Shown: positions 1 to 29,281 of the stretch, piece after piece
How the letters are laid out: the number at the start of each line of letters is the position of its first letter
Position numbering within the stretch: position 1 is the stretch's first letter
IMG/VR virus record: IMGVR_UViG_2923302340_000002
Coordinates: 1-29,281 of that record
Direction: 5' to 3' (one strand)
Length of the DNA stretch: 29,281 bases
Source: a virus
Taxonomy: Duplodnaviria > Heunggongvirae > Uroviricota > Caudoviricetes
Notes under the pieces: model-generated
The model's database searches: none
Seen by the model: the letters and a program-made list of their open reading frames with translations, nothing else
Told to the model about the DNA's origin: nothing
Translations under genes and position numbers: made by a program

Positions 1-2465
<2,465 letters not shown>

Positions 2466-2491
<26 letters not shown>

Positions 2492-2562
2492 TCAGCAACC
2501 CCGGTATCAGTTCATCCAGCGCGGCTGCTTTGTTCATGGCTTTGATGATATCCCGTTTCAGG
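2466..2562 (-). pseudogene. nu1: nu1 3' fragment (C-terminal ~31 codons of terminase small subunit), separated from the rest of the gene by the IS insertion
   Basis: Minus-strand reading gives LKRDIIKAMNKAAALDELIPGLLSEYIEQSD-stop, overlapping the A start as in lambda. The fragment abuts the left IS end at 2562/2563. Confidence 0.75.
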
Positions 2563-2592
2563 GTAAGCGGCTCGTCAGAACCGTATTGATAT

Positions 2593-4164
2593 TTACTGAG
2601 AGCTCAGATCAACTTTCCAGGGCAACAGATCGCGTACCCGGTTTGCCGGCCAGTCCTGGATATGTTCAATGACGTAGCGCAGCCACTTTTCTGGCTCCAC
2701 ATTGTTCAGACGGCATGTGCCGATCAGCGAGTACAACACCGCCGCATGTTCACCACCGCTGTCGGAACCCGCGAACATCCAGTTTTTCCGGCCTACGGCC
2801 ACTCCCCGTAAGGCGTTCTCTGCGATGTTGTTGTCGATTTCCACCCAGCCATTACTGCAGTACACGTTCAGTGCATCCCACTGTTTCAGCAGGTATGCGA
2901 ACGCTTTTGCCGTATCTGAGTGACGCGACAGTGTTTTCATCTGTTGCTGTATCCAGTCATACAGTGACTGCATCAGTGGCGCGGCTCTGGTTTTTCTTGC
3001 CGCCAGACGCTGTTCTGCTGAACAGCCCCGGACCTCTGCCTCGATGGCATACAGTTCACCGATACGCTGCAGGGCTTCCGTGGTGATGTCGGTGGGCGCT
3101 CTTGCATGCACATCGTGGATTTTTCTCCGGGCATGAGCCATACACGCGGCTTCCGTTATTCTGCCGGATTCGTATAACGCCCGGTAACCACCGTAAGCAT
3201 CGGCCTGAAGCACACCGCTGTAACCGGCCAGGTGATTTTGTGGATGGATACCTTTCCGGTCCGGACTGTACGCGAACCAGACCGCCGGGGGCATCTGTGA
3301 ACCGGCGTTACGGTCATCACGGACGTAGACCCACAGCCGGGCTGTCCGGGGTTTACCGCTGCCCGGCTCCTGGACCGGGACGGGGATATCATCAGCATGG
3401 ACTTTACCGGGCATCAGCACATACTGGCGCAGGACGTCATACAGCGGCTCCAGTAGTTCAGCAACGGCACCTGTCCAGCGCCCCAGCGTGGCGCGGCTCA
3501 GCTCCACACCCTGACGGCGGTATATCTCTGACTGGCGGTATAACGGCAGATGGTCTGCATATTTTCCGGTGACGACATGGGCCAGGAGCCCCGCTCCGGC
3601 ATAACTGCGTGCAATGGGTTTTGAAGGTACTGGTGCCTGCACGATATGGTCGCACCGGCAACAGGCCAGTTTCGGACGTTGTGTTTCGATAACCTTAAAG
3701 GCGCTGCTGATAAGCTCCAGTTGCTCTGACACATCACATCCCAGAGAACTGAGTTCACCACCACAGGCCGGACAGCATTCCTCTTCCGGCCGGATAACCC
3801 GGGTTTCACGGGGAAGTGAGGCCGGTAACGGTTTACGGGCTGAAGACTGGCGCAGGGCGGATGGCAGTACCGGGTCATATTGCTCACCCAGCGTTTCCGC
3901 CATTTCTTCCTGAAGTGCGCTGATTCGCTCCTGTGCTTCCTGTATCTGCCGTTCGGTTTTTGCGCGAAGTTTTTCTGAGCTTTTACCGAACTGCATACGC
4001 TGCAGTTTCGCAACCAGCGCCTTCAGCCGGTTGATTTCGGAAGCATAAGCCGCCACCCGCTGTGAGAGCAGGCGGTTGTATTCAGCCATCTGGCGTATGG
4101 TGTCCTGTTGCGTCTGCAACAGTGCCCGCAGGCGGGCGTTCTCATGAGCAAGTGAGGTGTCCAT
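2593..4164 (-). CDS. tnpC: IS66-family transposase (TnpC / orf3)
   Basis: 523-aa ORF with an N-terminal coiled-coil region ([33 protein letters not shown]), a Cys-rich zinc-binding segment (CPACGG...CCRCDH) and a C-terminal catalytic region, as typical of IS66 TnpC. Confidence 0.9.
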
Positions 4165-4183
4165 ATCCTCACTTTACAACGGG

Positions 4184-4531
4184 TTATATACGGATTCCAG
4201 CGCGTTCCGTTCGTTTCGGGTGCTTCCAGTTGATACCTTCAAGAAGCATGGATAACTGAGCCGGAGTAAGGTGCACCTTGCCGTCACGGGTGACTGGCCA
4301 GACGAAGCGGCCCCGCTCCAGGCGTTTGGTGAAGAGGCACAGTCCGTCACTGTCAGCCCACAACACTTTTATCTGGTCACCCCGGCGTCCGCGGAAGATG
4401 AACAGGTGTCCGGAGAACGGGTCATCCTTCAGGACGTTCTGAACTTTTGATGCCAGGCCGTTAAAACCATTTCGCATGTCGGTGATACCGGCAACCAGCC
4501 AGATACGCGAACCGGCAGGGAGAGATATCAT
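4184..4531 (-). CDS. tnpB: IS66-family accessory protein (TnpB / orf2)
   Basis: 115-aa ORF MISLPAGSRIWLVAGITDMRNGFNGLASKVQNVLKDDPFSGHLFIFRGRRGDQIKVLWADSDGLCLF, typical IS66 Orf2. Its start overlaps the upstream ORF stop. Confidence 0.9.
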   Translation of the reverse strand: MISLPAGSRIWLVAGITDMRNGFNGLASKVQNVLKDDPFSGHLFIFRGRRGDQIKVLWADSDGLCLFTKRLERGRFVWPVTRDGKVHLTPAQLSMLLEGINWKHPKRTERAGIRI

Positions 4532-5208
4532 CAGTGGCTGCTCCCTTTCATTTCGCGGATAAGTGTCTGTAATAACGCCGGCGTCAGTTTACCTTTAAGC
4601 CTGAGAGTTCCGGCCGGCAGAACCAGCTCGCAGCACAGACTGTCTGGCAGTGTATTTATCTGTTCAGGTATCTGCACTGGTGCCGGGATTTTATTATCCG
4701 GCTCCGGCGTTAACGTCACGGGAAGTAGCGATGTTTCATGTTCGCCGGGCGGCTGCAGGCCGCCGTTACGCCAGAGATGCCGCCAGTTAAAGAGCAGGTT
4801 ATCGTTGATTCCGTTTTCCCGGGCGATCTGCGCCACACAGGCTCCGGGCTGCAGTGACTGCTCCACTAAGGCGATTTTAAACTCATAAGGGAAGTTGGGC
4901 CGCCGGGGACGTTTTTTTACCACGGGGGCTTCGGATATAACGGTGCTTTCAGGACGTACGACTGGTACCGTGGAAAATTGTCCGTAAAGGCAGGCATCAA
5001 GTTCCTGCTCCGACATGCCTGCGGGCAAAGGCCACGAAAGGCCAGCTCTCCGAAAGCGCACGAACATACTACAAACTGTTGATTTTGGTACACCCAGGCG
5101 ACGCCCGGCCACAACCCGGGGTAAATGTTCTTCAAAGTGAAGACGTAAAGCTTCAGTGATCCAGGTCCGGTGTTTCATACGATAGTGTCCATTAAAAATG
5201 ATGGACAT
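4531..5208 (-). CDS. tnpA: IS66-family helix-turn-helix protein (TnpA / orf1); the true start may be internal to the 225-aa ORF
   Basis: The ORF contains the segment RPNFPYEFKIALVEQSLQPGACVAQIARENGINDNLLFNWR typical of IS66 Orf1. It is longer than usual for this protein, so the start codon is uncertain. Confidence 0.7.
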   Translation of the reverse strand: MSIIFNGHYRMKHRTWITEALRLHFEEHLPRVVAGRRLGVPKSTVCSMFVRFRRAGLSWPLPAGMSEQELDACLYGQFSTVPVVRPESTVISEAPVVKKRPRRPNFPYEFKIALVEQSLQPGACVAQIARENGINDNLLFNWRHLWRNGGLQPPGEHETSLLPVTLTPEPDNKIPAPVQIPEQINTLPDSLCCELVLPAGTLRLKGKLTPALLQTLIREMKGSSH

Positions 5209-5244
5209 TATTTTTGTAGAGCCGGAGGAAACAGACCAGACGGT

Positions 5245-5718
5245 TTAAATGAGCCGGTTACGTTTCAGGAAATCAACATGTCGGTTTTCCAGTTCCGGAA
5301 AACGCCGCTGTACCGAGAGAGGGATCCCGTCAAGAATACTGGCAATTTCACCTGCGATCCGTGACAGCACGAAAGTACAGAATGCGGTTTCCACCACCTC
5401 TGCGGAGTCTCTGGCATTCTTCAGCTCCTGTGCGTCGGCCTGCGCACGCGTAAGTCGATGGCGTTCGTACTCAATAGTCCCAGGCTGGAGATCTGCCTCA
5501 CTGGCAGCCCTGTAACCCTCAACCTCTTTACGGAGTTTTTCATTTTCGATATCAGCTTCCCTCTGCGCATACCACTGAATTGCCATGGCGGTATCAAATA
5601 CAGATTCAACGCCCTTACCACCTCCGGAGACACAAGGGAGTCCCTGAGATTGCCAGCGTTCAATCGTTCGCGGATCCACGTTGAAAATTTCGGCAAGTTT
5701 CTTTTTATTAACCTTCAT
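5245..5718 (-). pseudogene. nu1: Terminase small subunit nu1, truncated by the IS66 insertion after about codon 153, with the last four codons and the stop supplied by IS sequence
   Basis: [39 protein letters not shown]...[15 protein letters not shown] follows lambda Nu1 and then diverges into NRLI-stop exactly at the IS junction (5261/5262). Confidence 0.85.
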
Positions 5719-5719
5719 G

Positions 5720-5940
5720 AAACAGTCTCACAATAAATACAGGGGCCGACATGAAAGTGCCCGAAAATGACTTTTTTAGGCGTTTTCATGTCGGACCTTT
5801 TACGGATTCGATATTAGAAAAAACAAATAGTTATGTTCGAGAAGTACCGACATGATTTTCCCCGGAAAATTTTCATAAATAGCGAAAATCCGCAAGGTCG
5901 CCGCCCCGTAACCTGTCGGATCGCCGGAAAGGACCCGCAA
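5720..5940 (-). other. cos: cos site: cosN with the 12-nt cohesive-end sequence at 5895-5906 (plus strand AGGTCGCCGCCC, i.e. GGGCGGCGACCT on the minus strand), with cosB toward nu1
   Basis: The minus strand reads CCGACAGGTTACG / GGGCGGCGACCT TGCGG, the lambda right-end/left-end junction as I recall it. It lies about 180 bp upstream of the nu1 start. Confidence 0.8.
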
Positions 5941-6105
5941 AATGATAATAATTATCATCTACATGTCACAACGTGCATCTACGCCATCAAACCACGTCAA
6001 ATAATCAATTATGACGCAGGTATCGTATTAATTGATCTGCATCAACTTAACGTAAAAACAACTTCAGACAATACAAATCAGCGACACTGAATACGGGACA
6101 ACCTC

Positions 6106-6339
6106 ATGTCAACGAAGAACAGAACCCGCAGAACAACAACCCGCAACATCCGCTTTCCTAACCAAATGATTGAACAAATTAACATCGCTCTTGATCAAAA
6201 AGGGTCCGGGAATTTCTCAGCCTGGGTCATTGAAGCCTGCCGCCGGAGACTGTGCTCAGAAAAAAGAGTTTCTCCTGAAGCAAACAAAGAAAAGAGTGAC
6301 ATTACTGAATTGCTCAGAAAACAGATCAGACCAGATTGA
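6106..6339 (+). CDS. Small putative ribbon-helix-helix DNA-binding protein (77 aa)
   Basis: Basic N-terminus followed by RNIRFPNQMIEQINIALDQKGSGNFSAWVIEACRRRL, a beta-strand plus two-helix pattern typical of Arc/CopG-like proteins. Lies in an AT-rich block between cos and the lysis genes. Confidence 0.45.
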   Translation: MSTKNRTRRTTTRNIRFPNQMIEQINIALDQKGSGNFSAWVIEACRRRLCSEKRVSPEANKEKSDITELLRKQIRPD

Positions 6340-6395
6340 AGCAATTTAGATAATCGTGCAGACTACGCCCCTCATATCACATGGAAGGTACTACA

Positions 6396-6806
6396 ATGGC
6401 TCAGGTTGCCATTTTTAAACAAATATTCGATAAAGTGCGAAATAATTTAAACTATCACTGGTTTTATTCTGAACTAAAACGTCACAATGTCTCACATTAC
6501 ATTTACTATTTAGCCACAGAGAATATTCATCTTGTTCTTGAAAACGATAATACGGTTTTAATAAAAGGACAGGGTAAGGTTGTAAATGTAAGATTTTCAA
6601 AAAATAAATGCCTTATAGAAGCCACCTTAAAAGGATTCAAATCAGGAGAGTTATCATTTTACGAATACAGAAAAAATCTTGCTACAGCAGGGGTTTTCAG
6701 ATGGATTACAAATATCCACGAAAACAAAAGGTATTACTATACCTTTGATAATTCATTACTCTTTACTGAGAACATTCAGAACACTACACAAATATTTCCG
6801 CACTAA
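6396..6806 (+). CDS. Hypothetical protein in an AT-rich moron (about 136 aa from the internal start MAQVAIFKQ...)
   Basis: ORF with a GGAAGG Shine-Dalgarno just upstream of the ATG at 6396. Composition is visibly AT-rich relative to the flanking phage genes. No recognisable motif. Confidence 0.5.
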
Positions 6807-7326
6807 ATCATAACGTCCGGTTTCTTCCGTGCCAGAACCGGACTCGCTGGCATGATGAAATATGTGTACCCGGTAACCCCGGTGTGCATCGTTTTTGATT
6901 ATTCCCGCACACTCGCGCAGAAGGAGTTCCCCGTCGGGCTACGGTCTCTGTTAATACGGGAATACGGTGACGATACAGCGCATGATGTGTCAGGCTTGAA
7001 TACCTTTATCCTTTAAAAGGGATATCAGTTAAGTTATCCCGTGTAGGGTATAAGCCATTATCAAAGCCACTCTGTAGGGAATGGCTTTTGTGATGGCATC
7101 ACTTACTCTTTACGCTGCTATCCCACTCATCCCGGAATTTTGATGGGTTATTGAAACCTTCTGCTGACATAACAACTCCTTCAATGTTTGGCTGAAATTA
7201 GGATGTCTTTCCATCAGTCCGCCACCACAAAGAATCTTTTTTGCCATAAGGCAGGAGGTTCATCTTTCAGTGGCTGCCGGTGTTATTTCCCCACTTACTG
7301 GCTTGGGTTGTTTCGCTGTACTGCTG

Positions 7327-7863
7327 TTAATTAGTGAGTCCGGGGATTACGGTTTGCCCGTGCTGTTCAAGGCGTTCAATTCTCGCCAGTAGCTGAGGCT
7401 TCTTAATTTTTCCCCAGCGATTGAGCAGGCGGCCAGACATACTGGCGACATCCTTCTCTTTCATATACTCCAGCATTATGGCGTTGCGTTCTGCTTCATA
7501 ACTTTCGCTGTACTTACGGAGTTCTGCAGACATCCAGTTAAAGGCATTTATATAGGCCTCTTTAACAGCGTCGGCTTTTGCGCCATTAAATCCCATGACC
7601 AGCATAACGAAGCCACTAAAGTCCATGCGGTAGTAAATCTGTTTCTTGTCAAAAATCCCTAAGTCATTGATTTTTTCGGCAACGCAAAAATGCGCTCTCC
7701 GGAAATCTTCAGAGCAATGACAATTTTTCAGCGCCCTCAATACGTCCGCATGACGCTTACCAAATGCCTTTGCGATCTGGAAGGTGTCAGTTACCGGTTG
7801 ACCTTCTGCTGCGGTAACTAACTGGCGAAAGTCAAAGTCATGATTCACAATTAATTCATTCAT
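7327..7863 (-). CDS. Rha-family phage regulatory protein (start taken at internal MNELIV; the ORF track extends to 7932)
   Basis: Contains GQPVTDTFQIAKAFGKRHADVLRALKN, the hallmark segment of Rha-type phage regulators. An AGGTAA Shine-Dalgarno precedes the ATG at 7863. Confidence 0.6.
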   Translation of the reverse strand: MNELIVNHDFDFRQLVTAAEGQPVTDTFQIAKAFGKRHADVLRALKNCHCSEDFRRAHFCVAEKINDLGIFDKKQIYYRMDFSGFVMLVMGFNGAKADAVKEAYINAFNWMSAELRKYSESYEAERNAIMLEYMKEKDVASMSGRLLNRWGKIKKPQLLARIERLEQHGQTVIPGLTN

Positions 7864-8013
7864 GGCGTTACCTGCTACTTCGAAATGAACCTTTGCCGCA
7901 CAGGAAACCAGCCCACCGAGGCTCGCCAGCACTAACTGGTATCCTCAAAGGCCCATTCCAAAGGGTCAGGTTCGGTGGTTATTGTGCGCTGCGGTGCGCG
8001 GTGAAATACCTAT

Positions 8014-8039
8014 ACAAAAACGCCCCGCATCTGCGAGGC
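8014..8039 (-). terminator. Candidate intrinsic terminator downstream of Rz
   Basis: Minus strand GCCTCGCA-GA-TGCGGGGC hairpin (one mismatch) followed by GTTTTTGT, about 45 bp after the Rz stop. Confidence 0.5.
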
Positions 8040-8081
8040 ATTTTCCTGAAAGTCACTTGTTAAATTTCAGTGAAATTAAAA

Positions 8082-8519
8082 TTATTTTAAGCACTGCGTC
8101 CTAATGTAATCCTGCAAGTAGTTAACCTGCGCGGTTATCCTGTCGATTCCACTTCGGAGACGGTAATAATTGAGTTCAGCATCTGCTGTAAGTCCTGGGC
8201 TTTCTCCATCGCCCATGCTGCTGGCTCCGGTCGTTGACTTTGCACAGGTGGCGGCGACTTGCAGGCGCTTACGACCAGCAGAAACATCAGCACGGAGACT
8301 TTCGATAGTCGCGTTAGCATCAGCAAGCTCCTTTGTGTATCTGGCATCGAGTTCTGCTACATCACGTTGACGCTTCTGCATGTCAGCAATTGTGGATGTG
8401 GCTTTATCACGTTGCTCTTTGTAGGCTATGGCGTTATCACGGTAATGATTAACAGCCCATGACAGGCAAACGATGATGCAGATAACCAGAGCGGAAATAA
8501 TCGCGGTGACTCTGCTCAT
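8082..8519 (-). CDS. Rz: Spanin inner-membrane subunit Rz
   Basis: 145-aa ORF starting [31 protein letters not shown], like lambda Rz. Sits immediately after R. Confidence 0.9.
8135..8320 (-). CDS. Rz1: Spanin outer-membrane lipoprotein Rz1, embedded in Rz in the +1 frame
   Basis: Embedded ORF with signal peptide and lipobox ([20 protein letters not shown]) followed by a proline-rich segment ([13 protein letters not shown]). Start codon choice is uncertain. Confidence 0.7.
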
Positions 8520-8992
8520 ACCTCAATCTCTCTGACCGTTCCGCCCGCTTCTTTAAATTTTGTAATCAGGCTGTCAGCCTTATGCTCGAACTGACCATAA
8601 CCAGCCCCCGGCAGTGAAGCCCAGATATTGCTGCAACGGTCGATTGCCTGACGGATATCACCGCGATCAATCATCGGTAAAGCGCCACGCTCTTTAATCT
8701 GCTGCAATGCCACAGCGTCCTGGCTTTTTGGAGAGAAGTCTTTCAGGCCAAGCTGCTTGCGGTAGGCATCCCACCAACGGGAAAGAAGCTGATAGCGCCC
8801 TGCTGCTGTTGATTTGAGTTTTGGGTTTAGCGTGACAAGTTTGCGAGGGTGATCGGAGTAATCAGTGAATAGCTCTCCGCCAACAATGACGTCATAACCA
8901 TGATTTCTGGTTTTCTGTCGTCCGTTATCAGTTCCCTCTGACCACGCCAGCATATCGAGGAACGCCTTACGTTGATTATTGATTTCCACCAT
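8516..8992 (-). CDS. R: Endolysin R (lytic transglycosylase)
   Basis: 158-aa [54 protein letters not shown], same length and N-terminus as lambda R. Confidence 0.95.
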
Positions 8993-9299
8993 CTTCTACT
9001 CCGGCTTTTTTAGCAGCGAAGCGTTTGATAAGCGAACCAATCGAGTCAGTGCCGATGTAGCCGATGAACACGCTCGTTATATAAGCGAGATTGCTACTTA
9101 GTCCTGCGAAGTCGAGAAGGTCACGAATGAACCAGGCGATAATGGCGCACATCGTTGCGTCGATTACTGTTTTTGTAAACGCACCGCCATTATATCTGCC
9201 GCGAAGGTACGCCATTGCAAACGCAAGGATTGCCCCGATGCCTTGTTCCTTTGCCGCGAGAATGGCGGCTAACAGGTCATGTTTTTCTGGCATCTTCAT
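8976..9299 (-). CDS. S: Holin S (S107 antiholin and S105 holin, dual start MKM)
   Basis: 107-aa [67 protein letters not shown], the lambda S pattern with the dual-start motif. Confidence 0.95.
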
Positions 9300-9420
9300 G
9301 TCTTACCCCCAATAAGGGGATTTGCTCTATTTAATTAGGAATAAGGTCGATTACTGATAGAACAAATCCAGGCTACTGTGTTTAGTAATCAGATTTGTTC
9401 GTGACCGATATGCACGGGCA

Positions 9421-9455
9421 AAACGGCAGGAGGTTGTTAGCGCAGCCTCCTGCCG
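9421..9455 (-). other. Stable hairpin in the late leader about 130 nt upstream of S
   Basis: 10-bp perfect stem CGGCAGGAGG / CCTCCTGCCG around a 12-nt loop, followed on the minus strand by UUUUGCCCG. Confidence 0.4.
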
Positions 9456-9764
9456 CCCGCTTTCACGAAGATCATGTGTAGAAGGCCGCAGCGTAACTAT
9501 CACTGATGAATTCAGGATAGCCAGTGGCTACGGCTCAGTTTGGGTTGTGCTGTTGCTTGGCGGCGATGACGCCTGTACGCATTTGGTGATCCGGTTCTGC
9601 TTCCGGTATTCGCTTAATTCAGCACAACGGAAAGAGCACTGTATGTTGCTGGGCCAGATGTCGGCTGCACAGGGAGTCATTGCCGACCCACGCCCTAAAC
9701 ACATTCGTAAATGCGCTTAGGGTTGTCTCCCCTGGTATCCAGTTATTCCCCGGCTGGGGATACT

Positions 9765-9812
9765 CCGCGCGACGCTAATGCGTTTCGTCCCTCATGGACT
9801 CGTCAGGCGCGC
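9765..9812 (-). ncRNA. Type I hammerhead ribozyme motif in the late-transcript leader
   Basis: Minus-strand RNA GCGCGC-CUGACGA-GUCC-AUGAG-GGAC-GAA-ACGC-AUUA-GCGU-C/GCGCGG. This contains both conserved core blocks (CUGANGA and GAA), helix II (GUCC/GGAC, closed with G10.1-C11.1), helix III (ACGC/GCGU with A15.1-U16.1), a GUC cleavage triplet, and helix I formed by the flanking GCGCG/CGCGC. Confidence 0.6.
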
Positions 9813-10087
9813 AATGCTCTTACCTGTTGTGTGCCCATTATTAATCACACCGGGCCAGTGCGCCGAATTTGTTTACAAGGAGTCGGAAGACCTTGCTGAC
9901 TTACAGGCTATTACGCCGCCATCAGAACAACATCATCGTTTGCATTTATCTTTGTGGTCAGTTTCTAAAAAACCGCAAAGTCGCCAACTCTGACGAAAAC
10001 TATCGTTGTGCTGCCACAACGATAAGAGCACTCGGTGCATTTAAGCCAAGCCCCATAAGGGAGAATGCTCTTACCTGTTACACAGAT

Positions 10088-10146
10088 ATAAAAAATCCCG
10101 AAACCGTTATGCAGGCTCTAACTATTACCTGCGAACTGTTTCGGGA
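10088..10146 (-). terminator. tR' (terminator of the short 6S late leader RNA)
   Basis: Minus-strand hairpin with stem arms AAUCCCGAAAC / GUUUCGGGAUU followed by UUUUUUAUAUCUG, about 194 nt downstream of the predicted pR' start, consistent with the lambda 6S RNA length. Confidence 0.6.
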
Positions 10147-10279
10147 TTGCATTTGCAGACCTCTCAGCCTGCGATGGTTGGAGTTCCAGACGATACGTCG
10201 AAGTGACCAACTAGGCGGAATCGGTAGTAAGCGCCGCCTCTTTTTATCTCACTACCACAACGAGCGAATTACCCCATCG

Positions 10280-10316
10280 CTGGGTCAAATTTACCCAACT
10301 TTATTCAAAAAGTCAA
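10280..10316 (-). promoter_or_regulatory. Late promoter pR' (with overlapping qut region)
   Basis: Minus strand TTGACT, a 17-bp spacer, then TAAATT, located about 45-80 bp downstream of the Q stop. Good match to a sigma-70 promoter. Confidence 0.6.
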
Positions 10317-10358
10317 TATCATGCCGTTAATATGTTGCCATCCGTGGCAATCATGCTG

Positions 10359-10982
10359 CTAACGTGTGACCGCATTCAAGATATTGTCTGCGATTGACTC
10401 TTCCTTGTGGCATTGCACCACCAGAGCGTCATACAGCGGCTTAACAGTGCGTGACCAGGTGGGTTGAGTAAGGTTTGGGATTAGCATCGTTACAGCGCGA
10501 TATGCGGCGCTTGCTGGCATCCTTGAATAGCCGACACCTTTGCATCTTCCGCACTCTTTCTCAACAACTCTCCCCCACTGCTCTGTTTTTGCTATATCAA
10601 CCGCGCGGCCTGTACCGTGGCAATCTCTGCATCTTGCCCCCGGCGTCGCGGCACTACGGCAATAATCCGCATAAGCGAATGTTGCGAGCACTTGCAGTAC
10701 CTTTGCCTTAGTATTTCCTTCAAGCTTTGCCACACCACGGTATTTCCCCGATACCTTGTGTGCAAATTGCATCAGATAGTTGATAGCCTTTTGTTTGTCG
10801 TTCTGGCTGAGTTCATGCTTACCGCAGAATGCAGCCATTCCGAATCCGGCTTGTGATTGCGCCATCCCCATAGCAGCCATCACATCAGTACCGGAAAGAG
10901 AGTCAGAAGCCGTGGCCCGTGGTGAGTCGCTCATCATCGGGCTTTTTGGCGAATGAAATTTAGCTACGCTTTCGAGTCTCAT
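10359..10982 (-). CDS. Q: Late antiterminator Q
   Basis: 207-aa ORF MRLESVAKFHSPKSPMMSDSPRATASDSLSGTDVMAAMGMAQSQAGFGMAAFCGKHELSQNDKQKAINYL, same length and sequence pattern as lambda Q, with a Cys-rich zinc-binding region. Confidence 0.95.
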   Translation of the reverse strand: MRLESVAKFHSPKSPMMSDSPRATASDSLSGTDVMAAMGMAQSQAGFGMAAFCGKHELSQNDKQKAINYLMQFAHKVSGKYRGVAKLEGNTKAKVLQVLATFAYADYCRSAATPGARCRDCHGTGRAVDIAKTEQWGRVVEKECGRCKGVGYSRMPASAAYRAVTMLIPNLTQPTWSRTVKPLYDALVVQCHKEESIADNILNAVTR

Positions 10983-11167
10983 CGTCTTCCCCTCTTGCCC
11001 TGTTTGACCATCAGGACGCCGTTAACTATTACGTGACGCTCGCCTTTGCTGTCTCGGTTGTACTTGAGCGCTGTTCCTCTTGCGCAGGAAAGCATCCTCG
11101 CCACTTCGGTCTGATTGCCTCGTGTCTGGATAAGAAGCTCTGGTATCGTTTGAATTGTGGCGTTCAT
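10979..11167 (-). CDS. ninH: NinH-like protein (62 aa)
   Basis: Contains IPELLIQTRGNQTEVARMLSCARGTALKY and VIVNGVLMV, resembling lambda NinH. Sits immediately upstream of Q. Confidence 0.7.
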   Translation of the reverse strand: MNATIQTIPELLIQTRGNQTEVARMLSCARGTALKYNRDSKGERHVIVNGVLMVKQGKRGRR

Positions 11168-11526
11168 ACGTTCTCCAGTTCGGTGATTTTTATTCCAAGC
11201 CGTCCGCCTGGTACTTTCACACCACGAATTACGCGAATGTCATCGAATTGCTCGTCGTCTTCCGCAAATCCGGCGTGGATAAGGGAGTCGAGTAAACCTT
11301 TCAGGATGTTGTCGAGGTCGCGGCGGCGGGAGTCTGGAACGTCTGCGATGACTTTGATACGGAGTCGTGATTTGGTGAAAATGTCTAACTTGAGTTGGCG
11401 GATGATTTGCTGAACGTCTTTTCGGTATTTCTGGCCTTTATCGCTGATGTAGTATTGGCTTCCCCGTCTTCGCCAGTAGGTGTTCAGCGACGGCGGATAT
11501 GGAAGCACAAACTGATATTCGTTCAT
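11164..11526 (-). CDS. rusA: RusA-type Holliday junction resolvase
   Basis: 120-aa ORF MNEYQFVLPYPPSLNTYWRRRGSQYYISDKGQKYRKDVQ...DSRRRDLDNILKGLLDSL, the RusA pattern including the catalytic DxD region. Confidence 0.9.
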   Translation of the reverse strand: MNEYQFVLPYPPSLNTYWRRRGSQYYISDKGQKYRKDVQQIIRQLKLDIFTKSRLRIKVIADVPDSRRRDLDNILKGLLDSLIHAGFAEDDEQFDDIRVIRGVKVPGGRLGIKITELENV

Positions 11527-11813
11527 GGTTTAATCTTCCCCTCCTTCAGCAGTATCGCCTGCGTCCTGATCACGCCTTCGAGGTGGTAAAGTCTGGCGTC
11601 TTTGTTGTCGAGAATCATTGTGCGTCGGTCGATTTCATCGTGACACGCGCTACAAGCCCATGCGCCGATCAGGTCGTCAGGCTTCATTCCAGTTCCGCAA
11701 ATTCCAGCCATCCGGTAATGTGCCAGAACTGTAGTTTCAGGATTACCATTGCATACGCCGTAAATACGTACCTGGCATTCTCTGCCGCGCGCTTCTTTGC
11801 GTAGGTTAACCAT
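11523..11813 (-). CDS. Nin-region protein with a Cys-rich segment (YbcO/DUF1364-like)
   Basis: 96-aa ORF MVNLRKEARGRECQVRIYGVCNGNPETTVLAHYR...CSACHDEIDRR, common in lambdoid nin regions next to rusA. Confidence 0.6.
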   Translation of the reverse strand: MVNLRKEARGRECQVRIYGVCNGNPETTVLAHYRMAGICGTGMKPDDLIGAWACSACHDEIDRRTMILDNKDARLYHLEGVIRTQAILLKEGKIKP

Positions 11814-12541
11814 TAAGCAGCCTCTCCGGTTACTTTCAGCATTCCGTTATCGAGCAGCTTTCTGGTCAGCCACTGTTGACCACGCCCGGTGATTTTTGTG
11901 GTGAACGATATCTGTATTCCGTGATTTGTGTTGACCGCTGTTTCTTTCACTGCGAAATAGCCGCGATCCATATATTCCTGCATTGGCACATTGCGCCGGG
12001 AACCTGAAGCAATAAGGATTTTGTGATCGCGCATCCACGCAAACAGTTTGTTCGGACCAATTCCAACAACCTTTGCAAAGTTTCCAATCAAAATTCCGCT
12101 GGCCTCGCCAACGCGATCGGCAAACTCAACTTTAGGTGCGGCAATTGCGAGCTGGTTTTCCAGTTGCATTTTCTGCTCAGCAAGATCAGCAGCAAGGCGC
12201 AACGCTTCCGGTAGCGTTTTGGGGATATTAACCGCAGCTTCTTCAAGCTCTCGCCAGCGGTCAACAAGACGAGCGGTGAACTCTGGCGACAACTGGGCAA
12301 CAACAACAATACTATCTCGCTTACCTTGTTCGCCTTCGAAGACGTAATGCTCGTACTGAACATTGAACCCTAAGTTATTGATTCTTTCGGAAACCTCAAT
12401 TTGAGGAAGCCGGATAACACCATTTTTAGCCAGCGTTTCGATGGTACGTTTCACATTGTCATGACGCTTACCTGTAAGCTCAGCGATTTCAATGCTAGTC
12501 ATTTTGATGACATTGCTATTTATCAGCTCGTTCATTGTCAT
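11813..12541 (-). CDS. Phage antirepressor (Rha-like N-terminal domain plus KilA-C/ANT C-terminal domain)
   Basis: N-terminus MTSIEIAELTGKRHDNVKRTIETL is Rha-like. The C-terminal half (NFAKVVGIGPNKLFAWMRDHKIL...) resembles antirepressor KilA-C domains. Confidence 0.7.
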   Translation of the reverse strand: MTMNELINSNVIKMTSIEIAELTGKRHDNVKRTIETLAKNGVIRLPQIEVSERINNLGFNVQYEHYVFEGEQGKRDSIVVVAQLSPEFTARLVDRWRELEEAAVNIPKTLPEALRLAADLAEQKMQLENQLAIAAPKVEFADRVGEASGILIGNFAKVVGIGPNKLFAWMRDHKILIASGSRRNVPMQEYMDRGYFAVKETAVNTNHGIQISFTTKITGRGQQWLTRKLLDNGMLKVTGEAA

Positions 12542-12568
12542 GTCCTCTCATATTGAAAATTCACCAAT

Positions 12569-12590
12569 AAAAAACCCAGCCGAAGCTGGG
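12569..12590 (-). terminator. Intrinsic terminator (bidirectional hairpin) downstream of the KilA-N gene
   Basis: CCCAGC-CGAA-GCTGGG hairpin flanked by an A-run (plus strand 12569-12574) and TTTGTT, giving a U-tract on both strands. Confidence 0.65.
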
Positions 12591-12609
12591 TTTGTTAAGT
12601 TGTCAATTG

Positions 12610-13293
12610 TCAGTAGCGATGCAGTGAAGGAGGTAATTCTTTGTTCTTAAGCCTTATCCATGCGGAAAGATTTGTTGGTCCGTCTGGCTCATTGATATCA
12701 ACATCTCGTGTGTGGTTGATTAAAACGTCTCTCGCCATTCCAATAACATACGAGAACTCATGACCGTAGTCGTAGCATCTGCCGGAATAGTTCGATTGAA
12801 TTTGTTTTAATGCCGGATACAGTTCGCGGAATAATGCCTGTGAGCGGTTGGCATAATCCCATAACCATACAAGGCTGTTTGCTTCTTTTGCGGAAAGCTC
12901 GTTGGTGCTCTTCTCTTGTTTGCCAGTATTTTTCTTGCACTGCCTGAAATAGCAGTCTTCCAGTTTTTCGAACACATCCCACGCCTGATCGGTTTCGAGC
13001 ATTTTGGCGTGACGGGCTGCGCCGCGTTCTGTCCAGAGGATGAGAGAGCGAACGTTGCGGGCAATTTTCACAGACTCGCTTAAAGATAGTCTGTGCTTCA
13101 TACCTCTAAGCTCATCGCCCACTAATTTATAAAAATGCTTACCTTCAATAAAACGTTCAGCGTTTCTGGCGTGATTTTGCTGAATGCGAATCGCTTCTGT
13201 GCCGTAAAGCTGCGCCAAAAGTTCAGTGGTAATAACAGGTATCTGGTTATGGGTGATCGGGGAGAGAGTTTCAACAGAGATTTGAGTTGTCAT
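12610..13293 (-). CDS. KilA-N / ORF6N-domain protein (Roi-like DNA-binding or antirepressor-type protein)
   Basis: N-terminal segment [46 protein letters not shown] matches the KilA-N/ORF6N pattern. The gene is bracketed by terminators, forming its own transcription unit. Confidence 0.55.
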
Positions 13294-13453
13294 AATGACG
13301 CCCTCTGGTGGTTTCTAAATAACCCACCACCGACGATGCCAATCATCTGGTGGTGAACTGTGCAGGGTTGGCATAACCGGGAAACCGACCGGCGCGGATC
13401 TCTCCGCCCCCACACAGCCCACCATAATTCAGATGTGCGCGTGCATACGACAA

Positions 13454-13476
13454 TAAAAAACACGCTCGCGGCGTGT
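13454..13476 (-). terminator. Candidate intrinsic terminator in the nin region
   Basis: Minus-strand hairpin ACACGC-CGCGAG-CGTGT followed by UUUUUUAUUG. Confidence 0.5.
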
Positions 13477-13572
13477 ATCTGTCGCGGTTTCTATCCGGGA
13501 TGCCAATCCCGACGCCAGATTTTGCTGGCGTGTGAGGAATATAGCCCCGGATAAATCATCGCGTCAATCCCC

Positions 13573-13749
13573 TTATTTCCTCGCACGATGTCTTATCCAC
13601 CGGATATCCCACAGGTGAGCCGTGTAATTGAAGGTTTTTACGTCAGATTCTTTTGGGATTGGCTTGCGTTTATTTCTGGAGCGTTTCGTTGGAAGGTATT
13701 TGCAGTTTTCGCAGATGATGTCGGTGATACTTCGTCGCTGTCGTCTCAT
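13573..13749 (-). CDS. ninE: NinE (58 aa; not in the supplied ORF track because it is under 60 aa)
   Basis: Manual translation of the minus strand gives [58 protein letters not shown], matching lambda NinE. Its ATG overlaps the ninB stop (ATGA). Confidence 0.8.
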
Positions 13750-14156
13750 TCGTACCTCCTGTCGGTAAATCTGACACCATGACCAATAGCCCAGGCTGTT
13801 GTGTACTCGATAAGACTTGCCATACGCTTCACACTCATCTGCGCGCTGCTTTCGCGAATGTTGACGTATTCGCCTTCAAGCCCGGGCAAAACATCAGCTT
13901 CCTGTTTTGTTGCCACTGCATGACCGCTGATCAACAAAACCTTCCATTGTTCTGGTTTTAACCATTTGCCGCACCATTGAACCTGACGAGCGATATCCGC
14001 CAGCATCGCGTGAAATTTTGCGTTCTGGTCAAGGTTGCGCTTGTAGTCAGTAATGCGGATGGTGACTGGCTTGTCTTTATCGAGTGGTGTTGCGAGGATG
14101 GCATTTATTGCAGCTTGCTGTTGTTGCTTAGTTCGGAGGAAGATTGTTTGCTTCAT
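13746..14156 (-). CDS. ninB: NinB (recombination protein, Orf-family)
   Basis: 136-aa ORF with [31 protein letters not shown], resembling lambda NinB (LDQNRKLWACLGDVSRQVEWHGRWL). Confidence 0.85.
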
Positions 14157-14484
14157 CGAAATTCTTCTCTTTAATTCCAGCGGCTCTGATAGCTTTCATT
14201 ACTGCAATTACCGTTTTGTCTCTCCCATCCTCATAACCCATCGCATAAGCACCTTCTTCACCATCTTTCCAAAAGTCGTCATTCGATTCGGGCCAGTCGA
14301 TATCCAGTTCAATAGCTGCTCGCGATGCCTGCCATAAAGCCCACCACTCATTTAAGGAGTGACGAATATCCATACTTGAAAATGCGAAGTACCTATCACC
14401 ATTTCTTGCCTCGGTTATCATCTCGAATGGTAATCTCAATTTTTTGGCAACGTATTCTTCAAACTGCTTTCTTGATTCGTCCAT
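14128..14484 (-). CDS. Hypothetical acidic protein (118 aa)
   Basis: ORF in the operon series between ren and ninB. No recognisable motif. Confidence 0.45.
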   Translation of the reverse strand: MDESRKQFEEYVAKKLRLPFEMITEARNGDRYFAFSSMDIRHSLNEWWALWQASRAAIELDIDWPESNDDFWKDGEEGAYAMGYEDGRDKTVIAVMKAIRAAGIKEKNFDEANNLPPN

Positions 14485-14495
14485 ATCAATCCCCG

Positions 14496-14696
14496 TTATG
14501 ACAGGTTAATTTTCACCCAACCCTTCCCACGCACATTTGCAACAAGCCATTTCTTTCTCAGGTATTGCATACGACGATCGATGGTTTCGATATACATTCC
14601 ATTGCTCCGCCATTTAAGCCAGATATCAAAAACAGGTGTTGGTCTTTCACTCAGCATTGAAAGAATGTTTTGATCTAATTTTTCGTACTTGCTCAC
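14496..14696 (-). CDS. Hypothetical small protein (66 aa)
   Basis: ORF tightly packed between neighbours (its start overlaps the upstream stop). Confidence 0.4.
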   Translation of the reverse strand: MSKYEKLDQNILSMLSERPTPVFDIWLKWRSNGMYIETIDRRMQYLRKKWLVANVRGKGWVKINLS

Positions 14697-15019
14697 AAAT
14701 ACCCTCTCTCACTTAATCGCGCCCACGCTTCGTTAAACTCTTCTCGGGTTGCGCCGGATTTTCTTTCTTCAAACATCATGCATTCGCTGATGTCTCCCCA
14801 TGACTTTGGTCGCTTTTCAGCGAACAGATCATCCCATTCGAATACCCAGCGGCCTGATTTTCGGTAGTGGTAAATGGTCAGCCATGTTGTGCTGTTCGCT
14901 GGATACCCATAGAGAACTTCGACTTTTTGATCACGGTCTTTATGCTTCTTCAGCAGGATAAAGCCAGCAACCAGCGAAGCTCCGGCAAGAATGATGATTG
15001 GAATTTGCCAGTCAGCCAC
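14693..15019 (-). CDS. Hypothetical protein with an N-terminal transmembrane helix (108 aa)
   Basis: Hydrophobic N-terminal segment IPIIILAGASLVAGFILL followed by a soluble domain. Its stop overlaps the next gene's start. Confidence 0.45.
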   Translation of the reverse strand: MADWQIPIIILAGASLVAGFILLKKHKDRDQKVEVLYGYPANSTTWLTIYHYRKSGRWVFEWDDLFAEKRPKSWGDISECMMFEERKSGATREEFNEAWARLSERGYL

Positions 15020-15031
15020 GTTTACCTCCGC

Positions 15032-15238
15032 TTAACTCACAAAACGCCACGCCATTTTTGCTACAGCGACAGGCATAACACCGATAATCACCCAGACAAA
15101 TGTAGCGCCAAACAACGTATACCATGGGTCTTTACCGTCATTCACAAGACGAATGTAGCTATGCAGAACAATAAAAAACGTCAGAAGAATCCATCCAACG
15201 CCAACGCATTTTAGTGCGACGAGCATAAACTCAGCCAC
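15032..15238 (-). CDS. Small two-helix membrane protein (68 aa)
   Basis: Two hydrophobic segments (VGVGWILLTFFIVL and ATFVWVIIGVMPVAV). First gene after the terminator that follows ren. Confidence 0.4.
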   Translation of the reverse strand: MAEFMLVALKCVGVGWILLTFFIVLHSYIRLVNDGKDPWYTLFGATFVWVIIGVMPVAVAKMAWRFVS

Positions 15239-15253
15239 GATTTACTCTCCCCC

Positions 15254-15285
15254 AAATAAAAAGGCCTGCGATTACCAGCAGGCCT
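15254..15285 (-). terminator. Intrinsic terminator downstream of ren (tR2-like position)
   Basis: Minus strand AGGCCUGC-UGGUAAUC-GCAGGCCU hairpin followed by UUUUUAUUUGGGGG. Confidence 0.6.
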
Positions 15286-15310
15286 GTTACAAGCTCAGTG
15301 ATGTAGATGG

Positions 15311-15601
15311 TCATCTTTTAACTCCATATACTGCCAATACCCGTTTCATCGCGGCACTCTGGCGACACTCCTTAAAAATCAGGTTCGTGCTCATCTTTCC
15401 TTCCCGTTCTTCCTTGGTAGCAAACCGGTAATACACCGTTCGCCAGACCTTACCTTCGATAACCAGAAGACCTGCCCGTGCCATTTTAGCCGCGGCCTGA
15501 TTTATGCTGGTTACTGTTGCGCCTGTTAGCGCGGCAACGTCCGGCGCACAGAAGCTATTATGCGTCCCCAGGTAATGAATAATTGCCTCTTTGCCCGTCA
15601 T
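15311..15601 (-). CDS. ren: Ren protein
   Basis: 96-aa ORF MTGKEAIIHYLGTHNSFCAPDVAALTGATVTSINQAAAKMARAGLLVIEGKVWRTVYY, matching lambda Ren. Confidence 0.9.
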   Translation of the reverse strand: MTGKEAIIHYLGTHNSFCAPDVAALTGATVTSINQAAAKMARAGLLVIEGKVWRTVYYRFATKEEREGKMSTNLIFKECRQSAAMKRVLAVYGVKR

Positions 15602-16299
15602 ACACTTGCTCCTTTCAGTCCGAACTTAGCTTTGATTTCTGCGATCTTCGCCAGAGCCTGTGCACGATTTAGAGGTCTACCGCCCATGACAGGAAGTTGT
15701 TTTACTGGTTCAGGGATCGCCTCACCACGGTTAATTCTCGCAGTCATATGGACAAGCTCATCTGCGGCCTTACGGCGTAATTCCGCATCAGTAAGCGCAT
15801 TGGCCCGCATGTTCTGATACAGGTTGGTAACCAGCCAGTAGTGCGCGTTTGATTTCCACGGATAAGACTCCGCATCCGGATACAGGCCTCGCTTCCGGCA
15901 ATACTCGTAAACCATATCAACCAGCTCGCTGACGTTTGGCAGTCCGGCGATAACGGATGCTTCTTCCCGGCACCATGCAACAAACTGCCCGGGTGATGGC
16001 AGAAATGGTCGATTCTGCCGACGGGCTACGCGCATTCCTGCGTTAACCTGTTCCATTGTGGTGATCCCGTTTTCCCGGAAAGCCAGAACCCACTGGCGGC
16101 GGATTTCGTTCAGTTCGTTCTGGTCACGGTTAGCCAGACTCGCCGGGAAAGTTGCCAGTAACTGGCTGAACACACCGTTGATGATCTGCGCTACCTGCTG
16201 TACCTGCGGCTTTTCGTCGTACTGTTCCGGCATGTTGTTGGCGATCCGACGCATCTGCTCACGGTCAAAGTTAACCATCTGTGCGGCGATGTTTTTCAT
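15598..16299 (-). CDS. P: Replication protein P (DnaB helicase loader)
   Basis: 233-aa ORF MKNIAAQMVNFDREQMRRIANNMPEQYDEKPQVQQVAQIINGVFSQLLATFPASLANRDQNELNEIRRQW, same length and sequence pattern as lambda P. Confidence 0.95.
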   Translation of the reverse strand: MKNIAAQMVNFDREQMRRIANNMPEQYDEKPQVQQVAQIINGVFSQLLATFPASLANRDQNELNEIRRQWVLAFRENGITTMEQVNAGMRVARRQNRPFLPSPGQFVAWCREEASVIAGLPNVSELVDMVYEYCRKRGLYPDAESYPWKSNAHYWLVTNLYQNMRANALTDAELRRKAADELVHMTARINRGEAIPEPVKQLPVMGGRPLNRAQALAKIAEIKAKFGLKGASV

Positions 16300-17195
16300 A
16301 GATCCACCCCGTAAATCCAGTCTGTGTTTGTCAGGTCGAGTTTTGGTTTGCTGGCTGTCACGCCTGCCTGTTGCTTGTTACGGTTGATTTCGAGCTGGGT
16401 CCACTTGTCGCGGAGTTTGGCCGGGCTAAGCACGTTACCGGACCAGAAGTTGTCCTGGCATGCCCAGCGGAACAGCACGCACATGTCGCGGTGGTTACGT
16501 CCGTCACGTTCACGCATCAGGCGGATATCGTTAGCCCACCCTGCAAAATTCGGTTTTCTGGCTGATGGCGCGATGGTCTTCACCATGTCAAACATCCACT
16601 CTGCGGCGGTCAGGTCTTCTGCTGTTCCCCACTTGCTGCCGCTCTGAATTGCAGCATCCGGTTTAACCACAGAAAGATCGTTTTCTGGCTGGTCAGAGGA
16701 TTCGCCAGAATTCTCGGACGAATAATCTTTTCTTTTTTCTTTTGTAATAGTGTCTTTTGTGCCCCCTTGTTTTGAGGGATAGCAATCCCCCAATTTGAGG
16801 GATGTTTTATCCCTCGTTTTAGGGGATTTTCCCTCGTTTTGAGGGATACACCATTCTGAGATGTTTTTATTTGGTCCAAACATGCCGCCTTGCTGCTTGA
16901 TAATATTCATTCTGACGAGTTCTAACTTGGCTTCATTGCACCGTTTGACAGGTAACTTTGTAATCTCGCTAAGTTGAGAATCGGTGATTCTGTCCATTGG
17001 TTTATTCCACCCATAGGTTTTACGCAGAATGGCAAGCAGCACTTTAAACTGTCGCTTGGTCAGATCTGCGCCCGAATAAGCCTCAAGCAGCATATTTGAT
17101 AGTCTGGCGTAACCATCATCGAGATCTGCCACATTACGCTCCTGTTCGGCAAAGTTACCTCTGCCGAAGTTGAGTATTTTTGCTGTATTTGTCAT
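16296..17195 (-). CDS. O: Replication initiator O
   Basis: 299-aa ORF MTNTAKILNFGRGNFAEQERNVADLDDGYARLSNMLLEAYSGADLTKRQFKVLLAILRKTYGWNKPMDRI, matching lambda O. The gene contains the ori iterons. Confidence 0.95.
   Translation of the reverse strand: MTNTAKILNFGRGNFAEQERNVADLDDGYARLSNMLLEAYSGADLTKRQFKVLLAILRKTYGWNKPMDRITDSQLSEITKLPVKRCNEAKLELVRMNIIKQQGGMFGPNKNISEWCIPQNEGKSPKTRDKTSLKLGDCYPSKQGGTKDTITKEKRKDYSSENSGESSDQPENDLSVVKPDAAIQSGSKWGTAEDLTAAEWMFDMVKTIAPSARKPNFAGWANDIRLMRERDGRNHRDMCVLFRWACQDNFWSGNVLSPAKLRDKWTQLEINRNKQQAGVTASKPKLDLTNTDWIYGVDL
16700..16850. repeat. ori-lambda: four about 18-bp iterons plus the adjacent AT-rich region, inside the O gene
   Basis: Iterons of the form TCCCTCAAA(A/T)(C/T)G(A/G)GGGA read directly: ccccttgttttgaggga, tcccccaatttgaggga, atccctcgttttagggga, tccctcgttttgaggga (about 16762-16848). 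Next to them is an A/T-rich purine tract. Confidence 0.85.
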
Positions 17196-17227
17196 AATGA
17201 CTCCTGTTGATAGATCCAGTAATGACC

Positions 17228-17524
17228 TCAGAACTCCATCTGGATTTGTTCAGAACGCTCGGTTGCCGCCGGGCGTTTTTTATTGGTGAGTCCATCAAGC
17301 GCATACTTAAAAGCCCTGCTAATCGGACTGATGTCTGATGCCATTCCGAAAGCACACAAGACCGAAGCAATAAATCTCCAGTCAGTTCTGCTTATCTTCG
17401 ATTCATGACAGCCAATCATCTTTGCCAGACCGCGCTGGGTAAGCGTTGACAGGTTGATGAGTAAATCTGTTTCTGCGCGATCAACGTCGCGCTGTGATAG
17501 TTTGCTGTAACTTGTTTGTTCCAT
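17228..17524 (-). CDS. cII: CII-like transcriptional activator (lambda-type C-terminus, different N-terminal domain)
   Basis: 98-aa ORF ending LTNKKRPAATERSEQIQMEF, the lambda CII C-terminus as I recall it. The N-terminal DNA-binding part differs from lambda. Confidence 0.8.
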   Translation of the reverse strand: MEQTSYSKLSQRDVDRAETDLLINLSTLTQRGLAKMIGCHESKISRTDWRFIASVLCAFGMASDISPISRAFKYALDGLTNKKRPAATERSEQIQMEF

Positions 17525-17622
17525 TTCTTAAGATTTCCAATAGTGAATAGTTAGTTGAAAGGTATAGTTGAAAGGTATGCGTGGAAACGCATATGGCCTT
17601 AGTTAGTCAGATATCTTGGGAC

Positions 17623-17668
17623 TCGCTTTTCAGCGACGTAGGACGAATGTCCGTTGTTACAAAGAGCG
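17623..17668 (-). promoter_or_regulatory. nutR candidate (boxA-like CGCTCTTTG and boxB hairpin UCGC-UGAAAA-GCGA)
   Basis: Minus strand CCGCUCUUUGUAAC ... GUCGCUGAAAAGCGAGUC between cro and cII. The boxB loop GAAAA matches the nutL candidate (UGGC-UGAAAA-GCCA). Confidence 0.5.
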
Positions 17669-17675
17669 GGGTTAC

Positions 17676-17903
17676 TTATGCTGCCAGAAGATTCTTTTTG
17701 CTTATTTCAAGCAATTCGCTTGCTTGATATTTGCCACCAGAAATCTCTTCGATTTTTGAGGCGTATTTCGTTTTCCCAAAAAACTCAGTCTTAGGGAGGA
17801 AGCCGTTTTTGAGCCACTTATAGACAGCCCTTTCGCTAACTCCACAAGCCTTCGCAACTTCAGGGATGCCGACACTCTTAATCGGCTCATCAAGATTTTG
17901 CAT
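17676..17903 (-). CDS. cro: Cro-like repressor (75 aa, helix-turn-helix)
   Basis: Small HTH protein (GIPEVAKACGVSERAVYKWLKNG) transcribed divergently from cI, separated from it by a 77-bp operator region. Confidence 0.75.
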   Translation of the reverse strand: MQNLDEPIKSVGIPEVAKACGVSERAVYKWLKNGFLPKTEFFGKTKYASKIEEISGGKYQASELLEISKKNLLAA

Positions 17904-17980
17904 AGGAATACCTCTTTCGTACTTTCAGTACGTATTATGGTTGAACTGAAAGTTTTTGCAAGTGCTTTAGTATCGTACTC
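17904..17980. promoter_or_regulatory. OR / pR / pRM divergent operator-promoter region
   Basis: 77-bp cI-cro intergenic region with a GTAC...GTAC partial palindrome (CGTACTTTCAGTACG). The motif TTTCGTACTT recurs in the presumed OL region (about 20558). Confidence 0.5.
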
Positions 17981-18688
17981 ATGGTTCAGAATGAAAAAGT
18001 GCGCAAAGAATTCGCCCAGCGGCTAGCGCAAGCCTGTAAAGAAGCTGGTCTTGATGAACATGGTAGGGGAATGGCCATAGCCCGTGCCCTTTCTCTTTCG
18101 TCCAAAGGCGTTAGCAAATGGTTTAATGCTGAGTCTTTACCGCGTCAGGAAAAAATGAATGCGCTTGCGAAATTTCTAAACGTTGATGTTGTTTGGCTTC
18201 AGCACGGCACTTCGTTAAATGGAGCGAATGATGAAGATACTCTTTCATTTGTTGGCAAATTAAAAAAAGGGTTAGTGCGCGTGGTTGGTGAGGCAATTCT
18301 TGGTGTTGATGGTGCCATCGAGATGACCGAAGAGCGCGATGGGTGGCTCAAGATTTATAGCGATGATCCAGATGCCTTTGGTCTTCGTGTGAAAGGAGAC
18401 AGCATGTGGCCTAGAATAAAATCAGGAGAATATGTACTCATTGAGCCTAACACCAAAGTATTCCCGGGTGATGAGGTGTTTGTCAGAACCGTTGAAGGAC
18501 ACAACATGATTAAGGTTCTTGGCTATGACAGAGATGGAGAATACCAATTTACAAGCATCAACCAAGACCACAGGCCAATAACGTTGCCTTATCATCAAGT
18601 AGCAAAGGTGGAGTATGTGGCTGGTATTCTGAAGCAATCTCGCCATCTGGATGACATCGAGGCAAGGGAGTGGCTGAAAAGTTCGTGA
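17981..18688 (+). CDS. cI: CI repressor (HTH domain plus LexA-like S24 autopeptidase domain), immunity type not lambda
   Basis: 235-aa ORF with an N-terminal HTH region and a C-terminal LexA-like S24 peptidase-like segment (VKGDSMWPRIKSGEYVLIEPN...). Divergent from cro. Confidence 0.85.
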   Translation: MVQNEKVRKEFAQRLAQACKEAGLDEHGRGMAIARALSLSSKGVSKWFNAESLPRQEKMNALAKFLNVDVVWLQHGTSLNGANDEDTLSFVGKLKKGLVRVVGEAILGVDGAIEMTEERDGWLKIYSDDPDAFGLRVKGDSMWPRIKSGEYVLIEPNTKVFPGDEVFVRTVEGHNMIKVLGYDRDGEYQFTSINQDHRPITLPYHQVAKVEYVAGILKQSRHLDDIEAREWLKSS

Positions 18689-18793
18689 CTTCATCGTCAC
18701 ATAGCTGATAGTCAGTGGCCTAAAAAGACGTTTGGGTCGTGAATTAGTTTTCAAACATCTATGTTTGGTGCCTATATCTAGGAAAAATAGGTT

Positions 18794-19531
18794 TTGCAAA
18801 ATAACTATCTACAGGTTATAGCCTATACTAGGCGCATGAATGATGGTATGACCAAGCCATTCCTTTGTACTTGCCAAGATGGGCTGGCTTACATAGTTAA
18901 AGGAAGGCCAAAACTTCGCCAAAAAGAGCTTGTAGCAGAATTTATTGCCGCCCATCTAGCAAAACAGATAGGTCTGCCATGTCCTGATTTTTGCATTGTT
19001 GATGTTGATTGTGGGTTAATCGAGTTCATGCCTGACTTGCGTGGTGAGCTTTTGCCTGGACCTGCATTTGCTACCCGCTTTATTGAAAATGCATCAATCA
19101 TAAATATTCAACAAGCAAGGAGTGCTGTAACCATTCAGGAACAAAAGAAAATATTCTTCTTTGACCGCTGGATAAACAACGCAGACAGATCATTGACTGA
19201 CATTGGTGGTAATGTAAACATAATTTACGATGCATTTAACAATAGGTATTACCTGATTGACCATAATCTGGCGTTCGCGCAGGATACAAGATCTCATGAG
19301 TATGATGTCCATGTGTATTCGCCGAATGGAAGACCGTGGGTTTTCGACATGCTCGACGAACCCGAACTGATGGATCTTGCAAATGATGCTATTAGTTCAG
19401 TAGAGGAGAAATTTAATCAGCTTCCGGATGAGTGGTTTTCAACCGATGAAGAACGAAGGCTAATGCTGAATGAGATAATGAACTGCCTGAACAGAGTGCA
19501 CGACAGAGAGTTTTGGAGTAACATCAAATGA
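18794..19531 (+). CDS. Kinase-like protein (tentative HipA-like / atypical kinase fold) at the rexA-equivalent position; the true start may be the internal ATG at 18836
   Basis: Same strand as cI and 105 bp downstream of it. Contains WINNADRSLTDIGGNVNIIYD ... YYLIDHNLAF, resembling a kinase catalytic loop (D...N) followed about 20 residues later by a DFG-like IDHN. Motif-level resemblance only. Confidence 0.4.
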   Translation: MQNNYLQVIAYTRRMNDGMTKPFLCTCQDGLAYIVKGRPKLRQKELVAEFIAAHLAKQIGLPCPDFCIVDVDCGLIEFMPDLRGELLPGPAFATRFIENASIINIQQARSAVTIQEQKKIFFFDRWINNADRSLTDIGGNVNIIYDAFNNRYYLIDHNLAFAQDTRSHEYDVHVYSPNGRPWVFDMLDEPELMDLANDAISSVEEKFNQLPDEWFSTDEERRLMLNEIMNCLNRVHDREFWSNIK

Positions 19532-20346
19532 CCACACCATGCCTGTATAGCATTATTAGATATGCTCCATATGCAGAAACCGAAGAGTTTGCTAATGTCG
19601 GTGTGGTTCTTTGTGCCCCGAAATTAGGTCAGTTTTGCTTTAAACTGACCCAAAGCAACAATGCCAGAGTAAAAAACTTTTTTCAGGATGAAATCATTTT
19701 CCCTCACGCGAGGGATGCAATTGCAAGAGAGCTAAAATTTGCTCAAGAGCAAAGTTATAAATTCAATTCTCCTGAAAAATTAGCAAATTTTTTCAACTAC
19801 TTAATTGGCAGGAAAGAGTCAATCATTCATTTTAGCTCTGCAAGAGTTGCAATGTCTGCTTGTCCACAAGACATGATGCACATACTTTTTAATAAGTTTG
19901 TACATCATTCAGAAATAACAAAAGAATCTCGTGAGACCATCCTGACGAGAGAGCTTAAGCATCGTTTCTCTCATTATAACGAACTCAGGAACGCCTTTAA
20001 AAAGGAAATGCTTGGTGGTGAACTAACGCGGTTTTCTGTACCATTTGTTGCCCGTCACGATGGAGAGATTTTATGTGCTATCAAACCCCTAACATTCACT
20101 CAGGACAAGCCTGAGAAAATGTTGGAGCACTGCGACTCTTGGACGGCCAAAATTCTGCGCGCCGCCAGTGAAAAAATTTTATCTGTCTCAAATGTGTTAT
20201 TTACGATAGATGCACCTCGCCAGCCAAGTGAGCTTGAGGTAAAAGCGATGAGTGAGATTCGTAAGACATTCGATGAGAAAGGTATAAATCACGTAGAGCA
20301 TCAGGATGAAGCATCAATAGTAAAGTTTGCTAAGCAAGCAATTTAA
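19528..20346 (+). CDS. Hypothetical 272-aa protein, translationally coupled partner of the kinase-like gene (rexB-equivalent position)
   Basis: Its start overlaps the upstream stop (ATGA at 19528-19531). It is followed directly by a strong intrinsic terminator. No recognised motif. Confidence 0.4.
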   Translation: MTTPCLYSIIRYAPYAETEEFANVGVVLCAPKLGQFCFKLTQSNNARVKNFFQDEIIFPHARDAIARELKFAQEQSYKFNSPEKLANFFNYLIGRKESIIHFSSARVAMSACPQDMMHILFNKFVHHSEITKESRETILTRELKHRFSHYNELRNAFKKEMLGGELTRFSVPFVARHDGEILCAIKPLTFTQDKPEKMLEHCDSWTAKILRAASEKILSVSNVLFTIDAPRQPSELEVKAMSEIRKTFDEKGINHVEHQDEASIVKFAKQAI

Positions 20347-20373
20347 CCCGGCCACCGAGCCGGGTTTTCTTTT
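20346..20373 (+). terminator. Intrinsic terminator ending the cI-proximal lysogenic operon (timm-like)
   Basis: CCCGGC-CACCGA-GCCGGG hairpin followed by TTTTCTTTT, starting at the stop codon of the 272-aa gene. Confidence 0.7.
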
Positions 20374-20379
20374 CCTCTC

Positions 20380-20640
20380 GATCGCCCACCTAAAAATACA
20401 TAATCGATTGTATTTGTTGAAAAATAAATAGATACAACTTGCTAAACAGTGCAACCCTGATCCCTGCCCTATCACCTTCACCCTCAACATTTACAAAAAT
20501 AAAATACCTTATATATCAAAACCATATCTCGAGAAAACGAATGAACAATAAAATTTCGTACTTATGGTTATTGATTATATCGAACCAATAGTTCATTATT
20601 ATCACCATCAGCAGGACGCTGGAAGCCAAACGGAACAGAC
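20380..20640 (+). promoter_or_regulatory. Presumed OL/pL region (AT-rich)
   Basis: AT-rich 260-bp region between the lysogenic-operon terminator and nutL. Contains TTTCGTACTTATGG, related to the OR motif. Confidence 0.35.
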
Positions 20641-20645
20641 TGGCA

Positions 20646-20692
20646 GGCTCTTTAAACAACGTCGAACTCTCGACTACGTGGCTGAAAAGCCA
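20646..20692 (+). promoter_or_regulatory. nutL candidate (boxA-like GGCTCTTTA and boxB hairpin TGGC-TGAAAA-GCCA)
   Basis: Located about 100 bp upstream of the N start. boxB has the same GAAAA loop as the nutR candidate. Confidence 0.5.
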
Positions 20693-20790
20693 GATCACCC
20701 AACCACATGAGCTGTGGGATGCAATGCCGAAGCAACCGTCTCAGGAGGAGCTTCGAGATTGCATCACCAAAGTTTATTCGGGAGGAATCT

Positions 20791-21063
20791 ATGTCCAGAA
20801 AAACAGAATTTAAAGGCACCGCAGCTTCTCGCCGTAGAGCTCGTCGCGCAAACCTGCAAAGTCAGGAGGCGATTAGCTCCGACAAGCTACACAGGCCAAC
20901 CACCTCACGAGTGGTCTTGCAATGCAAGCGCAAACCAGCAATGAGAGCAGAAGTTATAACTCTGACAACGTTGATCAGAAAATATGAAGGTTCAACTTGT
21001 CTTCCAAACGTAGCTCTTTACGCGGCAGGCTACCGGAAATCAAAACAACTGACGGCGAGGTAA
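20791..21063 (+). CDS. N: N-type antiterminator (arginine-rich motif), start taken at the internal ATG with a GGAGG Shine-Dalgarno
   Basis: MSRKTEFKGTAASRRRARRANLQ: arginine-rich RNA-binding motif near the N-terminus, the first gene of the leftward operon after nutL. The ORF track extends the frame upstream to 20707. Confidence 0.7.
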   Translation: MSRKTEFKGTAASRRRARRANLQSQEAISSDKLHRPTTSRVVLQCKRKPAMRAEVITLTTLIRKYEGSTCLPNVALYAAGYRKSKQLTAR

Positions 21064-21065
21064 TT

Positions 21066-21428
21066 ATGGGTCAGGAAGAAAAATATGAGCTTAAAAAGCT
21101 CATTGGAGAAGACGCCATAGAAGAAATTGCAGCATTAACAACAGCTATAAAGAATATTAGGTATGCGCTAAATACGCTTATCTCCTCATGCGACAAAAAT
21201 AGCAGGGAATTTTTGATACTTGGCGCAGCTCTAGGAATAGTTGATGCGGCAACGCTTCACCTAATTACTCATGACGATATTCTTATTGAGCCGTATGAAA
21301 CATTACTGCTTGTCAGGCAAAAAATGGCTGATGCCGCAGCAAATGGAGACCTTCAACTTTACATCGACTTAAGGAAAGTATTAAGGCGAATGGTCAAAAC
21401 TGAAGGAGATATCCCCCTGACAAAGTAA
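21066..21428 (+). CDS. Hypothetical protein (120 aa from the internal start MGQEEKYELKK)
   Basis: ORF immediately following N. No recognised motif. Confidence 0.45.
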   Translation: MGQEEKYELKKLIGEDAIEEIAALTTAIKNIRYALNTLISSCDKNSREFLILGAALGIVDAATLHLITHDDILIEPYETLLLVRQKMADAAANGDLQLYIDLRKVLRRMVKTEGDIPLTK

Positions 21429-21458
21429 GGGGGTGAAGAGGCCATTTCAGGAATAAAA

Positions 21459-21953
21459 TTAATAATTTGTCAGCGGCGGTACATATACAGGCTTAGGGTC
21501 TGGCGCTCTATACATCCGGTATTCATTCTTACAGCGAGGACATGAATGCACAAAGAACCCATTAGATTTTATAGTAACCGTGCTTGGTTGAAGTATCGAT
21601 ATTTTATGTTCGCCGAAGCAATGTGCACAAAGGTTATGCTGCTGAATAGAAGGATCGGAATGACTCTTAGGTCGATACACGACAGAACCACCTTCAGTTG
21701 TATGAAGTTCATAATTCTCAGCTTGCACAACAAACATCTTGATTTTTCTATTTTCATCTCGAAGCTTCATTGCGATCTCCTTCTCGGCCTGATAAAGGCC
21801 AGAGAGCTCCGCATTAAGCATCTGTAAGTCAGTTATTCTTTGGTGTAGATCACCAATAGCTTTAGCGATAACAGCATCGTCTCTGGTTTCTTTTATTGTC
21901 TTCAGCAGATCATAAGCCTGTTTCGCGGCAGTTATACCAGATAACACATCCAT
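21459..21953 (-). CDS. Hypothetical protein with an N-terminal coiled coil and a C-terminal CxxC...CxxC zinc-ribbon-like motif, oriented against the pL operon
   Basis: 164-aa ORF with CAHCFGEHK ... SCPRCKNEY. Opposite strand to the surrounding early-left genes, so it needs its own promoter in the 21954-22153 region. Confidence 0.5.
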   Translation of the reverse strand: MDVLSGITAAKQAYDLLKTIKETRDDAVIAKAIGDLHQRITDLQMLNAELSGLYQAEKEIAMKLRDENRKIKMFVVQAENYELHTTEGGSVVYRPKSHSDPSIQQHNLCAHCFGEHKISILQPSTVTIKSNGFFVHSCPRCKNEYRMYRAPDPKPVYVPPLTNY

Positions 21954-22153
21954 ATAAATTACTCTCTTACTGTAGGGGTAAGAGGATTTTACTCTTTTTC
22001 TCGCTGTAGGGGTACACGAGAACCACCGAGCCTGATGTGGTTAAAAGACAGGCACAATCTTTACTACCGCAAGCCACGCAGTGAAATGGGTGTGACTTGT
22101 GTTGGTCTCCAGAAAATGAAATTAGACAGCAAACCACTTATTTGAGGTGAGAT

Positions 22154-22624
22154 ATGACAAAATCATGGAGCGTACCTTTTCCTGAATCAGAAACTGAACA
22201 TGATGGAATGCCTGTTTTCTGGAGATTCCAGGCGACAGTTGAAGAAGATGGAATCAAAATATTCGCACTTCAATATATAGCTTTTCATCAGACAGAGCAT
22301 TATGCATGGTTGGTTCCTGCGCATTGGATTGTTAATTTTAAACCAGCACCAAATCAGTGGTTACAGGAATGGAAACAAAAGAGAAATAGATATGCAATTA
22401 AGAAAGTAGCAAAAAATGCAGAAAGATCTTTTGCATTCCCAACGAAGAAACTTGCTATTGAAAGTTTATTGCGCCGGAAGAAATACCATTTAATGAGAAT
22501 AAAACAAGATTTGGCTGTTGTATCAACTCTTGTTGATGGGATGAAAAATATTGATACATCAACACCAGATATTGAATATAACTTTGGGCACAACCAAGAA
22601 ACAGAAAATTGGGTATTTTATTAG
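22154..22624 (+). CDS. Hypothetical protein (156 aa) in an AT-rich moron
   Basis: ORF preceded by an AGGTGAG Shine-Dalgarno and followed by hairpins and a terminator. AT-rich codon composition. Confidence 0.5.
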   Translation: MTKSWSVPFPESETEHDGMPVFWRFQATVEEDGIKIFALQYIAFHQTEHYAWLVPAHWIVNFKPAPNQWLQEWKQKRNRYAIKKVAKNAERSFAFPTKKLAIESLLRRKKYHLMRIKQDLAVVSTLVDGMKNIDTSTPDIEYNFGHNQETENWVFY

Positions 22625-22728
22625 TACGAGTAAGCACTGTGTATTCATTCCAACGAGTGAATACACTGAGCAATGTCGCTCGTAACTAAACAGGAGCCGA
22701 CTTGTTCTGATTATTGGAAATCTTCTTT

Positions 22729-22755
22729 GCCCTCCAATGTGAGGGCGATTTTTTA
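22729..22755 (+). terminator. Intrinsic terminator
   Basis: GCCCTC-CAATGT-GAGGGC hairpin followed by GATTTTTTAT. Confidence 0.65.
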
Positions 22756-22774
22756 TCTGTGAGGATATGAATAG

Positions 22775-23143
22775 ATGTCAAACATCAAAAAATACATCAT
22801 TGATTACGACTGGAAAGCATCAATAGAAATTGAAATCGACCATGACGTAATGACAGAGGAAAAACTTCACCAGATTAATAATTTCTGGTCAGACTCTGAA
22901 TACCGACTCAATAAACACGGCTCTGTATTAAATGCTGTATTAACCATGCTGGCGCAACATGCTCTGCTTATAGCAATTTCAAGCGACTTAAATACATATG
23001 GTGTTATGTGTGAGTTCGACTGGAATGATGGAAATGGTCAGGAAGGATGGCCTCCAATGGATGGTAGCGAAGGAATAAGAATTACCGATATCGATACATC
23101 AGGAATATTTGATTCAGATGATATGACTATCAAGGCCGCCTGA
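22775..23143 (+). CDS. Hypothetical acidic protein (122 aa)
   Basis: ORF with an upstream GAGGATATGAATAG Shine-Dalgarno-like region. No recognised motif. Confidence 0.45.
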   Translation: MSNIKKYIIDYDWKASIEIEIDHDVMTEEKLHQINNFWSDSEYRLNKHGSVLNAVLTMLAQHALLIAISSDLNTYGVMCEFDWNDGNGQEGWPPMDGSEGIRITDIDTSGIFDSDDMTIKAA

Positions 23144-23215
23144 ACGCGGCGTTACCGCATACCAATAACGCTTCACTCGAGGCGTTTTTCGTTATGTATA
23201 AATAAGGAGCACACC

Positions 23216-23380
23216 ATGCAATATGCCATTGCAGGGTGGCCTGTTGCTGGCTGCCCTTCCGAATCTTTACTTGAACGAATCATCCGTAAATTACGTGACG
23301 GATGGAAACGCCTTATCGACATACTTAATCAGCCAGGAGTCCCAAAAAATGGATCAAACACTTATGGCTATCCAGACTAA
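23216..23380 (+). CDS. cIII: CIII (54 aa; absent from the ORF track because it is under 60 aa)
   Basis: Manual translation from the ATG at 23216 gives MQYAIAGWPVAGCPSESLLERIIRKLRDGWKRLIDILNQPGVPKNGSNTYGYPD, matching lambda CIII apart from one residue. Preceded by an AAGGAG Shine-Dalgarno. Confidence 0.85.
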   Translation: MQYAIAGWPVAGCPSESLLERIIRKLRDGWKRLIDILNQPGVPKNGSNTYGYPD

Positions 23381-23462
23381 ATTCACTATCGCCACTTTTA
23401 TTGGCGATGAAAAGATGTTTCGTGAGGCCATCGAAGCCTACAGAAAATGGAGGTCAAAATGA
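23349..23462 (+). CDS. kil: Kil-like protein (37 aa as read; may be shortened relative to lambda Kil)
   Basis: MDQTLMAIQTKFTIATFIGDEKMFREAIEAYRKWRSK, overlapping the cIII 3' end in another frame as in lambda. Confidence 0.5.
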   Translation: MDQTLMAIQTKFTIATFIGDEKMFREAIEAYRKWRSK

Positions 23463-23647
23463 TTCCGGTAGAACTGGCGAAAACTCCAGAATTAAGTCGA
23501 TTAAAAAGAGAATATCACATTGCTGAGGCTCGTTACTGGCGTAAAGCGGGAGATAAATCAAAGAAACAACTTTGTTTATGGCAGGCTCAAAGAGAGCGCA
23601 TGAATGAGCGCGAGTTTCTTTCCGTCCCATCCGAATTACCATTCTGA
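23447..23647 (+). CDS. Hypothetical small basic protein (62-66 aa)
   Basis: ORF overlapping the kil stop. Start could be 23447 or 23459. Confidence 0.4.
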   Translation: MEVKMIPVELAKTPELSRLKREYHIAEARYWRKAGDKSKKQLCLWQAQRERMNEREFLSVPSELPF

Positions 23648-23655
23648 GGCAAATT

Positions 23656-24336
23656 ATGGGAACTGCGACATTAATACTCGGTGAATCTGGCACCGGAAAA
23701 TCAACCAGCATGAGAAATATCAATCCAGAGGAAGCAATACTTATAAAACCAATAGGCAAGCCGCTACCATTTAAATCAAAAGACTGGCTTGCATGGGATG
23801 CCAGAGCAAAAAAAGGAACCGTAGTTACCACTGACAAATGGGACGTAATAGTTGCCGTAATTAAGCGTGCTCACGAATACGGGAAAAGAATCGTTATTGT
23901 TGATGACTTCCAGTATGTGATGAGCAATGAGTTTATGCGCCGCTCAGAAGAAAAATCGTTTGATAAATTTACTGAGATAGGCCGCCACGCATGGGAGGTG
24001 ATTAAGGCTGCACAGGATGCACCTGATGACCTGAGAGTCTATTTTCTTGCACACACCGAAGAAACCCCTATGGGGCGCGTGAAAATGAAAACTATCGGCA
24101 AAATGCTGGACGAGAAAATCACTGTCGAAGGCATGTTTACTATAGTTCTTCGCACCCTTACCCGTGATGACCAGTTCTTTTTCACCACAAAAAACAACGG
24201 TGCAGACACTGTTAAATCCCCAATGGGAATGTTTGACTCCAATGAGATTGATAACGATCTCTCTTTCGTCGATGCCACTGTTTGTGATTACTACGGCATC
24301 AATAATGTTCATCAAATTAAGGAAAACGCAGCATGA
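23656..24336 (+). CDS. Sak4-like RecA-core P-loop ATPase (single-strand annealing / recombination protein)
   Basis: 226 aa with Walker A LILGESGTGKST and Walker B-like IVIVDDF. Size and position (replacing Red bet/exo) fit phage Sak4-type proteins. Confidence 0.6.
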   Translation: MGTATLILGESGTGKSTSMRNINPEEAILIKPIGKPLPFKSKDWLAWDARAKKGTVVTTDKWDVIVAVIKRAHEYGKRIVIVDDFQYVMSNEFMRRSEEKSFDKFTEIGRHAWEVIKAAQDAPDDLRVYFLAHTEETPMGRVKMKTIGKMLDEKITVEGMFTIVLRTLTRDDQFFFTTKNNGADTVKSPMGMFDSNEIDNDLSFVDATVCDYYGINNVHQIKENAA

Positions 24337-24920
24337 GCAACGTGATTTTTACTTATAACGAAGAAGCAGCACTGACCGCAGGGCAAGGTGGTTTTATTAA
24401 CGAAACTGGCGCTCATATCATTACCATTACTGAAGCAGAACTCAAGCAATCAGAAAAAGGCGCAAAATTTATTGAGTTTTCTGGCGAATCCGACGACGGA
24501 CGTAAAATCCAATATCTTAGCGTCTGTGTTCAGAAAAATGACGGAACGGAAAACAAATTTGGCGCAAATGTCGTTCACGCCATGATGGGGTGTGCCGGTA
24601 TTGGACAATTAACGCAACATATGGTTTCCGCCAGTAAATTTGTTGCGCCTGAATTTCATGGAAAGAAAATCGGGTTAGTGCTCCAGAAAGTATTAACCAC
24701 AAACAAAAAGACTGGCGCAGACAGCTACCAGATGGAAATACGCATCCCGTTTATTGCACAAACAGGTCAAACCCTTAAAGAAAAGGCGGAAGGCAAGCAA
24801 CCAGAAACTATCGCCAACATGGTTGCCAGCCTCAAAGATAAAGACAATCGCTCTAAAAACGTAAGCCAGAATCATGCAGATGATTATGGTTACAGCCAGA
24901 ACGATTACCCTCCTTTCTGA
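24333..24920 (+). CDS. Putative ssDNA-binding partner of the Sak4-like ATPase (SSB-like C-terminal tail)
   Basis: Translationally coupled to the ATPase. The C-terminus ends with an acidic/aromatic tail DDYGYSQNDYPPF, reminiscent of SSB C-terminal tails. Confidence 0.4.
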   Translation: MSNVIFTYNEEAALTAGQGGFINETGAHIITITEAELKQSEKGAKFIEFSGESDDGRKIQYLSVCVQKNDGTENKFGANVVHAMMGCAGIGQLTQHMVSASKFVAPEFHGKKIGLVLQKVLTTNKKTGADSYQMEIRIPFIAQTGQTLKEKAEGKQPETIANMVASLKDKDNRSKNVSQNHADDYGYSQNDYPPF

Positions 24921-24943
24921 TTACTGAAAATAAGGCTCCCATT

Positions 24944-25237
24944 ATGCCAGCGCCTCTGTATGGTGCGGATGACCCGCGCCGCTGTTCCGGCAATTCCGTA
25001 TCGGAGGTGCTGGATAAATTCAGAAAAAACTACGACCTGATAATGTCGCTACCGCAGGAAACGAAAGAGGAAAAGGAATTTCGCCATTGTATATGGCTTG
25101 CAGAGAAAGAAGAACGCGAGCGAATTTACCAGACATCAATCCGACCATTCCGCAAAGCCACATATACCCACTTCCCTGAAATTGACCCTCGCCTGCGTAA
25201 TTACCGCTCACGCTATGGCGCTATCAGTAATGACTGA
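24944..25237 (+). CDS. Hypothetical protein (97 aa)
   Basis: ORF in the early-left operon. No recognised motif. Confidence 0.4.
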
Positions 25238-25248
25238 GGAATTTACCA

Positions 25249-25415
25249 TGAGAGGACTTGCATACAATCCCGGCATTCTTCCAGCAGAAATGATTATTCG
25301 CCAACGCGTAAAGCCAATGCCATCGAGAGAGGAATTGCTTAAGAGAAATAGTTTCGGTTCTGTTAATGACAACAAATATCTGAATGCGATGTGGCGTAAA
25401 GGAGGCAAGCAGTGA
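25249..25415 (+). CDS. Hypothetical small protein (55 aa, start at MRGLAYNPG)
   Basis: Internal ATG preceded by GAGGAA. Its stop overlaps the start of the next gene. The longer track ORF (25098-25415) overlaps the preceding gene. Confidence 0.3.
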
Positions 25416-26227
25416 ACAAGATTGACTATCAGGCACTGCGTGAAAAGGCAGAGAAAGCAACTAAAGGAAGCTACATCGTAGGGCATACATCTGTTAACCA
25501 GCACGGCAATTTAACAGGAGTTTTTGTTTGTCAAAAATGGAAAGGAGAACCCGGTGGTGTGATTGCGGAATGTCATGTTAACTGCCTGGTTGAAACAGAT
25601 GTTCAGGCTTATGCAAACGCTGAATTTATTGCTGCTTTTAATCCAAATGTTGCGCTGGCACTGCTGGATGAACGGGAAAGAAACCAGCAATACATCAAAC
25701 GCCGCGACCAGGAGAACGAGGATATTGCGCTAACGGTAGGGAAGCTGCGCGTTGAGCTGGAAGCAGCAAAAAAGCGCATAGCAGAACTGGAAGCCGAACC
25801 TGTAAGCCAAGCTTACAACTTGCCAGAATTAATCGAAGGCATGGAAGTTTCCATTGATGTAAGTACTTGTGATGCTGATTTAGGTAATCGCTATTTCGGC
25901 ACCGTCACCGAGGCGTCAGAACTTGATACTGCCAAGAATGGTTACATCCTCCTGGTTCAGGACGCAGAGCCAAACTTCGATATAAATGGCAACTATCAGG
26001 TAACTCCGGATGGTTGGATAAGCTGTAGTGAGCGAATGCCTGAAAAGGGCCAGAACGTGCTTATTTCGGTGAATTTCGATAGCTCTCTGGTTGAACCGCT
26101 AATATGCGCCGCACGCTATACCGGAAGCACCTTTCGGCGCGGAGATGCAACGATTAAGCCGGGTAATGGTATTGAGCAAGCAACTCACTGGATGCCGCTA
26201 CCGGAACCGCCGCAGGAGGTGAAGTGA
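25412..26227 (+). CDS. Ead/Ea22-like early protein
   Basis: 271 aa with a central coiled coil ([23 protein letters not shown]) and a C-terminal region (HWMPLPEPP) typical of lambdoid Ea22-like proteins. Confidence 0.5.
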
Positions 26228-26799
26228 TGAACAACTTAATGATCGACCTTGAGACGATGGGGAAAAATAAGGATGCACCGATCGTTTCCATTGGCGCGGT
26301 GTTCTTCACTCCAGAAACCGGAGACATCGGACAAGAATTCTATGCGGTTGTCAGCCTAGACAGTGCTATGAAGCAAGGAGCTACACCTGACGGCGATACC
26401 ATCCTGTGGTGGTTGAAACAAAGCCCTGAAGCGCGAGCTGCAATCTGTATTGATGATACTTTGTCGATCAGCGATGCTCTCTCAGAACTAAACCATTTCA
26501 TTAACCGGCACGCAGACAATACGAAATATTTAAAAGTCTGGGGTAACGGGGCCACCTTCGACAACGTAATTTTACGTGGAGCTTACGAGCGAGCAGGACA
26601 AATCTGCCCGTGGGCATACTGGAATGACCACGATGTACGCACGATCGTTACGCTTGGGCGTTCCATCGGATTCGACCCCAAAATGGACATGCCTTTCGAT
26701 GGCGAACGGCACAACGCCCTGGCCGATGCCCGTCATCAGGCAAAATATGTTTCCGCTATCTGGCAGAAATTAATTTCTGCCACCAGCACAGAATTATGA
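26224..26799 (+). CDS. DnaQ-like 3'-5' exonuclease (DEDDh family)
   Basis: MIDLETMG (Exo I motif), WGNGATFD (Exo II-like) and HNALADARHQA (Exo III with His). Confidence 0.7.
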   Translation: MMNNLMIDLETMGKNKDAPIVSIGAVFFTPETGDIGQEFYAVVSLDSAMKQGATPDGDTILWWLKQSPEARAAICIDDTLSISDALSELNHFINRHADNTKYLKVWGNGATFDNVILRGAYERAGQICPWAYWNDHDVRTIVTLGRSIGFDPKMDMPFDGERHNALADARHQAKYVSAIWQKLISATSTEL

Positions 26800-26808
26800 T
26801 TTTCCCGG

Positions 26809-27108
26809 GTGCAGTCGGTTTTGATGGAGAAAATTATGAACACCTTGTTTTTACTGATGGCTGAATTCAATACCCCTAACATTGAACTCTCAGCAGTTAG
26901 CCAAAAGTACTTTGGCATGAGTCCAGCCACGGCAGAAGCAAAAGCAAACGCTTGTAAGTTGCCCGTTCCAACATATCGCATCGGCACATCACAAAAAGCA
27001 AAACGTTGCATCAATATTCAGGATCTTGCGGAATATATTGACAAAAGACGGGAAGAAGGGCGAGCTGAGTGGGAAAAAGTCAGAACGGAAAAACAAAAAT
27101 ATAACTAA
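26809..27108 (+). CDS. xis: Excisionase-like / PrtN-family DNA-binding protein
   Basis: Small basic protein with an N-terminal HTH-like segment (LSAVSQKYFGMSPATAEAKANACKLPVPTYRIG), the last gene of the leftward operon before a terminator. Confidence 0.5.
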   Translation: MQSVLMEKIMNTLFLLMAEFNTPNIELSAVSQKYFGMSPATAEAKANACKLPVPTYRIGTSQKAKRCINIQDLAEYIDKRREEGRAEWEKVRTEKQKYN

Positions 27109-27123
27109 ACTAAAACTATGGAT

Positions 27124-27153
27124 AACCCGTATATGTACGGGTTATTTTTCTTT
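27124..27153 (+). terminator. Intrinsic terminator at the end of the early-left operon
   Basis: AACCCGTA-TATG-TACGGGTT hairpin followed by ATTTTTCTTT. Confidence 0.65.
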
Positions 27154-27690
27154 ATCACTATCTTTTCTTGATTTGAACAATCCACTAACAACGAAACCAA
27201 CCAAACCAACAATACTAATTGTACTTGTACCTAGTAATGCAACGATCGCTTCAACTGGAGGCTTTCCTTCATGTGCAATAAGAAACGATGTAAACATTGC
27301 GACAACGAATAAGCACCAACACGACATAAACCAAACCGTGAATGAGGCCATTTTTGTCCGAAGCTCATTGTCTATTTCTTTACCAGTTGCGTCAGCTATC
27401 TTATCCCGTACTTGTGATTTGAGCATATCAAGCTGAGCTTGAAGACTGTCCATTCTGTTCTGCTGCATAAACTCATGCAATGCACCAGTATTAGAACCAA
27501 ACTCTTCTGCCTCCAGAATAGCTTTATTTTCTGAAGAAGAATCATCGTCGCTCTCATGATTAGACGGCTCAAATGCAGATTTAAAAATCTGTTCTTGACT
27601 GTCAGTAGAGTTTAAGGATGCTTCAGAGCGACCATTTTCAACACCTGCGGCCGCTCCGATAAGTTTATAGATATCTGAATTGTGAGACAT
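27142..27690 (-). CDS. Membrane protein with an acidic N-terminal domain and two C-terminal transmembrane helices (candidate toxin partner of the Panacea-domain protein)
   Basis: 182 aa with C-terminal hydrophobic helices (FTVWFMSCWCLFVVAMFTSFLIA and AIVALLGTSTISIVGLVGFVVSGLF). Lies 22 bp downstream of the Panacea-domain gene on the same strand. Confidence 0.45.
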   Translation of the reverse strand: MSHNSDIYKLIGAAAGVENGRSEASLNSTDSQEQIFKSAFEPSNHESDDDSSSENKAILEAEEFGSNTGALHEFMQQNRMDSLQAQLDMLKSQVRDKIADATGKEIDNELRTKMASFTVWFMSCWCLFVVAMFTSFLIAHEGKPPVEAIVALLGTSTISIVGLVGFVVSGLFKSRKDSDKEK

Positions 27691-27712
27691 GTCATCCCTG
27701 AATATTACTTTT

Positions 27713-28201
27713 TCAGAGGCCCTGACATTGCTGTCGGTTATTCAATAAATCATGATAATAAGCCTTGATCGCATCATTTGAGATGATTGACGAGCCAATA
27801 CCATTATAAGCTTGTGACCAAGGCGTACCAGGCATATGAGTTAGAGTTGATAACTCAATTCCATTTTTCGAGCCGTAAAATTTATAAACAGCCCCTATAA
27901 TGCTCTCTGCTTGTGGATCCATAGTAACAATGCCACCAAAAGGAGCTACTGCTACATTCGTAACAGGTTTATTCCCATAATCTTTGAAAGCATCGTACAT
28001 TCCAGGAATAACTGGACCGTACTTCCACGCGGAGACACATTCATTGAGCAAAGGCTTACCTGTTAATGCTAAATAGTAACCATGTGCAATATAAGTAAGC
28101 TTCTGCAGTTGCATGTGGGTCAGAGGATTATGATGTTGGTTTCCCAACGTTATGAATTTATTGGCTATTTGTACCGGGCTGTACATAACCACCCTCCTCA
28201 T
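27713..28201 (-). CDS. Panacea (DUF4065) domain protein, antitoxin-type
   Basis: 162 aa with YSPVQIANKFI ... THMQLQKLTYIAHGYYLALTGKPLLNECVSAWKYGPVIPGMYDAFKDYG, the pattern I associate with the Panacea domain. Confidence 0.6.
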   Translation of the reverse strand: MRRVVMYSPVQIANKFITLGNQHHNPLTHMQLQKLTYIAHGYYLALTGKPLLNECVSAWKYGPVIPGMYDAFKDYGNKPVTNVAVAPFGGIVTMDPQAESIIGAVYKFYGSKNGIELSTLTHMPGTPWSQAYNGIGSSIISNDAIKAYYHDLLNNRQQCQGL

Positions 28202-28886
28202 TACACTGAATGTGCAAACAGTATCATCACTGTTATCTCAACCTAGCACGAACAAAAAAATTTTGGAAGATTGCAAGAGCAATTCACTGTGTTTATAACC
28301 AGCAAAGAACTGTACATATACACAGGTTACAAATTGGTGGCGAATTATACCTGCAGAAGTTGCGATGTCAACAAAGCGACCATCACAGTGTTTTGCATCT
28401 CACACTGCTATGACAAAAAATCTTTTGATAGGTTCCCAATAGGCTCCCACAAAACACATAACCAATTGTTTTTCAAAAACGATACATCCTATCGAGCATT
28501 GGTGCAACGCTAAACCGACCACTCCAGTGAACGTCAGTTTTTTCAGGCATTGCGCTGGTTTGGTTGATTTTTTGCATTTCAGAATTACCGTGCATTTTCA
28601 AATGTAGAGATTATTTTATCGATATATCATGGGGTTATGTTATTCAGCATCACTGTTCAGGAGGCTCAATAGCGGGGTACTATACCATAACAACAGGAAG
28701 CGCCTGTCTCATTGCAAAAGAAAATTGAGATCCTCTCAAGGCATGAAGCTCTCACGAAGTGATGGAAATAATCTTATTAGCCGTTAGCTTTGTTAAGGCC
28801 AATGATAAACAATCCAGGTTCGACGATAAATAAAAATCACACATTAAACTCCGGTGATATCTCTCCCTGCTAATAGCACTGATAGA

Positions 28887-28917
28887 GAAAAAAAGAACCC
28901 AATAAGCATTGGGTTCT
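28887..28917 (-). terminator. Intrinsic terminator (bidirectional hairpin) downstream of the partial gene at the window end
   Basis: AGAACCCA-ATAAGCAT-TGGGTTCT hairpin with an A-run on one side and a T-run on the other. Confidence 0.55.
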
Positions 28918-28957
28918 TTTATGTAATACCTTCCATACCATCGAAGAACTTCACATA

Positions 28958-29281
28958 TTATTTTACTAGTTCAATACCAAATAGATCATAAATTGAATTA
29001 GAGATATCGTTTGGAATTTGAATCAATTCCGTTGAATCTGGGTCACACGATTGTACGAAGTCATTTAATTTCTGCGCCGCACCATGCATTTTTGTAACGT
29101 CTTTTAGGACTCGTTTTCCTTCGTCTTCCTGACGTTTCATATCAGTTACAATGTCATTGAAATCCAGTTTCCCTGCGACTGCCAGATTTTTCATCTCCTT
29201 CAGATTTTTTTTCATCTCTTGTTGAGATAACGTTTTCACCTGATCTGTTATGTATTTTTCGCAATACTCATCAATATCCAC
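28958..29281 (-). CDS. Hypothetical protein, C-terminal part (gene continues beyond the window end)
   Basis: The ORF runs to the window edge and is followed by a terminator. No recognised motif; not an integrase-like C-terminus. Confidence 0.4.
   Translation of the reverse strand: MDIDEYCEKYITDQVKTLSQQEMKKNLKEMKNLAVAGKLDFNDIVTDMKRQEDEGKRVLKDVTKMHGAAQKLNDFVQSCDPDSTELIQIPNDISNSIYDLFGIELVK

Follow-up and report, generated by a model that had tools for sequence, protein, structure and literature searches.

What the repeated sequences between the Q and holin genes of this lambda-like phage represent, and how two copies of an inverted-repeat module, one of them enclosing a hammerhead motif, came to stand there, is the question raised by this locus. 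Our overall reading, to which we assign a probability of about 65%, is that the region encodes three RNA cassettes arranged head to tail, two held in a common helical frame and the third (X) derived from tmRNA, that are expressed in a Q-dependent manner and were assembled by recombination.

The late leader and its comparison with lambda

In the window (the whole 29,281-nt stretch of DNA analysed here), the late genes are encoded on the minus strand, as are all parts of the leader mapped below. The repeats lie between Q (10982..10359) and the holin gene (9299..8976). A promoter scan identified the late promoter pR' at 10288..10316 (TTGACT, 17-nt spacer, TAAATT), in a region collinear with lambda 44510-44805 at 96% identity, and the tR' terminator, at which the lambda 6S RNA ends, was recognized at 10088..10148 from an inverted repeat followed by a T-run and from homology to lambda. 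The promoter pR' is the source of the transcript bearing all cassettes, and position and homology show that these, lying downstream of tR', are made only under Q antitermination.

The Q-S leader is 1059 bp long here versus 676 bp in lambda; this difference of 383 bp bears out the figure of about 380 bp given in the initial annotation. Alignment with lambda demonstrated that the two leaders are not simply collinear. In particular, positions 10358..10064 of the window correspond to lambda 44510-44805 and positions 9641..9300 to lambda 44844-45185, and the leader is longer than that of lambda because 422 bp stand in for the 38-nt hairpin loop of the latter.

Two copies of a conserved RNA helix

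There are exactly two copies of the 16-bp repeat AATGCTCTTACCTGTT in the window (9813-9828 and 10064-10079). When up to three mismatches are allowed, 0.17 chance matches are expected, and at least two were observed in 1 of 100 shuffled sequences. Its inverted partner, CACAACG..AAGAGCACT, occurs at 9623-9640 and 10015-10032 in copies that are 89% identical, and the arms are spaced by 31 nt in the copy at 10015-10085 and by about 171 nt in the copy at 9623-9833. The repeat, its partner and the arm spacings, as well as an exact palindrome at 10001-10024 (10 bp, spacer of 4 nt), are all present where the initial annotation had placed them; its coordinates are exact for every feature, although it quoted the plus strand and the sense strand is the minus strand.

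The repeat and its partner together form a single conserved RNA helix of about 18 bp, which we call the frame; the repeat supplies its 5' strand (A) and the partner its 3' strand (B). An outer stem of 6 bp is followed by a bulged A, two G-C pairs and a U.U mismatch, and then by an inner stem of 10 bp, and both copies in the window match the architecture of 6-bp stem, bulge and 10-bp stem. Frame 1 (10082..10015) contains a 29-nt payload, l1. Its 5' strand A1 (10063..10082, UGUAACAGGUAAGAGCAUUC), which is equivalent to lambda 44787-44806 and starts 5 nt past the T-run of tR', pairs with the 3' strand B1' (10015..10033, GAGUGCUCUUAUCGUUGUG). The A1/B1' helix, the outer part of which is held by three wobble pairs, closes the fold of 10086..10012 (z = -2.8). 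The perfect palindrome at 10001..10024, which spans the junction where B1' ends and X begins, is an alternative hairpin competing with the outer helix of frame 1. Frame 2 (9831..9623) contains the hammerhead, followed by a structured RNA of about 125 nt. Its 5' strand A2 (9812..9831, CACAACAGGUAAGAGCAUUG) has the same 16-mer as A1 and is likewise equivalent to lambda 44787-44806, and its 3' strand B2 (9623..9641, CAGUGCUCUUUCCGUUGUG), 89% identical to B1', is equivalent to lambda 44844-44862.

A family of frames in phages and prophages

Loci from IMG/VR contain 109 frame modules with more than 50 unrelated payloads. The candidate A/B pairs are distributed bimodally: 58 distinct pairs have 9-10 of the 10 inner positions paired, and the others 1-6. 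In the 58 distinct frames 98.4% of cells are paired, a percentage that is biased upward because the rows used for the pair counts were selected for pairing (at least 8 of 10 inner pairs); the bimodality and the double changes are not affected by this selection. Double changes were observed in 8 of 18 pairs (47 cells) and were matched by none of 500 shuffles, and slid controls pair at no more than 61%. Structure prediction and covariation analysis across homologues, which had been named as a check on the module, demonstrate that the frame helix covaries in these 58 distinct frames. Further covarying versions occur beside X, and others in P1-like plasmids, as four frames downstream of two tRNAs. 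Frames directly adjoin tRNA genes, always in the same orientation.

Lambda has a single copy of the frame, and by its sequence this copy is the small RNA LPR2, a discrete, Hfq-bound RNA known only from lambda, where it gives a band of about 63 nt and is produced during the lytic cycle (bioRxiv 10.1101/2024.10.31.621285). The northern probe for LPR2, P844, is the reverse complement of the lambda loop and the B strand, and the size of the band equals what is left of the 76-nt lambda module once the 6-bp outer stem is taken off both ends. The modules of the window share with LPR2 the site straight after tR' in the late leader and the closing helix strands A and B, but here two frames hold other payloads (29 and 170 nt), and X is present in addition. 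The LPR2 loop targeted by P844 is missing here, and both l1 and the payload of frame 2, Y, are unrelated to the 38-nt loop of lambda; thus the window encodes relatives of LPR2 rather than LPR2 itself. That the module belongs to a widespread RNA family with a member in lambda had been missed in the initial annotation.

RNase III processing hairpins occur in phage polycistronic RNAs, such as the R sites of T7, the late and N leaders of lambda, and the species I RNA of T4; a 1988 paper by Daniels et al. reportedly describes RNase III sites in lambda late RNA. The frames are similar to these hairpins in that an irregular helix (about 18-20 bp), interrupted by an internal loop, is situated within a long phage transcript beside tRNAs or genes. 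They differ in that the primary sequence of the frame is nearly invariant across unrelated phage families and the apical part is a swappable functional RNA. A nuclease specific for double-stranded RNA, in all likelihood RNase III, would cut the long frame helices and so free each payload as a stable hairpin RNA. Another modular system is represented by the YrlA RNAs, reportedly described as bacterial Y RNA-like by Chen et al. (RNA, 2014). Like the frames, they combine a conserved long stem with a variable domain, and many members have a T-arm-like hairpin; however, the frames have no match to Y_RNA/YrlA in Rfam and no rsr/Ro gene nearby, and most payloads are not tRNA-like.

No description of a frame family with exchangeable payloads was found in literature searches or in Rfam. 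In Rfam, 20 payload-bearing loci searched at the gathering threshold and 13 searched by E-value yielded only tRNAs and unrelated weak matches, and no twister, pistol, hatchet, Y RNA, STnc100, AgvB or AsxR was identified by Rfam in the cassettes. Several candidate assignments were rejected: a twister or hatchet ribozyme for one payload family (L050/L100), which found no support in Rfam searches; PreS sRNA, which sits in the early left operon; and the Pas, STnc100, AgvB and AsxR families, which have no match at the cassettes.

The payloads of the two frames

Many lambdoid prophages also have the 29-nt payload l1 (10034..10062) of frame 1, as do P1-like plasmids of about 95 kb, in which it lies downstream of tRNA-Asn and tRNA-Thr. 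Payload Y begins with a type-I hammerhead (9765..9811) that has a complete core, comprising CUGACGA at 9806..9800, GAAA at 9786..9783, and U9772 and C9771 of the GUC triplet. The three-way junction is present in the minimum-free-energy fold, with an open stem I (CGCGC/GCGCG), stem II (GUCC/GGAC) and stem III (ACGC/GCGU). In a 3-kb search the Rfam model Hammerhead_1 scored 24.7 bits (E = 0.006), which is under its gathering score of 34. We found 16 copies of this hammerhead (13 distinct sequences), all of them within a frame; the core is invariant, variation is confined to N7 and the loops, and stem I lacks covariation because all copies share its sequence. The same stem II is found in 78 other phage type-I hammerheads from IMG/VR, which share with the present one the full core, stems II and III of identical form, and the open-ended stem I. 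In contrast to these hammerheads, the one described here is the first part of a payload inside a frame, rather than being directly upstream of a start codon, is followed by a structured RNA of 125 nt, and scores below the Rfam gathering threshold.

Cleavage is predicted at 9771|9770, and an intact core suggests that the hammerhead would cleave after C9771. This would give the 125-nt RNA a 5'-OH end and part X from the late mRNA. The 3' domain of Y (9642..9770), a structured RNA of about 125 nt, contains several hairpins and a pairing between a loop and a single strand (GGGGAG/CUCCCU), shows compensatory changes in one related locus (L161), and matches no Rfam family. The minimum-free-energy fold of 9834..9620 includes both hairpins that had been pointed out there earlier (CCCUAA../..UUAGGG and GUCGGC../..GCCGAC), and the fold of the whole of frame 2 has a z-score of -4.5.

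Element X, a tmRNA-derived RNA with an antisense arm

The 173 nt between the two frames (10004..9832) form element X. An Rfam E-value search of the window produced solely sub-threshold matches, to the hammerhead and to the tmRNA tag; the latter, to tmRNA_permuted (26.3 bits, gathering score 47) and beta_tmRNA (17.2 bits, gathering score 84), are local and cover only the tag region. Element X is present in 758 phage records from at least five families and is unannotated; some GenBank records place a 'hypothetical protein' over it. The tmRNA-derived nature of these 173 nt had escaped the initial annotation.

A tmRNA-like resume context AUAAAU (9949..9944) precedes a start-less reading frame (9943..9911; GCA AAC GAU GAU GUU GUU CUG AUG GCG GCG UAA) that specifies the peptide ANDDVVLMAA. 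As in tmRNA, it starts with an Ala codon and closes with a hydrophobic-A-A type degron before the stop. The tag is 10 codons followed by a stop in 121 of 121 copies, and in four more distant ones, and its 15 peptide versions all conform to AN[DE]x..(A/V/D)A. Changes between one-step neighbours are synonymous in 10 cases and non-synonymous in 5, versus 25% expected (p = 7e-4), and the non-synonymous ones are conservative. These sequence comparisons indicate that the tag frame is under selection at the protein level.

The 3' structured part of X (9833..9925) consists of helix 5 (9925..9896) with the stop codon in its loop, the pseudoknot PK2 (9895..9863), and a PK3-like pseudoknot (9860..9833). 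All three show compensatory changes, which for PK2 comprise six versions of stem 1 and three of stem 2. The minimum free energy of X is no better than that of shuffled sequences (z = -0.3), a test that is uninformative here because X is pseudoknotted and trans-acting. No tRNA-like domain was detected by ARAGORN in the window and 36 X-bearing loci, or by inspection of three autonomous X units, those of phage C1, L025 and L074. All three have a sigma-70-type promoter of their own directly upstream of X, and in phage C1 the unit runs up to a terminator and has neither a T arm nor CCA.

Element X resembles tmRNA (SsrA), two-piece forms included, in its GCA resume codon, which is preceded by A/U-rich sequence (U at -5, A at -4), in its 10-codon tag starting with AN(D/E) and ending in A, in the stop codon within helix 5, and in the pseudoknots that follow. 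It differs from tmRNA in lacking an acceptor stem with G3.U70, a T arm and CCA, in having an arm antisense to the host tmRNA, and in tags that end in MAA, AVA or AAA rather than LAA. The opposite case is mycobacteriophage DS6A, which has a TLD-only sequence (PMC4131195), that is, a tRNA-like domain without the coding part.

The 5' arm of X (9966..10004) is antisense to nucleotides 67-106 of E. coli tmRNA in three blocks (10002..9992, 9984..9979 and 9978..9966), each only 6-13 nt long. The local alignment of the arm with tmRNA scores 36, versus 14.6 +/- 2.2 for shuffles, none of which reached 36 in 1000 trials. The duplex of the arm with the host RNA (-21.4 kcal/mol) is more stable than that with its own frame (-11.2 kcal/mol), and the host is the better partner in 43 of 43 variants; variant bases of the arm mostly give wobble pairs with tmRNA. 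Block (i) fits solely tmRNAs of the Enterobacterales/Vibrio type. In the Ackermannviridae versions of X the arm may also pair in cis with an upstream segment. A genome scan with the E. coli-type tag gave no Erwinia tmRNA among the 120 matches listed, and a scan of viral contigs with the Pseudomonas-type tag gave only whole host ssrA genes or coding sequence, with no X-like arm; no X-like element for a host with a different tag sequence was found in the viral-contig scan. Literature searches for phage anti-tmRNA, tmRNA-like phage elements, the tag peptides and the frame sequence returned nothing relevant.

The complementarity and the coding-type conservation suggest that the arm would pair with the single-stranded coding region of the host tmRNA, which would block the host tag frame and possibly substitute the phage tag. 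It is conceivable, though less likely than not, that X is a phage half-tmRNA that reprograms host trans-translation, its arm silencing the host tag and the phage tag being appended instead. The arm would invade the host tmRNA at nucleotides 67-106, in its single-stranded coding region and in the PK1 3' strand, and the hybrid would then show the phage resume codon to the ribosome; this codon lies 22 nt beyond the paired arm, the distance in E. coli tmRNA being 23 nt. Ribosomes rescued through host Ala-tmRNA and SmpB would then add ANDDVVLMAA, ANEEMYLAVA, ANDEQFLAVA and similar tags, replacing ANDENYALAA, and the frame helices would constitute a general phage system to package, process and swap effector RNAs. 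Alternatively, X might be merely an antisense inhibitor or sponge of the host tmRNA, or an inert captured ssrA fragment, the tag never being translated. No tRNA-like domain was found in cis and the arm by itself would be enough to block trans-translation, yet we regard this alternative as rather unlikely. It does not account for a tag of invariant length with its stop in 121 copies and in four more distant ones, for the shared pattern, synonymous bias and conservative replacements of the peptides, or for the stop codon that stays in the loop of helix 5 while the helix covaries; moreover, an inert remnant would not last in 758 phage genomes of at least five families.

Origin of the arrangement

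The components of this leader occur separately and in other combinations. The arrangement tR'-A-l1-B alone is found in many lambdoid prophages, and tR'-A-hammerhead payload-B alone in a T7-like Enterobacter phage as well as in two leaders (L193 and L208). The series A1-l1-B1'-X-A stands ahead of different second payloads, and its identity in EHEC prophages is 100%. The full arrangement is present in five IMG/VR prophages and in E. coli EC6622. Within the insert, homology to EHEC prophages covers positions 1-251 and homology to NMBU-W10C18 positions 233-422, and the two overlap exactly in A2. Since these breakpoints fall inside the shared A strand, the arrangement most likely arose by inter-phage recombination at the shared frame strands, that is, by cassette exchange rather than by duplication and insertion.

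The initial annotation had proposed a duplicated stem-loop unit, one copy of which acquired a ribozyme-bearing insert. The part of this proposal that stands is that the two units are homologous, one of them has the hammerhead, and lambda has a single copy and a leader shorter by 383 bp; the proposed history does not, as the pieces have close relatives of their own in other combinations. A local tandem duplication of the lambda stem-loop would explain why the A strands are identical over 16-20 nt and the B strands at 89%, but it is very improbable given that l1 and Y have no similarity, that l1, X and Y each stand alone in other phages at 90-100% identity, that leaders with only A-Y-B or only A-l1-B exist, and that the EHEC and NMBU-W10C18 breakpoints coincide in A2; these occurrences already indicate A-l1-B, X and A-Y-B as independent older lineages. 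We consider it very improbable that A and B are terminal inverted repeats or attC-like sites of a mobile element acting at the DNA level, with RNA being irrelevant. Inverted repeats do bracket cargo that varies, in many genomic settings, the strands do serve as recombination joints, as is evident from the breakpoints at A, and the frame ends CACAAC..GTTGTG are loosely similar to integron core sites. Nevertheless, the helix is kept by G.U wobbles (U.G in 41 of 58 frames at one pair), and the outer stem has wobble variants (C to U and A to G); as wobble pairs are mismatches on the other DNA strand, the conservation of the frame is strand-specific. Moreover, frames are always oriented as the surrounding tRNA genes or late operon, the lambda copy yields a discrete RNA, and no target-site duplication and no neighbouring transposase or integrase was seen at the loci examined. 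Finally, it is barely conceivable that the region serves to encode small plus-strand proteins and that the repeats are incidental: open reading frames do exist mechanically at 9778-9993 and 9711-9899, and some GenBank records show a hypothetical protein over X, but the reading frames have no Pfam or PHROG match, variants of X carry 1-nt indels that would shift these frames, and substitutions track the minus-strand tag frame and the RNA helices.

Implications for phage biology

The assignment of LPR2 to the frames gives this orphan lambda sRNA a family, and lambdoid late leaders vary in length because exchangeable RNA cassettes occupy one fixed site, at which tRNAs are found in other phages. 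The frame helix can be searched for as a signature, and it marks dozens of structured RNAs that lack annotation, in the genomes of lambdoid, P1-like, T7-like and Felix O1-like phages, Ackermannviridae, Schitoviridae and siphoviruses. Element X is an abundant unannotated phage RNA in which an arm directed against tmRNA stands together with a tag frame that looks translated. If X indeed acts on trans-translation, it would represent a new viral takeover of ribosome rescue and protein-quality control, and this action is directly testable in E. coli using existing phages and EHEC prophages.

Organization of the late leader and comparison with lambda

In this lambda-like phage, the late leader of the minus strand extends from Q (10982..10359) to the holin gene S (9299..8976) and contains the late promoter pR' (TTGACT-17-TAAATT, 10316..10288) and the terminator tR' (10148..10088). 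As stated in the initial annotation, the corresponding lambda region is about 380 bp shorter (1059 bp in the window vs 676 bp in lambda). In a pairwise comparison, positions 10358..10064 correspond to lambda 44510-44805 (96% identity) and 9641..9300 to lambda 44844-45185 (97% identity), and 422 bp (10063..9642) take the place of 38 bp in lambda. The repeats reported for this region are confirmed, as are the spacings of their arms, the palindrome of 10 bp at 10001-10024 and the internal hairpins named there. The 29 kb contain exactly two copies of the 16-mer AATGCTCTTACCTGTT (chance expectation 0.17 even at three mismatches) and two of its inverted partner, with 89% identity.

The leader contains two minus-strand frames, each being an RNA helix of about 18 bp formed by a 5' strand (A) and a 3' strand (B) around an exchangeable payload. 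Frame 1, formed by A1 (10082..10063) and B1' (10033..10015), encloses the 29-nt payload l1, which recurs in numerous lambdoid prophages and ~95-kb plasmids; the fold of this frame closes with the A1/B1' helix (z = -2.8). In its outer stem A1 has UGUAAC in place of the CACAAC of lambda and of A2, the 5' strand of frame 2, and these three transitions turn Watson-Crick pairs with GUUGUG into wobble pairs, so that all six pairs are kept. In the perfect palindrome at 10001-10024 (minus strand), the outer part of B1' pairs with the first 10 nt of X, the element between the frames, and UUUUCG follows; it was scored as terminator-like by the scan, and would compete both with the frame 1 outer stem and with the beginning of the X arm complementary to tmRNA.

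On the sense strand of lambda the order is A (CACAACAGGUAAGAGCAUUG), a loop of 37-38 nt, and B (CAGUGCUCUUUCCGUUGUG). The northern probe P844, which defines the lambda small RNA LPR2, is the exact reverse complement of this loop and the start of B, and thus the lambda module is LPR2. This RNA was described as a ~63-nt, Hfq-associated band, a product of the lytic cycle (bioRxiv 10.1101/2024.10.31.621285). The 76-nt lambda module without the 6-nt outer stem at each end measures 64 nt, which suggests processing at the helix discontinuity.

Origin of the arrangement

Of 5426 complete E. coli genomes, only EC6622 has the whole arrangement, which is also present in five IMG/VR prophages. The EC6622 prophage has the same leader followed by a different holin and endolysin (rrrD type), and therefore leader cassettes and lysis genes are separate mosaic units. 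Insert positions 1-251, up to and including A2, match EHEC prophages at 100% identity, these prophages then carrying another payload, and positions 233-422, from A2 on, are 98.4% identical to a strain without the first part. Lambda-type leaders with a single A-Y-B (Y being the payload of frame 2; loci L193 and L208) or a single A-l1-B also exist. Since both homology segments break at A2 and single-cassette leaders occur, the junctions lie in the shared A strand. These observations contradict a local duplication of the stem-loop with subsequent insertion into one copy, as proposed in the initial annotation; from the homology breakpoints, the arrangement appears to result from recombination at the frame strands that shuffled the cassettes.

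The frame family

IMG/VR was scanned for CAACAGGTAAGAGCA, and modules were counted if the B partner was present, which yielded at least 109 frames; the matches listed included over 50 unrelated payloads, 29-170 nt long. In a second selection, which required only AACAGG and CCGTTG irrespective of pairing, candidate A/B pairs were bimodal: 58 distinct pairs had 9-10 of the 10 inner positions paired, against 1-6 in the background. Pairing is observed in 98.4% of the cells of these 58 frames, a percentage inflated by the way the rows were selected; the changes on both sides, free of this bias, occur at 8 of 18 pairs (47 cells). None of 500 shuffles reached this covariation, and slid controls paired at no more than 61%. 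Divergent frames with wholly different sequence keep the helix (CCCACCAAUGAGAGCA/UGCUCUCAUUCGUGGG and CCAACUGUAACGACGCU/AGCGUCGUUACAGUUG). Pairing is kept through G.U pairs, and the orientation is always that of the adjacent tRNA genes or late operon, which argues for selection on RNA rather than on a DNA inverted repeat. The frame is thus a widespread covarying RNA helix with exchangeable contents.

Frames lie directly 3' of several different lambdoid tR' terminators, adjoin tRNA genes, and on the P1-like plasmid pCREC-532_2 follow tRNA-Asn and tRNA-Thr as four tandem copies (L317:1112-2080; L numbers denote compared loci). In several payloads, hairpins resembling a T arm stack on the B strand. 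The plasmid frames are not annotated and have different payloads, one with a T arm and another being l1 of the window; in one frame the helix, ACAACGUUGAGAACACUGG/CCAGUGUUCUCAACAUUGUG, has covaried throughout. A conserved tail hairpin, GGUGAAUGCGCAGGCUGAUGCGC, lies directly 3' of B in roughly a third of frames (e.g. L004:2753-2775 and L317:1349-1375) and has an invariant loop AGGCUGA and a covarying stem (GCGCA/UGCGC, GCACA/UGUGC, ACGCA/UGCGU, GCGUA/UACGU). It is absent from the window, and lambda-type leaders carry CUGAAUUAAGCG in its place. One payload family (L050, L099, L100, L114) has the conserved blocks CCCGCCACA..GCUGAAACCCAAGCGC..GCGCCGAAA..GGGGCGUUGGUNGAAGAUCGG and a large optional insert; it looks ribozyme-like and matches no Rfam family. 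A sub-threshold STnc100 match and an above-threshold isrJ match lie in frame-bearing prophage loci (L012:4822-4941 and L013:1706-1782), away from the frames.

Frame 2 and the hammerhead

Frame 2, formed by A2 (9831..9812) and B2 (9641..9623), encloses 170 nt, and its whole fold has z = -4.5. The first 47 nt of the payload (9811..9765, minus strand) have all core nucleotides of a type-I hammerhead, namely CUGACGA, GAAA, the A15.1-U16.1 pair and the GUC triplet, with stems I, II and III present and the junction formed in the minimum-free-energy fold. It is a hammerhead by anatomy, with an Rfam score of 24.7 bits (E = 0.006) below the gathering score of 34. All 16 copies (13 distinct) are inside a frame and vary only at N7 (C, A or U) and in two loops, and we infer that the ribozyme is active. 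The predicted cleavage at 9771|9770 would leave a 5'-OH on a 125-nt RNA and would also sever the late transcript between X and gene S. This remaining 125-nt domain matches no Rfam family; it has several hairpins and a pairing GGGGAG/CUCCCU, which is compensated in L161 (GUGGAG/CUCCAU). The same stem II (GUCC-N5-GGAC) is found in type-I hammerheads of 78 other IMG/VR contigs (L125-L216); most of these hammerheads are a few tens of nucleotides 5' of an ATG start codon, and the one in L125 immediately follows the 3' end of a tRNA.

Element X

Element X, the 173-nt segment that separates the two frames (10004..9832, minus strand), is ~90% identical to unannotated intergenic DNA of unrelated virulent phages. 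X is present in 758 of 50,697 phage records, with carriers including ~47-kb siphoviruses, Gamaleyavirus, Ackermannviridae, Felixounavirus and Erwinia phages. Since in phage C1, L025 and L074 it begins a few nucleotides 3' of a good sigma-70 promoter and is flanked by genes on the opposite strand, X is an RNA gene in its own right.

Rfam matches of X are local and confined to the tag region of tmRNA models. The tag frame (AUAAAU GCA AAC GAU GAU GUU GUU CUG AUG GCG GCG UAA, 9949..9911, minus strand) always has 10 codons and a stop, and never a start codon, in 121 copies, which encode 11 peptides of the form AN[DE][DEN]xxL[AMI][AV]A; four more distant phages have ANDAQFLAVA, ANDNVFLAVA, ANDNEFKVAA and ANDSEMRVDA. 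Single-step neighbours differ by 10 synonymous or stop-to-stop changes vs 5 conservative replacements (expected synonymous 25%, p = 7e-4). The stop codon lies in the loop of a helix with a covarying stem (CUGA/UCAG, CUGG/CCAG, UGAU/AUCA), followed by a pseudoknot with full compensation in both stems (six versions of stem 1, three of stem 2). ARAGORN detected no tRNA-like domain in the window or in 36 X-bearing loci, and the complete C1 unit has neither T arm nor CCA. Lacking this domain, X falls outside the tmRNA definition, yet it reproduces the mRNA-like half.

In three contigs of ~155-160 kb (L241, reverse strand, ~1770-2180, with L291 and L250 equivalent), X has a 100-nt 5' extension able to pair in cis with the anti-tmRNA arm and is followed by a run of long-stem modules. 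At its end each module has a hairpin resembling a T arm (GGUUCGAnUCC); the closing stems show covariation from phage to phage, and ARAGORN calls no tRNAs there. In phage tootiki (Felixounavirus, L321:610-925), X has tRNA genes on one side and a gene for an HNH homing endonuclease on the other.

The reverse complement of the 5' arm of X (10004..9966) is collinear with nt 67-106 of E. coli K-12 tmRNA, i.e. the PK1 3' strand, the linker and the resume codon plus codons 1-6. The match consists of three blocks (UAAAAAGCCGCAA, AGUCGC, GACGAAAACUA) and scores 36 vs 14.6 +/- 2.2 for shuffles (0 of 1000 as high), and all X variants match the same tmRNA coordinates, including the Felix O1-like ones at 72% identity. 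The computed duplex of a 28-nt arm segment with tmRNA nt 81-110 has -21.4 +/- 2.1 kcal/mol, vs -11.2 +/- 1.9 with the phage's own homologous region and -9.8 +/- 2.9 with shuffled targets; pairing was better with host tmRNA in all 43 arm/tag combinations. Variant arm bases mostly form G.U pairs with tmRNA (e.g. GCGGCU and GUGGCU opposite AGUCGC), and the first block fits only tmRNAs with Enterobacterales/Vibrio-type PK1. Phage tags depart from the host tag exactly at the arm-covered codons, so that the arm would be kept off its own frame. In X, 22 nt separate the 3' end of the paired arm from the resume codon, vs 23 nt for the corresponding distance in E. coli tmRNA (nt 67 to 90).

Alternative explanations and possible function

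The analysis shows the anatomy and modular distribution of the elements, homology with LPR2, covariation in the frame helix as well as in H5 and PK2, a coding-type conservation pattern in the tag frame, and arm-tmRNA complementarity. The strand specificity of the G.U conservation and the lack of recombinase neighbours contradict a DNA transposon or an attC-like element. Proteins encoded on the plus strand would have no family matches, and their frames are broken by indels among X variants. The coding-type pattern of the tag frame makes X as an antisense-only or inert fragment less likely.

The frame helices would act as endonuclease-processing and stabilizing stems, probably for RNase III, given the helix length, the size of LPR2 and the RNase III sites reportedly present in lambda late RNA (Daniels et al. 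1988). RNase III processing hairpins are among the closest known counterparts. LPR2 shares the helix and differs in contents, and the phage type-I hammerheads share the core, the embedding here being new. In Rfam 15 and the searchable literature we found no description of the frame family, X, or a phage RNA aimed at tmRNA. X has the coding half of tmRNA without the tRNA half, plus the anti-tmRNA arm. Judging from the complementarity, X would bind host tmRNA and block or replace its tag frame; a tag swap, with the phage tag frame replacing that of the host, is one possibility.

Follow-up and report, generated by a model that had tools for sequence, protein, structure and literature searches.

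Hammerhead ribozymes have been described in intergenic regions of prophages and phages (Perreault et al. 2011, PMC3088659). Examples from Agrobacterium cleave in vitro and in E. coli, and processing into shorter RNAs has been proposed for the published hammerheads (PMC3088659). The hammerhead considered here lies on the minus strand of a 29,281-nt phage sequence, which is called the window below. Like the published examples, it has a canonical core and three helices and is found inside a long polycistronic phage transcript between genes or gene blocks. However, the published hammerheads are free-standing and often occur in pairs or triples flanking genes (PMC3088659), whereas here a single hammerhead is joined via helix I to a double pseudoknot, at one fixed connector and in two circular permutations, and it is absent from some members of the family. 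We found no enterobacterial or lambda-like hammerheads mentioned in that study.

Theta ribozymes, which are minimal HDV-like ribozymes, adjoin phage tRNAs, and a role in tRNA-linked processing is suggested for them (PMC10879173). They resemble the present family in being small self-cleaving RNAs (by prediction in our case) within phage tRNA regions. The window hammerhead is predicted to cut 5' of a non-coding RNA domain and not 3' of a tRNA. Theta ribozymes belong to another class, with a nested P1/P2/P3 topology that the window domain does not share when set against the textbook HDV structure.

Circularly permuted RNA genes include two-piece tmRNA and permuted tRNA and SRP RNA genes (PMC10085705). 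As in these, one fold is encoded in two gene orders in the present family, with the connector open in one and closed in the other. In contrast to these, both orders are found in phages, and the connector that is open in the window-type order carries a ribozyme rather than being left to host processing.

RiboJ-type insulators are engineered hammerheads with a simple downstream hairpin; they remove the leader and leave a structured 5'-OH end. Both properties are predicted for the window RNA as well, which differs from RiboJ in carrying a conserved 100-nt double pseudoknot. We know of no natural phage counterpart of RiboJ. The composite RNA was not found described in the literature searched, the coverage of which was incomplete, so an earlier description is possible.

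The original prediction was that the late-gene leader of the window contains a complete type I hammerhead. This observation is confirmed, and its interpretation is supported in part, the hammerhead being a module of a larger family of double-pseudoknot RNAs.

The hammerhead motif

All window coordinates given below refer to features on the minus strand. From 9812 to 9765, this strand reads GCGCGC CUGACGA GUCC-AUGAG-GGAC GAA ACGC-AUUA-GCGU C GCGCGG, and the elements are exactly those that had been described. Helix I consists of 5 bp between its 5' strand at 9811-9807 and 9770-9766, and the adjoining positions 9812/9765 form a G.G mismatch. The CUGANGA box (CUGACGA) occupies 9806-9800 and is followed by helix II (9799-9787, 4 bp closed by G10.1-C11.1), the GAA box (9786-9784) and helix III (9783-9772, 4 bp starting with the A15.1-U16.1 pair). 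C17 of the GUC triplet is at 9771, and the cut is predicted between 9771 and 9770. All conserved core nucleotides are present (C3 U4 G5 A6 N7 G8 A9 ... G12 A13 A14), with three helices around them and both the A15.1-U16.1 and the 10.1-11.1 pairs in place. The triplet is a cleavable N-U-H triplet, position 17 not being G. The topology is that of type I, with an open helix I and with loops at the ends of helices II and III; this applies equally to the second gene order of the family described below.

The assignment of a type I hammerhead to 9765..9812 rests on the sequence, an Rfam Hammerhead_1 match of 24.7 bits, a descriptor scan with shuffled controls, covariation, and core statistics in 56 relatives. 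Our hammerhead descriptor finds a single match on both strands of the window, at 9812..9765. After dinucleotide-preserving shuffling, matches are obtained in 1 of 2000 sequences when loose stems are allowed and in none of 2000 with the observed stem lengths. In a permissive scan of 801 nt (9400-10200), Hammerhead_1 (RF00163) aligns with 9811..9765 over the full model length (E=0.0016). The gathering score of RF00163 is 34, so the window falls below it, and an Rfam scan of the window at the gathering threshold reports no hammerhead. None of the curated cut-offs of RF00163, RF00008 and RF02275-7 is reached by the window or by its relatives, which score 23-31 bits. A score below threshold had been named beforehand as speaking against the motif, and formally this is what was obtained. 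We do not take it as a refutation, because the comparative data presented below are stronger and outweigh it.

The satellite-DNA and viroid-like hammerheads represented by RF00163 share the topology of the window motif. The lower-scoring window motif differs from them in its helix I sequence and in having no recognizable contact between a helix I bulge and loop II. A loop-loop tertiary contact of the kind seen in fast natural type I hammerheads was not identified in the window hammerhead. Among members with the window-type gene order, loop II is variable (AUGAG, ACACG, UGCAA, UGAAAU); RGUAACG recurs in 19 members, and no partner was identified. Helix I is short, with only 5 bp in the window; in relatives, 4-5 bp are most common within a range of 2-8. 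In the fold of the full element, helix I leads directly into a multi-helix junction. The hammerhead is present in both the minimum free energy (MFE) and the centroid fold of the whole element (z = -3.67), and the stability of the isolated hammerhead 54-mer is not unusual (z = -0.74). Helix I had been thought extendable by three more pairs. These pairs form in the isolated 54-mer only; in the full element, the same bases pair in a long closing stem. Judged from the sequence comparisons, the hammerhead at 9812..9765 is a genuine conserved motif, and it is predicted to cleave itself.

An RNA cassette in the late leader of a lambda-like prophage

The hammerhead has the sense orientation of the late transcript and lies between tR' and S, as originally placed, and the gene calls, pR' and the identity with lambda agree on this. 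Q is encoded at 10982..10359 and is followed by pR' (10316..10288) and by the tR' terminator of the lambda 6S leader (about 10148..10088), which is upstream of the insert and 96-97% identical to lambda (44349-45383). S (9299..8976) comes next, then R and Rz on the same strand. The 96-97% identity to lambda is found on both sides of the insert. The predicted cut is 471 nt before the S ATG, in agreement with the earlier estimate of about 470 nt. From the domain downstream of it to the S start, there are 345 nt of native lambda leader.

At the same spot, lambda has a hairpin of the form CACAACAGGUAAGAGCAUUG-(38 nt)-CAGUGCUCUUUCCGUUGUG, and its 38-nt loop is represented by 422 nt in the window. 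The cassette thus sits in the apical loop of a native lambda hairpin downstream of tR' and is therefore transcribed only within the Q-antiterminated late transcript. The inserted material consists of a first stem unit, a tmRNA-like module of ~180 nt, similar to the mRNA-like part of tmRNA, and a second stem unit. Sequence and lambda comparison define the first stem unit (10015..10079) as AACAGGUAAGAGCAUU, a 31-nt loop CUCCCUUAUGGGGCUUGGCUUAAAUGCACCG, and AGUGCUCUUAUCGUUGUG. In the second stem unit, the hammerhead and about 125 nt of structured RNA (9812..9642) take the place of the loop. The first 16 bases of the first stem unit, AACAGGTAAGAGCATT, are found at 10079..10064 and again at 9828..9813, and they therefore form a direct repeat flanking extra material. 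The stem unit likewise follows a tmRNA-like module in Klebsiella phage MK54. In three lambda-like prophages (L017, L021, L040), lambda tR' is followed directly by the cassette stem unit without the tmRNA-like module. The cassette is an insertion relative to lambda; the suggestion of a small ribozyme-bearing insertion is borne out by the 38-nt loop of lambda and by the other lambda-like prophages that carry the cassette at exactly this place. These arrangements show that the untranslated stretch between tR' and S serves lambdoid phages as a landing pad for RNA cassettes.

The tmRNA-like module (9832..10010) lies between the two stem units on the same transcript and is not part of the hammerhead RNA. 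It contains a tag-like frame of 10 codons (ANDDVVLMAA and two stops, 9943..9908), behind which lie two H-type pseudoknots, and it is matched by more than 300 phage records. Its Rfam matches are weak and far below cut-off (RF04321, 26.3 bits; RF01850, 17.2 bits), and ARAGORN finds no tmRNA at this position. The only trace of a tRNA-like part is a GGGGCU / CUCC remnant in the loop of the stem unit. A degenerate tRNA downstream in lambda was also considered and rejected: ARAGORN finds nothing there, and manual pairing fails.

The double-pseudoknot domain

The whole RNA of ~210 nt is composed, in order, of the closing stem, the hammerhead, hairpin P1, a connector hairpin, hairpin Bhp and the other strand of the closing stem. 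The 5' strand of the closing stem (CACAAC-A-GG-U-AAGAGCAUU, 9813..9831) doubles as the second copy of the direct repeat; in the MFE fold, it is paired with 9641..9623 and stacked on helix I. The 3' strand (CAGUGCUCUUUCCGUUGUG, 9623..9641) is native lambda sequence by the lambda comparison and is paired in the same fold. The closing stem is common to lambda, and compensatory changes are found in L004, L032 and other relatives; the long inverted repeat that had been proposed to bound the RNA is real and covaries.

Within the closing stem and downstream of the hammerhead lie the two halves of a domain of roughly 100 nt. In half A, hairpin P1 (9735..9763, GUAUCC/GGAUAC) has a 17-nt loop with GCCGGG and a conserved GAAUAAC. 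P1 is invariant in close relatives, and in the wider family it covaries, with compensatory changes in 4 of 6 pairs. GGGAG at 9727..9731 forms the 5' strand of pseudoknot PKa and pairs with CUCCC (9676-9672) in the loop of Bhp; PKa is 100% paired and shows compensatory changes in 4 of 5 pairs. The connector hairpin HP (9693..9722, CCCUAAGCGCAUU-UACG-AAUGUGUUUAGGG) is 99% paired, and 7 of its pairs have compensatory changes. In the other circular permutation, HP is replaced by an open terminal stem, as read from the sequences of L038, L047 and L056. Half B (9645..9692) consists of CGUGGG, hairpin Bhp and a tail, AUCUGGCCCAGCAAC. Bhp (9660..9687, GUCGGC 9687-9682 / GCCGAC 9665-9660), which holds the 3' strand of PKa in its loop, is 100% paired with 2 covarying pairs. 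The second pseudoknot, PKb, joins the P1 loop (GCCGGG, 9754-9749, as its 5' strand) to CCCAGC at 9653-9648 inside the tail. It is 97.8% paired and shows four pair types at one position. In the window, PKb contains one C.A mismatch, which is a C-G pair in the closest relatives.

Each hairpin loop of P1 and Bhp thus pairs with the 3' flank of the other hairpin. Since this pairing occurs twice, the fold is a symmetric double pseudoknot. Helix I of the hammerhead joins the tail of one half of the domain to the start of the other. Over 15 sequences, the structure including both pseudoknots is 93.5% paired, and 29 pairs have changed on both sides. The nested part of the element is reproduced by the MFE fold at -88.7 kcal/mol (z = -3.67). 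The unpaired nucleotides GAAUAAC, CGUGGG, UGCAG and AUCUGGCCC are strongly conserved.

The domain of the window and of 15 relatives, the hammerhead-less ones included, has no match in Rfam 15 (E<=1-10). Several identities and pairings were considered for it. A pairing between CGUGGG and GGCCC (helix 'Px') shows no covariation and has been superseded by the covarying PKb between the P1 loop and the tail. Identification with drum RNA was rejected: the drum paper shows no link to a hammerhead, and Rfam gives no drum match. HDV-like/theta, twister, pistol and hatchet ribozymes likewise have no Rfam matches, and the topology is unlike that of HDV-like ribozymes. The supported pairs of the domain follow the strand order Bhp-PKa-Bhp'-PKb-P1-PKb'-P1'-PKa', which is not isomorphic to the HDV-like/theta order P1-P2-P3-P3'-P1'-P4-P4'-P2'; no match to the HDV families of Rfam was found at E<=1-10.

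Conservation of the hammerhead among relatives

Relatives were gathered with exact patterns outside the hammerhead, namely GGGGAATAACTGGATACC(AG) in half A and CGTGGG..GCAG..CAKCTNGCCC in half B. The conservation of the hammerhead is therefore not an artefact of the search. C3, G5, A6, G8, A9, G12, A14 and A15.1 are kept in all 56 distinct hammerhead-bearing members, and U4 in 55 of them. U16.1 is also kept in 56/56, and the A15.1-U16.1 pair is retained in 31/31 members of a smaller set as well as in 56/56. A13 is found in 55/56 by a fuzzy parse, the sole exception (L019) being a parsing artefact; a stricter parse required GAA in all 56. Position N7 is variable (33 U, 18 C and 5 A among the 56), and at position H17 there are 30 C, 22 A, 4 U and no G.

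The helices vary in a compensated manner. Pairing amounts to 92-100% in helices I, II and III, all of which have compensatory changes, and the 10.2-11.2 pair shows five pair types. Among 17 diverse sequences, the core is invariant except for N7, and compensatory changes occur in helices I-III. When the hammerhead helices and hairpin P1 are taken together in a set of 31 sequences, they are 96.3% paired, with 82 both-side-changed cells against 19 expected. In this set, the observed covariation score was not attained by any of 500 shuffles, and pairing was 19-40% in slid controls. Copies in distant phages that are only 79% identical overall nevertheless retain the core. Unusual 10.1/11.1 pairs occur in some members (A.A in 7, U.U in 3), the core is damaged in others (L057, L081, L142), and L007 has point damage in helix II and helix I. 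As read from these sequences, the odd pairs and damaged cores show drift in some members. The overall pattern, with variation where the chemistry permits it and no change at positions required for catalysis, is characteristic of an active hammerhead and not of a scaffold.

Distribution and gene orders

A BLAST search with 9835..9620 finds the cassette at 95% identity in the T7-like Enterobacter phage EhYP, where it is located just after the terminator hairpin that follows the capsid gene (the T7 T-phi position) and 33 nt before the gene of tail tubular protein A. In the same search, copies with 79% identity are found in three Pectobacterium/Dickeya phages, adjoining tRNA-Met. Exact patterns chosen outside the ribozyme (a 20-mer with a related gapped pattern, and an 18-mer) matched 18 loci in viral and 27 in metagenomic sequences, and ~20 of the latter hold the element. 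In large phages, several cassette loci are flanked by tRNA-Thr and tRNA-Gly as part of a tRNA array. Among complete E. coli genomes, only 15 of 5426 carry the cassette, and it is therefore dispensable for lambdoid growth. The window itself is chromosomal sequence of E. coli CFSAN018748. One of the 15 carriers has the cassette in an unrelated prophage, between packaging genes and on the opposite strand.

The half-B pattern extended the collection to more than 120 viral loci, about half of which are true members. The census catalogued 66 distinct members, and the family thus has at least 66. In a half-B scan of bacterial genomes, 2 true members were among the 120 matches listed, the rest being mostly chance matches in GC-rich genomes; the family is therefore essentially viral. 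When a member with the order B, connector, A was compared with cultured phages by BLAST, only 6 records matched. This distribution over T7-like, Pectobacterium and many uncultured phages marks the cassette as mobile among unrelated phages. Together with its rarity in E. coli, it argues against the earlier view of the hammerhead as a feature of lambda late regulation.

Two gene orders are found among the 66 members. In 22 of them, the window order of hammerhead, A, hairpin and B is closed by the stem unit. The other 44 have the order B, connector, A, and their ends are closed by a terminal stem equivalent to the connector hairpin of the window. The two orders are a circular permutation of one RNA. 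In both, the hammerhead is found at the same connector, between the tail ending in GGCCCGGCA and GCGCGGAG, and the predicted cut is always immediately 5' of (G/C/U)CGCGGAG. In B-then-A members, this predicted cut is in the middle of the RNA and not at its end.

The hammerhead is missing from 8 of the 66 census members, all with the B-then-A order. Seven of them have a linker of 7-20 nt at this place; in L089, the linker measures 42 nt and does not form a hammerhead. A ninth hammerhead-less member, L165, came from the later bacterial-genome scan. Six of the hammerhead-less members (L069, L076, L079, L101, L123, L165) adjoin tRNAs on one or both sides, and members directly between tRNAs are often without a hammerhead. 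B-then-A members with a hammerhead are mostly found 5-100 nt before the first genes of modules, such as those for a Sak4-like protein, the small terminase subunit, portal, an SbcC-like exonuclease and HNH. Other members directly follow terminators (lambda tR', the EhYP post-capsid terminator, L008, L011, L012). Three settings thus recur: after terminators, in leaders before the first genes of modules, and between tRNAs. One member, L096, is associated with a Y-RNA-like gene. No co-occurring protein gene was found near the members by PHROGs matches. The diversity of the downstream PHROGs matches makes a cis-regulator of one specific gene unlikely.

Proposed function and alternatives

We consider it probable that the hammerhead is a built-in module of a mobile non-coding phage RNA, which would cut the transcript 5' of the double-pseudoknot domain. 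The comparisons establish the motif and its conservation, the fold, the two permutations and the insertion; cleavage and the role of the domain are inferred. According to this proposal, the closing stem and the hammerhead fold during Q-antiterminated transcription, and the RNA would cut itself between C9771 and G9770. The upstream leader, with the 6S region, the tmRNA-like module and the ribozyme core, would be left with a 2',3'-cyclic phosphate end. The downstream RNA would have 5'-OH-GCGCGGAG at its start, where the double-pseudoknot domain begins, and would run on into the S-R-Rz message. The purpose of the cut may be to give the domain a precise, unextended 5' end that is uncoupled from the upstream sequence. 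Ribozyme-less members in tRNA arrays would be given their ends by the tRNAs on either side, via RNase P and 3' processing, and such punctuation of the ends by tRNAs fits the loss of the ribozyme in these arrays. What all hammerhead-bearing members have in common is a defined 5' end after the predicted cut. The domain itself could be a trans-acting small RNA, a protective 5' structure for the downstream RNA, or something more elaborate. The hammerhead alone cannot release an RNA of about 150 nt, as first suggested, because a single hammerhead makes one cut; a further cut would be required, which RNase III might make in the closing stem. As about 8 of 66 members are without a hammerhead, the domain does not strictly need the cut. 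The cut in the middle of the RNA in the commoner B-then-A order implies that defining an end is not the whole story there. Other points against the proposal are the short helix I with no loop-loop contact identified, the Rfam scores below cut-off, the odd pairs and damaged cores of some members, the PKb mismatch of the window and the rarity of the cassette in E. coli.

Protection of a downstream message is a possible, if somewhat doubtful, alternative. The element would then act in cis like RiboJ: the hammerhead would remove the leader, and the double pseudoknot with its 5'-OH would shield the late mRNA, or the mRNA of the first module genes, from decay that depends on the 5' end (RNase E, RppH), making expression independent of the upstream context. 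The usual position of hammerhead-bearing members shortly (5-100 nt) before the first gene of a module is in line with this, as are the members right after terminators (tR', the EhYP post-capsid site, L008, L011, L012) and the identical starting nucleotides of the downstream product in every member. However, members in tRNA arrays have no downstream mRNA in need of protection, the window domain is separated from the S start by 345 nt of native lambda leader, and the conservation of unpaired GAAUAAC, CGUGGG, UGCAG and AUCUGGCCC exceeds what a protective hairpin needs. It is rather unlikely that function centres on the double pseudoknot, which would then sense, bind a protein or ligand, or act as a catalyst itself, with the hammerhead as its output or nicking device. 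Examples would be a natural allosteric hammerhead, or a nicked RNA with a cyclic phosphate that feeds into RNA repair or defence (RtcR/RtcB, anticodon nucleases). Such a role would agree with the way in which the strands of helix I are brought together only on folding of the domain, with B-then-A cleavage products that would stay joined by PKa, PKb and the terminal stem, and with the association of the family with phage tRNA arrays and, in L096, with a Y-RNA-like gene. In Salmonella, RNAs that end in 2',3'-cyclic phosphate, nicked tRNAs among them, activate RtcR (PMC10159003, PMC9879122), which also suits this role. The Gifsy-1 determinant of RtcR activation (PMC9879122) was considered in this connection and set aside; it maps to protein genes of the immunity region and not to a ribozyme. 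The argument for such a role is inferential throughout. We found no conserved alternative pairing by which the hammerhead could be turned on or off, the PHROGs matches near members offer no protein partner, and hammerhead-less members cannot form a cyclic-phosphate end in this way.

The motif of the window could also be an inert passenger, that is, a decaying selfish cassette or a hammerhead-shaped scaffold without cleavage or effect on the phage, which we regard as quite improbable. The rarity in E. coli (15/5426 genomes), the PKb mismatch that the closest relatives do not have, the point damage in helices II and I of L007 and the sub-threshold Rfam score can be read in this way. On the other hand, the catalytic core and all three helices of the window are intact, distant copies that are only 79% identical overall keep the core, and purifying selection on catalytic positions with a free N7 and never a G at position 17 is not expected of a scaffold. 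Finally, many windows were scanned, short consensus motifs do arise by chance, and the isolated 54-mer is of ordinary stability (z = -0.74). A chance match to the hammerhead consensus is nevertheless exceedingly improbable, as had been argued from the completeness of the motif; it is effectively refuted by the 0-1 matches per 2000 shuffled windows and by covarying conservation in dozens of independently sampled phage contigs. We retain the hammerhead as a built-in module of a mobile RNA as the preferred reading.

Significance

Phage and prophage hammerheads, some of them proven to cleave, were already known (PMC3088659). What differs here is that a hammerhead is fused via helix I to a conserved double pseudoknot, that its insertion site is fixed, that two circular permutations exist and that the members form a series with and without the hammerhead. 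The attached domain has a reasonable chance of representing a new class of RNA. More tentatively, and with considerable doubt, the ~100-nt double pseudoknot may be an undescribed class of phage non-coding RNA with a function of its own, such as ligand or protein binding or catalysis, to which the hammerhead is a plug-in module. If so, it would possibly be the first natural hammerhead coupled to an appended sensor fold. Alternatively, it could be a maker of base-paired, nicked RNA with a cyclic phosphate that manipulates RNA repair or anticodon-nuclease defence of the host.

The comparison has revealed a phage RNA family of at least 66 distinct members for which there is no Rfam family. Its natural series with and without the hammerhead makes the purpose of a phage hammerhead directly testable, and the lambda late operon in E. 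coli, the best-understood system available, is at hand for this.

A tmRNA-like module upstream of the hammerhead

Directly upstream of the hammerhead, the minus strand of the window carries a tmRNA-like module (10010..9832). A tag-like frame of 10 codons within it (9943..9908, minus strand) reads ANDDVVLMAA and ends in two stops; the tmRNA tag of E. coli is ANDENYALAA. The frame is enclosed by a CUGAC/GUCAG stem and is followed on its 3' side by two H-type pseudoknots. Rfam matches to the module are weak (tmRNA_permuted, 26.3 bits; beta_tmRNA, 17.2 bits). ARAGORN reported no tmRNA in the module, and no tRNA-like domain was seen in it.

A 621-nt query containing the module matched 333 phage records of Salmonella, Klebsiella, and Escherichia siphoviruses. 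Among the matches listed, the module was the portion of the query that matched in non-lambda records. In Klebsiella phage MK54, the module encodes the tag ANEEMYLAVA, has a promoter of its own (TTGACA-17-TAGATT), and lies antisense to tail genes.

A stem scaffold with a variable loop

The closing hairpin, or stem unit (CACAACAGGUAAGAGCAUU ... AGUGCUCUUUCCGUUGUG), is conserved and is present twice in the window, at 10079..10015 (unit 1) and 9831..9623 (unit 2), as well as in phage lambda (439-515 of the lambda locus). It acts as a scaffold whose loop content varies from phage to phage. The loop is 38 nt long in lambda, and that of unit 2 is occupied by the hammerhead cassette. Unit 1 and MK54 share a 31-nt loop containing CUCC-CUUAU-GGGGCU. 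Since tmRNAs usually begin with GGGGCU, this loop might represent an acceptor-stem junction in permuted form.

The segment comprising unit 1 and the tmRNA-like module is flanked by a direct repeat, AACAGGTAAGAGCATT, at 10079..10064 and 9828..9813. The repeat suggests that the segment entered by recombination inside the stem unit's 5' strand, in a prophage where the hammerhead cassette was already present, as in L017, a lambda-like prophage whose cassette directly follows tR'.

Variation and neighbors of the cassette

The window copy has an A at minus-strand position 9650 (in CCCAGC), creating a C.A mismatch in PKb, the pseudoknot between the P1 hairpin loop and the tail. In every close relative the corresponding base is G (CCCGGC), and the pair is restored. 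Hammerhead cores also vary among relatives. The first pair of helix II, G10.1-C11.1, is replaced by A.A in L068, L073, L099, L127, L139, L149, and L151 and by U.U in L013, L092, and L136, and these replacements mark one subgroup of the family's hammerheads. The box has 8 nt (CUGAACGA) in L081 and reads CCGAUGA in L057, and the L142 hammerhead is degenerate. The loop II motif RGUAACG is common to 19 members and may be a marker of a tertiary contact.

The same cassette, with 94% identity, is found in a different E. coli prophage, on the chromosome of strain 2017.17.01CC (L275, 2501-2705). It lies in a 1-kb gap amid packaging genes (portal, terminase), on the strand opposite to them, with a Gp49-family gene downstream.

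Other structured RNAs neighbor some relatives. In a metagenomic contig (L048, 608-701), the hammerhead cassette is followed by tRNA-Ser and then by an RprA-like sRNA (63.9 bits against a gathering score of 70). L069, a viral contig, carries about 27 tRNAs as well as a complete RNase P RNA of the bacterial type (2968-3382, minus strand; 266 bits), and its tRNA array holds a hammerhead-less double-pseudoknot member between tRNA-Gly and tRNA-Lys. Another hammerhead-less member lies directly downstream of a Y-RNA-like (YrlA) match (L096, 1982-2122; 45.3 bits against a gathering score of 69).

Other RNA elements of the prophage

Rfam matches above the cut-offs identified the C4 antisense RNA, its a1/b1 target, isrK, and the lambda cIII thermoregulator in the window (13346..13544, minus strand; 23203..23261, plus strand). 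Lambda-like late and cIII regions thus occur in this prophage together with an antisense immunity element of the P1/P7 type.

Follow-up and report, generated by a model that had tools for sequence, protein, structure and literature searches.

A probable RNA-gated antirepressor cassette in the nin region of a lambdoid prophage, homologous to the Gifsy-1 isrK-orf45-anrP locus

Background

The closest described relative of the locus reported here is isrK-orf45-anrP-isrJ of the Salmonella prophage Gifsy-1 (Hershko-Shalev et al. 2016, PMC4825925), in which a promoter, the 77-nt sRNA IsrK with its terminator, an AUG at +107 and the C4-like RNA STnc1160 precede an ORF6N gene, and in which the 45-codon orf45 overlaps that gene through AUGA. 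Expression of AnrP induces Gifsy-1 and the antQ operon, and bases G31 and C159 of the leader have been probed as a pair by compensatory mutation (PMC4825925). Experimental work on this switch seems to be confined to Gifsy-1. Two further systems share parts of it. The immI region of phages P1 and P7 (c4 antisense RNA - icd - ant) has a C4-family RNA with two recognition elements, a1/b1 sites upstream and a2/b2 sites at the ribosome-binding region of a downstream frame, and its specificity comes from co-varying short sequences, as in P1/P7 heteroimmunity; there, RNase P processes c4, transcription of ant requires that icd be translated, and the promoter is under C1 control. The CI RNA of P4, with seqA/seqC, likewise has target sites on both sides of the RNA and terminates transcription of replication genes; its RNA families are those of the present locus, C4 being the counterpart of CI and isrK/a1b1 that of seqA (PMC10111431, PMC4825925).

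Here, we analysed a 29,281-nt stretch of a Caudoviricetes prophage (IMG/VR record IMGVR_UViG_2923302340_000002; "the window" below means this whole stretch), following an earlier note that had pointed to two antirepressor-type genes in its nin region, one of them as an independent unit between terminators, and to a third such gene beyond the lysis cassette. Genes, RNA elements, promoter-like sites and terminators given below lie on the minus strand unless marked otherwise.

Results

Three genes of the window, ant, roi, and rha, encode proteins with swapped antirepressor-type domains, and Pfam profile searches bear out the domains first assigned to them (ORF6N; Rha plus KilAC; Rha), as they do, together with a match to phage BTP1, the presence of a Rha-family gene beyond the lysis cassette. 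The first gene, ant (12610-13293), encodes a 227-aa antirepressor-type protein with an N-terminal ORF6N domain (E = 1.2e-20) and a C-terminal domain of the P22 Ant type (P22_AR_C, E = 9e-30), assigned from Pfam and from its relatives; the KilA-N profile itself gave no match to this protein in the Pfam search. The second, roi (11813-12541), encodes 242 aa, or 240 aa from a second ATG at 12535 that gene callers use elsewhere, with a Rha-type N-terminal domain (Phage_pRha, E = 4e-9) and a KilAC C-terminal domain (ANT/KilAC, E = 1.4e-32), and its product is 81% identical to phi24B Roi. The third, rha (7327-7863), carries Phage_pRha (E = 4.5e-22) and ORF11CD3 (E = 6.6e-28) domains, and the Rz-rha stretch has 96.8% nucleotide identity to phage BTP1, whose copy of the gene bears the annotation rha. 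A strong hairpin terminator (8016-8045; -23.1 kcal/mol, z -5.6) lies between Rz and rha. By these matches, rha is a canonical P22-type late-region gene after Rz, separate from the nin-region module. PHROGs labels all three products as anti-repressor or Rha-like regulators.

The three proteins differ in what their relatives say about function. The window's roi and rha are orthologues of HK022 roi and of P22/phi80 rha; both encode an N-terminal Phage_pRha domain and occupy their canonical places, roi in the nin region and rha after Rz, and the HK022 Roi and P22/phi80 Rha proteins are known for inhibition of lytic growth in IHF mutants. The literature accessible to us holds no demonstration of antirepressor activity for Roi or Rha. 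Both are DNA-binding "Bro-network" regulators and only putative antirepressors. On sequence comparison, ant alone among the three has close relatives with antirepressor-type evidence. Its product is 76% identical to phi24B Ant and 79% identical to VT2-Sakai Ant; residues 1-127 are 66% identical to Gifsy-1 AnrP (E = 1e-57), including an identical stretch of the first 27 residues, although the C-terminal domains of these two proteins are unrelated; and the C-terminal 104 aa are 91% identical to residues 197-300 of P22 Ant. Unlike P22 Ant, which is encoded in an immI region with arc, mnt, and sar, the window's protein has ORF6N in place of P22_AR_N/AntA at its N-terminus, its gene is accompanied by IsrK and C4 RNAs instead of Arc, Mnt, and sar, and the neighbours are ninE and roi. 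A search for sequence relatives of Ant or Roi in the PDB found none. In phi24B, deletion of ant weakens induction, and the late promoter is then less active once the prophage is induced (PMC3064807). Homology to AnrP, phi24B Ant, and P22 Ant would make the window's Ant a functional antirepressor, presumably directed against the CI-type repressor (17981-18688, plus strand; HTH_3 and Peptidase_S24 by Pfam). Because this repressor is of the cleavable S24 type, an antirepressor is not required for SOS induction.

The genes around ant are arranged as in the ninE-ant-roi-ninG-ninH-Q module known from Stx phages (phi24B, VT2-Sakai, 933W-like), with which the window shares gene order, orthologous Ant and Roi, the order terminator - roi - nin genes - Q, and the leader (96% identity to VT2-Sakai). 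It differs from that module in carrying YbcO and RusA in place of ninG, in lacking the Dam gene upstream of ninE, in one compensated base triplet of the b code described below, and in the type of Q. The position is also unlike that in Gifsy-1, where the locus comes after Q with antQ directly upstream, whereas the window has it ahead of Q, inside the nin region and flanked by ninE and roi, with ninE upstream and Q ~1.6 kb downstream.

Between ninE and ant, Rfam matches to isrK, c4-a1b1, and C4 are contiguous and co-oriented, all upstream of ant, in a leader with 89% nucleotide identity to that of Gifsy-1. It begins with a promoter-like site, the putative PisrK equivalent (13538-13567; TTGACG, an 18-nt spacer, TATATT; 10/12 consensus matches), which starts 6 nt past the ninE stop codon. 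The -35 TTGAC and the -10 region GGGGCTATATTCC of the aligned Gifsy-1 isrK promoter region are identical to those of the window, and a similar element is found in most of 10 aligned leaders. An IsrK-type sRNA of 77 nt follows (13455-13531), which matches RF01394 over its full length (1-77) with 80 bits, above the gathering cut-off of 50. It is nearly identical to its Gifsy-1 counterpart, folds into three hairpins (-26.8 kcal/mol) and contains the decoy sites b1 (UUGGCAU, 13500-13506) and a1 (GAAACCG, 13485-13491). A c4-a1b1 motif (13492-13544; RF03163, 52.4 bits against 46.7) overlaps it. Next comes a C4-type antisense RNA, the STnc1160 equivalent (13346-13429; RF01695, 68.2 bits against 45), with two hairpins inside a long closing stem (-44.5 kcal/mol, z -4.5); its a' element CGGUUUC (13381-13387) sits in the loop of hairpin 2, its b' element AUGCCAA (13368-13374) is single-stranded after that hairpin, and its 3' end, CACCACCA, is a tRNA-like feature. 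All nine comparison loci (9/9) have isrK followed by C4.

The target region lies in the 5' UTR of ant (13301-13342) and comprises b2 (UUGGCAU, 13336-13342), a2 (GAAACC, 13310-13315), and a GAGGG Shine-Dalgarno sequence (13301-13305), with b2, like b1 in IsrK, exactly complementary to b', and a2, like a1, to a'. Here a2 is only 6 nt long and ends 4 nt 5' of the Shine-Dalgarno sequence, which a2 overlaps in most other leaders, so that a block to ribosome access is less evident than in the majority of homologues. As in Gifsy-1, the central segment of IsrK has its complement in the 3' portion of the leader (helix b-I, with the positions of G28/C162 and G31/C159), and this helix is formed in the minimum-energy fold of the full leader, where the IsrK a1/b1 segment pairs with C4 a'/b' in a manner like published structure A.

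A leader ORF of 36 codons (13315-13425), the counterpart of orf45, starts at an AUG at +107, counted from the 5' end of IsrK, exactly as in Gifsy-1, and is probably translated by analogy with that locus (PMC4825925). Its UAG stop (13315-13317) overlaps a2 and falls 21 nt short of the ant AUG; a 2-nt indel relative to Gifsy-1 has shifted the frame and removed the AUGA overlap from the +107 AUG, so that only an 18-codon ORF starting at 13346 overlaps ant through AUGA. The Gifsy-1 coupling mechanism may therefore not carry over unchanged. The leader peptide is unconserved, with frame and length varying widely and about half of the leaders having the conserved AUG in the frame of the long ORF, which makes it unlikely that the peptide itself matters. 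Some "Ant" start codons in databases extend across the RNAs. Other differences from Gifsy-1 are the P22_AR_C domain of Ant, the a and b recognition sequences, and isrJ, which was considered downstream of ant and rejected after an Rfam search gave no isrJ match even at E <= 1.

The two intrinsic terminators around ant that the earlier note had reported were both recovered by the terminator scan, at most ~3 nt from where they had been placed. The closing one (12565-12593) has the form AAACCCAGC-UUCG-GCUGGGUUU followed by a U-run, with a stem at 12572-12593 of nine pairs, a UUCG loop, and a T-run (-16.4 kcal/mol, z -3.7); the phi24B and VT2-Sakai copies are identical, and in APSE-2 another hairpin takes its place. 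The upstream one is a stem at 13460-13476 with a T-run. Terminator-like sites show no clear enrichment in the whole region (16 found against 10.0 +/- 2.8 expected), yet conservation supports both of these as real, as does, for the upstream one, the 80-bit Rfam match, in which this stem and its U-run are the intrinsic terminator of IsrK itself. Like the promoter-like site upstream of it, this terminator aligns with Gifsy-1. Hence, of the proposed terminator-bounded unit, the autonomy of ant and the strong terminator at its end hold up, but the upstream terminator is no boundary: with a promoter-like site ahead of it, it lies inside the transcription unit instead of at its edge. The ant unit would thus start at its own promoter, and the IsrK terminator is best read as a regulatory attenuator.

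The same scans set roi apart. No promoter-like site for roi was found on the minus strand from 12541 to 13293, and a candidate promoter of its own at a perfect TTGACA at ~12606 was rejected by eye, as it has no usable -10. LexA control as in the Gifsy antirepressors (GfoA, GfhA, GftA) was also considered and rejected: no LexA box (CTGT-N8-ACAG, at most one mismatch) lies near ant, roi, or rha, and the nearest are at 8440 and 16368. During lytic growth, terminators of a lambda-type nin region are read through. Since the window encodes N (Pfam), its terminators would isolate genes only in the lysogen.

Co-variation was assessed in 87 parsable distinct leaders, and structure in 22. An exact 7-nt complement of the leader's own b' occurs both in IsrK and downstream in 80 of the 87 leaders, against 0 of 1131 non-cognate combinations. 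For the a' loop, a complement of at least 7 nt is present downstream in 75/87 leaders (4.9% of non-cognate pairs) and upstream in 53/87 (2.3% of non-cognate pairs). Among the 22 leaders, 93.3% of cells are paired, compared with 80.9% in shuffles; 22 pairs have changed on both sides, the b1:b' helix is compensatory in five of seven pairs, and the C4 stems carry compensatory changes as well. Relative to Gifsy-1, the window has matched changes at all b sites (b1 G31 to A, the C4 partner C to U, b2 G to A), which makes the position 31/159 pair, the one probed experimentally in Gifsy-1, A-U here and G-C there. Across the sample we counted at least 14 classes of b', 33 a' loops, and 45 combinations of the two. 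The window's b code, AUGCCAA, is rare and one compensated transition away from the dominant ACGCCAA of Sakai and Gifsy-1, and it recurs with an identical Ant protein on three other contigs.

Discussion

Leader homology to Gifsy-1, the logic of P1/P7 c4, and the co-variation of the three sites together argue that ant is probably the cargo of a self-contained, RNA-gated cassette, with an IsrK/C4 switch homologous to that of Gifsy-1 isrK-orf45-anrP and, by analogy, probably independent of the repressor. Read from its promoter, the cassette would comprise the IsrK sRNA and its terminator, the C4-type antisense RNA, the short leader ORF, ant, and the closing terminator, in that order. On the model of Gifsy-1 (PMC4825925) and P1/P7 c4, its promoter would fire independently of CI in the lysogen, with most transcripts ending at the IsrK terminator and the rare read-through mRNAs kept translationally silent by C4 locked in cis onto the IsrK segment or onto a2/b2. 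Free IsrK, as it accumulates, would titrate a'/b' and allow the leader ORF to be translated; ribosomes on that ORF would cross b2 and stop on a2, ant would then be translated, and Ant would inactivate the CI-type repressor and so favour induction of the prophage. In the lytic cycle, polymerase that has started at pR and been modified by N would pass both terminators, making ant and roi delayed-early genes that speed derepression; roi, outside the cassette, would probably be expressed by such read-through only. Points against this model are the frame-shifted leader ORF, the short a2 set apart from the Shine-Dalgarno sequence, the C-terminal domain of Ant, which is unlike that of AnrP, the cleavable repressor, and a prophage that may be defective, given an IS66 element beside the terminase genes, between nu1 and the large terminase gene.

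That ant is a plain terminator-insulated moron free of RNA control, and that all three proteins are antirepressors whose cross-talk, at the protein level, is with the repressors of other resident prophages, is improbable. Both terminators exist, databases label domains of all three proteins as anti-repressor, and cross-talk by trans-acting antirepressors is documented in Salmonella (Lemire et al. 2011, PMC3121763), but this account leaves aside the fact that the upstream terminator belongs to an IsrK match with a promoter-like site ahead of it, and it sits poorly with the strong structural, three-way co-variation in the leader and with a roi that has no promoter-like site and, like rha, no demonstrated antirepression in the accessible literature. 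Another alternative is decay, in which the leader would be an inert relic in a possibly defective prophage and ant would depend on pR alone, as a delayed-early gene. The frame-shifted leader ORF, the short a2, and the IS66 element adjoining the terminase genes would fit; yet VT2-Sakai shares the 2-nt state and a non-overlapping leader ORF, the phi24B leader ORF is also non-overlapping, and a private b code that has changed compensatorily at all three sites and recurs with the same Ant points to selection rather than decay, so that we regard a relic as highly improbable.

The more serious alternative concerns which RNA is limiting. As in a pure immunity RNA of the P1/P7 or P4 type, C4 might be processed to a stable trans-acting RNA that mainly represses ant, through a block to translation as in P1 or through premature termination as in P4 (CI with seqA/seqC). 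It would do so in the resident copy and in any incoming phage that shares the code, and IsrK would be only an upstream target or decoy and no activator. The C4 and a1b1 Rfam matches, the fit of a'/b' to a2/b2 next to the ribosome-binding site, the tRNA-like 3' end of C4, and the stable STnc1160 RNA of Salmonella, likened to P4 CI/seqA (PMC4825925, PMC10111431), all suit it. The window departs from immI in an intrinsic terminator that parts a1/b1 from C4 and would release IsrK as an sRNA of its own, in an a2 that abuts the Shine-Dalgarno sequence and does not cover it, and in a cargo other than P1 Ant, with neither an icd homologue nor a C1-controlled promoter identified; and it departs from P4 in that its cargo is an antirepressor-type gene, not a replication gene, and that control in its closest homologue is translational. 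Against an immunity RNA, in that homologue, the closest to have been characterised, IsrK in trans activates anrP translation ~140-fold and constitutive STnc1160 gave no relief of IsrK toxicity (PMC4825925). We give an immunity RNA distinctly less credit than the RNA-gated cassette, with which it is compatible, since the two differ only in the limiting RNA. A separate doubt is whether the switch gates antirepression at all, as the proteins might be "Bro network" DNA-binding regulators, growth inhibitors, or anti-defence factors. The DNA-binding-type N-terminal domains of Rha and ORF6N would agree, as would the phenotype of Roi and Rha in IHF mutants. A Bro-network member of the Vibrio PLE satellite is a repressor (PMC10111431), and Roi has been implicated in lytic growth (PMC3430580). 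This reading is nonetheless rather unlikely in view of what AnrP expression does in Gifsy-1 (PMC4825925), the near identity of the Ant C-terminal domain to that of P22 Ant, the archetypal antirepressor, and the effect of the phi24B deletion on late-promoter activity (PMC3064807).

If the cassette is RNA-gated as proposed, the recognition pair of C4 could further serve as a combinatorial address code that sets up RNA-level immunity or cross-talk groups among lambdoid prophages, atop CI immunity; we put this forward tentatively, as possible rather than likely. Under such a code, the IsrK of one prophage could turn on, and its C4 RNA could silence, the antirepressor of any phage whose code is compatible, be it resident in the same host or just entering, and G-U wobble predicts an asymmetric cross-reaction of the window's code with the dominant ACGCCAA class. 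The duplex-energy matrix is a crude indicator of such cross-reactivity, as constant flanking bases dominate the energies.

Conclusions

The locus is a well-preserved, ordinary example of a known control of prophage awakening. The leader is present in 48% of complete E. coli genomes, with up to six copies in one genome and 4487 copies in E. coli overall, and in other phages it stands ahead of ORF6N-, Rha-N-, and Bro-N-type genes, a variety of cargo that agrees with the published picture of a "Bro network plus immunity RNA" (PMC10111431). The ninE-ant-roi-Q layout is standard in Stx phages, most of which have the switch, and in these phages the late operon, which expresses the toxin, is known to be induced less strongly once ant is deleted. 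The regulatory information here resides in 240 nt of RNA ahead of ant rather than in how many antirepressor-like genes there are. Cross-talk between prophages, as the earlier note had suggested, is plausible at this locus, and it may run through RNA codes as much as through proteins. If such codes set which prophages wake each other, they would help to predict co-induction and Shiga-toxin release in multi-prophage strains.

An IsrK-C4 leader lies inside the ant transcription unit

Antirepressor-type domain assignments for three minus-strand genes were borne out by Pfam, which identified ORF6N and P22_AR_C in ant (12610-13293), Phage_pRha and ANT/KilAC in roi (11813-12541), and Phage_pRha and ORF11CD3 in rha (7327-7863), and PHROGs labelled all three anti-repressor or Rha-like. 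For ant, which had been called KilA-N/ORF6N, the ORF6N match (KilA-N-like) stood, but the KilA-N profile itself gave no match. The earlier note had also described ant as an independent unit bounded by terminators. Both intrinsic terminators exist on the minus strand, one after ant (stem 12572-12593, with a UUCG loop and U-run; −16.4 kcal/mol, z −3.7) and one upstream (stem 13460-13476, with a U-run). Terminator-like sites showed no clear regional enrichment in our scan (16 vs 10.0 ± 2.8 expected), while the ant-flanking pair is backed by evidence independent of that scan. Autonomy held but the upstream boundary did not: because a promoter-like site and the 5′ end of an IsrK small RNA (sRNA) lie further upstream, the upstream terminator is that of IsrK, within the unit.

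The 280-nt gap between ninE and ant holds three coding-strand (minus) RNA elements recognized by Rfam: a c4-a1b1 motif (13492-13544; 52.4 bits vs a cut-off of 46.7), the IsrK sRNA (13455-13531; 80 bits vs 50), and a C4 antisense RNA (13346-13429; 68.2 bits vs 45). The top-scoring promoter-like site in a 9.5-kb scan, TTGACG-18-TATATT (13567-13538, minus strand), sits immediately before the start of IsrK. The C4 element folds as its family consensus, two hairpins within a long closing stem (−44.5 kcal/mol, z −4.5), and presents two recognition elements, a′ (CGGUUUC, 13381-13387) in the loop of hairpin 2 and b′ (AUGCCAA, 13368-13374) in the single strand after it. Exact complements of both occur in IsrK (b1, UUGGCAU, 13500-13506; a1, GAAACCG, 13485-13491) and again downstream of C4 (b2, UUGGCAU, 13336-13342; a2, GAAACC, 13310-13315), with the ant Shine-Dalgarno GAGGG (13301-13305) 4 nt beyond the end of a2, all on the minus strand. 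This follows the c4 logic of phages P1 and P7, in which a′/b′ recognize a1/b1 and a2/b2, and adds an intrinsic terminator that would free a1/b1 as an sRNA of its own. In the minimum-energy fold of the full leader, the a1/b1 segment of IsrK is paired with a′/b′, which corresponds to the inactive structure A published for the Gifsy-1 isrK locus.

Recognition sites covary across leaders

IsrK is followed by C4 in all nine comparison loci (Gifsy-1, phi24B, VT2-Sakai, phi346, phiV10, IdasGreatGrand, a Yersinia phage, APSE-2, and an Stx1 phage). Together with the window and a pattern scan of viral contigs, these gave 111 distinct leaders, 87 of them parsable and comprising 14 b′ classes and 33 distinct a′ loops. 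An exact complement of a leader's own b′ was present both in IsrK and downstream in 80 of the 87, and in 0 of 1131 non-cognate combinations. Complements of at least 7 nt to the a′ loop occurred downstream in 75/87 leaders (vs 4.9% of non-cognate pairs) and upstream in 53/87 (vs 2.3%). The 3′ end of a2 usually falls 8-12 nt before the AUG in the compared leaders, so that a2 usually overlaps the Shine-Dalgarno. A formal count over 22 diverse leaders found 93.3% of cells paired vs 80.9% in shuffles, with 22 pairs changed on both sides, values that no shuffle or slid register reached; in the long-range b1:b′ helix, five of seven pairs were compensatory.

Some leaders are repeated within a contig. 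One locus, L040 (viral contig IMGVR_UViG_2671181028_000005, 9700-11270), carries three tandem cassettes with a 656-nt period, each pairing an isrK-C4 leader with a gene of Rha-N-like type; their ~115-aa proteins are nearly identical, and at least two of the three differ in a′/b′ recognition codes. Another locus, L080, has two such cassette copies.

Comparison with Gifsy-1 and the leader ORF

The window leader aligns to the Gifsy-1 antQ-STM2616 region at 89% identity, over a stretch that takes in the promoter region, IsrK with its terminator, and the +107 AUG. In Gifsy-1, transcription from the isrK promoter gives the 77-nt sRNA and, upon read-through, a ~910-nt isrK-orf45-anrP mRNA that is translationally silent; IsrK in trans binds and opens this mRNA, permitting orf45 translation, AnrP translation follows by coupling to orf45, and AnrP increases antQ operon transcription and induces Gifsy-1 (PMC4825925). 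A stable processed RNA, STnc1160, was detected downstream of IsrK and likened to P4 CI/seqA (Hershko-Shalev et al., PMC4825925). The window cassette differs from that of Gifsy-1 in position, leader-ORF frame, Ant C-terminal domain, and recognition code: all three b sites have changed together (b1 G to A, b′ C to U, b2 G to A), and all three a sites differ too.

The leader ORF (36 codons, minus strand) runs from the AUG at +107 (13425) to a UAG (13315-13317) that overlaps a2, leaving 21 nt to the ant start codon; the AUGA overlap has been lost through a 2-nt indel with respect to Gifsy-1. VT2-Sakai carries the same 2-nt state, and the leader ORFs of VT2-Sakai and phi24B are also non-overlapping, with 30 and 38 nt, respectively, separating them from ant. 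Frame and length are highly variable among compared leaders, in line with published work noting that conservation applies to the nucleotide sequence, not to the peptide. Ribosomes on the leader ORF would traverse b2 and halt on a2, so coupling of leader-ORF and ant translation by unmasking is still plausible. In about half of 101 leaders, the long downstream ORF shares its frame with a conserved AUG located in the 5′ stem of C4. Some database "Ant" coding sequences run straight over the isrK and C4 RNAs, e.g., at locus L009 (1723-2745) of Stx1a phage Stx1_14744; such calls are annotation artefacts or else isoforms with an extended N terminus.

In the Ant protein, the ORF6N domain is 66% identical to AnrP over 127 residues (the first 27 being identical), the last 104 residues match the C terminus of the archetypal P22 antirepressor at 91% identity, and the whole protein is 76% and 79% identical to Ant of phi24B and VT2-Sakai, respectively. 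Deleting ant from phi24B, where its expression is weak in lysogens, reduced a late-promoter reporter after norfloxacin to ~27-56% of wild type, and complementation recovered most of this activity (PMC3064807). We conclude that ant is an autonomous unit and probably an antirepressor cassette gated by RNA, a kind already known.

Roi, Rha, and the prophage setting

The other two genes are standard Roi and Rha without evidence of antirepressor function. Roi is 81% identical to phi24B Roi, and the order ninE-leader-ant-terminator-roi-nin-Q is the standard Stx phage layout, in agreement with PMC3430580. The terminator separating ant from roi recurs unchanged in phi24B and VT2-Sakai; in APSE-2 its place is taken by a different hairpin, flanked by a Bro-N gene and one of the Rha family, a pair that likewise follows an isrK-C4 leader. 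The promoter scan found no promoter-like site preceding roi, which should be silent in the lysogen and, by analogy with lambda and given N in the window, would be reached by N-antiterminated transcription in lytic growth. Two ATGs, at 12541 and 12535, open roi in the same frame, and the spacing from the GAGAGGA Shine-Dalgarno favours 12535; calls on other contigs are of the 240-aa form. The rha gene is the canonical one after Rz (Rz-rha shares 96.8% identity with its counterpart in phage BTP1), and a strong hairpin with a U-run between Rz and rha (8016-8045, minus strand; −23.1 kcal/mol, z −5.6) means that rha too has a terminator before it, inside the late operon. This hairpin escaped the consensus terminator scan.

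The window is a lambda-like prophage with early-right and late genes on the minus strand. Pfam recognized a CI-type repressor (HTH_3 and S24, 17981-18688), N (20707-21063), cII, O, and P; the nin region holds NinB (13746-14156), NinE (13573-13749), ant, roi, YbcO, RusA, NinH, and Q (10359-10982), followed downstream by S, R, Rz, rha, Nu1, and the large terminase. That the left operon has a cIII region of lambda type is confirmed by a lambda cIII thermoregulator RNA (RF01804, 88.5 bits; 23203-23261, plus strand). An IS66-family element (2593-5208) separates nu1 (5245-5718) from the large terminase gene (566-2491); it consists of an HTH_Tnp_1 ORF (4531-5208) and a DDE_Tnp_IS66 transposase (2593-4164) with a small ORF (4184-4531) between them. 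The prophage may be packaging-defective. Directly downstream of cI, a HipA_2-type kinase gene (18794-19531, plus strand) and a 272-aa ORF (19528-20346, plus strand) sit where lambda has rexAB and are a candidate defence or toxin module expressed in the lysogen. A SocA/Panacea-domain antitoxin gene (27713-28201, minus strand) adjoins a 182-aa ORF (27142-27690, minus strand), with a one-mismatch LexA box just upstream (28206-28221) and a perfect one, CTGTACATATACACAG, nearby (28310-28325); the two genes may form an SOS-controlled toxin-antitoxin pair.

Distribution and cross-talk

Of 5426 complete E. coli genomes, 2547 matched the 2.3-kb region and 2581 the leader alone, the latter at up to six copies per genome; isrK and C4 had already been listed in EDL933 by Rfam-based annotation (PMC5331693). 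Three further contigs encode the exact Ant protein, all of them with the window's rare b code, which rules out a sequencing artefact. Genes directly behind the leader in other phages are of Rha-N type (~35 of 101 distinct leaders), ORF6N type (15), or other types, a mixture that fits the published "Bro network", whose domain-swapping proteins go together with C4/isrK immunity RNAs (PMC10111431). In some E. coli prophages, e.g., in STEC346 (NZ_CP091044.1, 3118385-3121977), the nin slot instead carries two Arc-family genes and an "antirepressor N-terminal domain" gene, an arrangement resembling P22 immI control; antirepressor cassettes with differing control logics seem to fit into this slot.

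The observation in the earlier note was confirmed, and its interpretation is supported in part. Trans-acting antirepressors are documented (PMC3121763), and the prophage cross-talk it proposed is plausible. A crude duplex-energy matrix predicted a near-cognate interaction between the RNAs of the window and those of VT2-Sakai, which suggests that the RNA codes might offer an additional, RNA-level route for such cross-talk.

Follow-up and report, generated by a model that had tools for sequence, protein, structure and literature searches.

A divergent HipAD-type kinase/DUF3037 gene pair as probable anti-phage cargo in the rexAB position of a lambdoid Escherichia coli prophage

Gene organization at the locus

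The window (the whole stretch of DNA that was analysed, 29,281 nucleotides; IMG/VR record IMGVR_UViG_2923302340_000002) belongs to a lambdoid prophage of Escherichia coli CFSAN018748. An IS66-family element is inserted in the small terminase gene of this prophage, which looks defective. In the immunity region the gene order is cro (minus strand), cI, kinase, DUF3037, terminator and N, and the features are as follows:

17981..18688, + strand: cI-type repressor gene (HTH_3 and Peptidase_S24), the promoter-proximal gene of the presumed operon, outside the defence pair
18689..18793, + strand: cI-kinase spacer of 105 nt; contains a Shine-Dalgarno-like box (GGAAAA) and the cassette's left junction
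18794..19531, + strand: HipA_2-family kinase gene, 245 aa, TTG start; putative toxin (HipA of HipAD; DS-6A-like; PDC-M66A)
19528..19531, + strand: ATGA stop/start overlap, read directly from the sequence; translational coupling
19528..20346, + strand: DUF3037 protein gene, 272 aa; putative antitoxin (HipD; DS-6B-like; PDC-M66B)
20345..20376, + strand: intrinsic terminator identified by terminator scan, closing the cI-kinase-DUF3037 unit
20791..21063: N gene, beyond the terminator

The original prediction described two ORFs of 245 and 272 aa downstream of cI on the same strand, the second coupled to the first through an ATGA overlap, and an intrinsic terminator at the stop codon of the second gene. 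The coordinates and the overlap were confirmed in the sequence, and the terminator was confirmed by the terminator scan as well as by its fold energy. Specifically, the stem of the terminator at 20345-20366 reads AACCCGGCC-ACCGAG-CCGGGTT; it overlaps the TAA stop codon, and TTCTTTTCCT comes next. The predicted RNA fold has an energy of -14.4 kcal/mol (z = -2.2 against shuffles). In RefSeq the cI protein is WP_000250473.1, named LexA family regulator, and the pair is labelled only "HipA family kinase" and "DUF3037 protein".

The pair thus lies between cI and the terminator that precedes PL and N, on the cI strand, which is the location of rexAB in lambda, where rexAB is transcribed together with cI in lysogens and excludes other phages. 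No sigma-70-like match was found on the + strand of the spacer (18689-18793), which fits co-transcription of the pair with cI. Two features may count against such co-transcription: a weak hairpin in the spacer at 18715-18740, and a promoter-like site within the kinase gene at 19197-19224. The latter, as a putative internal promoter for the DUF3037 gene, would have its counterpart in the rexB promoter inside the lambda operon. It overlaps the invariant GGNVNII codons, and its conservation is therefore uninformative. When repressor operators at the flanks of the cassette were sought with the OR palindrome (ACTTTCAGT / GTACTTTCAGTAC), no copies stood out apart from the two at OR, and there was none near PL; this way of defining the operators was abandoned.

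The first gene encodes a HipA_2-family kinase

The 245-aa protein matches the Pfam family HipA_2 (PF20613) over residues 11-244 with an E value of 2.6e-75, and this is its sole Pfam match at E ≤ 1; no HipA_C, HipA_N or Couple_hipA domain was found in the Pfam search. The AlphaFold model of the protein (pLDDT 90.5) has a kinase fold and matches the folds of PI4K-II, CtkA, HipT and HipA. Profile search and structure comparison both place the protein among kinases, bearing out the suggestion, made from the letters alone, of a HipA-like or atypical kinase. Searches of the PDB with profiles and with single sequences gave no relative of either the kinase or the DUF3037 protein.

Across 29 homologues the residues K36, E49, N129, D131, R132, G139, N140, N142, D156, H157 and N158 are invariant, and the catalytic set of the kinase is complete. 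D131 falls in NADRSLTD and D156 in LIDHN; the two Asp residues flagged earlier, in DRSLTD and IDHN, are therefore real positions of conservation.

The start codon deserves comment. RefSeq places the start of the kinase at M19 (window position 18848), giving a product of 227 aa. Homologues have 245-246 aa and align from residue 1, which favours the 245-aa ORF over the RefSeq call. In 16 related loci among the closest relatives the 245-aa kinase ORF likewise has a TTG start, the distinct sequences shown having a GGAAA(A/G) Shine-Dalgarno-like box upstream of it; the start codon that aligns with it in other clades is ATG. As judged from these alignments, the RefSeq start is 18 codons too late and the 245-aa ORF is preferable.

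The second gene encodes a two-domain DUF3037 protein

The 272-aa partner had been described as having no recognisable domain. This does not hold: residues 7-125 match DUF3037 (PF11236) with an E value of 4.5e-19. The protein consists of an N-terminal DUF3037 domain (residues ≈1-126) and a C-terminal domain (≈132-272), an architecture that is kept across 1537 cluster representatives. Invariant residues in the N-terminal domain are P14, E20, F21, N23, G25, R47, F51 and F52.

The C-terminal half models as a possible restriction-endonuclease-like fold. The acidic residues of PD-(D/E)xK are absent: where P-D and (D/E)-x-K would be expected, the conserved motifs read P172-F and A184-I185-K186-P187, their strand placement being read from secondary structure and not from a structural superposition. 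Among the canonical residues of this motif, the Lys (K186) alone is kept across 65 diverse members. The DefensePredictor authors assigned DUF1829 to the C-terminal half with an HHpred probability of 0.78; we rejected this assignment, as DUF1829 was not among the matches when 36 family members were run through Pfam hmmscan at E ≤ 1.

The pair corresponds to HipAD (DS-6) and PDC-M66

The original prediction could not match either protein to a named defence system, and here it needs correction: the pair corresponds to PDC-M66A/B of PADLOC and to DS-6/HipAD. The kinase matches the PDC-M66A model (9e-19), and the 272-aa protein matches PDC-M66B over residues 7-258 (9e-15). Both proteins are thus recognized by the models of PDC-M66, which is a bioinformatic candidate class rather than a mechanism; the match scores are moderate (66 and 53 bits), and the allele is therefore peripheral to the PDC-M66 seed set. 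Moreover, the kinase is 44% identical over its full length to DS-6A (WP_000389051.1) and the partner shares 49% identity with DS-6B (WP_000210934.1) across 272 aa. In phage PhiR5_1 (PV340545.1) the pair is annotated as HipA toxin and HipD antitoxin and lies directly after cI. The PhiR5_1 proteins give the same alignments as DS-6A/B, the kinase being 44% identical to PhiR5_1 HipA. The primary description of HipAD is said to be that of Brenes and Laub (Cell Host Microbe, 2025).

DS-6/HipAD, from the Laub laboratory, is a recently described pair of kinase toxin and antitoxin (PMC13092281). DS-6 protects E. coli, with a value of ≈5 for Bas1 in the supplementary plaque-count table, expressed as log10 (control count / DS-6 count), and defence was abolished when a key residue of DS-6A, predicted to be catalytic, was mutated; the strain list names the mutant D139A (PMC13092281). 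Kinase residue D131, the Asp of DRSLTD singled out in the original prediction, aligns with DS-6A D139, whose Ala mutant lost defence. Our literature search gave no account of HipAD or HipD beyond PMC13092281 and the GenBank annotation of PhiR5_1; Kaur et al. 2020, which is cited alongside the HipAD paper, does not mention HipA.

The likeness to DS-6/HipAD extends to the two-gene order with stop/start overlap, the combination of HipA_2 with a DUF3037 protein having a C-terminal domain, the full-length alignment and the shared catalytic Asp; in both cases, too, cI of a lambdoid phage is the gene immediately before the pair. The differences are the protein sizes (249 and 275 aa in DS-6, 245 and 272 aa here), another cI type, and identities of just 44% and 49%, at which the phage range, and even activity, could differ. 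The allele is rare in E. coli, being present in 2 of 5426 complete genomes vs 284 of 5426 for the DS-6 allele, and it is more frequent in Salmonella records. By sequence, we regard the cassette as a divergent copy, a new allele, of the known HipAD (DS-6/PDC-M66) system. The possibility raised beforehand, that the genes would turn out to be a well-characterised module, has thus largely come true, the system being already described, and the result is mainly one of correct annotation, in that the genes at the rexAB position of this prophage are assigned to kinase defence of the HipAD type.

The same two domains also occur together in the Retron-Sda1 operon. Here deletion of the HipA-like kinase abolished defence, deletion of the DUF3037 gene was toxic, and the retron itself was dispensable for defence (PMC12548924). 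The Retron-Sda1 module resembles our pair in its domains, and its genetics speak for a toxic kinase that is kept in check by the DUF3037 protein as antitoxin. It differs in that it is part of a retron operon of an environmental bacterium, whereas the pair studied here lies in a prophage immunity region and has neither reverse transcriptase nor ncRNA.

Conservation of the pair and exchange of cargo in the slot

In 79 of 80 viral loci the kinase gene lies directly upstream of the DUF3037 gene. Of the 80 related loci, 77 have the ATGA junction, which plasmid copies in Pseudomonas and Vibrio retain as well. Of 79 loci, 74 have a hairpin (CCCGGCC...GCCGGG) and a T-run 3' of the DUF3037 gene; with such conservation, junction and hairpin are more than chance. 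Among the 76 viral loci with enough flank, 74 have a repressor gene immediately before the pair and in the same orientation. These repressors form 12 clusters at under 50% identity, and among ten representatives scanned nine have Peptidase_S24 and one HTH only. Proteus prophages show the same order (S24 repressor, HipA_2, DUF3037, N). Plasmids of Pseudomonas and Vibrio carry the pair by itself, and in a metagenomic contig it is a neighbour of uvrB, so the two genes are self-sufficient.

The slot holds other cargo as well. In the O103:H2 strain 12009 an identical cI precedes a Stk-like Ser/Thr kinase, and the slot is therefore a cargo hotspot, as is lambda rexAB. In O157:H7 F8492 the same terminator hairpin follows unrelated cargo, a hypothetical protein and an NYN-domain protein; for this reason we assign the terminator to the phage backbone, outside the cassette, at the place where the cI-rex operon of lambda has its terminator. 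Homology to phages with this cI but other cargo ends near 18737, and homology to phages with the cassette but another cI begins near 18746, which puts the left junction of the cassette at about 18738-18746 as estimated from these alignments. The junctions can accordingly be placed to within a few bases. The notion of rexAB-slot cargo is borne out by these data. The tie of the pair to the post-repressor slot holds for at least 12 types of repressor and in several genera of enterobacteria, and the interval from cI to the terminator is supported as a place to search for lysogen-expressed defence genes.

Discussion

We consider it probable (roughly 75%) that the two genes form an anti-phage system of the HipAD type, which this prophage carries as accessory cargo between its repressor gene and PL. 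The earlier reading of a lysogen-expressed exclusion or abortive-infection cargo, consisting of a kinase and a coupled partner, is supported. By analogy with its homologues, the pair likely provides a kinase-dependent defence of the toxin-antitoxin, abortive-infection type that is expressed in the lysogen. The layout and the negative promoter scan suggest that the pair would be transcribed with cI from the repressor-maintenance promoter, as rexAB is in lambda. The DUF3037 protein would bind the HipA_2 kinase and keep it inactive; an infecting phage would disturb this complex, and the released kinase would phosphorylate an essential host or phage factor such that infection is aborted or blocked. 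The nuclease-like C-terminal domain of the DUF3037 protein, lacking the canonical acidic residues, would more likely bind nucleic acid or the kinase than cut DNA. The published toxin-antitoxin/abortive-infection model is its authors' hypothesis; its basis is a single observation of toxicity, made in a distant homologue, together with interface scores from AlphaFold3.

In another conceivable mode of action the kinase would exclude phages directly. The DUF3037 protein, as sensor or adaptor, would recognise some component of the phage and activate the kinase, phage or host proteins would be phosphorylated, and there would be no free toxin. The Stk kinase of phage 933W reportedly phosphorylates phage or host proteins, and the Stk-like kinase of strain 12009 occupies the same slot behind an identical cI. 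With 272 aa and two domains conserved across the 1537 representatives the partner is more than a simple antitoxin needs, and its modelled nuclease-like C-terminal domain could bind nucleic acid. Against this, deletion of DUF3037 made the homologous construct toxic, which argues that the partner restrains the kinase and does not activate it. We judge direct exclusion unlikely, noting that the two models are not fully exclusive.

The apparently defective state of the prophage, with its IS66-family insertion in the small terminase gene, means that retention of the pair could reflect addiction instead of defence. The pair would then be mainly a toxin-antitoxin for addiction or stabilisation, or a hipBA-like persistence module, that keeps the prophage and has no real anti-phage role; the toxic DUF3037 deletion in the homologue agrees with this, as does the presence of the pair on plasmids, where addiction modules are common. 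Two independent homologues, however, protected against phage in a kinase-dependent manner after they had been cloned away from their native surroundings. The association of the pair with the cI slot, which is expressed in lysogens, is strong and spans 12 repressor types, and this slot also carries other exclusion-type cargo such as the Stk-like kinase and the NYN-domain protein. An addiction role without defence is, in our view, quite unlikely.

That the DUF3037 protein is the effector, its C-terminal domain being an active nuclease under phosphorylation control by the kinase, is highly improbable, given the missing canonical acidic residues (P172-F, A-I-K186), the toxicity caused by DUF3037 deletion rather than lost through it, and the requirement of kinase catalytic activity for defence.

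Compared with HipBA and HipBST, the HipAD-type pair shares the kinase superfamily and the logic of a kinase toxin restrained by a protein partner; HipA and HipT have GltX and TrpS as targets. It differs in its minimal kinase (245 aa compared with ≈440 aa for canonical HipA), in a partner that is neither a HipB helix-turn-helix protein nor HipS-like, and in that the toxin gene comes first. A dedicated HipB antitoxin is not present upstream, the helix-turn-helix protein there being the phage repressor cI with its S24 domain, and this repressor varies among 12 types. We rejected cI as a HipB-like third component, since the pair occurs without a repressor on plasmids and chromosomes.

With lambda RexAB the pair has in common the slot between cI and the pre-PL terminator, the presumed co-transcription with cI in lysogens and a presumed exclusion role, but its proteins are unrelated to RexA/RexB in sequence and in domains, and no match to this family was obtained in Pfam, NCBIfam, PHROGs or PADLOC. 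The Stk cargo of the 933W type uses the same slot, and Stk is a eukaryotic-type kinase, not HipA_2.

Finally, the role of the DUF3037 partner may go beyond that of a passive antitoxin. Its strongly conserved N-terminal domain might hold the kinase while the degenerate C-terminal domain senses phage DNA or a replication/recombination intermediate, in which case HipAD would be a nucleic-acid-sensing kinase switch and not a classical toxin-antitoxin, and the trigger range here would differ from that of DS-6. We put this forward tentatively, as a proposal that is possible but on balance doubtful. A second allele at 44-49% identity would provide a useful comparison for the determinants of trigger and target specificity.

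Organization of the immunity region

The window, which corresponds to approximately the first 29 kb of the E. coli CFSAN018748 chromosome (NZ_CP028192.1; in the matched stretches record positions are the window positions +1), is a lambdoid prophage with the following features in its immunity region.

17676-17903, strand opposite to cI: cro-like gene
17981-18688, + strand: cI (HTH_3 and Peptidase_S24)
between 18688 and 18794: spacer of 105 nt, cI to kinase gene
18794-19531, + strand: 245-aa ORF (kinase), TTG start
19528-20346, + strand: 272-aa ORF (DUF3037), ATG start
20345-20366 (stem), + strand: intrinsic terminator, AACCCGGCC-ACCGAG-CCGGGTT, then TTCTTTTCCT
20791-21063, 3' of the terminator: N antiterminator gene

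This gene order agrees with the lambda layout (cro, cI, rexA rexB, terminator, PL-N) invoked in the original prediction, and the two-gene cassette that it described behind cI is borne out in both architecture and coupling, the ATG of the 272-aa ORF overlapping the TGA of the 245-aa ORF (ATGA, 19528-19531). The stop codon of the 272-aa ORF is located inside the terminator stem (fold energy -14.4 kcal/mol; z = -2.2 relative to shuffles). A promoter scan gave no sigma-70-like match on the + strand between cI and the 245-aa ORF. Within the kinase gene, approximately 300 nt 5' of the second gene, there is a promoter-like site (19197-19224, +; CTGACA, 16 nt, CATAAT) with CATAAT here and TATAAT in most related alleles; its conservation is uninterpretable because it overlaps the invariant GGNVNII codons.

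The kinase and its start codon

The 245-aa protein is a full-length HipA_2, "HipA-like kinase" (Pfam PF20613; E 2.6e-75; residues 11-244 on profile positions 4-240), and it also matches PHROG 3162 and PADLOC PDC-M66A (9e-19); neither HipA_C nor HipA N-terminal domains were detected in the Pfam search. AlphaFold2 gives a confident model (pLDDT 90.5, pTM 0.89), whose best PDB matches, PI4K-II alpha, H. pylori CtkA, Legionella HipT and Shewanella HipA, place the predicted fold in the PI3/4-kinase and HipA branch of the protein-kinase-like fold. Profile and model thus uphold the earlier suggestion of a HipA-like kinase. In an alignment of 29 homologues, with identity down to 30%, the invariant positions include K36, E49, D124, N129, D131, R132, G139, N140, N142, I155, D156, H157 and N158, i.e. 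both aspartates flagged beforehand (D131 and D156).

RefSeq starts the kinase at M19 (window 18848, 227 aa), which drops 18 N-terminal residues conserved across the family. Most homologues have a length of 245-246 aa and align over the entire query, residues 8-18 are conserved in the homologue alignment, and the TTG-starting 245-aa ORF is found in 16 related loci, the closest relatives, where a GGAAA(A/G) box precedes the TTG in the distinct upstream sequences shown; in other clades the aligned codon is ATG. The longer ORF starting at 18794 is therefore better supported, and the corrected start codon is a useful addition.

The DUF3037 partner

The partner was originally considered to lack a recognisable domain; this does not hold, since DUF3037 covers residues 7-125 (PF11236; 4.5e-19). 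PHROG 5137 aligns along the entire protein (6e-99), PADLOC PDC-M66B also matches (9e-15), and the model (pLDDT 88.6) divides the protein into two domains, about 1-126 and 132-272. This architecture is widespread: the profile search (E <= 0.001) gave 1537 representatives of 50%-identity clusters, of which the best 150 are nearly all 265-290 aa long. Conserved motifs of the C-terminal domain are P172-F and A-I-K186-P, with E200-H201 and W205 in the helix after the K186 motif. The domain lacks the canonical acidic residues of a PD-(D/E)xK site, and we therefore tentatively read it as a degenerate nuclease fold, nuclease-like and apparently non-catalytic, which also adds to the description of the system.

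Identity with a described defence system

Contrary to the first impression that the pair matched no named defence system, it is listed in PADLOC as candidate PDC-M66 and corresponds to DS-6, validated as a defence system in the DefensePredictor study (PMC13092281). DS-6A is a HipA-family kinase and DS-6B has DUF3037 and a weak DUF1829 match; AlphaFold3 supports their interaction, and defence is lost upon mutation of a key predicted catalytic residue, D139A being in the strain list (PMC13092281). By the account given in PMC13092281, DS-6 was independently discovered by Brenes and Laub 2025 and renamed HipAD. Using DS-6 sequences from the DefensePredictor supplement (PMC13092281), the window kinase is 44% identical to DS-6A (106/240) and the DUF3037 protein 49% identical to DS-6B (134/272), both almost gap-free, with D139 of DS-6A aligned to D131. 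Judged from these alignments, the window pair is a divergent allele of HipAD / DS-6 / PDC-M66. Escherichia phage PhiR5_1 (PV340545.1) is annotated with cI, "HipA toxin" and "HipD antitoxin", then Kil, Gam and Bet; its HipA and HipD give the same alignments as DS-6, and since they follow cI the named system occupies the same slot as the window pair.

A HipA-like/DUF3037 pair also adjoins Retron-Sda1, and in that operon protection from phage Bas51 was lost when the kinase was deleted, deletion of the DUF3037 gene was toxic and the retron parts were dispensable (PMC12548924). The intact kinase residues and the homology to validated systems support the original reading of the pair as an exclusion or abortive-infection module. 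From homologues and layout, we suggest that the pair would be transcribed with cI in the lysogen, with the DUF3037 protein restraining the kinase; infection would release or activate the kinase, the activity of which would block phage production, probably by abortive infection. Rival readings are a pure addiction or persistence role, and a Stk-like kinase acting directly in exclusion with the partner as a sensor rather than an antitoxin. That the partner is a nuclease effector is disfavoured, given the missing acidic residues and the toxicity of DUF3037 gene deletion.

Distribution of the pair

Together with two GenBank phage loci, the 80 loci from a viral-contig scan gave 82 scored loci. The kinase gene is immediately upstream of the DUF3037 gene in 79/80 viral loci, and the junction is ATGA in 77, GTGA in two and TTGA in one (n = 80 loci with both genes). 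A repressor-like gene lies directly upstream on the same strand in 74 of the 76 two-gene loci with enough upstream sequence. These repressors form 12 clusters at <50% identity; Peptidase_S24 is present in 9/10 scanned representatives, and one cluster (22 loci) has a CI-type helix-turn-helix only. Such strong linkage to the post-repressor slot across many immunity types is another useful addition. In Proteus prophages the order is S24 repressor, HipA_2, DUF3037 and N peptide, with variable genes beyond. Copies that lack a repressor exist too: Pseudomonas and Vibrio plasmids carry the pair with its 4-nt overlap retained, and in a metagenomic contig it adjoins uvrB. Hence cI is context, and the functional unit consists of the two genes.

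Among E. coli genomes, 284/5426 carry the DS-6 allele and only 2/5426 complete ones the window cassette; the window allele is thus a rare one in this species. A Salmonella enterica protein cluster (731 contigs) and Salmonella phage SW-37 are among its closest relatives.

The slot 3' of cI and the cassette boundaries

The cI gene sequence is found in 427 of the 5426 complete E. coli genomes (95-99% identical over at least 80% of the query), and the slot 3' of it is a cargo hotspot. Strain 12009 of O103:H2 (L085; NC_013353.1, 4269-6346) has an identical cI protein followed by a different kinase-based cargo, i.e. a DUF3024 protein, a hypothetical protein, a 348-aa Ser/Thr kinase and a 54-aa ORF, while strain EC6868 has a near-identical cI and then a 299-aa hypothetical protein. 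Junction alignment against loci with other cargo or another cI puts the left edge at ~18738-18746 and the right edge at the stop codon, ~20344, and these precise boundaries likewise extend what was described. The terminator hairpin, kept 3' of the pair in 74/79 loci, is a phage backbone element: many Stx-converting and other lambdoid prophages (88 E. coli genomes) carry the 56-nt terminator region (20345-20400) at 93-95% identity, and in the one prophage checked, O157:H7 F8492, it is preceded by a different cI and unrelated cargo (a hypothetical and an NYN-domain protein).

Just 3' of the cI stop there is a short box, GGCCTnAAnAGnCGTTTGG (window 18710-18740, with equivalents in L085 and L005), common to immunity modules with different cI or different cargo and located where homology switches; a scan flagged a weak hairpin at 18715-18740. 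Possible readings of the box are a recombination boundary sequence or a small RNA structure.

Other features of the prophage

The small terminase gene is split by an IS66-family element (ISCro1: tnpA, tnpB, transposase; ~2466-5718, -), and the prophage is probably defective; the immunity region and defence cassette are intact despite this insertion. At the prophage end, a SocA/Panacea-domain antitoxin gene (27713-28186, -; PF13274 at 5.9e-18) and a 182-aa ORF downstream on the same strand (27142-27690, -; no family match) probably constitute a Panacea-type toxin-antitoxin pair (27142-28186, -), which adjoins a tRNA-dihydrouridine synthase remnant (about 28491-28595). Between the PrtN/excisionase-like gene (26836-27108) and this truncated gene (~26836-28600) the annotation shows no integrase gene, and the attachment-site end looks rearranged or degraded. 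The interval between N and cIII, another region often holding accessory cargo, has two ORFs on opposite strands, of 164 aa (21459-21953, -), ending in paired Cys motifs (CAHC...CPRC), and 156 aa (22154-22624, +), neither with a family match. Finally, an antirepressor-like protein with a P22AR C-terminal domain (12610-13293, -) matches PADLOC candidate PDC-S05 (1.2e-8).

Follow-up and report, generated by a model that had tools for sequence, protein, structure and literature searches.

The variable segment between the genes N and cIII of a lambda-like Escherichia coli prophage raises the question which functions its accessory genes encode and from which promoters they are read. In the window, by which we mean the whole stretch of 29,281 nucleotides analysed here, a preliminary description had found three unrelated ORFs in this segment, one of them in reverse orientation, and had read them as autonomously transcribed morons, possibly lysogen-expressed exclusion or anti-defense genes. 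According to its homologies and mosaic joints, the segment is a mosaic of known accessory modules (Table 1). The explanation we favour, and which we regard as quite probable, combines a Rip1-type gene behind a sieB-type promoter, an ORF of 156 codons (ORF156) that occupies the ral slot and is read via pL, the tL2a/LPR1 block, and ea10. It builds on homologies, a fold match, a promoter correspondence, mosaic joints and distributions, all of which were observed directly. With one Rip1-family gene, ea10 itself and one neighbour without an assigned function, the region is mostly explained and what is new in it is modest; no new principle emerges and established knowledge is not overturned.

The three ORFs lie at the positions given before, and they are real genes because each of their products belongs to a conserved family of phage proteins (PHROG 1244 for the 164-aa, PHROG 1636 for the 156-aa and PHROG 646 for the 122-aa product). 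They are also AT-rich as described, with GC contents of 0.414, 0.352 and 0.385, respectively, compared with 0.468 for the window and 0.51–0.54 for the late genes. The upstream border of the segment is N, with its start codon placed as in the RefSeq record of E. coli O26 11368, and the downstream border is formed by cIII, the RNA thermoregulator of which was matched by Rfam RF01804 (88.5 bits, 23203–23261). This thermoregulator was the only Rfam family detected over 20300–23600, the promoter region and LPR1 being without any family. A fourth accessory ORF, which had been overlooked, follows N directly and is 99% identical at the DNA level to hkaQ of HK620. With respect to the mosaic joints, a blastn comparison showed that positions 21997–22077 of the window correspond to the region upstream of lambda sieB, and positions 22634–23451 correspond to lambda from just downstream of ral via ea10 and cIII into kil.

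Table 1. Features of the N-to-cIII segment; positions refer to the window.
Feature	Position	Strand	Basis or remark
Antiterminator N	20791..21063	+	Borders the segment upstream; Pfam PF25694 N_peptide, E 4e-31
hkaQ-like accessory ORF, 120 aa	21066..21428	+	PHROG 7374, E 2e-79
Weak terminator-like hairpin 3' of the rip1-type gene	21404..21418	-	Consensus scan: 6-bp stem, then U-rich tail
rip1-family (HkaP-type) gene, 164 aa	21459..21953	-	PHROG, PDB and Foldseek matches
Hairpin followed by U-rich tract, 9 pairs	21963..21985	+	Terminator-like scan match, immediately beyond the 5' end of the rip1-type gene
ACCCCTACAG box 2	21970..21979	-	+1 to +10, counted from the predicted rip1 mRNA start A21979
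-10 hexamer TAAAAT	21986..21991	-	P22 and lambda have TAAACT at this place
Conserved sieB-promoter core	21997..22077	-	98.8% identical to lambda 34373–34453, just upstream of sieB
ACCCCTACAG box 1	22004..22013	-	-34 to -25, overlaps the -35 region
ORF156, 156 aa	22154..22624	+	PHROG 1636, E 5e-112
Lambda ral-ea10 intergenic block	22634..22774	+	LPR1 sRNA homologue (~22668–22755) and tL2a
Terminator tL2a	22727..22756	+	Scan match; stem 22727–22748, T-run to 22756
ea10 (DUF2528), 122 aa	22775..23143	+	Pfam PF10800, E 4.2e-47; match to lambda Ea10
Terminator tL2b, between ea10 and cIII	23167..23193	+	Scan match at 23167–23186; corresponds to the tL2B annotation in HK620
cIII and RNA thermoregulator	23203..23380	+	Downstream border; Pfam Lambda_CIII, E 3e-29

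By sequence and by modelled fold, the 164-aa minus-strand gene encodes a predicted defence protein of the Rip1 family (HkaP type), the name Rip1 reportedly standing for ring interacting pore 1. The protein is 99.4% identical to HkaP of HK620. A profile search matched it to PDB 9oox_L (HK446 Rip1 with the T6 small terminase) with an E-value of 1.3e-17, and a single-sequence phmmer comparison with 9oox gave E 1.8e-10 over residues 3–146 with both CxxC pairs aligned. Full-length BLASTP alignments yielded 28% identity to HK446 Rip1 (E 4e-14) and 27% to JBD30 gp30 (E 1e-16), each of the three proteins being 164 aa in length. Because it is only 27–28% identical to Rip1, the HkaP type constitutes a separate clade. 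The AlphaFold2 model (pLDDT 84.4) comprises helices at residues 3–22 and 26–78, in keeping with the coiled coil noted earlier, and a C-terminal beta domain at residues 81–149 in which the zinc ribbon sits; its CxxC...CxxC motif, which had been recognised before, consists of C109/C112/C138/C141, and these four cysteines are invariant across 23 homologues. HK446 Rip1 (PDB 9oox) has the same layout, with helices in its N-terminal part and two CxxC pairs in the beta domain behind them. At the top of a Foldseek search against the PDB were 9oox_M (E 7.5e-7, probability 1.0, TM 0.57/0.70) and 9oox_L; the next match, an unrelated one, had an E-value of 0.68. Scans of the HkaP protein with Pfam, NCBIfam and PADLOC returned sub-threshold noise alone, including a Pfam match to Zn_ribbon_SprT (E 0.014) that lies under the family cut-off.

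The gene was found in 65 of 5426 complete E. coli genomes, where it is listed as 'hypothetical protein', mainly in O26 Shiga-toxin strains, and carriers of the HkaP clade are HK620, HK629, HK630 and the O26 prophages. Further Rip1 homologues are present in 30 Pseudomonas phage records, which include the Mu-like phages JBD30, DMS3 and D3112. In JBD30, the sole Pseudomonas phage inspected, the homologue is located between an upstream 'DNA binding protein' gene and the large terminase gene; unlike the gene described here, the original Pseudomonas gene thus adjoins the large terminase gene and does not belong to an early-left operon. In HK446, rip1 is found at this very locus, immediately behind N and in antisense orientation to pL, and its upstream region, with promoter and leader, is identical to that of the window up to the ATG. 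As is Rip1, the gene is a single prophage-borne gene antisense to the flanking lytic operon, and all ten sampled contexts of Rip1 homologues were phages or prophages with the gene antisense to the neighbouring operon. Because lambda sieB, HK446 rip1 and these ten contexts all share the antisense placement, the reverse orientation of the 164-aa gene is not odd. The weak hairpin downstream of it is possibly the end of its transcript.

Upstream of this gene, the tandem imperfect repeat reported before (21961–21980 and 21991–22014) is present, and the exact core shared by its copies, read on the minus strand, is ACCCCTACAG; the two copies are the two ACCCCTACAG boxes of a sieB promoter. SieB, a membrane protein which also gives rise to an internal product, Esc, reportedly serves lambda and P22 for superinfection exclusion. 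Its gene uses the slot directly downstream of N in lambda or of gene 24 in P22, antisense to pL, and stands behind essentially the same promoter with two ACCCCTACAG boxes and the same -10 position. The proteins differ: the 164-aa protein shows no similarity to lambda SieB in BLASTP (E 0.93), and it contains no hydrophobic or transmembrane segment (maximum Kyte-Doolittle average of 0.6 over 19 residues). In an alignment which also included lambda, HK620 and HK446, the promoter cassette was almost identical to the annotated sieB promoter of P22 with its RNA start at 29727 (NC_002371).

Several observations speak to the conservation of this cassette. ACCCCTACAG has two matches only in the 29-kb window even when one mismatch is allowed, and the spacing of the boxes is 34 nt here as well as in lambda, P22 and HK446. 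Cassette occurrences amounted to 126 in all, 120 of them being IMG/VR loci, and the 34-nt spacing is kept in 113 of the 120 that could be scored; the box pair is therefore not due to chance. Box 2 is conserved in all cassette loci that reach that far, and the -10 hexamer exists as TAAACT, TAAAAT, TATAAT or TAACAT only, all of them consensus-like. A gene lies behind the cassette in 117 of the 126 occurrences, these being IMG/VR loci, and it is either a SieB allele (91) or a Rip1 type (26) and never of another kind, and the encoded proteins split into separate SieB and Rip1 groups. The P22 sieB promoter is active in lysogens. By analogy with P22, the sieB-type promoter is probably active in this phage and would be expressed in the lysogen; as the Rip1-type gene would be transcribed from this conserved promoter, its product would be made in the lysogen, and the 164-aa gene is best read as an exclusion gene that has a promoter of its own and is expressed in the lysogen. 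The earlier proposal of lysogen-expressed exclusion genes thus holds for this Rip1 homologue with its sieB-type promoter, but not for ORF156 and ea10, which belong to the lambda ral slot and to the pL genes.

Some further features of the promoter region were considered. The hairpin that lies on the pL-sense strand just beyond the start of the antisense gene might terminate pL transcripts weakly or mark where an antisense RNA ends. A leader hairpin that would hide the ribosome-binding site was dropped, the rip1 leader being unstructured (z +2.1), and a small conserved pL-strand ORF (MWLKDRH...) in the promoter core was rejected on account of P22-type and MPNWIEAV-type alleles that have ACG in place of ATG. 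Readings of the boxes as Sigma-32 or LexA sites were discarded by eye owing to a misfit in spacing.

Conservation of the cassette could have a cause other than regulation, in that the ACCCCTACAG boxes have no regulatory role and the cassette persists as a homologous-recombination 'linker' between mosaic modules, a possibility which we judge unlikely though by no means negligible. About 60 nt upstream of the -10 hexamer are nearly invariant among otherwise mosaic phages, which goes far beyond the needs of a promoter, the mosaic joints lie at the edges of the cassette block, and the promoter region and its surroundings, taken as pL-strand RNA, show no unusual folding (z -0.69 and -1.33). However, a rip1 homologue of Yersinia prophages, located between Q and the holin gene, retains the box pair with its 34-nt spacing and also the -10 hexamer while its upstream core differs from that of the lambdoid cassette. 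Moreover, the sequence between the boxes varies among cassette loci, whereas the boxes and their spacing do not.

Turning to the genes on the plus strand, ORF156 occupies the exact slot of lambda orf28-ral. It shares with Ral, a protein of 66 aa, its position only and is not homologous to it. Other phages carry it either immediately behind N or shortly before xis-int, in the same orientation as the early-left operon, and 597 of the 5426 complete E. coli genomes (11%) contain it. Its PHROG matches (1636, 13631 and 25384) are all without assigned function, Pfam, NCBIfam and PADLOC gave sub-threshold noise alone, and neither close nor distant profile comparison with PDB sequences returned a match. 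A search of 1.84 billion representatives revealed 87 small relatives, none of which has a Pfam domain. The AlphaFold2 model of ORF156 had no Foldseek match in the PDB below an E-value of 1, which says little because the confidence of the model is low (pLDDT 62.8). The profile and structure searches that had been suggested for the three proteins thus led to a Rip1 fold for the 164-aa protein and to DUF2528 for the 122-aa protein, and to none for ORF156. As a low-confidence guess by analogy with Ral, ORF156 might be a host-directed or counter-defence factor.

The terminator noted behind ORF156 is present and is, judged by sequence, lambda tL2a, with which the lytic-cycle sRNA LPR1 ends. The ral-ea10 block that contains it differs from lambda by 2–3 mismatches over ~140 nt, includes a GC-rich hairpin with a U-tract behind it, and has a fold z-score of -3.27. 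The third ORF, the identity of which had been overlooked, is by the same measure lambda ea10 itself, a pL-operon gene in lambda: 119 of 122 residues (98%) are identical to lambda Ea10, the PF10800 match stands against a cut-off of 22 bits, and the LPR1/tL2a spacer together with ea10 is 97.8% identical to lambda DNA. A comparison of Ea10 with the PDB revealed no solved relative. Lambda produces LPR1, the 3' end of which is tL2a, during lytic growth but not in lysogens (bioRxiv 10.1101/2024.10.31.621285), and its ea10 is non-essential (PMC10695390).

These findings bear on the initial view of three autonomously transcribed morons, in which a bidirectional promoter in 21954–22153 would be active in lysogens and ea10 would form a third unit behind its own terminator; we consider it improbable. 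Arguments for it are that all three ORFs have a higher AT content than the remainder of the window, that ORF156 and ea10 are flanked by terminators, and that the widespread ORF156 is mobile as a module together with 61 nt of its own upstream sequence. No promoter-like site was detected by the consensus scan on the plus strand of 21954–22153, a negative result which is weak because the same scan also missed the sieB promoter, whose -35 element is poor; the divergent promoter for ORF156 had been an interpretation. However, ORF156 precisely replaces lambda orf28-ral and, in other phages, lies on the operon strand behind N or before xis-int, the spacer in front of ea10 is the LPR1/tL2a block with its lytic-cycle expression, silent in lysogens, the third ORF is the ea10 gene of lambda and not an autonomous moron, and tL2a and tL2b are known internal terminators of the pL operon which are overridden by N (HK620 annotation). 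Most likely, ORF156 is read from pL under N antitermination and not from a divergent promoter, and it may in addition have a weak promoter of its own.

With respect to the mode of action of the 164-aa protein, its family provides a model. Rip1 is a single-protein abortive-infection defence in which ring-shaped portal or small terminase proteins trigger membrane pores, and it consists of an N-terminal amphipathic helix and a C-terminal part that contacts the small terminase (PMC13434031). Ring-triggered activation and pore formation are known only for the Pseudomonas and HK446 proteins (PMC13434031; PDB 9oox title). By analogy, trigger and pore mechanism would extend to the HkaP clade, which is 27–28% identical to the studied Rip1 proteins: a soluble Rip1-type protein made in the lysogen would wait for the ring-shaped assembly proteins of a superinfecting phage, i.e., portal or small terminase, its C-terminal zinc-ribbon domain would then dock around the ring, its N-terminal amphipathic helices would assemble into a membrane pore, and the host cell would die before the superinfecting progeny mature. 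That the protein is instead no pore, being either a nucleic-acid-binding zinc-ribbon/coiled-coil regulator or a SieB-like exclusion factor, as its place in the sieB slot behind a sieB promoter, the label 'putative superinfection exclusion protein' in AF335538 (HK620), the frequent binding of nucleic acids by zinc ribbons, the weak Zn_ribbon_SprT match and the limited identity to the tested Rip1 proteins might suggest, is very improbable in view of the full-length Rip1 alignment including both CxxC pairs, of Rip1 as the sole significant structural match, and of the missing SieB similarity and hydrophobic segment.

The favoured explanation, with a Rip1-type gene behind a sieB-type promoter, can be extended to the question how a prophage would tolerate such a gene, and this extension we regard as rather doubtful. 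The sieB-type promoter with its two ACCCCTACAG boxes would be a portable control module for suicide effectors, namely SieB and two Rip1 clades, and the antisense placement would confer self-immunity. SieB and Rip1 genes are found antisense in lytic operons at several sites: after N, by cI, between Q and holin, and by the large terminase gene. When pL or pR' of the resident phage becomes active, antisense read-through would silence Rip1, and the phage's own portal and terminase rings would not trigger the protein. A parallel would be the sas RNA of P22, by which a switch from SieB to Esc is brought about. ORF156 would, within the same scheme, be a new early counter-defence protein in the ral slot.

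An unnamed gene of the O26 prophages and of HK620, HK629 and HK630 is now readable, on sequence and model, as a putative Rip1-type defence, and it may shape which phages, including Stx phages, superinfect O26 strains. The sieB locus appears as an exchange site in which two unrelated defence effectors are swapped behind one common promoter, and the antisense placement and the two boxes suggest how prophages might avoid self-killing upon induction. ORF156, given its presence in every ninth or so complete E. coli genome, is a reasonable candidate for counter-defence screens. Finally, a scan of genomes with the two boxes as a gapped pattern returned mostly chance matches or CRISPR-like repeats and lambda contamination, together with one informative locus, in Symbiopectobacterium, in which the cargo gene is Rip1-like.

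Known modules make up the mosaic N-to-cIII segment, in which one gene, ORF156, has no assigned function. The window is a portion of a lambda-like E. coli prophage whose pL (early-left) operon runs on the plus strand in the order cI-like repressor, two genes in the rexAB position, N, an hkaQ-like ORF, three ORFs and cIII, and whose minus strand carries late genes of the lambda Nu1/gpA type. The preliminary description had read the three ORFs as autonomously transcribed morons, possibly acting in exclusion or anti-defense. Everything it described is present, including the ORFs, the tandem repeat, the CxxC...CxxC motif of the minus-strand protein (C109/C112/C138/C141, unchanged across 23 homologues), the intrinsic terminator after ORF156 and the AT-richness (GC 0.414, 0.352, and 0.385 in ORF order versus 0.468 in the whole window and 0.51–0.54 in late genes); its interpretation as exclusion genes is supported for one of the three.

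Features of the terminase and early-left regions of the prophage (window coordinates)
Feature	Position	Strand	Remarks
Large terminase gene gpA	566-2491		
IS66-family element	2593-5208	-	HTH orf1, TnpB-like orf2, DDE transposase
Small terminase gene Nu1	5245-5718		
cI-like repressor	17981-18688		
HipA_2-type kinase (245 aa) and DUF3037 protein (272 aa)	18794-20346	+	4-nt overlap; directly 3' of cI-like repressor
N	20791-21063		
hkaQ-like ORF, 120 aa	21066-21428	+	PHROG 7374, no other family; between N and rip1-type gene
HkaP-type (rip1-type) gene, 164 aa	21459-21953	-	PHROG 1244
Box 2, ACCCCTACAG	21979-21970	-	+1 to +10
Predicted RNA start A21979	21979	-	mapped from P22 sieB RNA start
Predicted -10 hexamer TAAAAT	21991-21986	-	mapped from P22 sieB promoter
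Box 1, ACCCCTACAG	22013-22004	-	-34 to -25
ORF156, 156 aa	22154-22624	+	PHROG 1636
9-bp inverted repeat, GTGTATTCA ... TGAATACAC	22639-22667	+	start of lambda-derived spacer, just upstream of LPR1 region
Intrinsic terminator	22727-22756		terminator scan
ea10 ORF, 122 aa	22775-23143	+	PHROG 646
Second terminator	23167-23186		terminator scan
cIII mRNA thermoregulator	23203-23261	+	Rfam Lambda_thermo (RF01804), full-length match, 88.5 bits
cIII	23216-23380		
ORF with SocA/Panacea antitoxin domain	27713-28201	-	E 6e-18; far early-left region

The minus-strand gene shows 99.4% identity to HK620 hkaP, annotated as 'putative superinfection exclusion protein'; 65 of the 5426 complete E. coli genomes carry it. 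Its product matches no Pfam, NCBIfam, or PADLOC family and has no similarity to lambda SieB. A profile of 23 homologues matched chain L of PDB entry 9oox, 'ring interacting pore 1 (Rip1)' (E 1.3e-17), as did the single sequence (E 1.8e-10) with both CxxC pairs in register; the entry is described as 'Escherichia phage HK446 Rip1 in complex with the Enterobacteria phage T6 small terminase'. The AlphaFold2 model (pLDDT 84.4), with helices 3–22 and 26–78 followed by a beta-rich domain, returned 9oox as sole Foldseek match (E 7.5e-7, probability 1.0, TM 0.57/0.70; next E 0.68). By BLASTP, identity is 28% to HK446 Rip1 (E 4e-14) and 27% to JBD30 gp30 (E 1e-16), all three proteins being 164 aa long, and tblastn detected family members in 30 Pseudomonas phage records, among them those of the Mu-like phages JBD30, DMS3, and D3112. 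A 2026 review (PMC13434031), itself summarising Patel et al. 2026 (Nature 651:1060), describes Rip1 as a prophage protein that is sensor and effector in one, is not toxic alone and has relatives widely in proteobacterial prophages; twelve monomers encircle an 11-mer small-terminase ring, which the C-terminal half touches, while the N-terminal amphipathic part accounts for the pore, and phage escape mutations lie in the portal protein or small terminase. A sequence scan detected no hydrophobic segment in the window protein, which fits a soluble protein armed only upon triggering.

Upstream of the gene, window 21997–22077 is 98.8% identical (blastn) to lambda 34373–34453, just upstream of sieB, and alignments with lambda, P22, HK620, and HK446 reveal a nearly invariant block extending into the leader. 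Promoter positions were mapped across from the P22 record (sieB promoter 29690–29720, RNA start 29727); RNA folding did not point to any structured element in this region. The core of the tandem repeat, ACCCCTACAG, matches nowhere else in the whole window than at its two boxes. An exact 28-mer query for the promoter cassette returned at least 120 IMG/VR loci; these and further sampled loci together gave at least 126 occurrences. Among the matches listed, an ORF follows in 117 of 126 (SieB alleles in 91, HK446-type Rip1 in 16, HkaP-type Rip1 in 10), the boxes are spaced by 34 nt in 113 occurrences and by 35 nt in 7, and the -10 alleles are TAAACT, TAAAAT, TATAAT, and TAACAT, nothing else. Yersinia rip1 homologues (sampled loci L130/L131, 3445–3488), located between Q and holin, keep the TAAACT -10 next to a different far-upstream core; L130 has both ACCCCTACAG boxes 34 nt apart, the second box of L131 reads ACCCCTACAA, the spacing in Pantoea (L132, 3445–3487) is 33 nt, and boxes are absent from the Enterobacter and JBD30 homologues. 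Because they are kept at Yersinia rip1 despite the different far-upstream core, the boxes appear to travel with the promoter and would be more than a recombination scar. The sieB promoter is reportedly active in P22 lysogens, and sas, an antisense RNA from pL transcription, is said to flip translation from SieB to Esc, both being attributed to Ranade and Poteete in 1993. With its Rip1-family match and the sieB promoter upstream, the minus-strand gene is predicted to be a lysogen-type exclusion gene, as had been proposed, and can now be recognised as a Rip1-family member. Matches with 100% identity to lambda SieB in assemblies (genome_contigs) of Shewanella canadensis, Nocardioides marinquilinus, and Lacrimispora defluvii (L212, L201, L202) are most likely lambda DNA contamination.

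In lambda, sieB directly follows N on the strand opposite pL, in P22 it follows gene 24 (the N analogue), likewise antisense to pL, and HK446 rip1 (gp37) has exactly the position and orientation of lambda sieB. Distant relatives of HkaP likewise run against their neighbours: in Pantoea the gene follows N, in Yersinia and Enterobacter it is placed between Q and holin, in PhiR29_2 and vB_EcoM-689R2 it adjoins cI, and in JBD30 it lies between the large terminase gene and the gene upstream of it (annotated 'DNA binding protein'). Reverse orientation is therefore a trait of family and locus. The Rip1-type gene opposes the flanking early/late lytic operon in 10/10 sampled contexts (the window, L002, L007, L008, L130–L133, L255, and L256), hinting that antisense read-through might shut it off in the prophage's own lytic cycle; this universal placement possibly provides self-immunity.

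The other two ORFs are better read as pL-operon genes than as autonomous morons. Window 22634–23451 matches lambda at 97.8% identity over the stretch that starts a little past ral, spans ea10 and cIII and ends within kil, and the mosaic joints put ORF156 exactly at the place of lambda orf28 and ral. The 122-aa ORF is lambda Ea10 itself (119/122 identical; DUF2528 match, E 4e-47), which lambda does not need for plaque formation (PMC10695390). The ORF156-ea10 spacer, differing from lambda at 2–3 positions and folding stably (z -3.27), encodes in lambda the Hfq-bound sRNA LPR1 of ~88 nt, whose 3' end is tL2a, the lambda counterpart of the terminator at 22727–22756, and which is produced during lytic growth but not by lysogens (bioRxiv 10.1101/2024.10.31.621285). 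The inverted repeat at the spacer's start is conserved in lambda and HK620.

Profile and structure searches pointed to no function for ORF156, with no match in Pfam, NCBIfam, PADLOC, or PDB, no domain in any of 87 small relatives, and no fold match for a low-confidence model. Of 5426 complete E. coli genomes, 597 carry the gene, some in as many as four copies; it directly follows N in Stx2a phage 981509, and a 63%-identical Pectobacterium homologue sits immediately ahead of xis-int in the same orientation. A plus-strand scan of 21954–22153 found no promoter-like site, a weak negative because the same scan overlooked the sieB promoter. The most economical reading of ORF156 is an N-dependent early-left gene; a host-directed or counter-defence role is a guess from position alone.

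Among the neighbouring genes, the hkaQ-like ORF co-travels with hkaP in HK620 and O26 prophages. The HipA_2-type kinase/DUF3037 pair occupies the slot of lambda rexA-rexB and matches the PADLOC candidate defence pair PDC-M66A/B (E 9e-19 and 9e-15). DNA packaging by the prophage may be lost, because the IS66-family element separates Nu1 from gpA. The SocA/Panacea ORF is possibly part of a toxin-antitoxin pair.

Follow-up and report, generated by a model that had tools for sequence, protein, structure and literature searches.

Which recombination genes occupy the position downstream of cIII and kil, where lambda carries gam-bet-exo, in this Escherichia coli prophage? The question was addressed in a 29,281-nt stretch of viral DNA (the window), in which an initial annotation had proposed that lambda Red is replaced by three genes: a Sak4-like ATPase, a partner protein with an SSB-like tail, and a DnaQ-like exonuclease. 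Our analysis indicates, with high confidence, that the gam-bet-exo slot holds an hkaM-sak4-ssb-abc2 module of the type found in phage HK620 and that the exonuclease is a separate accessory gene.

Gene content and transcriptional organization of the interval

The genes named in the initial annotation (cIII, kil, the ATPase, a 195-amino-acid open reading frame, and a DEDDh exonuclease) were all recovered where it had placed them, and the genes from cIII through the excisionase gene all lie on the plus strand. The upstream landmark of the pL operon is cIII (positions 23216 to 23380), which encodes an FtsH inhibitor (Pfam Lambda_CIII, E = 2.6e-29; 96% identity to HK620 cIII over 46 amino acids) and lies outside the recombination module. 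It is followed by the division inhibitor gene kil (23349 to 23462), which is likewise annotated here in HK620 and E. coli 2824; the 37-amino-acid product shares 97% identity with HK620 Kil along its entire length. The kil ATG, at 23349, is the coordinate from which the initial annotation had counted the interval.

Four genes in the interval had been overlooked, encoding an HkaM-like protein, Abc2, a DUF2737 protein, and an Ead/Ea22-DUF551 protein. The hkaM-like gene (23459 to 23647; 62 amino acids) opens the HK620-type Rec module and occupies the slot of arf in P22; its product is 100% identical to HK620 HkaM and matches phrog_1723 (4.5e-33). HkaM formed part of the HK620 module tested by Hutinet 2018 (PMC5928155). 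The three proposed Red replacement genes are not contiguous, with abc2 and two further genes between ssb and the exonuclease gene. The first of the two (25248 to 25415) encodes a small DUF2737 protein (Pfam, 1.5e-30) that aligns lengthwise with HK620 HkaI. The second (25412 to 26227), in the variable "ea" region, encodes a 271-amino-acid fusion of Ead/Ea22-like and DUF551 domains (Pfam Ead_Ea22, 2.9e-34; DUF551, 5.2e-22) with partial similarity to HK620 hkaG and hkaE. Both genes are outside the Rec module.

The last gene of the pL operon encodes a PrtN-family excisionase (26809 to 27108; Pfam PyocinActivator, 3.9e-23; phrog_1300 "excisionase," 6e-40). A bidirectional terminator-like hairpin with a 12-bp stem, detected by consensus scan only (27120 to 27147), closes both this operon and a converging minus-strand gene; the scan found no comparable plus-strand terminator between abc2 and the exonuclease gene. 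From the gene order, the overlapping or close spacing, and the lack of an internal terminator, we infer that the module is expressed from pL after N antitermination. The exonuclease gene appears to be cotranscribed with it.

Searches of the whole window by tblastn with lambda Bet, Exo, and Gam, P22 Erf, Abc1, and Arf, and Rac RecT and RecE returned no homologue of any of these proteins (best E value, 1.1 or worse). The absence of Bet and Exo signatures noted previously is thereby confirmed, and by the same searches the locus carries neither an annealase nor a nuclease of the lambda Red, RecET, or Erf type.

A Sak4 annealase coupled to its own SSB

The ATPase gene, sak4 (23656 to 24336), encodes a 226-amino-acid protein with a Walker A motif (GESGTGKST) at residues 9 to 17 and a Walker B motif (IVIVDD) at residues 79 to 84. 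The initial annotation had suggested profile searches against Sak4 and AAA_24 as a check on its assignment. These returned a full-length match to phrog_2872 ("Sak4-like ssDNA annealing protein," 3.9e-108) and an AAA_24 match (5e-7) at 30.2 bits, above the gathering cutoff of 27. The protein thus agrees with the Sak4 family, whose members are P-loop RecA-core ATPases that lack the RecA C-terminal domain. The protein is 99.6% identical to HK620 HkaL, and the proposal that a Sak4-type annealing module has replaced Red is therefore borne out. From its sequence, the window Sak4 is predicted to be a core-only RecA/Rad51-like protein that carries out ATP-dependent single-strand annealing. HK620 Sak4 binds and anneals single-stranded DNA (ssDNA) in an ATP-dependent manner, with no strand exchange seen (PMC5928155).

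The possibility that the ATPase is an unrelated P-loop protein, such as a partition or packaging ATPase rather than a recombinase, draws on the generic character of its other matches: both Pfam hits are weak (AAA_24 as above; AAA_22, 28 bits), no NCBIfam model matches it, and NCBI labels it only "ATP-binding protein" or "AAA family ATPase." Set against this are the strength of the phrog_2872 match, the near identity to a protein that was purified and assayed as an annealase, the presence of the terminase genes (Nu1 and gpA) elsewhere in the window, and an invariant coupling to ssb, which lies at +677 from sak4 in all 80 IMG/VR loci that made up our synteny sample. We consider a non-recombinase identity vanishingly improbable, and a partition or packaging ATPase is refuted because of the identity to HK620 Sak4.

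The coupled gene, ssb (24333 to 24920; HkaK or "SSB-2," formerly DUF669), starts within the sak4 stop region with a 4-nt overlap (ATGA). Its 195-amino-acid product matches phrog_743 ("single strand DNA binding protein," 1.8e-66) and is 99.5% identical to HK620 HkaK. An adjacent cognate ssb gene accompanies about 80% of sak4 genes (PMC5928155), and the window sak4 has such a neighbor. No sequence-level match to the SSB was found in Pfam or the PDB. Its AlphaFold2 model (mean pLDDT, 81; pTM, 0.71) gave as best PDB match in Foldseek the protein PrgE of pCF10 (E = 5.6e-5; probability, 1.0), followed by Bacillus subtilis SsbA and other SSBs at E values of 0.02 to 0.3, with modest TM-scores of 0.4 to 0.6. 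The model thus predicts an OB-fold ssDNA-binding core, to which are joined a disordered linker and a C-terminal tail.

The C terminus reads ...DDYGYSQNDYPPF, and its NDYPPF tail is identical to that of the HK620 protein. An acidic tail is conserved among homologues; in 34 of them it ends in PF or DF, with some reading DFDDDIPF, as in E. coli SSB. In HK620, SSB stimulates Sak4 recombineering, and the last six residues, NDYPPF, are required (PMC5928155); by analogy, the tail encoded in the window would recruit Sak4. The initial annotation had named ssDNA binding and recombineering by the ATPase and its partner as experimental checks, and both are documented for the HK620 proteins (PMC5928155). 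The sole differences from those proteins, E43D in Sak4 and V153E in SSB, are conservative or within the linker.

Conservation of the module extends to its outer genes. Among the 80 sak4 loci, the HkaM gene keeps a constant position at −197 nt relative to sak4 in 68 and is displaced in 2 more (total, 70), and abc2 lies at +1288 in 69 and is displaced in 1 more (total, 70).

Abc2 as the predicted counterpart of Gam

The last gene of the Rec module is abc2 (24944 to 25237), which encodes a P22-type anti-RecBCD protein (Pfam Anti-RecBCD_p2, PF11043, 6.2e-65, covering residues 1 to 97 of 97; phrog_656, 4e-55). The protein is 96% identical to HK620 HkaJ and 94% identical to epsilon34 Abc2. By analogy with P22 Abc2, the protein probably fills the place of Gam, hijacking RecBCD rather than blocking it. 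The earlier view that the handling of RecBCD was lost along with Gam must accordingly be dropped, since the module has Abc2 instead; the broader expectation that the interplay with RecBCD differs from that of lambda holds, by way of a RecBCD hijacker that had gone unnoticed. Coexpression of Abc2 with HK620 Sak4 had no effect on oligonucleotide recombineering (PMC5928155).

The DEDDh exonuclease is a separate accessory gene

The exonuclease gene (26227 to 26799, from an ATG at 26227, with GTG at 26224 as another possible start) encodes a 190-amino-acid DnaQ-like protein of the DexA/Rv2179c family, which matches Pfam Rv2179c-like (PF16473, 1.3e-75) over its full length and is represented exactly by E. 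coli WP_107235457.1. The Exo I (DxE), Exo II (D), and Exo III (Hx4D) motifs are all present, and residues D7, E9, D112, H162, and D167 do not vary when the protein is aligned with a T4-type DexA, which is 30% identical, and two phage homologues. Among solved structures, the closest in sequence is PDB 8KEL ("Exodeoxyribonuclease," E = 4e-11), which we take to be T4 DexA. The five DEDDh catalytic residues are common to T4 DexA and the window protein, but several DexA insertions are absent from the latter.

In the three-part module proposed initially, this exonuclease would partner the annealase as Exo partners Bet. The Sak4-SSB pair within that proposal stands. A place for the exonuclease beside it is suggested by the apparent single transcription unit, without an internal plus-strand terminator, that sak4, ssb, and the exonuclease gene share, and by relatives elsewhere: epsilon34 gp34, 60% identical to the window protein, is tightly packed between SSB and Abc2, a 2025 lambdoid survey accepts the epsilon34-type exonucleases as Rec module members (PMC12315714), and phages Evi and PhiR42_1 carry this DEDDh domain fused to a RecE-like scaffold where the RecE nuclease domain would otherwise be. 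The window gene, however, begins 986 nt past the end of abc2, beyond the two unrelated DUF2737 and Ead/Ea22-DUF551 genes, and stops 9 nt short of the PrtN-type excisionase gene, rather than being tightly packed in a SAP/SSB/anti-RecBCD cluster. Its DexA/Rv2179c DEDDh family predicts 3′-5′ degradation, the wrong polarity for a stand-in for Exo; annealing pathways need 5′-3′ resection, which by analogy with P22 would be supplied here by Abc2-modified RecBCD. HK620 lacks the exonuclease, and its four-gene module still gives full recombineering stimulation (PMC5928155); in neither HK620 nor HK629 does the exonuclease lie beside the module.

Co-occurrence points the same way. None of 80 loci carrying an exonuclease at least 96% identical to that of the window contained Sak4, Bet, Erf (P22/epsilon34 type), RecT, Abc2, or Gam (60 of these loci passed a 5-kb minimum for upstream sequence, with actual lengths of 6.4 kb or more and mostly the full 10 kb), and an exonuclease homologue was present in 1 of 54 Sak4 loci, inside an appended epsilon34-type Erf-SSB-exo-Abc2 module; both samples are mostly near-identical E. 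coli prophages, such that these figures reflect blocks of shared inheritance and not independent events. A PrtN-type xis gene lay immediately 3′ of the exonuclease gene in all 80 exonuclease loci. The 2025 survey explicitly excludes from Rec modules the sporadic DnaQ-type nuclease genes found "very near int" (PMC12315714). On spacing, polarity, the HK620 precedent, and co-occurrence, the exonuclease is unlikely to be a functional part of the module. We conclude that it is a mobile accessory gene in its own right, moving together with PrtN-type xis, dispensable for the Sak4 pathway and without specific association to Sak4.

Candidate roles for the enzyme include nucleic acid scavenging or trimming and an anti-phage function. 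It may also have a role related to recombination, because epsilon34 gp34 belongs to a Rec module and the domain occurs in the RecE-scaffold fusions. A DexA-like activity on foreign or host nucleic acid, alongside the Sak4-SSB-Abc2 module as described above, would take one of two forms: a prophage-borne "HREX"-type defense that degrades modified (5hmC) T-even DNA, or scavenging of host DNA or oligonucleotides in the lytic cycle. The relationship to 8KEL and T4-type DexA, with its invariant catalytic residues, is consistent with such an activity, as are the position of the gene in a variable accessory region by xis, its movement independently of Rec modules, and its occurrence in prophages without a Rec module; phage mEp460, for example, carries a 99% identical gene with no recognizable Rec module upstream. 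In addition, EcD, a DexA homologue from E. coli, is reported to confer protection against T4 and to cleave 5hmC DNA, although this defense claim comes from a single paper and plasmid expression (PMC12153337). EcD (HAK9828821.1), compared here by its description only, is defined by a missing tetramerization aspartate equivalent to D90, with the catalytic and 5hmC-recognition residues retained (PMC12153337), whereas the window exonuclease keeps the S and D aligned to DexA S87 and D90 ("SISD" versus "STID"), a difference that would speak against the EcD type. Placement in the pL operon suggests lytic rather than lysogenic expression, and scavenging therefore fits better than defense. We regard a DexA-like role of this kind as possible but tentative, and retain the reading of the exonuclease as an accessory gene independent of Sak4.

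Proposed mechanism

In the mechanism that we propose, Abc2 would bind RecC of host RecBCD and block its response to Chi, redirecting the enzyme into a 5′-3′ resection machine, as work on P22 Abc2 suggests; the phage would therefore need no Exo of its own. The OB-fold phage SSB would coat the resulting 3′ single strands, and its C-terminal NDYPPF tail would recruit ATP-bound Sak4, a RecA-core-only ATPase. Sak4 would then join complementary SSB-coated strands by single-strand annealing, not strand exchange. SSB coating, recruitment through the tail, and annealing by Sak4 have been shown for the HK620 proteins, each one residue apart from its counterpart here (PMC5928155).

Comparison with known recombination modules

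The module shares with lambda Red its slot after cIII-kil in the pL operon and its task of RecA-independent annealing recombination together with control of RecBCD, but the two have no homology detectable by tblastn. The Rad52-like ring of lambda Red is replaced by a RecA-fold ATPase that needs ATP and a cognate SSB, no phage 5′-3′ exonuclease is present, and Abc2 is predicted to hijack RecBCD, which in lambda is blocked by Gam. The arf-erf-abc1-abc2 module of P22 is laid out in the same way and shares Abc2, whose HK620 and P22 versions are 94% identical (PMC5928155), whereas Sak4 stands in place of Erf, SSB in place of Abc1, and the unrelated HkaM in place of Arf. Rec modules of the epsilon34 type, classified as an hkaM-like gene, Erf-like, SSB, DnaQ-like exonuclease, and Abc2 (PMC12315714), share with the window an HkaM homologue (68% identical) in addition to the exonuclease and Abc2; there the annealase is Erf-like and the exonuclease lies between SSB and Abc2, whereas the window exonuclease sits by xis, outside the module.

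The closest system is the hkaM-hkaL(sak4)-hkaK(ssb)-hkaJ(abc2) module of HK620 (Clark 2001; Lopes 2010; Hutinet 2018 [PMC5928155]), with these four genes identically ordered and spaced after cIII-kil and 97.5% DNA identity across the module; its Rec module (Sak4, SSB-2) is listed without an encoded nuclease (PMC12315714). The replacement for Red in this prophage is thus one already characterized in HK620, comprising a Sak4 annealase with a dedicated SSB, plus Abc2 as the hijacker of RecBCD. As a finding it is ordinary: the outline drawn by the initial annotation was correct, and the whole was already known. Apart from the two single substitutions, the window differs from HK620 in its downstream "ea" mosaic, which here comprises the Ead/DUF551 fusion, the DEDDh exonuclease, and the PrtN-type xis, and in its host phage: HK620 is a P22-like headful packager, whereas the module described here resides in a lambda-like cos phage with an Nu1/gpA terminase.

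Organization of the early left operon

The recombination genes lie within the leftward early (pL) operon of the lambdoid prophage, which reads on the plus strand. Among the first genes listed for this operon are those for an S24/LexA-type repressor (17981-18688) and the N antiterminator (20707-21063; Pfam N_peptide, 4e-31). Farther along, and all on the plus strand, DUF2528 (22775-23143) stands upstream of cIII (23216-23380) and kil (23349-23462). An hkaM-like gene (23459-23647) is the first of the tightly packed genes after kil and precedes genes for a 226-aa P-loop ATPase (23656-24336; Walker A GESGTGKST, Walker B IVIVDD), a 195-aa single-stranded DNA-binding protein (SSB; 24333-24920) whose first codon overlaps the end of the ATPase gene (ATGA), and Abc2 (24944-25237; Pfam Anti-RecBCD_p2, full length, 6.2e-65). 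Then come DUF2737 (25248-25415), a protein with Ead/Ea22 and DUF551 domains (25412-26227), a DEDDh exonuclease (26227-26799), and a PrtN-type excisionase (xis; 26809-27108). A consensus scan placed a strong bidirectional hairpin at 27120-27147, closing the operon, and detected no similar terminator on the plus strand in the stretch from abc2 to the exonuclease gene.

The initial annotation described a three-part module of ATPase, SSB-tailed partner, and exonuclease. All three genes exist, but the trio is not contiguous, and four further genes in the interval (Abc2 being the important one) were overlooked. Its statement that Bet and Exo signatures are lacking was correct, since tblastn of the whole 29-kb window detected none of lambda Bet, Exo, and Gam, P22 Erf, Abc1, and Arf, or Rac RecT and RecE (best E value, 1.1 or worse).

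An HK620-type Sak4-SSB-Abc2 module

The ATPase matches the "Sak4-like ssDNA annealing protein" family phrog_2872 (3.9e-108) and Pfam AAA_24 above the gathering score, and the best phage match by megablast is HK620, with 97.5% DNA identity from cIII through abc2. At the protein level, HkaM is 100% identical to its HK620 counterpart, Sak4 is 99.6% identical to HkaL (sole change, E43D), SSB is 99.5% identical to HkaK (sole change, V153E, with the tail unchanged), and Abc2 is 96% identical to HkaJ. These matches bear out the proposed Sak4 assignment. A packaging or partition ATPase was considered and rejected, given the identity with HK620 Sak4 and the presence of Nu1/gpA terminase genes elsewhere in the window. 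Sequence searches of the PDB with Sak4 returned no matches, and no module protein received a useful NCBIfam match. In NCBI records, Sak4 is named "ATP-binding protein" and SSB "DUF669 domain-containing protein" or hypothetical; the exact sequences of both occur in at least 1,000 public contigs each.

The HK620 proteins have been purified (Hutinet et al. 2018, PMC5928155). [quoted passage not shown] Recombineering by Sak4 rose from ~15-fold over background to ~210-fold with SSB, and the last six SSB residues, NDYPPF, were needed for this stimulation and for Sak4 loading onto SSB-coated DNA. Coexpression of Abc2 with Sak4 left oligonucleotide recombineering unchanged, and the Sak4/HkaK pair catalyzed no strand exchange (PMC5928155). 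The Sak4-SSB-Abc2 system is therefore already known and experimentally characterized, and the tests put forward in the initial annotation, such as recombineering with the cloned ATPase and its partner, had been performed on essentially the same proteins.

The second protein had been proposed as an SSB-like partner from its tail, and this reading held: it matches phrog_743, "single strand DNA binding protein" (1.8e-66), ends in ...NDYPPF, and corresponds to an HK620 protein demonstrated to be an SSB. The literature is divided on HkaK as an SSB homologue, PMC5928155 regarding it as a distant one. Neither SSB nor HkaM matched a Pfam family even at E values up to 10, and a PDB sequence search with SSB yielded only noise (E of 0.26 or worse), so that SSB was identified through its PHROG match, its identity with the HK620 protein, and its fold. 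An AlphaFold2 model built on 35 homologues (mean pLDDT, 81) has a beta-rich core at residues 26 to 141 and a disordered tail at residues 177 to 192. In a Foldseek search of the PDB, it matched PrgE of pCF10, an OB-fold SSB-like protein (E = 5.6e-5; probability, 1.0), followed by a long run of bacterial SSBs (E = 0.02 to 0.3). The core is thus predicted to adopt an SSB-like fold, with modest TM-scores. Tails of SSB homologues finish in ..D..PF, several being DFDDDIPF, the E. coli SSB tail.

Close relatives of Sak4 were surveyed at 80 IMG/VR loci. The SSB gene lies at +677 from sak4 in all 80, and HkaM and Abc2, whose usual offsets are -197 and +1288, were each detected in 70 of them. HkaM occurs alongside both annealase types, Sak4 and Erf: epsilon34 gp37 (L172, 10623-10811) is 68% identical to it. 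In two diverged Sak4 loci (L164 and L170), a P22 Arf homologue fills the upstream slot of HkaM. Abc2 occurs as two sequence types, ~97% and ~62% identical to that of the window, 3′ of near-identical Sak4-SSB pairs (L091-L170). One Sak4 locus, L112 (IMGVR_UViG_2681813004_000020, 1535-6156), has a pair of recombination modules, one following the other. The first, of HK620 type, is hkaM-sak4-ssb plus a 60-aa abc2 remnant; the second, of epsilon34 type, encodes an Erf-like protein (235 aa), an SSB (168 aa), and a DEDDh exonuclease (182 aa) and has abc2 intact. This tandem looks like a recombination junction inside abc2.

The exonuclease and recombination modules

The third gene was correctly identified as a DEDDh exonuclease. 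It matches Pfam Rv2179c-like (1.3e-75), and D7, E9, D112, H162, and D167 are invariant in an alignment with T4-type DexA and two phage homologues. By tblastn, it is 29% identical to dexA of T4-like phages. The closest solved structure by sequence is PDB 8KEL, "Exodeoxyribonuclease" (E = 4e-11), which we take to be T4 DexA. The protein, identical to E. coli WP_107235457.1, had RNase AS as its sole, subthreshold match in NCBIfam and only a weak generic DEDDh match in PADLOC; a literature search found nothing relevant on Rv2179c in phage.

Its membership in the module was not supported. Reading it as the Exo analogue was rejected as the main interpretation on polarity, spacing, and cooccurrence. 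From its family, the enzyme is predicted to be a 3′-5′ DEDDh exonuclease, a polarity unsuited to standing in for lambda Exo. Its gene is parted from abc2 by two unrelated genes and abuts xis, and in HK620 and HK629 the module is present without it. We also collected 80 IMG/VR loci encoding exonucleases at least 96% identical, 60 of them with at least 5 kb upstream (in fact at least 6.4 kb, mostly the full 10 kb). Sak4, Bet, P22 Erf, epsilon34 Erf-like protein, RecT, Abc2, and Gam were found in 0 of the 80, and a PrtN-type xis lies directly 3′ in all 80; conversely, an exonuclease homologue occurs in 1 of 54 Sak4 loci, all with at least 3.5 kb downstream, both samples being mostly near-identical E. 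coli prophages that speak to modular independence and not to statistics over independent events. The single exception is L112, where the enzyme belongs to the second, epsilon34-type Erf-SSB-exo-Abc2 module, after the abc2 remnant. An annotated example is phage mEp460, whose exonuclease is 99% identical and whose whole early left operon contains no recognizable Rec module. The xis-proximal DexA-like exonuclease is widespread, and the four lines of evidence (spacing, HK620/HK629, the 80 loci, and the 54 loci) count against any specific pairing with Sak4. A survey from 2025, covering 325 lambdoid phages, likewise separated int-proximal DnaQ-like nucleases from Rec modules, reporting that those of P22 and HK620 encode no nuclease and that DnaQ-like nucleases are members only if contiguous with other module genes, as in epsilon34 (PMC12315714).

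In epsilon34, gp34 is 60% identical to the window exonuclease and, unlike it, lies between SSB and Abc2. In phages Evi (L004, 4078-6558) and PhiR42_1 (L005, 4081-6552), the exonuclease domain (58 to 64% identical) forms the C terminus of an ~825-aa protein, annotated "exodeoxyribonuclease VIII," between kil and xis; neither gene adjoins a RecT gene. The Evi protein shares 39% identity with RecE (residues 262 to 625 against RecE 278 to 591) and is a RecE scaffold in which a DEDDh 3′-5′ domain replaces the 5′-3′ PD-(D/E)XK nuclease. The family's occurrence in these settings makes a recombination-related role for the window's enzyme possible but unsupported.

We regard as improbable that the xis-linked exonuclease, instead of being a bystander or scavenger, has a specific and so far undescribed role, either as a trimmer recruited by the SSB tail or as a nuclease against the modified DNA of superinfecting phages. 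The trimmer would be a trans-acting 3′-end/flap-trimming exonuclease serving whichever Rec module is present, phage or host, which would account for its presence within modules of the epsilon34 type and for the RecE-scaffold fusions. 

A separate alternative draws on EcD, a DexA homologue from E. coli that is reported to cut 5hmC DNA and to give protection from T4 (PMC12153337). The window's enzyme retains residues aligned with DexA S87 and D90, which EcD-type proteins lack (EcD compared by description only), and EcD (HAK9828821.1) is not among the listed members of the clusters checked by accession for a link to it.

Prophage context and cargo

The window is covered to at most ~46% by any one complete E. 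coli genome or phage record in the collections and is therefore a novel mosaic of blocks already known. Of the left-arm ends, that of E. coli strain 2824 is the most similar (sak4-ssb-abc2-DUF2737-hypothetical-exo-xis). The terminase genes are of the lambda Nu1/gpA type, whereas HK620 has a headful system. An IS66-family element on the minus strand (2593-5208; GC, ~55%; helix-turn-helix orf, 4531-5208; TnpB, 4184-4531; DDE transposase, 2593-4164) sits between Nu1 (5245-5718) and gpA (566-2491) and may leave packaging uncoupled or inactive, making a defective prophage possible.

In the slot that holds rexAB in lambda, flanked here by the cI-type repressor and N, overlapping plus-strand genes (18794-19531 and 19528-20346) encode HipA_2 kinase-like (Pfam, 2.6e-75) and DUF3037 proteins that match the PADLOC candidate defense pair PDC-M66A/B (9e-19 and 9e-15). 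Two minus-strand genes (27142-27690 and 27713-28201), located between xis and the end of the prophage, are probably toxin-antitoxin cargo. One product has a Panacea/SocA-like antitoxin domain (Pfam, 6e-18; NCBIfam SocA, 1e-27, below cutoff) and is encoded immediately upstream of the other, which is 182 aa long and of unassigned family; strain 2824 of E. coli has different cargo in this place. From ~28430 to 29281, the window aligns with the chromosome of E. coli 2824 over a 5′ fragment of dusA (tRNA-dihydrouridine synthase) and a DUF2713 gene, and no integrase follows xis in the window. This end of the prophage thus looks like an attachment site of the dusA type, and int presumably lies at the opposite end.

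Proposed mechanism

Operon structure suggests that induction would express the module from pL. Abc2 would then bind RecC, block Chi activation, and convert RecBCD to a resection activity, as P22 work is cited to indicate (Murphy 2000, cited in PMC5928155; Wilkinson 2022, cited in PMC12315714). Phage SSB would coat the 3′ tails, its own tail would recruit ATP-bound Sak4, and Sak4 would anneal complementary strands, three steps shown for HK620. The Chi octamer (GCTGGTGG) occurs once in the 29-kb window, in minus-strand orientation at 26780 inside the exonuclease gene, and never in plus orientation; this single copy fits the low Chi content reported for phages with an anti-RecBCD protein (PMC12315714).

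The main value of these results is correct annotation; generic NCBI labels cover a biochemically characterized Sak4/SSB pair. For this prophage, we predict RecA-independent, ATP- and SSB-dependent annealing recombination in which Abc2 would hijack RecBCD, in contrast to its inhibition by Gam.

Follow-up and report, generated by a model that had tools for sequence, protein, structure and literature searches.

The closest described counterpart of the locus considered here is PanAT(Esc. col.), a toxin–antitoxin pair of E. coli STEC O31 reported by Kurata et al. 2022 (PMC8832971). In Table 1 of that report, WP_000287252.1 is the experimentally validated antitoxin PanA(Esc. col.), and in Dataset S1 it is paired with WP_000019185.1 of toxin cluster T3, in the order A|T, with a gap of 22 and the status 'TA'. 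PanT(Esc. col.) is toxic and is neutralised by its cognate PanA only (Kurata et al. 2022). It depolarises and permeabilises the inner membrane, the entry of SYTOX Green indicating large pores, and it brings transcription, translation and replication to a stop together (PMC8832971). In the general test of Kurata et al., neutralisation by PanA was independent of ClpXP and Lon; a physical PanA:PanT complex was demonstrated for five pairs, all of them other than PanAT(Esc. col.). Kurata et al. 2022 do not treat the promoter or the regulation of PanAT(Esc. col.), and neither LexA nor SOS is mentioned.

The stretch of DNA analysed here, 29,281 nucleotides in its full length and referred to as the window, matches E. 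coli CFSAN018748 at 100% identity, and in that genome RefSeq annotates the antitoxin as WP_000287252.1 and its partner as WP_000019187.1. We consider it very likely that the pair is the already published panA-panT of PanAT(Esc. col.), which a lambdoid prophage that integrates at dusA bears as accessory cargo at its attP-proximal end; this confidence applies to the explanation as a whole, comprising the panAT identity, the mechanism and the LexA regulation. As a toxin–antitoxin call, the pair is already known, and nothing is added to that call here. A preliminary description, made from the letters of the DNA, had proposed a PanA/PanT-like pair with a membrane toxin, which agrees with the antitoxin accession being that of the validated PanA(Esc. 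col.) (PMC8832971), and the membrane partner that it left unnamed corresponds to PanT(Esc. col.), of toxin cluster T3 of Kurata et al. 2022. The experiments that it proposed, toxicity of the membrane protein alone and together with PanA and the effect on membrane potential, have already been published for PanAT(Esc. col.) (PMC8832971).

The locus shares with PanAT(Esc. col.) of E. coli STEC O31 the antitoxin accession, the gene order and the 22-nt gap, and the two toxins probably belong to the same 182-aa allelic series of cluster T3, which is defined by a charged N-terminus and a C-terminal transmembrane (TM) region. However, the toxin allele differs, being WP_000019187.1 here and WP_000019185.1 in Kurata 2022, and the Kurata dataset flags the PanAT(Esc. 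col.) locus as 'NotPhage', whereas the pair here is prophage cargo. The PanT alleles found beside the same PanA accession (WP_000019186.1, WP_000019187.1 and six others) are 182 aa each and 92.9–100% identical, and the identity of the present PanT to WP_000019185.1 is bounded by these sister alleles rather than taken from a direct alignment; the 15 annotated genome and phage records contained eight PanT alleles, with WP_000019185.1 not among them. The pair is carried by three sequenced phages, and in the inducible phage PhiR47_1 an identical pair is deposited as "PanT/PanA", the protein identical to the present PanT being entered as 'PanT toxin'. The features of the pair and its surroundings are as follows.

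26836–27108, plus strand: PrtN-family (excisionase-like) gene, from RefSeq annotation and a match to the mEp460 'excisionase'
27120–27147, both strands: bidirectional intrinsic terminator, common to panT (minus) and the xis-like gene (plus), overlapping the panT stop codon
27142–27690, minus strand: panT, membrane toxin of 182 aa, WP_000019187.1, Kurata T3 cluster, phrog_13343 at E=1.8e-113
27175–27249, minus strand: PanT TM helix 2, residues ~148-172, ALLGTSTISIVGLVGFVVSGLFK, from hydropathy, alignment and AlphaFold2
27274–27345, minus strand: PanT TM helix 1, residues ~116-139, from hydropathy, the 28-sequence alignment and an AlphaFold2 helix of pLDDT 76-84
27691–27712, minus strand: panA-panT spacer of 22 nt, with a weak Shine-Dalgarno (SD) sequence (GGGA) 6 nt before the panT ATG
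27713–28186, minus strand: panA, stand-alone Panacea-domain antitoxin of 157 aa, WP_000287252.1, from PF13274, the GPV motif and RefSeq
28187–28201, minus strand: five-codon panA extension, holding the panA SD sequence AGGAGG (28193-28198)
28491–28595, minus strand: displaced dusA 5' fragment that marks the attachment site and prophage end, from RefSeq annotation

In the list of open reading frames, the two genes are co-directional (27713-28201, minus strand, 162 aa; 27142-27690, minus strand, 182 aa), and the described arrangement of two same-strand genes 22 bp apart is correct, the gap being 27691-27712. The orientation opposite to the adjoining phage operon was likewise described accurately, as the neighbours (a 3'-5' exonuclease gene and the PrtN-family/xis-like gene) lie on the plus strand, and the PrtN-family gene is the final gene of the convergent phage early-left operon. 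The terminator that was said to bound the pair is present and acts in both directions, with its stem at 27120-27147 on the plus strand and 27145-27122 on the minus strand. The placement at the prophage edge also stands, since the dusA 5' fragment comes next at 28491-28595; no further cargo separates panAT from the dusA attachment site of the lambdoid prophage. The same arrangement around the dusA fragment is seen in strains STEC309 and FWSEC0008, and the PhiR47_1 record is linearised exactly at this fragment. The prophage in the window is probably defective, with the panAT pair intact, and the same prophage contains a second candidate defence pair. Because the pair is kept in 79 of 5,426 complete E. 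coli genomes and its matches to PHROG families reach E=1.8e-113 and 2.4e-49, it is far beyond what chance reading frames would give.

The Panacea (DUF4065) domain that had been recognised from its motif pattern in a 162-aa reading frame, and for which a profile check had been suggested, is recovered by Pfam as SocA_Panacea (PF13274) at E=6.2e-18, with 66.2 bits against a gathering cut-off of 25.7 and coverage of profile positions 1-112 of 113. PanA contains the GPV motif, whose functional importance is reported in the literature, within KYGPVIPG (GPV being residues 57-59 of the 157-aa protein), and the motif occurs in all eight relatives examined. The one element of the preliminary description that needs correction is the panA start, which it set at 28201 and which is most likely the ATG at 28186, giving 157 aa. 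The upstream ATG sits within ATGAGGAGG, whose AGGAGG (28198-28193) is the SD sequence, 6 nt before the ATG at 28186. Moreover, the 28186 start is the one given in RefSeq and in the phage record, relatives measure 153-157 aa, and of three related leaders aligned, two have the upstream ATG out of frame. From this sequence context, the five-codon extension at 28187-28201 is probably not translated.

The partner protein fits the T3 and PanT(Esc. col.) description: the acidic N-terminus noted earlier corresponds to a net charge of -11 over residues 1-75, and the two C-terminal TM helices to hydrophobic segments at ~116-139 and ~148-172, separated by an 8-residue loop. The AlphaFold2 model, computed from a 28-sequence alignment and usable at its mean pLDDT of 58.5 for secondary structure only, agrees in placing helices at 68-139 and 146-178. 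TM helix 1 is preceded in the 28-sequence alignment by an invariant juxtamembrane motif, G103-x2-IDN-x-LR, and TM helix 2 is nearly invariant in homologues down to 33% identity. A PDB sequence search returned nothing meaningful for PanA or PanT.

What the published work on this pair does not contain is found upstream of panA, where a consensus promoter is followed by putative LexA operators.

28204–28223: LexA box 3, the weaker one, just 5' of the panA SD sequence; minus-strand sequence TACTGTTTGCACATTCAGTG; PSSM score 16.8 (rank 3 in the window)
28285–28304: LexA box 2, in tandem with box 1; minus-strand sequence TGCTGGTTATAAACACAGTG; PSSM score 19.5 (rank 2 in the window)
28308–28327: LexA box 1, 17 nt past the -10; minus-strand sequence ACCTGTGTATATGTACAGTT; PSSM score 20.2 (rank 1 in the window)
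28344–28371, minus strand: candidate panAT promoter, TTGACA-16 nt-TATAAT, matching the sigma-70 consensus at 12 of 12 positions

The three top LexA-PSSM scores of the 29-kb window all lie between this promoter and the panA ATG. The score of box 1 was reached by none of 300 shuffles, and besides this box, the window has just one other exact match to CTGT-N8-ACAG; sites scoring at least 19 are expected by chance at 0.012 per 29 kb. The PSSM was built from commonly known operator sequences, and as held-out controls, it scored lexA's own operators at 19.1 and 19.2 and the boxes before dinI-like genes at 19.8-26.4; boxes 1 and 2 are thus of the strength of the lexA operators, with the third box (16.8) below them. 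Boxes 1 and 2 start 17 nt past the promoter that faces panA and span about +11 to +52 of the predicted start, not the -10/-35 elements, and box 3 abuts the SD sequence. An alternative in which the boxes serve as operators of int across attP, or are chance palindromes, was considered and rejected: the boxes come just after a consensus promoter directed toward panA, only panA follows them in the integrated state, and the score statistics exclude chance palindromes. A scan of 26900-28700 against Rfam gave no match to known RNA families, and hence the ~150-nt leader gives no sign of a type I or type III RNA antitoxin or of a riboswitch. A literature search for LexA together with DUF4065 gave nothing relevant. 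On the strength and position of these sites, panAT is probably switched on by DNA damage through LexA operators.

Relatives in other Enterobacterales, which likewise follow LexA boxes and are often accompanied by dinI, bear on both the module and its control. In eight of eight distinct relatives examined, the PanT homologue is preceded by a Panacea gene at a distance of 21-45 nt, in the bicistronic layout with the antitoxin first, a short gap (22 nt here) and a variable toxin, and PanA and PanT co-diverge from 75/66% down to 42/34% identity. The promoter is kept in all E. coli alleles fetched; however, these are 95-100% alike, and their conservation carries little weight for LexA control. The Enterobacter relative, which has a homologous leader, retains the promoter (as TTGACT/TATAAT) together with LexA box 1; the Salmonella relative has a strong LexA box (19.2) at the position of box 3, at the ribosome-binding site; and in the Serratia relative, a LexA box is located 304 nt upstream with no gene between. 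Klebsiella and P2-like prophages have LexA boxes upstream of tum/dinI-panAT, although in the P2-like prophages, the box is primarily that of the tum/dinI unit, with only putative read-through into panAT. One relative, from Providencia, has no LexA box. More distant relatives occupy the P2-like hotspot that is bounded by gpA/dinI and the portal gene, with a reverse transcriptase or a DUF4145 protein as neighbour, and one is located beside a type I restriction-modification (R-M) system. Taken as a trait conserved in enterobacterial T3-type modules, LexA repression and SOS induction of the panAT operon, with DNA damage as the cue, is somewhat favoured. This broader reading includes the replacement of antitoxin autoregulation by host LexA and the repeated travelling of T3-type PanAT with dinI and LexA boxes, the vehicles being lambdoid and P2/186-like prophages.

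In the mechanism that we propose, the C-terminal helical hairpin of PanT would insert in the membrane with both ends cytoplasmic, the juxtamembrane helix and the two TM helices would constitute the conserved core, and the variable acidic N-terminal region may be the regulatory, PanA-facing part. By analogy with Bartonella PanT:PanA, for which binding of Panacea to the N-terminal and pre-TM region was modelled and mutationally supported (Ernits 2023, PMC10440598), PanA, a stand-alone Panacea domain, may neutralise PanT by directly binding its cytoplasmic part. The consensus sigma-70 promoter would be blocked by the two tandem LexA operators immediately 3' of it, with a third at the ribosome-binding site; panAT would therefore be held low in an unstressed lysogen and derepressed by SOS, coinciding with prophage induction. 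Host LexA would thereby stand in place of the transcriptional control exerted by the DNA-binding antitoxin of classical type II systems, and an excess of antitoxin would be favoured since the SD sequence of panA is strong and that of panT is weak.

The biological role of the pair admits several readings. It is possible, though we hold it only tentatively, that panAT is an abortive-infection module in which PanA senses or is titrated by an incoming phage and the freed PanT collapses the membrane, so that the lysogen dies before the invader replicates; as a statement on role, this reading can stand beside the molecular identity as PanAT. The company kept by distant relatives, i.e., a reverse transcriptase or DUF4145 protein in the P2-like hotspot and, in one case, a type I R-M system, is consistent with it, as is the second candidate defence pair in the present prophage. 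Rousset 2022 describes the P2-like hotspot as a reservoir of antiviral systems, with 'DUF4065 + hypothetical' arrangements in the supplement, and Ernits 2023 propose Panacea as a sensor, defence having been shown for the membrane-depolarising TA system RmrTA (PMC10440598). However, the literature search gave no phage-challenge result for the pair, neither PanA nor PanT meaningfully matched any defence-system model in a PADLOC v2 search, and LexA repression implies a low level as long as cells are neither infected nor stressed; a sentinel is not usually kept so scarce, although a basal level may be enough. An addiction or fail-safe role at induction, in which PanA and PanT accumulate in the SOS burst as the prophage excises, and loss of the excised genome or an aborted induction then kills or arrests the cell as a supposedly labile antitoxin disappears, appears rather unlikely; an alternative branch of this reading is TisB-like dormancy, with tolerance of DNA-damaging stress. 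The position of the pair right at attP, adjoining the excision and integration functions, and the putative LexA control argue for it, and TisB and DinQ of E. coli, which are established SOS-induced membrane-depolarising toxins, are a precedent. On the other hand, neutralisation by PanA is independent of Lon and ClpXP, and an intact pair in a probably defective prophage fits addiction and, equally, any host-beneficial role. The literature search found no paper reporting prophage stabilisation or abortive infection for this pair.

Two further readings concern the proteins themselves. The two-TM hairpin with both ends cytoplasmic, the large pores and the predicted expression on induction would suit a holin-like lysis accessory, with PanA as an antiholin that tunes lysis timing, but this is very improbable: a lambda-family holin, an endolysin and a lysis protein are already encoded in the late operon of the prophage, ~18 kb off (holin and endolysin at about 8.1-9.3 kb of the window), and PanT has a ~115-residue cytoplasmic region that is absent in holins. 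In addition, the PHROG families matched by PanT are all labelled 'unknown function', none being lysis, the Pfam and PHROG searches of the pair gave no holin or lysis family, and the relatives, in P2 hotspots and chromosomal islands, are far from lysis cassettes. It is scarcely credible that PanA is a SocAB-like type VI adaptor that hands the toxin to ClpXP for proteolysis, in spite of the common Panacea domain and a partial match to NCBIfam SocA_antitoxin (NF047745, E=1.1e-27), as the 96.8 bits of this match are far under the equivalog cut-off of 190 and place PanA outside that family, Kurata et al. find that ClpXP and Lon are not needed for neutralisation by PanA, and PanT is a membrane protein unrelated to SocB.

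The new point of the reading preferred here, the published PanAT under probable LexA control, is a panAT promoter with strong LexA operator sites, and the new context is the carriage of the pair by lambdoid phages that integrate at dusA, one of them an Stx2k-converting phage, with panAT lying at the attP junction. The trigger of Panacea systems is a stated question of the field, for which a LexA-gated promoter, if true, would give a concrete handle; it would also tie a pore-former to prophage induction, whether as a fail-safe, for addiction or for exclusion, and connect PanT to SOS-induced membrane toxins such as TisB.

Analogous to the pair here, PanT(D11/T12):PanA of Bartonella choladocola (apis) has a stand-alone Panacea antitoxin (Kurata 2022; Ernits 2023, PMC10440598), and its pore-forming toxin, like the present PanT, combines a charged N-terminal region with a C-terminal TM segment; the Bartonella system serves as the working model for this pair. 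However, the Bartonella toxin is placed in a separate cluster by Kurata 2022, homology to T3 being suspected by those authors, and the system has no known prophage or LexA link. SocAB of Caulobacter crescentus, a type VI system, shares the Panacea domain of the antitoxin, but SocA serves as an adaptor for ClpXP and SocB acts on the replication clamp, whereas the toxin here is a membrane protein. RmrTA of Gordonia phage Kita is likewise a phage-borne TA system, whose toxin has a C-terminal membrane region, depolarises and permeabilises, and has demonstrated anti-phage activity (Ernits 2023, PMC10440598); unlike PanA, its antitoxin is of another class and not Panacea.

TisB/IstR-1 and DinQ/AgrB of E. 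coli would share with panAT, if the LexA assignment holds, a LexA-controlled toxin that depolarises the inner membrane, although these are type I systems with RNA antitoxins and peptides of 27-29 aa that have no sequence relationship to PanAT.

The panAT pair in the window, a Panacea-domain antitoxin gene (panA) and a membrane toxin gene (panT), represents a system that is already known and experimentally characterized. Its genes and the features that flank it are as follows.

27713-28201, minus strand: panA open reading frame as first read, 162 aa
27142-27690, minus strand: panT open reading frame, 182 aa
27120-27147, both strands: intrinsic terminator hairpin (terminator scoring), overlapping the panT stop codon
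28491-28595: displaced dusA 5' fragment, beyond panAT and followed by host zur, dinF, and lexA

The preliminary description had read two adjacent genes on one strand with the Panacea gene upstream and a terminator delimiting the pair, all of which is borne out by the open reading frames, which lie 22 nt apart, and by the hairpin. PanA covers nearly the entire Pfam profile SocA_Panacea PF13274 (E=6.2e-18, 66.2 bits; gathering score 25.7) and also matches PHROG 1281 (E=2.4e-49); the Panacea domain assigned to the 162-aa protein is thus retained, whereas its start is more likely at 28186 than at 28201. The first ATG (28201) begins ATGAGGAGG, in which AGGAGG lies 6 nt ahead of the second in-frame ATG at 28186. 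Because of this spacing, the use of 28186 by RefSeq and the phage record, the 153–157 aa length of all relatives' PanA, and an upstream ATG that is out of frame in two of the three aligned related leaders, PanA is most likely 157 aa long. The Shine-Dalgarno sequence is strong on panA and weak on panT. A LexA half-site-like repeat, CTGTACATAACCAC (28179-28192), overlaps the panA start codon; it is 86% identical to the core of the strongest LexA box in the leader and forms no full box.

PanT lacks a match to any curated family in the Pfam search and matches PHROG 13343, of unknown function, along its full length (E=1.8e-113). The acidic N-terminus and two C-terminal transmembrane (TM) helices noted earlier are confirmed by a net charge of -11 across residues 1-75 and by hydrophobic segments at ~116-139 and ~148-172, which are separated by an 8-residue loop and flanked on both cytoplasmic sides by stretches rich in lysine and arginine. 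A model of generally low confidence (mean pLDDT 58.5), built with AlphaFold2 from a 28-sequence alignment, agrees with this arrangement: it has a short helix at the N-terminus, a disordered acidic segment at residues 19-56 (pLDDT below 50), and a single long helix leading into TM1, followed by a turn and TM2, with the hairpin at pLDDT 74-84.

The antitoxin is the protein validated by Kurata et al. (2022; PNAS 119:e2102212119; PMC8832971), with equal spacing, since accession WP_000287252.1 is common to both, which supports the earlier reading of a PanA/PanT-like pair. RefSeq names the partner WP_000019187.1; Table 1 of that paper lists PanA(Esc. col.)-PanT(Esc. col.) from E. coli STEC O31, class Membrane, with toxin WP_000019185.1, and its Dataset S1 row gives toxin cluster T3, no N-terminal domain, order A then T, intergenic distance 22, 'TA', and 'NotPhage'. 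In the genomes inspected, WP_000287252.1 is partnered by eight alleles of the 182-aa PanT, including WP_000019186.1 and WP_000019187.1, which are 92.9-100% identical to the PanT of the window; the published WP_000019185.1 is not among them. The proteins of phage PhiR47_1 are identical to the pair and carry the names 'PanT toxin' and 'PanA antitoxin' in their deposited record. Allelic variation is lopsided, with one PanA accession against at least eight PanT alleles, and the sole PanA variant seen, in strain STEC309, carries four substitutions near the C-terminus. Among the window and loci L003-L012 and L029, PanT substitutions form two clusters, one near the acidic N-terminus (positions 3, 28, 35, 37, 42, 47, 50, and 61) and one in TM1 (120, 124, 130, 131, and 134); TM2 is invariant.

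Published work with the same PanA and a PanT allele shows the toxin to be a depolarizing pore-former of the inner membrane and PanA to neutralize it specifically. PanT(Esc. col.) blocks transcription, translation, and replication without distinction, like HokB and CCCP; DiSC3(5) reports depolarization of the membrane, and SYTOX Green enters the cells, which the authors read as large pores (PMC8832971). In a 10 x 10 neutralization matrix, only the cognate PanA neutralizes PanT(Esc. col.). An evolved Vibrio PanA (T36M Q131L) gives partial rescue, and ClpXP and Lon proved dispensable for PanA neutralization; pull-down confirmed PanA:PanT complexes for five pairs, PanAT(Esc. col.) not among them (Kurata et al. 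2022). For a stand-alone Panacea protein, binding to the unstructured N-terminus and pre-TM helix of Bartonella PanT was predicted and backed by mutagenesis, and Panacea was proposed to sense cues not yet known, a role as transcriptional autoregulator being unlikely (Ernits et al. 2023; PMC10440598).

Searching a database with PanT returned 67 homologues, exclusively in Enterobacterales, and in all fetched contexts the homologue is preceded, 21-45 nt away and in the same orientation, by a Panacea gene. PanA and PanT diverge together: Enterobacter shows PanA/PanT identities of 75/66%, Klebsiella and Salmonella 73/64%, Providencia 61/38%, and the P2-like prophages 42-50/34-41%. The PanT alignment combines a hypervariable acidic N-terminal half with a near-invariant core (G103-x2-IDN-x-LR-x2-MA; TM1 FM-x2-WC-x-FV; TM2 ALLGTSTISIVGLVGFVVSGLFK), which fits a conserved membrane-active module joined to a variable part that would bear antitoxin specificity.

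The region matches E. coli CFSAN018748 (chromosome NZ_CP028192.1, whose coordinates exceed those of the window by 1) at 100% identity and is a lambdoid prophage with portal, terminase, lysis cassette, Q, replication genes, cII, cro-like, and LexA-family (CI-type) repressor, then N, cIII, kil, anti-RecBCD, Ea22-like, 3'-5' exonuclease, and PrtN-family/excisionase-like genes. The pair follows the excisionase-like gene, to which it is convergent, and is the final cargo before the attachment site, since the dusA fragment and then host genes come next. An IS66-family element (ISCro1 transposase, tnpB, and tnpA; ~2466-5718, minus strand) interrupts the terminase small-subunit gene, leaving one partial and one remaining copy, so that packaging is probably defective in this prophage, though panAT is intact. 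Directly 3' of the CI-type repressor, the rexAB position in lambda, a HipA-family kinase (227 aa) and a DUF3037 protein (272 aa) are encoded with a 4-nt overlap (18848-20346, plus strand); they match PADLOC candidate PDC-M66 A and B (E=2.9e-16 and 8.9e-15) and form a second candidate defense or TA pair. The 549-nt panT occurs in 79 of 5,426 complete E. coli genomes, in one copy and always chromosomal, and in three sequenced phages: PhiR47_1 (from ECOR13), 1720a-02, and Stx2k-converting phiSTEC1575.

Upstream of panA lie a candidate promoter and three predicted LexA boxes.

28371-28344, minus strand: sigma-70 promoter TTGACA, 16 nt, TATAAT; perfect consensus, the only one in the region (promoter scan), facing panA
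28308-28327: LexA box 1, matrix score 20.2
28285-28304: LexA box 2, matrix score 19.5
28204-28223: LexA box 3, matrix score 16.8

The matrix was symmetrized from 26 LexA operators of E. coli known from the literature rather than taken from a database, with the lexA operators held out as controls; these score 19.1 and 19.2 in the flanking chromosome. The boxes are the top three scores of the 29-kb window, all between promoter and panA start; 20.2 was reached in none of 300 shuffled windows, and 0.012 sites scoring at least 19 are expected by chance per 29 kb. CTGTGTATATGTACAG, which lies 17 nt downstream of the promoter, fits CTGT-N8-ACAG, a pattern that recurs only once in the window, in the transposase gene of the IS66-family element. 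In 101 kb of fetched real sequence, all sites of at least 16.8 precede lexA, a dinI-like gene (in P2-like prophages, dinI with its tum-like ORF), or panA.

Promoter and boxes are identical across all fetched E. coli alleles, which are too close for this to say much; distant relatives tell more. The Enterobacter leader is alignable and keeps -35, -10, and box 1 (21.8); Salmonella has a box (19.2) where box 3 stands, abutting the Shine-Dalgarno sequence, and Serratia one (23.5) 304 nt upstream with no intervening gene. Klebsiella and P2-like prophages carry one or two boxes (up to 26.4) before (tum-like)-dinI genes that precede panAT on its strand; in the P2-like relatives these may serve tum/dinI only. 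Providencia is the sole relative examined in which a LexA box is absent. In PhiR47_1, whose record is linearized at attP, int, with a dinI-like gene behind it, therefore lies across attP from panA. Since a second double box (20.8 and 21.6) precedes that dinI-like gene just downstream of int, attP in the circular phage lies between two putative SOS units, dinI and panAT. The dinI-like gene lies at L027:1881-2190 (record 41380-41689), and the phage is inducible. Klebsiella, Salmonella, Enterobacter, and E. coli P2-like prophages also have a co-directional dinI homologue directly ahead of the panAT relative (L016:1764-2072; L018:2043-2279; L021, L022, L024, and L025, ~1550-2300), a recurrent linkage for which we found no earlier description.

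Operon structure, TM hairpin, promoter, putative operators, terminator, and att-site position are read directly in the sequence. From the operators we infer that panAT of this prophage is probably repressed by host LexA and induced in the SOS response. LexA would hold panAT low until DNA damage, upon which the pair would be expressed alongside prophage induction; PanA would bind PanT at its cytoplasmic N-terminal and juxtamembrane region, and loss or occupation of PanA would set PanT free.

What this serves is more tentative. Abortive infection or exclusion is possible, with circumstantial support from the location of distant relatives in a P2/186-like prophage hotspot, between gpA-(62-aa ORF)-dinI and the portal gene. 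Rousset et al. (2022) regard that hotspot as an antiviral-system reservoir and list 'DUF4065 + hypothetical' arrangements in it in their supplementary table. The distant neighborhood is defense-island-like, with a reverse transcriptase (RVT_1, L021:3964-5724) or a DUF4145 protein (L024:3853-4551), and the Providencia pair adjoins type I R-M methylase and specificity subunits (L020:3866-6495). PADLOC holds no model for PanA or PanT, and our literature search found no report of phage defense or prophage stabilization by the E. coli pair. Addiction, an induction fail-safe, or SOS-dormancy is a slightly less likely reading, and a lysis accessory, ranked behind both, is improbable. A SocAB-like adaptor mechanism is disfavored as very improbable, because PanA scores 96.8 against the cut-off of 190 for the NCBIfam SocA equivalog and neutralization is protease-independent (Kurata et al. 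2022).

Against the known system, the gains are modest: a corrected panA start codon, the phage and att-site context, and a predicted LexA-operator architecture that gives a directly testable idea of when a Panacea TA turns on. The new element would be the LexA-gated promoter; LexA, SOS, and the native promoter are unmentioned in Kurata et al. (2022), and a literature search on DUF4065 with LexA returned nothing relevant. Whereas Dataset S1 labels E. coli PanAT 'NotPhage', the pair is phage-borne and attP-adjacent at dusA in the window, and phages PhiR47_1, 1720a-02, and phiSTEC1575-Stx2k likewise carry panAT by attP at dusA.
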